Origin: Bigelowiella natans CCMP2755
Lineage: Eukaryota > Protista > Cercozoa
Length of the DNA stretch: 33,439 nt
Assembly (NCBI GenBank): GCA_000320545.1
Contig: ADNK01001022.1
Location: 1-33,439, forward strand
Direction: 5' to 3'
Part shown: piece by piece, positions 1 to 33,439 of the stretch
Position numbering within the stretch: position 1 is the first letter of the stretch
Layout of the letters: each line of letters starts with the position of its first letter
Notes under the pieces: model-generated
Told to the model about the DNA's origin: nothing
The model's input: the letters and a program-made list of their open reading frames with translations, nothing else
The model's database searches: none
Program-made: the position numbers and the translations under genes

Positions 1-102
1 GAAAAGCAAATGGGTTTGGGTGGTTAATTTCCAAAAAAATGCATAACAAATTCCCCCCCCCCCCCCCCCCCCCCCCTCTCTCTCTCGTGTGTGTGTGTGT
101 AC

Positions 103-809
103 CTTGATCTCATACTCATCAAATATCTCCATCGCATCTAGCCATCTATTAGCTAGAGCTAATCCCTGTCAAGAAGAAGAAGAAGAAGACGAAAAAGAAG
201 AAGATGATGATGAGGATCATAATGACGATTACAAAAATTGTGTTTAATGTTTGCATTCTTACCTTTAGCACGGACGATATTGTGAGTGCATTGGGTTCGA
301 TTCCACGAAGGAGCATGCTGATAGGAATGCACACAATGTGTGTGTGTGTGTGTGTGTGTGTGAGCGTGTACATGCTGTATATCGACATATTTACGAGTAT
401 CTAGGTGAGTATTATACGTATCATCATCCGGTTTTTCAATGTCCCCATCTCATTTTCCCTCCTCTCTTTATTTGTCCATCCATCCATCCTCCCCCTCCTC
501 ATCATTATCATTATAATCAATTTCATAGCGGCACATGAGAGCAAATTATAGCAGTATCTACACATTAAAAACGGTGGGGTAGTATGCGAAATATTGATTG
601 ATTGATTGGTTGGTTGACTGGTACCGTCGATATGATTCAAGAGCATCCATCCATCGCCCATGCGTGCCTTTAAACACAATGAAAAAGACAAAGAGAGAAA
701 GAGAAAAGTGAGAAAGATCTTTTTACAGCATAGAAATTCATACCATACGCTTCAACCCCCATAGTTGTCATCACTTATTTTCTTCCGATGTAAGTTGATA
801 GTATTTGCA

Positions 810-842
<33 letters not shown>

Positions 843-1089
843 TGGCTGAGTGAGAAGGAGGAGGAGGAGGAGGAGGAGATACATCGCCGTTGTCATCGTT
901 CTAGTGCTGCCGTATATTCATTTTATACTAGTCAAAATCTTACTTTGAATGGAGATTATTTGCGAATAGACGACAGTGTTCAATGCAAGGTTTGGATCCT
1001 GAGTGTTTACAACATCACATACATCACACCGCACACCACGTTAAGGTTAAGCAACCTCCTCCATGTCCCTCAAAAACTACTACTGCTAT

Positions 1090-1122
<33 letters not shown>

Positions 1123-3038
1123 AGTAGCATACTAATGAGGGATGATCTACCGAGTCCATTTTGTTGAAGTATTCTGTGGCCTTCCGCCAGTTTCGCTTGT
1201 TTGCTTGTATCATCAAGCTATAACTCACCTGATTGACTCAAGTTATCTGCTGTGTGTGCTTATGAAACGACAGGCACTAGTTTGCTTGATTATGGACACC
1301 AGCAGCGCTCCTTCATCTCTCATCATACCAATCCCTATATTAATAAGCACTACTACTACACTACTACTACTACTACTACTACTACTACCTCATTGGGTGT
1401 AGTCACAGAAGTTGTTGATCCCAACTTACTGGTTTCATTTGCGGAAAGAAATTTCTGAAATATTCTGGGGGGGGGGGGGGGGATGGATGAAGAATGATAT
1501 ATGAGAGGGGATGAAGTGCCAATATTGAATGAAATATATTTTAGATTTTATATGTAGAATAACGACAAGGTGATTCCCACCATCATTGATTACTATACTC
1601 TTCAAAGACAGCGTATACATCTACTACTACTACTACTACCTCTCCGCTTGATTTGGTAGGTTTGCCCTGCCTAAAGCTCTAATAAGTGTGTTGTATGTAT
1701 AGATGTCAGGCCGGAGCTACGCGCGAAGCATATCGTTGAAAATCTCCAAACTTCGTTTCCAACGTTTCTCCTACATTTCCAATTATGTTGAATATGAACA
1801 CCGTTAGTAAATATGGTACAACCAAAAGTTGTCGATCGCTCATCTGAGCAAGAAGCGAAAGAGAAATTGTGCATGGACGCTCGAGAAATGATGAGAAAGT
1901 TGGAAGAAGAACGAGAACATTTTGGGTTGTGATAAGCATGATAACCATTGCATTGATTCCCTACCGCAGCAGCTTGTTTGAGCAGCATATTGTATCTCGC
2001 AACGACAGGTTCTGATAATGGGGGTCTTCCTACTGAGGAGAAAGAATTACGTGGTTTCCCACCTCTACCAGATGAACCTTTCCCCCTCCTCCTTGGAGGC
2101 TGTTCAAGGTTACGCGCTGACGACTGCTGGGTGCTATTGGTGAAGCTCCTCGCGAGACGTTCCCCCTCCTCCTCCTTGTTGTTGTTGACGTTTTTAGAGG
2201 TGATTTTAGGTGTTGTATTTCCTCTGTATGACGACGACAACGACAACGATGACATCGGTGTGCCTGCTGAAGGAGGGGGGTTTGTAGAGGGCACATGTGT
2301 CGATGCTGTGGTGGTTTTTGAGCCTACGCTTAAGGAGGCCGTCTCAACGTCATCTCCCTCGATTAGGCTCTTCCCCCCCTTTTCTTGAGAAAATTTACCA
2401 CGCAAGTCAGGTTCGGTAGGTAGCACCGACTGCTCGTTTTCGGGCATTTCTCCCACCTTCTTCGTCCCCAAGCCTTCTTGATGGCCGTCTTCACCGGGAG
2501 AGGAGGAGAAAGAAGAAGACGAAGAAGAAGAAGAAGAAGCTATTCTTGAATTGAAGCATCTTGTTCTTGAAAAGGAGCGAGTCTCGGAGCAAAATCTTCT
2601 CGTACTGGCGCTCCTGGCGGAATTCGTTGACTTCGATCCTCTTCCATGATAACCATCATCATCTTTGGTCACGGCGCGCATCCTCCAGGGCGACATCGAT
2701 GATGACGGTCCCTCAAAAGATGGGATTTGGGAAAAAGAGAAGCTGGCACTTCTTGGCACGGAATAAAGATGGAATCCTCGCGCATGATGCGGTCGCTGCC
2801 GATGCACCGTTCCCATGTGTTGTTCTAGCTTTACAACCTGGCCATGCCATGTATGTCTACCTCTAGCTGATGATGGTGTTGAAAGAGGAGTACCAGCCGG
2901 AAATAAAGCTGATTTTTTCGGTTGGCTTCGCGAAACTGAGCCAGAAAGAACCAGCGTTACAAGTATTGTCCAGATCGCGTTCCGTGCCACCCAACCCCAT
3001 TTTCTAGCCTCCGCCCGGCCCCTCCCCACCATGCCCAT
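103..3038 (-). CDS. Pentatricopeptide repeat (PPR) protein with probable bipartite plastid-targeting N-terminus; 3' end runs off window start; one in-frame TAG at 1717-1719
   Basis: Hand-spliced exons 3038-1965, 1770-1640, 1464-1389, 1228-1151, 998-944, 667-625, 317-263, 165-103, all GT-AG and phase-compatible. They translate to tandem PPR-like motifs: VARYNMLLKQAAA|EKRWKRSLEIFNDMLRA*LRPDIYTYNTLIRALGRANLPNQAE|RIFQKFL...TPNE|VSYSLMIQANKRNWRKATEYFNKMDS|DPNLALNTVVYSQIISIQ|STHGRWMDALESYR|RMLLRGIEPNALTISSVLK|GLALANRWLDAMEIFDEYEIK. The N-terminus has hydrophobic AIWTILVTLVLSGSVS followed by a long S/R-rich segment. Confidence 0.88.
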
Positions 3039-3650
3039 CGAATTGGGCTGGGGCCGGGTGGACCCTATGGTCCTTTCTGTATTAGATGGGCCCAGAAGAG
3101 GCGGAAATGTTTCTCCCCGCGTCGGGGGAGAGTGAAAGAAAGGGAGGGGAGGGGGGGGGTGCTTGAAGGCTGAGCTCTCCTCTTACTCTGCACTACCGAG
3201 AAGGAAAAAGGCAGTTCCCAGCATGTACAACAACAATAACAACACTTTCTTTTCGACCGTCGATGTACCTATATATCTCGATATTATTCCTACAGAAAAA
3301 TATCGTAGAATCATATCACAACCGTTGGCTCATTTTCGTTCGACTAAGGACCTCCCTTTATGTTATTCTGTTCTTTTCTTGGTTAAATGCAGGTTATTAT
3401 TGGTCTAAATCAAGACTACTATCTTGCTCAGTTGAACGTCTGCGCCTTCACCACCTCCACCAGAGTCACGTTCTGCCATGCGGCGTTAATTTGAATGCAC
3501 GCTATAGAACAGCAGCTGTCTCTGGCCATCGAGATCAAATACAGACTTCTAAGAGGGAGAAAGGACGTCAAACAGCGTTTCCTTTCCTTGTGCTAGCACT
3601 GATACTCTGCTCTATTGATTGTTGGAACAATGAGATAAGACTGGAAATCC

Positions 3651-4670
3651 ATGAAACATGACCAACGCCGTCCGAAGAATCTTGCTGCTGATGACACATC
3701 AAGGATTTGCCGCACTAGATTTCTTATCGGGCTGATTCTAATTTTTGTCGGATTCGGCGGGGCTGGGGGATGTTTTTTCTTCGTTAATGCTGTGCTGTGG
3801 ATGTGGCGACCACGGCGGCTGAGTGGGACGCAGAGCCAGTACCAACGGAAGAGGAAGGCAAGGGCCAAAAATAAGAAAATGCATAGGAAATTGAAAATGA
3901 GGTATTTTACACTCAAACTTCGTAGAGAAGACATCTTATGGCCGTACTCCTCCTCCTCCTCCTCCTCCTCTCAAATGACAGAAACGTATATATGGTGAAA
4001 TCTGTTCAAGAAATTCGAGAGGAAATGCGAACAGGAAAGGTGATCCAATTACTTTTTAGTCGATGATAATGCTGGAACCTATCGAAAATTGATTCAGTAG
4101 TCTTAGGTGGAAACAAGATGGGATACCAAGCGTTTCCAAAAACTCGATCCCTATAACAGCCAGAAGCCATATTGTATTACATGTGCGAAACAATATCTGA
4201 CTCCTCTCGACTACGAAAGCCACTTGGTCCAAAAATTTCATGATGTGCAAAAATATTGTATTCTGAGTCTTTAATTTGCAGAGAGGGAAGCCGCATAAGA
4301 AACGGCTTAAGCGCATTAAATACGAAGAAGATCTTGACCGAAGTACGAAACAATTTTTGTTTCATCCTCTTATTTCTTACCAAATTATCACAATGATAGA
4401 CACTGCGGAAAGGCTTAAAAGATTCACTGATTCAATAGGGTTCACTTTGAAAGTAATATTTCAGCCTTCTGTGTGCTTACTTTATCTAGGAAAAAGTGTT
4501 TGTGAAGTCCTAAGCATAATTTTATCCAGCATCCGAACGGCACGATAACAAAGTATTCACCACGTGTGGCATCTCCAACAGCTCTTTCAGCCCTTCCCTC
4601 ACCCGCGCTCTCACTTGAGGCACACAGAAATAGCATGGAAAATGATGGCACGGATATGTTCTCTGTGTAA
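3651..4670 (+). CDS. ZNF593/Bud20-like C2H2 (JAZ-type) zinc finger protein (60S biogenesis factor family) with a hydrophobic N-terminal extension
   Basis: Exons 3651-3901, 3982-4039, 4107-4226, 4282-4342, 4400-4452, 4530-4670 (GT-AG, phases match, TAA stop). A basic N-terminal patch RKRKARAKNKKMHRKLKMR is followed by VKSVQEIREEM and YCITCAKQYLTPLDYESHL|RGKPHKKRLKRI, which resembles the ZNF593/Bud20 pattern YCxxCxxxF...HxxxKxHKKRLK. The start codon is uncertain (3651 vs 3801). Confidence 0.75.
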
Positions 4671-4719
4671 AATTGACTATCTGCGACGGAATTGATGGAT
4701 TGGAACCAACAATGTGTCG

Positions 4720-5420
4720 ATGAACTAGGTCTTGGGAATGCAACAAATCTGTCTAGCAATGGCATATGCACACATGATTACACAATAGCTATCTGCTACA
4801 CATCTAGACATCCTAGCATCGACAATATCTAGATATGCATGGTGTACGAGATCAATCTTGCATGCACTGCTTGTCATCTGCTAGCAACAAACAGCAACGG
4901 CATCTGGTTGCTGGATACTGCATGCATTATGAGCTACAGATGCCGTGATAGAACCAGTTTCTTTTTTACTTGTTGTGCATATATGAACTGCATGGCTGCT
5001 GCGTCTTTCGCATTACATGCTACATATTACTCAATACGATTGCTCTTGAGAGCTACACTACAGTGCCACACACTCAGCTGGCTCGCCTAAGCAAAGCCAG
5101 CCGCATTGATGCTTTGCATAGCTACATTAGGATGACCATCATTGAAAAGATTTAATCACTTCATTCATCCGTATAATGAAATACCACTACAATGCTAGAA
5201 TGGCTATAACTCGCCGCAGGTTGCTATGCTACTATGGCTATGGTTGCTCCAAAACAAGCTAAGTTTATAGTCATGACGATGAGCAGCCTGCATGTCCAAT
5301 ATTTTGTGCACTACTGGTACAACTGGTACAATGTGCGTTGCAATAACTAGATGATAATCGACGCTACATATACTTATTACATAGCTTCGACTTTATGAGT
5401 GCATGTACTAGGATATAGCA
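4720..5420. other. CTAG/GCTA/CATG/TGCA-rich island in convergent intergenic spacer 1
   Basis: About 9 CTAG by manual count (catctagacatcctagcatcgacaatatctagatatgcat at 4801-4840), plus dense gcta/tagc/gcat/atgc. No microsatellites. It lies between the stops at 4670 (+) and 5519 (-). Confidence 0.6.
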
Positions 5421-5518
5421 TAGAGAGTTGGTATGCGCATCGTTGACACACGGACTTGACAAGTAGATGGAAATATGATGGAAATAACACGCAAGAAAGG
5501 GTTTCACACGGATAAATC

Positions 5519-7127
5519 TTAAGACAATTTCGTGCCTTCAACATTTATGCGCTCTGCTAAACCTGCTATATGCGGACCAATAACACCTAGAGGCTTGAAA
5601 TTGTACCTCGTCGATGAGAGAACTTGAAACCCGGAAGACATGATGTAAGATTCAGTCTCTCTCGTCAGATGGCATCCGTCGGCAAGCAGCTACGATGCTT
5701 CAAGTAAGTTGTATGATCATGTGATGGTATTTAGGTGTTGTCAGAGACCTGCTGAGCTGGTTCAAGGAATCTCTGTTGCAGTCTTAACAAATTATTGTCT
5801 GGTGATCGGACATGTTCCCAGTAGAAAAAGATACCACCAGGCTTCAGCACCCTACAGGCTTCTTTGAGCGCAACATTGGGATTCGGAACCTAACCACTTT
5901 TCATTAGATTTTTGCTTGAACCTTTTAACTGCTAGAGTGAATCTCACTGACCGAACAAAGGACAAGGGTTGAAACGATTGCATCGAAAGAATCATCTGAT
6001 TAAAGATAAAATTGAATTATAATAATGAGGAATGGCAATTTACATACCTGGAAATGGTAATTTTCCGACGTCTCCCAACACGAAGTGAAATGGAACCCCA
6101 GATATCTGAACATAGTCAGCAGCAGTCAATTTGAGCGGGAGATAAGTATCTGAATTATCACTCATAATCTTGCTTCTTACCCTAGCATTCTTCTCTGCAA
6201 AATCCTCCATGTAAGGATTTGCATCAATTCCAGTGACTTCCAATTCTAATCCACTTTGAGAATACTACGATGTTGAAACTTAAAAATGTTGAATTCAGCA
6301 AGGTGCATAAAATACCTCCATCATATTAGGCCCAGAACCTACTCCGATTTCCAAAATTTTGAGTTGATTTGTATTTGTACTCCGCCTTGAGCGAAGGGAG
6401 GAGAAGAATTTAGAAAATTCACCGTGTCGGTCCTGAGAGAGGGGTGGAGAAGAGAGAGGAGTGACAGGTACCACACCACAAACACACACACATATATATA
6501 TATATATATTTATTTATTTATATATATATTTGCAGTAAGGCACAGATGTATGATGTCTGGATTGTACCATCCCCACAACTTCGTAATAGTGGCCCATTCC
6601 GTTCGCCATGCCGAGGGCAAAGAGTTTCCTTTCAACCAAAAATTAAATGCTCATGAGAAAGGGCGCTGAGTATGATGAGATGGCGTCTATAAATATCTAT
6701 TCCATACTTTGAGATTGGAGCATCATCTTCACAACTTCGTACATACCTTTAGATTAGCACGGCAAAAATAAGTCACAGAGATAAAAATGTCACTCATCTG
6801 TCACTTTGGAATTGTAAGTCCACTGGAAGCTGCAATCGACGCCAAAAAGTGTCTCCTTTTCTGAACATTGCACATTTCCCGTCCATTTTCTTCGCTGTGC
6901 ACGATTTGTAGTTTAGAGTTCATTCCAGCTCTACCGCTTGGAAGAGATGTATAGGGCAATGCAGCTCTTTGTAGTCTCTGCATGCGGTGGTAATTTTGAG
7001 ACCCACTCCGCCCTCGAGAATTCCCAAGCTTCGTCTTTGTTAACAACGTTGTTTCAAGGGGCGTAAAGGTGGTTCTCACAGCCCCAAGAGAGCATCCCAA
7101 AACTACTAGTAGCGAGGCAGTCGTCAT
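5519..7127 (-). CDS. Class I SAM-dependent methyltransferase (Methyltransf_11, METTL7-like), probably plastid-targeted
   Basis: Exons 7127-6805, 6746-6708, 6628-6568, 6432-6316, 6264-6181, 6105-6048, 5995-5952, 5889-5749, 5689-5519 (all GT-AG, phases match, TAA stop). Motifs: LFALGMANGMGHYYE, ILEIGVGSGPN (motif I), VTGIDANPYM, LPFPDDSFDAIVSTLVLCSV, RVLKPGGIFFYWEHV, LADGCHLTRET, IGPHIAG. The N-terminus has a hydrophobic signal, a transit-like region and RRHFLA. Confidence 0.92.
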
Positions 7128-7253
7128 GGAAGTTGCCGTCCCAACATCGATGGGAGTCACATTTCTTGTCGACGTGTCGGGCCGGGCATGCTAAAAGAAA
7201 TAATTAGGAAGCAGGAGCAGGAAAGAAAATACAATCATTTTACAGACTGCGAC

Positions 7254-8440
7254 ATGGTTTTATTTCCAGTACGTTCCAACAGCTTCCCTATTGCCAAAAA
7301 TAGAGGTAGGGAATTCAGCCTAAAAAAAGGACCTGAGACAAGGACTCTATCATGTCTCTTCGCTCTATTCGAGTGAAAATATTCAGACTACCTGACTACC
7401 ACCTGGGTAAAATATTTTATCGGTGTAAGATTGCCCCTCATTTTTAACTATTCATTGACGATACGATACCAGTGCAGAACGAAGGAAAATACACGGAGAA
7501 AAGAGTAGGTGCCTGCACGTACTGGGATGGATCTTTCTCGGTGATATCAGCACACTCACTGTGCCTTTCCACCGCAGAAGACAGTCCTTCCCTTTCAACG
7601 AAGAAGAAGAAGAGAAGAAGCGGAGGGGATAAGGATAGGAGGAGGAGGAGCAAGGCCATCAAAGCACGGAGAACCCGATAAGAAGCAGTAGGGCTTCCTT
7701 CATTTTCGGCTACCAATCGTGTCTCAAAACGTGTAAGTCAGGACAAGAACAGGGAAACGATTACAAATAGAAAGATGATGGAAGCAACACACTTCGGCTT
7801 TTTGAATAGCCGATTAGAAGCGAAGGTAGCGAGGTGGAAACGTCGGGCTTTACAAAATGTTTCACCTTCTAGAAGGCCAAATACACAAGATTATCATCCT
7901 AAGAAATACGCAGAGAATCGAGGAGGGTTCCAAATTTTCTTAACATCACCAACGGGGTCCCAGAAATGTCTCGTCGGTAGTACATCATCTTCGGCTGAGC
8001 TAGGCCCGAGGAAATCAAGAAAACGGATTCGGGACGATGCGCAAACCGAGTGTAGTTCGGATGACGCGAGCTCCATAAAAACCAAGCTCCCCAATGCAAT
8101 GTAAATCATTCGCATCTTTCTTCAACAACACTCGTACCCTTTTGAATTATCTGAAGTTTTGTAATGTCTTCTTATCAGGCGTTTAGAGATCGCTTTCACG
8201 GAATATGATCAAGATGAGGATAAAAAAACTGAATTACCTCTGAAAGGCAATGTCGGCATATGCCTTCGGAGGCAGCTTGGGACCTTGGATCTTAGCATTC
8301 CAGTATTTTCCCCTGCGCAGCTTCCATCCCCGAGCCTCACCATATTATCAGAACATCCAACGAAGAAGCGGCGTTTTCAGTCGGGCAATGAATACTCAGC
8401 GGCTGAAGAACTTCATGATGATTTTGGCATCAAAGCTTAG
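7254..8440 (+). CDS. Hypothetical basic/low-complexity protein
   Basis: A phase-consistent GT-AG chain can be built: MVLFPVRSNSFPIAKNR|DYLTTTW|NEGKYTEKR|KTVLPFQRRRRREE...PDKK|HRLEAKVARWKRR...KLPNA|MRLEIAFTEYDQDED...PTKKRRFQ...DFGIKA* (TAG 8438-8440). It has NLS-like patches (RKSRKR, KKRR) but no recognised domain. The 5' exons are uncertain. Confidence 0.5.
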
Positions 8441-9029
8441 ATTTATACTATTACAAACAATGAATAAACAGAACCTACAACGAGATCTAAATTTCGTGTA
8501 CTGCAATAGCCATGCTTACTGAGGCATACCACTACGTTAAAGCTTTTACGATTTGCTGTAATTTCTACTTTTTAATTTAATCATAGTCAGCATCTGAACC
8601 TGAAGATGTGTTAGCAATTATCGCAGTGATGGTTTATTGTATTAGATTCGAATTTTTATTAATGCTTAACGCCCTCGCCACACAGAGAGTAATGCTTTGA
8701 TAGCAGAACAAAGAATGTAACTGGTTTACTAAAGTATCTCCGTTTCATATTGCTATGCTATAATCCTTCTTAGCGTCATTTTATCTACACGACGGTGCAT
8801 TATTTTGTCCTGCAGTTTTCATCTTATTTTTCCCCATTACTGTTATATTTATAGTGATAATGTACAGCCGAAATAATATGTTCTGGACGGACCATATATC
8901 AATTCCATGAATTATGTTGTGCATTACACAATTTTGGAAAACATGTAACTCAACAATTTGCTAATTGAATGCTCACCTCTTAATTAAATTAAAAATTTAT
9001 ATTAGCAGTGCTATGTAACTTATTTACCA

Positions 9030-9780
9030 ACTCGTCTAGACGTGCAATTATACGAGCCAAATGTACAATTTGTAGCTTGCAGTAGGATTGTTAAAGATTG
9101 TCGTTCGATCCCGCCGTGCTAGCATGCAGCAGAAGTCAGCATATGTGCACATCTAGACGTACGACATATATACCTTGCTAGATGGACAACGTGCTAGCGT
9201 GTCATTGGCGAAGCCTTGCTATCATTGTCGCTGCAATGCTAGAATGTCTATGGAACATGCTAGCATGGGATGCTAGCTAGAGCGATACATGCCGTATCCT
9301 AGCACCCTTTCTAGCTTTGTCACCCGCCATTGCTAGATTGATCTAGCTAGCTAGTGATGTCTAGCTAGCTAGAGCGTAGCAGCATTGCTTTAAGTAATGA
9401 TTACTAGATTACTCAAGTAGGCCTGCTGTCATCAATTGCTAGATTGCAAGCATCGCAAGTTGACAACAATCATCAGAATTCAAACGGACGCAGAACTGCG
9501 TGTTGACACTTGGTGACATCAGCACAGTCCCGCGCACAAAAGCTAAGCAGCTAGCGCTACCCCCAGCCCCCCAAAATGGTAGCGGACACAACGCTCATTT
9601 ACTTGTAAATCATTTGTTCGCATCGGCTCTACTTCGAGTTCTTCAAATCATAATTGCATGTCGAGCCAGCGAGTGATCTGTCACGCTCCCCTGATGGCAT
9701 ACTAGCACAGGCTAGCAGGCTAGCAGCTAGAGCAGGCCCACATCTAGGCATCAATCAAATAATGATGCGATCTAGCGATG
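9030..9780. other. CTAG-rich island in convergent intergenic spacer 2
   Basis: About 27 CTAG by manual count in ~750 bp (about 3 expected at uniform composition), including tandem runs atctagctagctagtgatgtctagctagctag (9341-9372). It lies between the stops at 8440 (+) and 9924 (-). Confidence 0.85.
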
Positions 9781-9923
9781 CACGTTTTTACGTAGTACTA
9801 ATGAGCAACAAGAACTTGCAGGATTCTATGGTGCGCAAATCTTTTTTGACTGATTGATTTCCAGCAATTCATTGCCACCCTACGCTGATGGAGCAGAGTT
9901 TATAATGCAATTAGCATGCACAG

Positions 9924-10209
9924 CTACAGCAAAGGCTCTACTCCGTTCCAATCAATTTCAGCTCCAGGCCATTTCGTCCGTATCACCTTTAAAGCAAAAG
10001 AGGACAAAGACATCATCATACGTTGCCTGTGATGATATATGGCTGTGTCTCGATGTTATATCAGCTATATCCTGATGCATGTAAGTTACGATACCCTATT
10101 GAGCGGAGGCACTAGATCATCTTCATTGTCTTCTGGGACATTTGCATTACCTGCTTGTTGTCCAAATGGTAAAGTAAATACGTTCAAAACCAACCCAAAG
10201 TTTGTGCGC

Positions 10210-10285
<76 letters not shown>

Positions 10286-10793
10286 AAATTATTATCACTT
10301 AAAAATGAAGACACATTTCAACACCTTCTCCAACTACGGTTTAGTAAGATATGTATTACATCGTACTGTCAAGCGAATTTCCTCATCCTGACGCCACAGC
10401 ATAGAAAGAAGAAGGAGAAGAACAACAACAACAACAAAAAGAAGAAGAAAACAACAAAAGATGAAGACGATCAGAAAACGACCGTGTTCATAATCTTCAG
10501 GATTTGAGTGATGGGTACGCTAAAGATTTGGAACCTGATTTGCTAGGCCGTCGTAGTACCATAAGTCGAATAAGTTGGAATCATTGATTAGCTTCGGAGA
10601 AAATAGCATAGAATAGTGACTTTCACTATAAACGATCCATATTGGATATCTGCAAGTAGCAACAACAACAATAGCCGCCATTAGATGATGACTGTCGGAA
10701 CATACTGGAGAATTCACCTGGGTGACTTTAGAGTCTTTCCCACTTCCACGTACTGATGATAACACGTTGATATATGTGTATGTATGTGTGTGG

Positions 10794-10836
<43 letters not shown>

Positions 10837-11254
10837 CACCAAACCCGTCATCATCAACAACAATCATCGTCTTGTATAACGTTGACCTTGAAATGCTCAA
10901 GAAGAGATAGAAGCCCTACGCAAGACTCTCCCTCCACTCCTCGAAGAATCTAACCAAAAAGTATATTCCGGTACGTAATTTTATAGTGGCTTTTATCGCG
11001 TTTCTCTTCCAAATGCGCGGTGTTTTTGTGCGCACGTGCAAGCAAATCGCTGAGGCGACATACTGCTAAGGGATACTATGAGTGACACCTTTCCAGCGAA
11101 CTCGCACTCTCCTGAGTGTACCTATTCAAAATACGCATACGCAAAGTAAATCAATAGCTTCTACCTAAGAAAAGTGGAAAGGGGGGCGGTAGAGAAGAAA
11201 GATAGGTCAGTAGTAGCAATACCGCAGGAAACAGATACCGAACACTTCATCTTA

Positions 11255-11298
<44 letters not shown>

Positions 11299-11353
11299 AC
11301 TCTCTTTCTCTCACTCTTGCACTGCCCTCTCTCTGTCTTCAACATGAACATGT

Positions 11354-11395
<42 letters not shown>

Positions 11396-11839
11396 ATAGT
11401 TCTTGATGTAGGTGTTGCTTGGATATACATGTGACACTGCCTTCCCTAATGTACACAGATTGACGAGCTCCTGTGTTATTCGTTCGATGCATGATGAAGT
11501 TAATTTCTTGGCAACACCCAAAAAGACAACAAAAAAGGAAAGTAATAGCGAACAAAGCGCACCCTTATCGCAGCCATCACACACTAAACATCCTTCAGGT
11601 CAATACACACATGGCAGGCCATACATCTTGGCATCTAGAGAGGGGGGGGGGGAGGGGGGGGGGAGATAAATAAGTATACTTATGCCAACTGACAAACCTG
11701 TGCGCAATATCCATAATCAACTATAAGCCGATTTGAAGTCTCGTCCATTTCTTTGCGACATTCTTCGATTCCGTGCGACAGCTTCAGTAAGAGGTGTGGT
11801 AGTAATAGTAGTAGTAGTAGTAGTAGTAGTAGTGCCAGC

Positions 11840-11873
<34 letters not shown>

Positions 11874-12932
11874 AACAAGGAGAAAAAGCAAACATGAGCA
11901 ACATACCAGGAGCAAGACGAGAATAGGCATACTACTACTGATCTGCTGTTCTGATCTTACTACATACCATGATGGAATAGACAAGGAAGCACACTCCAGG
12001 ACCTGTTTCCTTCTGTTTGGACGGATGGTGATGATTATTCTCGGTGGGGGGTGGGGAATGATGAGGTATTGGAGAAAACTCAAAAATCATCCTCAGGAAG
12101 ACAATGATAATGCCCTTCCTCTGCTGCATGCATGCATGTATACGATTTTGATGACGTGGCAAAGTAGTTGTCTTTACCTGGAAACTGTGTAGGTTGGCTG
12201 CGATGAAGTCCCTCGTAGACGATCTTGATGTGAATGTAGCGGAGTAGGGCTGTGTAAGAGCACATAGGGGAGGGGGGGAGGGGGGGAGGGTTAATGAGGA
12301 TTAAGAGGAGGAGGAGAGTATATTGGAGAAAGAGAGACAGAGAGAGAAAGGGGAAAAAGAGAAAGAAGTCGCTTTCCTCCTCATACCAAAATCCAAATCA
12401 AGATGACACGTTTGATAGATCACAGAAACTCGTATCACTCATATTTAAGAGGAGCATACATCTGTGTGTGAATGGTTGCATCCAACTACTATATTGTAAG
12501 GTAATCTCTACCATGTTCAGATCTCTCCCCACGACGACGGTACACTTCCTTTCACTTCCAGCTCTGGCGACCATTATTACATACAACAAAGCTCTTTATA
12601 TTTATTATTATTATTTATATTATTATTAATTATTATTGTTACTATTATTATGATTATTATTCTCTTCAACGGCTTATGTCTCGTCGCATCCCTCACAAGG
12701 TCACGCGTATCACGTGTTACCTCCATAATATCTCTGTCAGCGCGGAAGTCAGCGCCGCGTTTAAGATGGAGCTGTTTGGGCCTGCTCATAGTAGTTCAGA
12801 TAAGATGAAGAATGATCTATCCAACAACCGTGTTTCCTTTCAGCATTTTTTATCGATCACGTTCGGTTACAACCTAGGAATTTCTTCCAGTCACTTTTTG
12901 TCTGAACACACACGCACGCACGCACAGATACC

Positions 12933-12972
<40 letters not shown>

Positions 12973-13243
12973 CAATCTGGATGAAGATAACAGTCACGAT
13001 GATAATGATGATGATTGGAGTTCCTCACCAGCACAGAAGAGGGTGTGTCACAAAAATGGAAAAGCGTCAAGTAAAATATCAATGATGCATCGGCGCGCAT
13101 GCTACTACCTTGTTCGCCTTGCTCTCTGTCTCACTATCGAAAAGTAGGAAGCGCACCTGTGGATGTAATCGCCAGAACAGCAACATTACTTCCACATTCA
13201 GCAATAGTTTATGTGTCATGTTACCAATGTAATGTAGTTTGGA

Positions 13244-13279
<36 letters not shown>

Positions 13280-13973
13280 GTATTTTAAGTTATAAATGAT
13301 GAAAAATATTCCCCCAAAATTAGCGTACATGCCAATCCAACCCTAATGGTGGAGGTGAAAAGTGTGGATTTAAGAGATGCTGTGTGCACAAAAGTACCAT
13401 TTCACACTGTACAGCTGCTAGGACGCCACATGGCCCTCTGAATAATAGATGATCGCAGTAACAATGAGCTAGAGGAGAGGGCGGGGGAAGAGCATGCTTG
13501 GAGCAATTTGCAGCTTTTGCTGATTCATTATTACATGAGAAATGATACATCGAAACTTGGGAACAGCATGCACGTATTGCCATCCCCACCCTTTTCTTTG
13601 CACAAGGCCGAATCCTAAGCTTTCGGCCTAAGATCGGCAGTTAGGAAGTGGGATGATATAGCAGTGTAAAGAAAAGCCTCGGATTAATCATGTTGATGCA
13701 AGATTCTGCGATCTTTGTCGATCAAAACATCTCTCTTTCTCTCTGTCTCTCTCTGTGTGCCGAAATAGCCGCCACCACTACCATCACCAACAACCACCTC
13801 TAATTCTTCAGCCTTCTTAAAATAAAAGCCTTGATACTTCCTGAAGAGAGGAAGGATGGTGAAAATCAGGAAGAGACAAGAGAAGAAGAAAGAGCGCGAG
13901 AGGAGTTGGAAAGAAAGAAATGAGGGATATATTTATGCTGTGTCTCTTATAGAAAGCAACGTGTACACAAAAA

Positions 13974-14012
<39 letters not shown>

Positions 14013-14213
14013 ACACACAAACACACACACAAACACACACACGTACACACCACTCTTCACGAAAGTTTCCTTTAGGAGTTCCAAAGAGCAGAGTCTTCAA
14101 CCTGCTTACCTAAGAAGAGAGAAAATTATAAGAATATTGTATTATATACATGAGGGAGGGAAGGGGGGGATGCAGAAGGGGGCATCGTCGTCGTTTAATC
14201 GAGGAAACAAATA

Positions 14214-14256
<43 letters not shown>

Positions 14257-14640
14257 TCTCACCTTAATGGAGGAGAGGAGCTGACGTGGTACGTTAGTGC
14301 TTGAAGCAGAGGGGATCCCACCTTTTCTATTTGAAGGACCTGGTCAATTCAAAGGAATCGTGTTTTAAGAAGGGCTACGCACGTCGTCTTTAATATCAGC
14401 AAATTGTGGCCATATATTCCCCTTCATTGTGAGCCGTACTCGTTGCAACAAGCATCAGCAACTAAATGAGGGAGAGAGGAAACTACTTACACACCTCTCA
14501 TGTTCAACTTGGTGTCCTCCTTGGGGTGCTTGAACAGCAGCAGCAGCAGTATCAAAACATCAAGTCATCATTCCTTCATCATTCACACATTGATGGATGC
14601 TGCTAGATGTTTCGAAGTCAGAATCAACACACACTGATAC

Positions 14641-14692
<52 letters not shown>

Positions 14693-15503
14693 GGGGAGTG
14701 TTGCTTCTTCCCCACACAAATAAGAATCTTAGAGGCTGCTGTTTCGAAATGCTGTCTCCAGTGCGCAATGTTACTCACACATCATTCACAAACACGCACG
14801 CAGTTGCTCACTCTTCTGTACCATATCGATGATGTCATCATTGTCCATCCCGAGGTCCATATTATCAATCTACAAACAAATGATGCCTTAATAAACAGGT
14901 TGTTGCATCTCAGACCCGCTCATAAGTTCATTCACCACCTCCTCGATGAGCATTTCTTCCTCCTCCCCTTCTTCGCTCCTGCACGCTGATGCATTCTTCT
15001 TCTTTGGGCTGCTGGGTTTCTTCTTCATCATCGATTCTCTCTCTGCTCCCCTCCTCGACCCTGCTGCTCCTCTATCTTCGCCTCCTTTTCTTCTGCTACC
15101 GAACAACCTATTTTGTCCTTCTCTGGAGTTTGGTCTATTGCTGCCGACACCTTTTGTCCGCACAGTCGTCGTCATCGTATTCGTCGTTTTCGTCTCAAGA
15201 GAACTACTTCCGTAAGAAAGGAAATTATTCCGCACTGATGAGTTTTTACTTCGCCCTTCTCCTCCTCCTCTTAGACGCGCTACTGAAGCTGATGATGATG
15301 AATTGGTATTCCTACGAGGGTTGGAAGAAGTAGCTGCTGTGGGTGAAATAGGTGGGGAGGCGGCAGAGGAATTATCGCCGGGTTTCGAAGCTGTCTTTCT
15401 TTGCGAGGATTGAGAAGCTGCTGCTAGAGCTCTCTTCTTTTGTTGGTAGTCAACGAGAGTCTAGGGTAGTAGTAGTAGTGGGATAATAGAGGAGCATAAG
15501 TAC

Positions 15504-15539
<36 letters not shown>

Positions 15540-16511
15540 CAGTAGCAACAAAAAGATGATAACATTCACAGAGGAGATTTTCTCAGTGCGGTGTTCGGTT
15601 GAAGCGGGCAATGTTATCGGCAGGAGGGTGATCTACGGACGATACGCGACATCCTCGAGATGAAACAGTGCATACACATCGATGTACACTCACAGCCTTA
15701 CATGCTGTATGCGTGCGTACTTGTGGACATAATATCTAACCTCAAGAACCGATCTCTTGATGCCTTGTTGTCGCTGCTTTTGAACTAGCTTTAACATACC
15801 CAACTCACGGGAGATGTCCCCGCTGCCCAATACATCCACGGTGTCAAACACGACAAGCACACAATATTGAACTGTAGCAATAATGCAATAATTCACCTGT
15901 TGTCGTTACATTCCAGAAAAGAGCTAAGGGTTTTCTTAAAGTTACTGCGCCGGAGATAATTTCGTATGAGCGCATATGCCGTCTTCGTGGAGCCCTGGTT
16001 CAATTTGTTATTATCCGGCATCGGAGCATTAGATTGCAACGAGGAGCGCATACCCAAGAGTACAAAATCATACCTCAACCGAAAAAGTAGCTTGCTTTGA
16101 AGTCTTTCTTTTCTTTCGGAAGAGTTGTAAGCCTATCAGCACTTCCAACAAAGACACGTTTCCTCCACTAGCCTTAGCTTTCTTTTATCATTCATGGAGT
16201 GCAATGACGATCAGTTAGATAAAGTCTGGGAACATAAAATATAGCCCAATGACCGCTACTACCTTGAAGTGTTTCACAATTCCAAGTGATCGTGCAAGTC
16301 CAGCGCGTGTGCAGCTTTCGGGTTTTTTGCTGCCATATTTTGTGGTAAAGTAAGGAATCGTCGCCACTGCAAAAGTTAAGTTATGCAGATACCCTAGATC
16401 TCGAAGGAGGTGATCATGGCTCGTCTTGAAGTCCTTTTGGAGGAAAAACTCGCGGGTCAAATGCAGAGCTATGCTTCCTGCTGCTGATGCTGGGGATGAG
16501 TCTTCAGACAT
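9924..16511 (-). CDS. MINDY4: MINDY-family (FAM188) deubiquitinase, MINDY4/FAM188B-like
   Basis: About 25 hand-spliced exons give LKTLLFG...EEW|KYQGFYF...LGFGLVQRK|[14 protein letters not shown]|VRFLLF (catalytic Cys motif near 13430), [16 protein letters not shown]|[16 protein letters not shown]|[11 protein letters not shown]|[17 protein letters not shown] (catalytic His), YYDGLANQ|DEEIRLT and DDLVPPLNR|[20 protein letters not shown] (TAG 9924-9926). The LisH-like N-terminus and long disordered linker are as in MINDY4. Confidence 0.9.
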
Positions 16512-17089
16512 AATACGCGCTGAGAAACTCTCCTCCCCGTAGATTTAAATATAGAGTCCCCTGAGGAGGATGAGGATGAGGAGAAAGGGTGGGAAAAGGG
16601 AGCAGAGTTGCTTCGCGTAGCGACGTAACTGCAAGTGAGACTCAATGCAGGGGGAAGGGGATTCGCACAGCTCGTAGTAGCTGTTGAGTTGATCAGTCAT
16701 CTCGGCAACGCACATTTGTTGCTTTTCTAAGTTTGTCGCATCATGAAAACGACAAGGATTTGTAAGGTGGAATAATCGCAGGGGGGATCATCAAAATCGT
16801 AGCAGATACTACAGAAAAAGATGCAAGAGTAGCTCCCAGCTCCCAGTGGCGAAAAGAACGCTGGGTGTAGTTAAAAATCGTAGAATGCAGGTGATTTTCC
16901 CATAGTAAACTGCGAAATCATTGTCGTATGTGCAGTGAGATGTAAACACTGTTTGAAAGCGGGAAGCCCCCAAGCAGCTTTGAGCTCTCAACCTACCAAC
17001 GCAACACGCATAGCCTTGATTGACACAGGACAAGAGACGCAATAACCTTGCTTGGCACAGATTGAGCACGAATTTTATTAGGAGTAAGC

Positions 17090-17894
17090 ATGATGCCAAG
17101 GAGTAATGGACAAAAACGGATACTAAGCCATCCGGTGACTTCAAATCGTCTCACCAAGAAGACAAGACGCAGTAGTTGCAATGCGTCAAGCTCAAGGGGG
17201 GGAAAACGTGGGAAGAGAGATTGTGAAATCAACTGGGAGAAGACGGTTGCTGGAATTCCTATAAAAACAAGTGATCAGTTTGTGAATTTCATTCATGAAA
17301 CCATGAAACTGGAATTGTCGCAATCCTTTTTCGAACAGCTTCAACTCCACAATGTCAGGTATCAAATGCCGAGTCTGCATCTAAAATATCTTTCACTATG
17401 AATATCATCGTTATTGCCATCAGTATAATCATCATCACACCACATTTAGTATTATTATTATTATTATTATCATTATTATTATTATTTTATTACCACTATT
17501 TTCTTCATTTCACACCTTACTAGCTTACTGACTGAGCAGCCTCTTCACAATCTACTCGTTATCAGCACAAACTTCTTCATCTTCCCACTATTTTCTGGTG
17601 ATACTAATTGTTTTAACTATTTTTTGCCAAATGACTAATTTTCTTCAAGAAAATATATGATGGAGGAGCTGAACATTGAAGTAAAATCCCTTAAAGACGG
17701 CTTGAAACAAATCAGAGACGTTGACATTAAGACAGAGATGGAAAATAAAATCTGCAGAGGCCATGTCTTTCTTCATCTCTACGGCCAAGACGGCAAGCTA
17801 GCACAGAAGCCCTTCGGCGAAATTCCTCTGAGGTGGGGAGCATTTGAATTCGCATGCTTCACGTCTTCATCCGTCTGTAGAACGGATACTAAGA

Positions 17895-17972
<78 letters not shown>

Positions 17973-20742
17973 TTATTTATTTATTTTATGTCTTACAAAG
18001 AGCCTGCTCAAGACTAAGATCATTCGAGTTCCCTGTCTGTACATCAGTCCGATAATATATTTTATAAACCTTATGTGGTACTCAGCCTCGATAGCGGCAG
18101 TGCTCTGGACTCTCGTAGCTTCACCGTCTCATTCAGCAAAAGCGGTCTATGGGCCTTTTTTATGACGTTCCTCAACAAGAAATTCAGTGCAATCGGAGGG
18201 GTCCCAATCCAACTTGATGGCTGCCTCAGATTTGGGTGGTGCAAGTCATTATACAACCGTCGCCCCGCCGTTTGTTTTGAAATCTCCTATCACTTTTCAG
18301 TTGCAGCGAGAGTAATTTCCCTTTCAAGATTTGCGTGCGACGACCACCTTCTATGGAGAATAACAGCTCGGTCCACCTCAAAGAAAGGGGGATAGAACAC
18401 AGATTTGGCCACGTGGGAGTCAAATTTGAGATCTCTAAGGCTGAGGACTTGTTGTCGCTCCATTCGTTTTTGGAAAGGTCCAAGTGGCTGCCAGAAGGTA
18501 TATGGAGAGCATGTTGCTTGCTCTTGATGGATTGGAGAAAGCAGGTGGATCCTCCGCTGACCGCCATTGTTCCTGCAAGTTCTACTACTCCCATCAAAGA
18601 AACATCCCGAGTATGTGATCAGCAGCCGCCGCTAACACTTTATTTAACACCCCCACCGTCGACTTTTGCGTCAAGGATTCTATGTTTCTTTTCGAGTTAT
18701 ACAGCATGTCGTGTTATTATCACCATCATCATCATCATCATCATCTTCATCGTCGTCGTCATCATTGTGCAGGTGATACTCCAAGCAGTCCGCGACCGGT
18801 TGAAATTAGTGGATTTTAGGGAGAAGTACTTTGATGGCGCCCGAAAGAAGGAATTTCTAAAGTTGTAACAGATTTTAATACTATGCGTAGAAAGTAGCAG
18901 CGAATCGATATTGCATAACCAAGAGGGCTAATATGTAGGCTTTTTGAAGAGGAGGATGGCGGTGATGAAAGAACAAAATCAGACATCAAGGCGTACTGTC
19001 GCTTCTACGTGAAAACCATGAAGCTTCATCCAAAAATTGACTACGACGTGGAAGGTGGTGCCACTTTGTTAATAATTAAGAGTATACAAGATAAGATCAC
19101 GTGGTTGTGAGATCTGGTTGTTCGGTACGACTCAGGATGCTTTAATGAAGGACAAAGGGAGGAGGAAGGGGAGGAAGAGAAGGAGGAGGAGGTAAAAACC
19201 CAGCTCAAGCCTCCGACTGCTCTCAAACATATGAGCAGTGCTTTGTGCGGCAACGAAAATGATGCAGAGGGTGGGTGTGAGGACGAGGACGAGAAAAAGG
19301 GGGGCGGGGAGAAGGAGCTTCCCAGCAGCAGCAGCAGCAGCAGCAGCAGCTCCAAACGAACCCATCGTCCGCAGTCGTCGCCGCCGCAACAGCAACAACG
19401 TGATCAAAAGAGGGAACGACAAAGAAGACGATCCACAAGACAGAGCTCAGGCAGCTCGAAGATGATCAAGTGCAAAAACATGAAATTCGAGGATGAGGGG
19501 AAGAAGCTTGTTGTCTCGGGGTTTCCTCTCTCGGCCTGGGAGTTGAAACACCCGTCGCTCGGGAAAGTGCAGCATATCAAGATCGAAGCGGACTTGTCTG
19601 GCGAAGAGGAATTCGGTTGCATGGAGACGTTGTTGAGTAAGTTCTATACTGTTAATTCTCGTAACCTCAAAGTCCTAGATCTAAGTTCCACAAAGCTTTC
19701 AAAGATGCCCCCACTTATAAGGTGCGGAAAGCTTGAGGACCTGAATCTCTCGTTCAACAACCTTACTATCATCAATAAAGAGCGTTTGCCAAGGAGCATT
19801 GTAAGTCTCGATGTGTCGGAAAATCGATTGAAATCGTCTAAAGGTCTGCGGATCAACAGCAAGATCAAAATCAGATTTTTCCGCAACCAGCAGCCTGCGA
19901 GTATAGAAATAAAACCTTCTCCTCTTCACGGGCTCGGTGCTTTTACGACAGTGGATCTTCCTGCAGACACGGACCTTGGGGTCATCAAAGGAGATTATAC
20001 CTTTCCTCATCTGTCTGGTGCAGACTCCTTGCACTCATTCTATGTGCTCCGTAAGAAGTGGGCAAGGGTGGAAGGCCAATCGCCCATGTTGAAGGTGGAA
20101 TGCGGGAATCTGCAAGACGCATCGTGGCACCGCTTCATCAACGGCTGCAGGAAAAAAAAGGAAAAGCCTCTCGTCAACGTGCGCGCGCGCCTTTACAAAT
20201 CAAAAAACAGGGGGCGCAAGGAAATTCATGTCTTCACAACTCGAGAAATCGAGGCAGGGACCGAGCTGGTAATGGAGTATGTAAAAGACTACTGGAAGCA
20301 AACGAAAGAAGATGCACTCGGGGATGTATGGGAGGAGATGGATTTCCCAGAGACGGTTAACATGGACCTGTTCAAAAAAAAGAAGGGGGAGAGCAGCCAG
20401 CATATTCTTTACGATATGGATGATAATGAGCCTTATGGCTGGAGGATCTTCGACTTATATCAACCCTCAAAACGAAAGAACAAGGAAAACTGCTGGGAGG
20501 GGAAGTTGAAACAACGCAACACAGGCAAGCCCAGTTCGAATGGCGGGTACAAAGTGGAACGTTTTTTTAAAGTTGGAGAGGATCTTTGCAAAGAAACGTA
20601 TTTTGACAACTGGATTCTGATAAAAGAAAAGGAGGGGAATAAAAGGCAGCAGCAGAGAAATCAGGGCCCGGGGTCATCCGCCATTCCAAATGCAACAAGC
20701 AATTTAAGAGATTCCCCCGCTGAAAGGAAACCAGCAGAATAG
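17090..20742 (+). CDS. Multi-domain protein: unknown N-terminal region + leucine-rich repeats + SET (PR-like) domain; putative lysine methyltransferase
   Basis: A phase-consistent exon chain from ATG 17090 joins a 1.6 kb final exon, 19136-20742. LRRs at ~19666-19870: LKVLDLSSTKLSKMP, LEDLNLSFNNLTII, IVSLDVSENRL. SET at ~19903-20298: IEIKPSPLHGLGAFTTVDLPADTDLG...SWHRFINGCR...NVRA...IHVFTTREIEAGTELVMEYVKDYW. Linkage of the upstream exons is less certain than the last exon. Confidence 0.8.
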
Positions 20743-20759
20743 CTAAGACGTGTGCCAAT

Positions 20760-21505
20760 GTCTAGATACGCATGAGCAAGACATTGTGGTAGAGAAAGGA
20801 TCCCACCCCTGATGTTTGAGATATTTAGCTATTTGCTTACCTTTTGGATTGTACAAAGTAAACCTAGAGATTGCTCTGTGTAGCTGTTTTTGAGGTGTCT
20901 AGGTGTGCTACTTTCGTGCCTCACGTCTAGAAGTAGCCTATGCATTCTGTGAATTTTGGCGACAGCAACATCTTTTAGATCTGGGTATTGCACTCATCGC
21001 ATCTAGCTGCAGTCTTGAAAGTGACAATTGAAAAAATATATACATTGAATTACACCTAGCTAGCTAGTCATAGTCTTGGTAGTGAGACATGCTTGCCAGC
21101 ATGTCTAGCTAGATGTGCAACATGTCATCTAGATGTGCTGGCGCAACGCACACTTTGCTAAGTTTAGCCCTTCCTTGCATGCATCTGCTACATGTCTAGA
21201 GATGTGCAGCACAGTGTCGTAAACAACCACCACAGCGCCAAAACGCTGCTAGGCTGAGCTAGCTGCTAGCTGGGCGCACTTCCACTCATGACTTCTACAA
21301 CACACTCTAGCACTGCATGCTGCGCATAAACGACACCCCAAAACGGATCTAATGAGCATGCTCTAATAAATGCGATCTCGTATGAATGATCTCTAAATCC
21401 TGAGACATGCTAGGGCACACACGCACATTCGGTGACTAGATTCGCATGATCAAGTGTGCAACCGGCAGGCGCAACACTATGGTAACTACTACACAGCTAG
21501 ACAGG
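20760..21505. other. CTAG-rich island in convergent intergenic spacer 3
   Basis: About 19 CTAG by manual count in ~750 bp (cctagctagctag at 21055-21067, catgtctagctagatg at 21100-21115, tgctaggctgagctagctgctagc at 21247-21270). It lies between the stops at 20742 (+) and 21698 (-). Confidence 0.82.
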
Positions 21506-21697
21506 TAGCGACTTATAATTCTACGTAGCGCAGAGAGCAGCCGCATTTGCTGCATGATGGACACGTTATATGAACGTATGACTTAGGATCATGCACAGTA
21601 GCAAGTCAGTGATTCTTAGATTTACAAGTCCCACGAAGTTGAAACTGATTCGCATTACGGATGCCCCTGCAAATGCGGCACTGTACCTTAATTCTTG

Positions 21698-21994
21698 TTA
21701 CGTCGTGAGCGCAAGGACAGCTCCAACAAAAGTCATCACCTGATCAGAGCAAGAATGCTTCAATAAGTTGTTCTAAAAATCTCTATCTCACTGTGATTAC
21801 TTGCTACGATTCTAAGAATTGCACGTGGCTTCGCTTAATAATGTTGCTTGTGCGTTTCGAGAAAAATAAACAATTTTAATCTGTACCATCACCGCCACCA
21901 GCAGCCATAATCATCACCATCAACGTCGTTGTCATCATATTATGGGTAGCTCTGCAGGAGCAACAACAGCTCTCTTCGTTCGGTGTGTGTACAA

Positions 21995-22028
<34 letters not shown>

Positions 22029-22527
22029 CATTTTTGGGTTTCGCTCTGTAATGTCCTCTGGAAGCAGAAAGATAGTTGCCCCCAGCTTGCGTGCCACAGA
22101 AATCGCATATCTTGCATTCAGCAGCCTATCCTCCTTTGTTTTTCCTAGGAATTTAGTAACAGCACAAAAGAGGAAGATAACAGCAAAATCAGGGCATGAC
22201 CCCCACCATTCATTCTTCTCATCGGCGGTCACTTATGAGGAGCGAGTCATCAAATAATACCTTTGGCGCGCGCGTGCACGGACGCATGCATGTATGCTTG
22301 ACTACCATTTTTTTAAAAAACTAACACAGCTCACAGCAACGATGACTGAAGATCTACTAGTACTTCTACTACTACTACCTGGTGTGACGATAGCCCAGTC
22401 TACAGGGTATGGGTCCACAGCCCACAACAGCGCGAATAGATACAACGATGTTGCCAAGTGTTCTGCGATGATGACAACGAGCAGGAGGAGGAGTGGAGGA
22501 AAGGTTAGATAGTTTCGGGATATTATT

Positions 22528-22563
<36 letters not shown>

Positions 22564-23299
22564 GTAATCTCTTGTAAACTTGTTTTGTTCTCCAGTATTC
22601 AGCCTCAGGCCTCTCAGTGAATCAAAGCGTCATCATCATCATCATCATCATTATCATCATCCAAGCTTCCCCGTAGTATTGACTTCATCATCAATATGAT
22701 GACGAAGATGATGATGATGATGATTGGCGCATGATGAATCAAAACGGTAAGTGAGCAACCGTCTCTGAACGTGCGGATGGCAATGTTGCTTTGTGTCCAT
22801 TTGTAGCCTTCAGGACCTGCGCGAGAAGCATAGCACCACACAATCCGCCATAACAAGCGATCATAATTTGGGGTGCGAAATACGAGGAGTTGTTGTTAAC
22901 CGACACAAACGATTCTCATCATGATTCTTCCTCCCGCCGCTGCTGCTTTATATACCGGGAGGATTTTGGTCTGCTGCTATGCGTGCCTTTGCTATCGTCG
23001 TGTTTGCCCACTCGATAATAGCTTCGTCTCCTGAGAATAGGACAAATGAGAGAGAGGGGGGGGGGGGGAATACATGTAGGATACTTTCTTCAAAGAGGAT
23101 GTTGCCTCTCTGCAAAAATCACAAATTTGCGGAGAGGTGCCGCCAACATCCTTGGAAATTCTTCAGAGACCACATTACATACGCTATTCATCACCACCTC
23201 CTTCTAGGACAGTTCTGGCACGTTTTTTCTTCTTTTTCCCAAATTTCGCCGAGAAGAAGCCGCTGCCGCTGCTGCTTCCTTTGAAATGAGATAATAGCA

Positions 23300-23341
<42 letters not shown>

Positions 23342-23627
23342 TTTATTTTCTTTATATATATCGTTAACTCAGCCGCTCTCAGACGCACATAATCGTTTGT
23401 CATTGACATCATAATCGCACCGCACACAGAAGAAACCAGAAGACAGAGCACAAACACACACACACGCACGCACATACACATACGCGTGTTAATGACAATT
23501 CTCACCCTGAGAGCCGTTGCTATTGACACTGCTCCTACGCAGCGATGCTGTTCATTCAATAGTAGTGCAGCAGTGAGAAGGGAATCATTATTCCGTGTGG
23601 TTTGTGGGAAGACGATAGGAAGAACGA

Positions 23628-23670
<43 letters not shown>

Positions 23671-23712
23671 GTGTAATTAATGTCGTGAGGTGCTACTATG
23701 GTACAATACTTC

Positions 23713-23754
<42 letters not shown>

Positions 23755-23808
23755 TTGTACATTCATGATGGGATGCAACACCACACACACACACACACAC
23801 ACACACAC

Positions 23809-23850
<42 letters not shown>

Positions 23851-24364
23851 GAGGGCAAGCCACACGCACACTAACGATAACTACCACTTATGCTACTACT
23901 ACTACTACTACTACTACTACTGCTATCATCACCCTCTGCCGCCTTTGGAGAAGCAGCAGCAGTAGAAGCAGCGACGGATTTGCCAAACTTGGAATCAAAC
24001 ACCGACTGGAGGAAATCAACGAGGTGGAATCTACCAGCAGCATATACCCAAGGAGAGGAGTAGGAATGGATCCATGACGGCAACGGCAACGACAACGACA
24101 CACCAATCAAAGAAAACACATCAGAATGAGAAGAGAAGGCCCAAAGCACATAGAGAGGGGAACGATTCGATTGCTGAACGGAGAGACCATCATCAACAAC
24201 TAACAAAGCAGCAGCAGCAGCAGCATGCACATCCTGCGTACACGACACGACCGCATCATTTGCCAGACTACGGCAAGAATGAGCTTCTTGTTGCCTCCAG
24301 CGAGGTTGTCGCCACCCACAGATACCTATCATTTGTATAGGTTGTAACGATGATGATGATGATA

Positions 24365-24398
<34 letters not shown>

Positions 24399-25069
24399 CT
24401 GTAATATGTAGAAGAAAATATGTATTATAGCACGAAGAAGGAGAGGAGGAGGACAACACTATCAGTCAACTCACTAGCGAGAAGTTGAAACTCGGCCCTT
24501 TGGCAATGGACACAACCAAGTTGCAGTTTCCCAGCTGATGCATGACGAGGGGGGGGGAGAGGACAGAAGTAGAAGCAGAAGCAGAAGCAGGAGGGGGAGG
24601 AGGCAAACCATTTAGAATCATTTCTATCACAGTCTTTACAAAGAATTGAAATATCAGAACAGCATGCCTCCTCCTCCTCCTCCTACTACAAATACCACCA
24701 CCACAGCCTCTATCCCGAATACTACTACTACTAAAACTAATACTACTACTACAATAATAATCACCTTTTGAAAGCGATTCGTTGGTTTCTTCTCAACTCG
24801 TCGCCAAGGCACCGACCCAGGGACGATCTTGTCTAACACCTGCATCATAATGAGGTAGTGTTGGTGATGGTGGTGAGAATGACGATGATGACGATGGTGA
24901 GAATGATGATCGTGATGGTGGTAGTGTGCGCAAGGAGGGGGCCAAGTTATGTTCATACTACGACCTTGAGCAGCACCAGGCCGTCCCGACAGTCCGTGAA
25001 AAGGTTGTGAATGTACACACCCTTTGCATTAGTGCTGTTGATCCACATTCTAAAGCCAAACGGACCAAC

Positions 25070-25120
<51 letters not shown>

Positions 25121-25586
25121 ATTACTACAGTACTAGCAGCAAACAGCAGCAGCGGTATAGAAGATATTCTTGCTCCCTCACAGAAGTATATCCAAACACT
25201 GGACGAAGGAGTGTTCTCCTACCACCACCACCACCACAATCGCCATCACTGCTACTACAACAACAACAACTACTACTACTACTCAATACGCAAAAAAGGA
25301 CCTGAAAGCTCTCTCAAGCCGGCTTTCGCCCTTGTCGTCGTTCATAAGCGCAACACGCTTCCCACCCCATTTCCTTGAAGAAGAAGCAACTGCAAGAAGC
25401 CGTTTCTCCCCACCGGCCAATGGTGCACTTGATGGCCCTTCCTTGCCCTGCGTCTCCTCGAGGGTAATCGGCCAAAACCCTGGAATCTCCATGAATATCT
25501 TCGTTGCGGCAGAAATGAAAGTCAGCGAATGCACAACAAGCACACGAGCACCAGCATGCACACGCACACGCACACGCACGTAAGTA

Positions 25587-25632
<46 letters not shown>

Positions 25633-26870
25633 GGCCTCTGCACTGACCCAAACGGGCAATGAAAACAGGGTTGAGGTGTAGGAGGAGATGATTAGCAGCG
25701 GCACTAGGTAGTATAAATGTGCAGCAAGTACCTGGGCCACAGCGACGAATCGTGCGTTGGCAAACCACGAGGACGACATGGCTGTCAAGAGGACCGATCA
25801 GCCATGAGGAGAGACCGCACACACACGCGCACACGCACACACACACACACACACACACGCAATACGGAGTACATTGTGATAAGATCTCAGTGAGTGAGTT
25901 GTTGCAGTGATAATAATGATGGTTTCTCTTCCTCTCTACACGAAGGAGACGACGCCAACATTCACTACACCGCCAATCAGCATTAATATCCCAGCATCTC
26001 TCCCCACCCCCCCCACCCCCCCTCTCCATTTTACCAGATCCTCCAATACCAGTCGCACTACTGCCCTTTCTGTTTCTGCTGAGTCTCGACGTTTTGGTGT
26101 CTTTGCCAGCTCGCCGCTGCTTCTTCTCCCTCTCCTCCTCCTCAGCAGCATCAGCAGCGGCGTCAAACAAGTCCTCGCACACGAGGGTGCCTAATCACGT
26201 AAGAAGAAACGACGACTCTTCACTCACATTTAAGCAAGCCCAAGGCTTTGCAGGAGTCGGTGTACTAGAGAACGGGGATGATGATGATGATGTTGATGGG
26301 GAAAGACGTGGTATTGTTTCACATAGTTATTTATTACTGCTGCTGCTGCTATATATTTACTACTACTACTACTACTAATCTTTCCATCTCCTCTTCCTCT
26401 CTCTACTACATACACCTACTTGCACGGTATGCCTTCGAAGACTTAAGGCGTCTTTTGATGAGGTGCCTGGGAGAAGGAGGAGGAGGGATTGAACGAGATG
26501 AGTGACTGGATGATGCTGTTGCTGCTGCTGCTGCAGCGAATTTAATTTATCATATAGTGATGCTGCTCGTAGCCTTTGGATATCTTTTAGTAGATGCTTA
26601 TTTGTCGTTTGTTTGCTCCCCCCCCTTCTCTGTATCTTGCCGCGAGCTATTGCTTACCATCGCTCTTTGACTCCGCCTTCTGCACATTTCACATCATCGT
26701 AGAACTTCTCGATGCTGGCACGCGTCTTGGTAGCTGCCCCTTCTTCTTCTTCTTCTTCTTCACCTTGCTCTGTCTTCTCGTCTTGTTGCTGCTGTAGCAG
26801 GGCCCCGTAGATAATCGCCCCCAGCCTTTCTGGCGACCACACGCCGCCTGGTTTTGTGGTGTATGTGTGT

Positions 26871-26911
<41 letters not shown>

Positions 26912-28188
26912 CTTGTTCGCATCTTTGCGTGTGTGAAAAGATGCTATAATTGAGCGCTCACAAGACAGGGCGAGATACCTTTTGTATCTGCAAACTTTGG
27001 CAGCGTTTGTTGCTTCTGGCCTCCCTTCGCCTGTTGTGGATCGTATATCGTTATTGCGAGATGTGCATGGTAATGCAACATCATCATAATTTTAAATTAA
27101 GATTTCGATGCCACTGGTGCTCCTCCTCCTCCTCCTCCTCCCAAAACAACTTGCTCACCTTTTGGATATGAAAGAGGTGGTGGTTTGCCCACTTGGAGAG
27201 AAGCTAAATTATATGATAATGATGATAATGGTGATGATGATGATCATGATAATTGTGAAGGAGCCCCGTGATAACAACAACAACAACAACAACAGCAAGA
27301 AGAGGAAGAAGAAGAAAAAGGATGAGTAATTCGCATACAAGAAGTGTATGTATGTGTGCGCCGCACGTGTGATCCAAATCCTCATCATCATGTATCACCC
27401 AGTAGAGAGAGAGAGAGAGTCCCCACGGATGGTTTTCTACTACTGGTGCTGCTGCTGCTACTACTTTGCTACTACTACCACCACCACCACTACTACTACT
27501 ACTACCACTACTACTACTACTACTACAACGCCATTGGATACATTCATACTCTGAAAATCCAGGAAATGATGTTTGATCCAACACTACACCAACAGCCCAC
27601 CTGCCTCGGGTACTGTGAGGATGCGACTTCGTAGGCCTCCTTCCAGTCGATCTCGCCCTGTGACGATCCGAACCCCTCGCAACCTGCGACTGGCACTAGC
27701 TTGGGGAAGTTCCTGAGGGTAATCCGCAGCTCTGCCTGAGCCGCTAAGATCTTCCACATGAAGCCTGTGACTTCCATTGGGTGTCCGTAGCTGTGGAGGA
27801 GGTGCTTGGTCCGCAGCGCCCCGGTCTGCACGCCGATGGCCTTAGCGCTTTCAACAACCTGATTCGTCGTGGTGTTGCTTTGGTTTTTGGTTTGGTCGTC
27901 GCAATCATGGTGGTGGTGGTGATGATGATGATGATGATGATGAGGGTGATGATGAGGGTGATGACGAGGAGGAGGGGGTGGAGGGGGAGGATGGTGAGAG
28001 TGCGGCGAGAGGAAAAACTAGTGCTGCTAGCAGTATTGTGCTGTTTAGTTGTTGTAAGGAAAGATGCATTAAGGGGGATGAAAGCGGCGAGCGAGCGGGA
28101 GGGGAGGAGGAGGAGGGGAAGGGGCAGAGGGTGGGAGATACAATCGCTCCATTATCGTAATTGTCAACCACTACAAGAGAAGGAGAGG

Positions 28189-28222
<34 letters not shown>

Positions 28223-29693
28223 GAAGATATTCGGTAGTCCGTTTGCCGACTTACCAAAGTAAGGTTCTCCATCATCGCATGCATTGAAAGCTGGTGATTC
28301 TTCAAGCTATCCAGGGAGGGAAGGCCCCCCTAACGAACATAGCAAATAATATACCGATGATAGTTATGGTCATGAGGATGATTGATGATGATTATATCGA
28401 CGCTCTACTGAGGAATCAAGGCTACCGCTACCCGAAACACATATACGTCTACTGACTCTCCATGAATAAGGAAACACTTAATATATCATCGTCACCATAG
28501 TCGTCATCGTCGTCGTCGTCGTCATCATCATCATCATCATCATCCCAATCAAATCGTCACATCTCCGTATGTATGTGTGCGTGTGTGCGCGTATTACAAC
28601 AGGAGAGCTCTGTGCCCGCCCCCTCCCGTGGTCCATCTGAGACATGTCCCCCTCCGCCATGGCTGCTGCCTCTGCGAAAGCGCTGGACCCTGCTTCCATC
28701 ATCTTGCTACTTCTACTGCTACTGCTGCTATTGCTGTTACTGTTGCTAGAGAGGTGTAGGAATGGATGTTTCTCAGGGTCATGATAATGCACGTGATTGA
28801 TTGCTCTCATATCAATGGTGTCCGACGCTCCGCTGTTGATGAGCGCAGCAAGAATGAGCCCGTTGGAGACCTACGACGACACGCATCGGTTGGGTTGTTT
28901 CATCGGGCGGTGGGTTGGGTGATGATAGTAGTAGTATACTTCTCTTCAGCGTTTCGAGAAGATAGGATGCCCTCAGCTCTTCCCCTCCCTCCCCCCCCTC
29001 TCGTTTTCCTCTGTTGGTTTGATGAGTAGCATCTCCCAAAAACTACAGTCAAGATTCTCCTCTTCTCCCTCCTCATCCTCCTCCTCCTCCCACCTCTAAT
29101 ACTTCTGCTACTTCGGCCTACTACTCTTTACCCCCCACCCCTCTTCCCACAGATCATGAATGACGGATGCCGCTCTCTTTCACTCTCTACTACTACTATT
29201 CCTCCTCCTTCTCCCCTCCCTCCTTCCATCACTGGCTTGTTTGCTTGCTTCCCTCTTGACCTTGTGAATCAGATCCACGTACGACTCGACGTCGATAGGG
29301 ACAAGATTGGCCCTGATCAGCATTTTGTGGCTCCCAAGCACTTGGTTTACGTAGCCGCTCAGGACGGATATCTGCGACATGTCCTTCTCGGTCACCACGA
29401 CGTCCGGCCATGGAAGATGCTGCTGCTGCTGTTTCTGCTGGGAAGAGGCAGTGTTAGACGACGTTGCTCGTAGGAACTCGGGTGGGGAGGATGATGAGGT
29501 TGCATTGGAGAAAGACCTGAAGTAGTAGTAGTATATAGTGGTGGTAGTAGTAGTAGTAGCAGCAGCAGCAGTGTGGTTACACGCTCCTCGAGCAGGAATA
29601 GTGAGAGAGATAAAGAGAGATAAAGAGCGAAAAAGAGAGAGAGAGAGAGAGAAAGAGAGAGAAAGAGAGAGAAAGAGAGAGAAAGAGAGAGAA

Positions 29694-29767
<74 letters not shown>

Positions 29768-30050
29768 CTTTGGCCTTGCTATTTTCTTGCTTTTCTTCGA
29801 TGGGAATTGAGGTAGATCATCCACTTTGTCCTCGTCCTCCTTTCCTTCTTCATCGCCATGTTGCTGTTCTTCCTCCTCCTTCTCCTCCTCCTCCTGCTGC
29901 TGCCTTTCAAGTAGTAGCCTGGCCTCCGGAGAAAGAAGCTTCAAAATCTCAGAAGCGAGTGCAATGCTGAGGAAAGAAAGTATGATACGGCAACAATTCA
30001 ATAACGGTGAATAGTCAAATTTCCCCTGGCTGTATTGGTCGCTTGAGCAC

Positions 30051-30086
<36 letters not shown>

Positions 30087-30639
30087 AACACACTATTATT
30101 ATCTGACAACAATAGCTACCAATCTTCTCGTTCTGTTTGGTCGCCCTCTGCAGCAGCAGCTTGCTCCACCACTCGAGGCGTTTTCTCAACTGCTGCTTCT
30201 AAATGCCTACATTATTAAGCGTACGGCAACTCATGTGGGTAGTAGTGGTGGTGGTAGTAGTAGCAGTAGTAGTAGAGGTTTCTCCACAGTGGCGCAACAC
30301 AAAAAGAAGATAGAAAAGAAGGGACGACTTAGCGACCCACCCTTTGCATGTGGTTGGGATTTGCTTCTTGAACTCCTCCAAAGCGCTGATGATCTCGAGC
30401 TGATGATGATGATGATGATGATGATGAAAGAAGTAAGAATATGAGAGGCAAGTAATCGCTCAGATGATGCATCGATTTGTTTGACTCACCCTTTTTTGGA
30501 GCTCAACTTCCGCCTTCAGCCTGGCCTTCTCCGCCTGATATGATTATTGATATATTATCCGCTCGATTATTCTACCCCCCCCCCCTTCTTGCACACGATA
30601 GTCTTTGTTTCTCGGTTGGCAGAGCTAAGTAGGCAGGTA

Positions 30640-30671
<32 letters not shown>

Positions 30672-30771
30672 CACGTACCTCCTTTGCTTCCTGCTCTCTC
30701 CGTTTTGCTTCATCCTCAGCGTTCTTGCGAGCTTCCTGAGCCTACAATAAACACAAAAGGGGACTTCATTC

Positions 30772-30809
<38 letters not shown>

Positions 30810-30889
30810 CATGTGTGTGTGCGTGTGTGCGAGTGTGTATTATCTTTGGTACACAAGAACACACATCAAGAATGAAAGAGAGAGAGAGG

Positions 30890-30931
<42 letters not shown>

Positions 30932-31169
30932 CTGTCATCATTATATTTATCCATAATGGGTTTATGAAGAGCCTTGCCTTTCTGGCCTCCTCCTCTGCCT
31001 GCTTCCGGGCCTCTTCAGCCTGGCATATAACACAGAGCTGACTATGATGCCGATGACGACCATGATGATGATGATGATGATGACGACGACGATGATGATG
31101 ATGATTACGAAGGGTACTCTATGTCCTTCAATCCGGCTACAATGCGAAATTACTAGCGATATATTCACA

Positions 31170-31238
<69 letters not shown>

Positions 31239-31512
31239 CAGCAGGTCAATTCCCTCTCATCATCATCGTCATCACCCACCCTCTTTGCTTCCTCGTCTCG
31301 CTTCTTAGCATCATCCTCTGCCTTCTTCCGCGCTTCCTCGGCCTTCTTCGCTTCCTCTTCCGAGCGAAATATCTTCTTCCTGGCCTCTTCCTGGGCTCGT
31401 TTCCGCGCCTCTTCTGCCTGTCGCGCCTCCTCCTCTCTCTTCCTAGCCTCCTCCACTGCTACACGGCGCAGCTCTTCGGCCTGAACGTCATTTATTCTTC
31501 ATTTTCTACGAT

Positions 31513-31545
<33 letters not shown>

Positions 31546-31958
31546 GCGCTATTGTCTTACTCTATGGCATCCGACTCAATCTCATCAGCAGTCAAACAAA
31601 CTACCATACCCCCGAGCAAGTACCACGCACGCATAGCATATAAAACTCGGCCACCACCTTTCTCGCCGCTTCTTCCTTCTCGAGCGCCTCTGCCTCTGCC
31701 TGCTTCCTTGCTTCCTCAGCCTGTTTGGCCTTCTCCTCGGCGTGCTCCTTGGCCAACCTATCAGCTTCTTTCTGCCTCTCCTCTCCCTGGAGTCTCTCGG
31801 CCTCCTCCTTCCTCTTCGCCTCCTCCTCCTCGGCACCCTTTCTCTCCTTCTCCTCCTCTTGGTCTAGGCTTGGGAGGCCAGGGTCGGAGATCCCGCTCAG
31901 CACCTACTCGGGGGGGGGGGGTGATAATGATGGTAGCAATGAGTGTGTGTGTGTGTAT

Positions 31959-31995
<37 letters not shown>

Positions 31996-33151
31996 CCCCC
32001 GTTCTCAACGACGAGGACGATGATGACAACGGCGAATGACTTAACGTCATAATCATGGTATGCTGCTCGGACGTGTGGCCATCATATCCATGGGGAGCGT
32101 AGTAGCGATGAGCTGTTCTTATTTCTTCTCCTTCTCCTTCTTCTTCTTCTCCTTCTCCTTCTTCTTCTCATGTGTGCCGCGTGGCAAGTATACCTCCCCA
32201 GCGGATTCCTCCTCCTTAATGCCCTACGATGTTCACCAAGAAGAGGAGGGAGGAGAATCACGCACACAATGGTGACGGTGGTGGTTATTTCGCACCATGG
32301 AGAATGATATGTGAGATCTCGCTACTCTTTGAAGCAACAACGTATAATGACTATCTCTTGTCTGCTGATGCTACTACTACAAACAACTACTGCTGAAACA
32401 ACAATAGCAACCTACTGCTATTACTACTACAACAACAACAACTACTACTACTACTACTCGTTGTTTACTTTGAAGAGATCCGTTGTCGATGCGAGGCATA
32501 ATGTGGCGCGTCGAGCTGAGGAAACAAATTACCAGAATAAGGCGGGAACATCTTCAGAGAATGCGGAGAAGCGTCAGTGATAAGACGCGGAAATAATCGA
32601 AGCTAAACAGCAGCTGCAAAGATCATCCATCTCCACATCGCTCGCAATTTAATCCACATCGAGAGCCATGACACAGGAGTAGTATTGGCAAAGGAGGATG
32701 TGAAAGAGCACACGCGAGGGCAGAGGGGGAAATAGATGTCGAATTACACGGGCAAGTTTCGAGAGGAGAGGATGTTATTTATCATCATACCAAGCAATGC
32801 AGGGCAGCCAAGTATTCACATTTCCATCATCATCATCGTCATCATCATAATCATGGTCATCATCATCATCATCATCATGTAAATAGGTCCCCAAAGAAAA
32901 TTCCCCATTAGGTGGGTATTTTTCCAAAATTTTTAAATAGAAATATCAAAGAAACCAACAGGGGGGGGGGGGTGGAGAAGGAAGAGAGGAAGGTAAAGAC
33001 GATAGTCATCACAGACATGAGATAGATTAAAAAGGCAAAATATTTGTAAGAGCAACATCTTCATAAGAACATCGTCCATGATGCATGCATGTGTGTTTGG
33101 AGGAGCACACCTTTTCGCCTGTCAAGAGCTCTCTTAGGCTGGAGCCTCCTC
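21698..33151 (-). CDS. Large fimbrin/plastin-like actin-bundling protein (four CH domains) with an N-terminal ER/K-rich charged helix; 5' end lies beyond the window
   Basis: CH1: [10 protein letters not shown]...LVPIDVE...|[12 protein letters not shown]...DTIDMRAIN...MMENLTL|[11 protein letters not shown]2: [10 protein letters not shown]...ARFVAVAQ|[10 protein letters not shown]3: ESRLERAF|RMWINS...[18 protein letters not shown]|[25 protein letters not shown]|LGNCNLVV...[17 protein letters not shown]4: IIEWAN...[30 protein letters not shown]|[13 protein letters not shown] (TAA 21698-21700). Some internal exons (22750-23700, 25900-26850, above 32190) are ambiguous. Confidence 0.88.
29636..29764. 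repeat. Compound intronic microsatellite (GA)n-(TA)n-(GA)n, representative of dozens of (AT)n, (CA)n, (GA)n, (TAC)n, (ATC)n, (CTT)n and (CTG)n tracts in the window
   Basis: Directly visible. Similar tracts occur at 337-362, 810-837, 10217-10284, 13978-14041, 23716-23846, 25592-25629 and 31174-31235, among others, nearly all inside introns of the PPR, MINDY4 and fimbrin genes. Confidence 0.95.
30490..31903 (-). repeat. Exon-encoded E/A/R/K helical repeat (AEEARK-type) within the fimbrin-like gene
   Basis: Exons 31903-31658, 31480-31280, 31019-30978, 30741-30679 and 30534-30490 encode repeats such as [14 protein letters not shown] and [27 protein letters not shown]. Confidence 0.8.
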
Positions 33152-33320
33152 CTATCAGATATGCGACGACAACGCGGCATTCAAACAATGAGGGGGGGGG
33201 AAAGGAGGAGGAGGAAAGAAAGGAAGAAGATGACACATAGCAATCATCCATATGAGGAGGAAGAGAAGCGGGGGAAACTCCTACTTCTGAGAATGATAGC
33301 AATAATATGCATAGCCGATA

Positions 33321-33355
<35 letters not shown>

Positions 33356-33399
33356 CTCCCAGCAAGGATCTCTTGCACTATTTTGCTTCTACCATGTCT

Positions 33400-33437
<38 letters not shown>

Positions 33438-33439
33438 CG

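Follow-up and report, generated by a model that had tools for sequence, protein, structure and literature searches.

What places 27 copies of the palindrome CTAG in 751 bp of DNA between two genes of the chlorarachniophyte Bigelowiella natans, and does their crowding there reflect a function? The locus lies in a stretch of 33,439 nt that was analysed as a whole (the window), and the original prediction took the CTAG cluster at 9030-9780 for a strand-symmetric element placed where opposing polymerases meet, either a cluster of sites bound by a terminator or insulator protein or a substrate for base modification. The count of about 27 CTAG in about 750 bp on which that reading was built was confirmed. 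Base composition predicts 2.9, and when the window was simulated 200 times with a first-order Markov model, the most CTAG-rich 751 bp contained 8.4 copies on average and 12 at most. Over the entire window the tetramer is slightly depleted (102 observed, ~130 expected). The runs of two to three CTAG and the TGCTAG context that had been described are present, and so is ATCTAG. Moderate GC (0.47) and retained CpG (observed/expected 0.82) were likewise borne out, and no open reading frame (ORF) inside the island exceeds 67 amino acids, in agreement with the reported lack of a credible one. The palindromes said to keep CTAG company are enriched weakly (CATG 1.5-fold, TGCA 1.9-fold, AGCT 3.3-fold); the AGCT excess stems mostly from CTAGCTAG and, like the 52-fold excess of GCTAGC, is a by-product of CTAG contexts. 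As had been stated, the island as a whole is not made of head-to-tail copies of one unit, except for the sole tandem array that TRF reports in it, CAGGCTAG x3 at 9702-9730. Comparison of 8500-10300 with Rfam families gave no match at E ≤ 0.1, and no similarity to phage records was found.

CTAG between direct repeats in the window and the genome

Exact 4-bp direct repeats flank 21 of the 102 CTAGs in the window, giving the form N4-CTAG-N4 (an exact scar), and 11 more are flanked by repeats with one mismatch. Among the same 102 CTAGs, exact flanks of 3, 5 and 6 bp occur in 1, 1 and 0 cases, and simulations yielded a mean of 0.5 and a maximum of 3 exact N4 scars, so that the fixed-length direct duplication of arbitrary sequence that characterizes an excision footprint is found far above the simulated level. 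When all 4-nt cores between exact 4-bp flanks were scanned, and flanks with fewer than three different bases were dropped to remove most microsatellites, CTAG was the top core. Since the CTAGs carry exact repeats of 4 bp and of no other flank length, the island grew by repeated 8-bp insertions, and it was therefore built up by events of the transposon-footprint type. Iterative removal of exact scars took 12 units (96 bp) out of the island and left 13 CTAGs, which are older or disrupted scars. The (CTAG)3 runs represent insertions whose duplicated target was a CTAG. These 4-bp repeats had been missed in the original prediction. The scars and the other features of the window are listed in Table 1.

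Table 1. Positions of the CTAG islands, scars and neighbouring features in the 33,439-nt window.
Feature	Position	Strand	Remark
CTAG island, built largely of N4-CTAG-N4 insertion scars	9030..9780	.	27 CTAG
Exact scar CGTG-CTAG-CGTG	9190..9201	.	
Exact scar AATG-CTAG-AATG	9235..9246	.	
Exact scar CATG-CTAG-CATG	9256..9267	.	12-mer with 3828 copies in the genome, 7 for the control
Exact scar CTTT-CTAG-CTTT	9307..9318	.	
Exact scar ATTG-CTAG-ATTG	9329..9340	.	
Nested scar TGAT-(CTAG)3-TGAT	9339..9358	.	Second insertion into the CTAG of an earlier scar
(CTAG)3 run, formally CTAG-CTAG-CTAG	9361..9372	.	Outer flanks no longer matching
Exact scar ATTA-CTAG-ATTA	9400..9411	.	
Exact scar ATTG-CTAG-ATTG	9435..9446	.	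Abuts the LTR fragment
LTR-retrotransposon fragment, 119 bp	9445..9563	+	Scar-free gap of the island
CAGG-CTAG-CAGG-CTAG-CAG(C)-CTAG	9702..9730	.	Repeated insertions into a duplicated target; 8-bp array in TRF
Exact scar CGAT-CTAG-CGAT	9768..9779	.	
Left gene transcript, 3' part	8182..9166	+	RNA depth; plus-strand ORFs
Right gene transcript, 3' part	9758..10151	-	RNA depth, intron polarity
Second CTAG island	20750..21500	.	19 CTAG, 4 exact scars
Weak third CTAG island	4700..5100	.	6 CTAG, 3 exact scars
Isolated exact scar AATG-CTAG-AATG	5191..5202	.	
Isolated exact scar CTTA-CTAG-CTTA	17516..17527	.	

Beyond the window, a 104-kb sample of B. natans DNA (~0.1% of the genome) was read as sequence, and particular patterns were counted genome-wide against reversed-pattern controls. 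CATG-CTAG-CATG occurs 3828 times (control, 7), AATG-CTAG-AATG 1117 times (control, 6) and (CTAG)3 5555 times (control, 123), and the scar total of the genome therefore lies in the tens of thousands. Nested forms of the type N4-(CTAG)3-N4 were found four times in the 104 kb. The pattern CATG-CT...AG-CATG with 1-14 intervening bases is also in excess (1114 genome-wide, control 48). Among the first 50 places listed for it, the commonest form is the tandem re-insertion CATG-CTAG-CATG-CTAG-CATG (7), followed by CATG-CTATAG-CATG (4), CATG-CTAGCTAG-CATG (2) and CATG-(CTAG)3-CATG (2); CATG-CTAGTAG-CATG also recurs in the genome. Cores that are longer by 2, 3 or 4 nt are all partial repeats of CTAG. 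They fit the joining, with or without overlap, of element ends that begin with CTA(G), which is a hint only, and could equally be explained as later small tandem duplications.

The duplicated tetramer is not wholly random. In the 41 exact scars of the 104-kb sample it follows the pattern C-W-W-G, with C at position 1 in 23 and G at position 4 in 26, and it is weakly preceded by C and followed by G; in 9 of the 41 it is CTAG itself. A palindromic, degenerate target consensus is typical of dimeric transposases and integrases. As the core of the scar is also the best target, each scar makes a new preferred site. Such positive feedback, in which a scar provides a target for further scars, may have produced the islands, and would account for the clustering and for the many (CTAG)3 and CATG-CTAG-CATG-CTAG-CATG forms.

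Gene ends, transcription and the scars of a second genus

In raw reads of run X21, plus-strand RNA depth falls from ~20x at 8773-8969 to 5x at 8970-9166 and 0.06x at 9167-9363, while minus-strand depth is 6.2x at 9758-9954 and 0.44x at 9561-9757, and an intron at ~9985-10092 has GT..AG polarity on the minus strand. The depth profile and the minus-strand intron together show that the two flanking genes converge, as had been proposed for the main island. The core of the island (~9170-9750) lacks transcription. Each transcript stops at an edge of the island, of which only the left edge lies within a 3' untranslated region. Such transcript ends are equally expected if scars merely accumulate in untranscribed DNA. 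Convergence is shown by RNA reads for the main island and is suggested by ORF orientation for the other two; the second island begins right behind the stop codon of a SET-domain ORF (19231-20742), for which no homolog was found. None of the divergent spacers inferred in the window contains the signature, as the original prediction had stated. A putative fourth convergent junction at ~15333-16215 has no island.

One part of the main island has a different origin. Positions 9445-9563 are a fragment from the 3' part of the 417-bp long terminal repeat (LTR) of a dispersed, expressed LTR retrotransposon. The fragment matches the genome in at least 40 places with 77-94% identity, many of them paired 5.8-6.1 kb apart; one such pair (loci L013/L014) is 99.3% identical. 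The spike in RNA depth at 9364-9560 results from multi-mapping to this repeat. The fragment coincides exactly with the CTAG-free gap of the island and carries no scar, although the density around it predicts ~5 CTAGs, and it either arrived after most of the scarring or is refractory to it. Islands aligning to each other or to repeats had been named beforehand as an objection to a functional reading; this fragment alone gave such matches, and the rest of the island sequence is unique. DNA contigs from three other samples, probably of the same strain, contain the island in a form identical to the window, with no visible presence/absence polymorphism of scars, and hence these samples give no sign of ongoing activity.

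The comparison was extended to Amorphochlora amoebiformis, in seven loci totalling 145 kb from an assembly with public gene calls (GCA_054601695.1) that were reached via homologs of a Harbinger-type ORF of B. natans. The best named homologs come from A. amoebiformis and from a JGI Bigna1 model, in keeping with the species assignment of the window. CTAG is the top core here too, this time between exact 5-bp direct repeats: the 145 kb contain 51 exact N5-CTAG-N5 scars, of which 29 have three or more different bases in their flanks, alongside a minority of N4 scars. In this sample, all of whose loci were reached through transposase genes and in which some 'convergent' partners are transposon genes, convergent spacers (19.6 kb) contain 8.4 CTAG per kb and 32 exact N5 scars, tandem spacers (11 kb) 3.8 per kb and 7 scars, divergent spacers (6.6 kb) 1.36 per kb and no scar, and gene bodies including introns (89 kb) 1.59 per kb and 9 scars. 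Pairs of host genes also have islands between them (L019 19266-20175, with 30 CTAG; L020 15600-18305; L043 17254-17838), and convergent spacers without an island exist (L044 16265-17127, with 2 CTAG). The bias towards convergent spacers, checked by gene orientation, thus recurs under independent gene calls, and the positional association with convergent gene ends holds. Long AT-rich introns of Amorphochlora are nearly scar-free, which favours targeting, or removal in transcribed DNA, over mere tolerance. Scars were also found inside non-coding parts of transposons (L018 ~12030-12190; L020 7931-7953). Locus L044 contains a copia-like ORF in (TA)n-rich surroundings.

Search for the agent and competing accounts of the scars

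The island is probably an untranscribed spacer that has been hit repeatedly by a stereotyped 8-bp insertion, and the insertions are most likely scars of cut-and-paste excision. Excision of Tc1/mariner-type elements leaves this kind of mark, in which an invariant palindrome sits between two copies of an arbitrary target of fixed length. We propose a cut-and-paste element of the DDE type that ends in CTA(G)...(C)TAG. Its integration at a cut staggered by 4 bp (by 5 bp in Amorphochlora) would generate the target-site duplication. Its excision would leave terminal nucleotides that are rejoined as the palindrome CTAG, either by pairing of two CTA 3' overhangs through TA or by ligation of complementary 4-nt CTAG ends; the uniformity of the junctions favours complementary ends. 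The same uniformity speaks against the excision account, since end joining typically yields much more varied products. The islands are found behind gene 3' ends, chiefly where genes converge; they would form there if the enzyme were directed to untranscribed DNA, or if insertions elsewhere were removed by selection or repair. The element is presumably low in copy number and short-lived at each site, extinct, unassembled, or a member of a family that lacks a Pfam model. If excision were fast, few copies would exist at any moment, and no copy family would then be seen.

No element with CT..AG or CTA..TAG termini, inverted repeats and a 4- or 5-bp duplication was found in the 104 kb of B. natans or the 145 kb of Amorphochlora, and neither these samples nor the genome-wide pattern listings contained filled copies with a matching duplication. 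The hits that the scan for unexcised elements did return were chance matches or nested scars. Genome-wide, the sequences that follow CATGCTAG where the right CATG is lacking revealed no recurrent element end, and consist only of one-mismatch scars and CTAGTAG variants. Among words following CTAG, only homologous copies of the LTR element recur. The searched samples therefore present a constant palindromic core between duplications with no resident element to match it. A metagenome scan for the tandem form of the scar returned 22 isolated, unrelated contigs with no further scars nearby, and was uninformative on the agent.

Known cut-and-paste families were considered in turn. Pfam searches of the B. 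natans genome detected 15 Harbinger (DDE_Tnp_4), 3 hAT and 2 pogo-like DDE_1 matches (the latter with equal scores), and no DDE_3, MULE, piggyBac, mariner, KDZ, RAG1/Transib, CACTA or Merlin. Harbinger, hAT and pogo elements make duplications of 3, 8 and 2 bp (TA), respectively, not of 4 or 5 bp, so that hAT and pogo-like elements would not fit the scars. The pogo-like matches lie at C2661:202080-202535 and C2845:6046-6501, and the hAT-like ones at C2149:11338, C2351:208686 and C2036:88857. The Harbingers of Amorphochlora are genuine two-gene elements with termini AGACCTTGTTAA... that are inserted in (TA)n, and one pair of copies shares 99.9% identity across 2888 bp. The environmental Harbinger contig L047 contains a Myb-like partner; neither this contig nor a second one (L048) contains spacers or scars. 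The Harbinger ORFs of B. natans have no inverted repeats within 1.5 kb and no mutual similarity at the DNA level. The scars themselves show neither a 3-bp TWA duplication nor termini of the GGCC/AGACCTTGTT type. Because its ends are not CTAG, and with scar duplications of 4-5 bp, Harbinger is very unlikely to be the agent. Mobile DNA of other kinds occupies the same type of spacer, namely the LTR fragment in B. natans and Harbinger elements in Amorphochlora.

Without a multicopy element, it might be a domesticated host nuclease or transposase, retained across chlorarachniophytes, that writes the CTAG insertions, in which case the islands may be boundaries, terminators or devices for lengthening spacers. 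Scars of the same type in the same location in two genera, with different duplication lengths, would suit such an enzyme, as would the transcripts that end at island edges and the presence of Harbinger-, hAT- and pogo-like ORFs that have long open frames and look single-copy. We nevertheless regard this account as unlikely: the constant CTAG has no source if there are no element ends, no candidate enzyme is linked to the scars, and the scars in non-coding parts of transposons are what a non-selective process predicts.

The original prediction, by which selection maintains CTAG clusters as cis elements where polymerases collide, is more improbable again, even with an association with convergent spacers that is real in two genera and an untranscribed island core. 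What had been read as clustered binding sites for a terminator proved to be the core of an 8-bp insertion that duplicates four arbitrary bases, and the density of CTAG is explained mutationally by these duplications. Such duplication of four arbitrary target bases with each CTAG is the mark of mutation, not of design. The islands share no conserved sequence other than CTAG, and density varies widely among convergent spacers, down to the two CTAGs at L044 16265-17127. A purpose-built terminator or DNA-modification element is thus not supported. The comparison with base J at convergent strand-switch regions of kinetoplastids, which had been drawn in its favour, is apt in that both mark places where opposing transcription units meet; base J, however, is a chemical modification with a demonstrated role in termination, whereas the CTAG mark is an inserted sequence of mutational origin. 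The case cautions that mutational scars can pass for palindrome-rich 'boundary elements' when these are proposed on sequence evidence alone.

It is very improbable that the scars arose without transposition, through repair where a host enzyme such as topoisomerase II makes staggered breaks under torsional stress. Positive supercoiling gathers in convergent spacers, and fill-in of topoisomerase II breaks gives duplications of 2-4 bp. These known events resemble the CTAG scars in their link to convergent transcription and in the 4-bp stagger, which fits the N4 duplication. They insert nothing, however, and fill-in would give a tandem N4N4 of at most 4 bp with nothing between the copies, whereas a constant CTAG is inserted here. 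The stagger in Amorphochlora is mostly 5 bp, which type IIA topoisomerases do not make and which excludes topoisomerase II as a common cause, and the CWWG preference resembles a transposase target consensus.

Replication slippage, or microsatellite-like growth of 8-bp units, is scarcely tenable: the TRF array CAGGCTAG x3 at 9702-9730, the common tandem CATG-CTAG repeats and the (CTAG)n runs could have grown in this way, but the majority of scars stand alone and differ from one another in N4, slippage cannot place CTAG beside arbitrary tetramers, and the tandem form appeared in the metagenome scan only as isolated cases without other scars close by. The variety of N4 by itself refutes slippage for the most part. 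Together with the inserted CTAG and the 5-bp variant, it largely excludes slippage and any break repair unrelated to mobile DNA.

Known footprints and the possible shaping of chlorarachniophyte spacers

The closest analogue of the CTAG scars under the preferred reading of cut-and-paste excision is the footprint of Tc1/mariner-type elements such as Tc1 and Sleeping Beauty, a footprint that retains both target copies, separated by a short palindrome that would derive from inverted termini; minor longer variants occur in both, represented here by CTATAG, CTAGTAG and CTAGCTAG. The duplication of Tc1/mariner is TA, whereas that of the scars is 4 bp (5 bp in Amorphochlora) and nearly arbitrary in sequence. 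The CTAG footprint is also far more uniform, and tens of thousands of scars stand beside no resident element found, the two pogo-like DDE_1 matches being all that the B. natans genome offers for this comparison. A self-complementary 4-nt end is used by piggyBac and PiggyMac (TTAA), and an analogous CTAG end would explain the uniform junctions. In contrast to the scars, which keep the duplication, piggyBac restores a single TTAA without one, and no transposase of the piggyBac type was detected. PIF/Harbinger elements are present in both chlorarachniophytes, and in Amorphochlora they land in the same gene-tail spacers. The extended Harbinger target resembles C-TWA-G. Their AGACCTTGTTAA... termini and insertion into (TA)n nevertheless differ from the CTAG core and 4-5-bp duplications of the scars. 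As no resident element with matching ends and duplication turned up in the sequence covered, the scars cannot be assigned to any known transposon superfamily.

The CTAG feature is a striking, apparently undescribed form of a known kind of mutational scar. No published description of it was found; in the 2025 Amorphochlora genome paper (PMC12730881), a term search that covered 'palindrom' and 'intergenic' yielded no occurrence of the former and one, in an unrelated sense, of the latter. What is new is the extension of the scar to a second chlorarachniophyte genus and the account of islands by target feedback.

A broader proposal is possible, if doubtful: chlorarachniophytes may harbour a long-lived, uncharacterized cut-and-paste system, either a new superfamily or a domesticated enzyme, with CTA(G) termini and a 4-5-bp stagger. 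It would be aimed at the untranscribed spacers at gene tails and excise too efficiently to be caught in place except very rarely; its identical scars, tens of thousands of them in two or more genera, would make it a main builder of intergenic DNA. If the reading of the scars is right, much of the intergenic DNA across an entire algal lineage owes its shape to a single mutational process, which has left a clean, countable record, with a fixed core and a duplication length that is fixed for each genus. Such a record could be used to measure the rate and target choice of the process and to date spacers, to study what guides a mobile element or nuclease to the zones in which convergent transcripts end, and to hunt for an enzyme capable of near-seamless excision.

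Retrotransposon and other repeat sequence in the B. natans window

The fragment that forms the CTAG-free gap of the main island belongs to a dispersed family of B. natans retrotransposons whose LTR is 417 bp in length, starts 5' with TGTCAGCGG and contains an internal array of inverted repeats resembling GAATCTTCGAGAAGCTTC. On many contigs the LTRs are found in pairs spaced ∼5.8–6.1 kb apart, and in one pair both LTRs are 99.3% identical. RNA reads pile up over the LTR on both strands, hence the family is expressed. Within the right-hand gene region, DNA contigs of three runs reach a depth of ∼350–2,700, versus 25–60 nearby, and numerous loose ends lie inside this spike at 11637-11668. Together, these features point to a second dispersed repeat.

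Coordinates of repeats, transposon-related frames and a candidate junction (C, contigs of the B. natans genome; L, loci)
Feature	Location	Detail
LTR retrotransposon family, dispersed	window 9445-9563; L013 1211-1627 and L014 1211-1627 (C873)	
Depth spike	window 11531-11727	
Candidate fourth convergent junction	window 15333-16215	ORF orientation
(CATG)3 runs	window 12127-12138; L001 1334-1345 and 1675-1686; L004 3029-3040	
Pogo-like DDE_1 hits	C2661:202080-202535; C2845:6046-6501	open frames of 600 and 543 aa
hAT-dimerisation-domain hits	C2149:11338-11538; C2351:208686-208913; C2036:88857-89018	open frames of 304-662 aa
Harbinger copies, A. amoebiformis, separate contigs	L044 8424-11311; L045 8424-11311	
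Ty1/copia-type open frame, A. amoebiformis	L044 3886-7659	1257 aa, unannotated

CATG runs and a possible fourth convergent junction

CATG is the second most common core flanked by exact 4-bp repeats, and (CATG)3 occurs four times in 104 kb of B. natans sequence. Some of these cases derive from homologous LTR copies; those beyond them may represent a second, rarer type of scar. ORF orientation predicts what may be a fourth convergent junction in the window, at which there is no CTAG island (5 CTAG in 15251-16500).

DNA transposons in B. natans and Amorphochlora

The two pogo-like hits in B. natans have identical scores and long frames, and could stem from a single young element present twice. 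The three hAT-type frames are either transposons or domesticated genes. In the seven Amorphochlora amoebiformis loci (L018-L020 and L043-L046), long microsatellites of the (TA)n and (TG)n types fill spacers and, especially, introns (for example L019 17300-18000), and ∼100 telomere-type CCCTAA repeats are present on at least one locus that begins at a contig end. The copia-type frame encodes RVT_2, rve and retroviral SH3-like domains in a stretch that lacks a gene call. The two Harbinger copies have the terminal inverted repeats AGACCTTGTTAAA, both lie within (TA)n and they are 99.9% identical across 2,888 bp; judged from this near-identity and setting, the family looks recently active in the A. 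amoebiformis genome. A Harbinger-type ORF of B. natans (L007 898-2340) is 92% identical to protein P0001, which is titled 'MAG: transposase family protein, partial [Myxococcota bacterium]' at NCBI. The Myxococcota metagenome bin probably holds chlorarachniophyte DNA.
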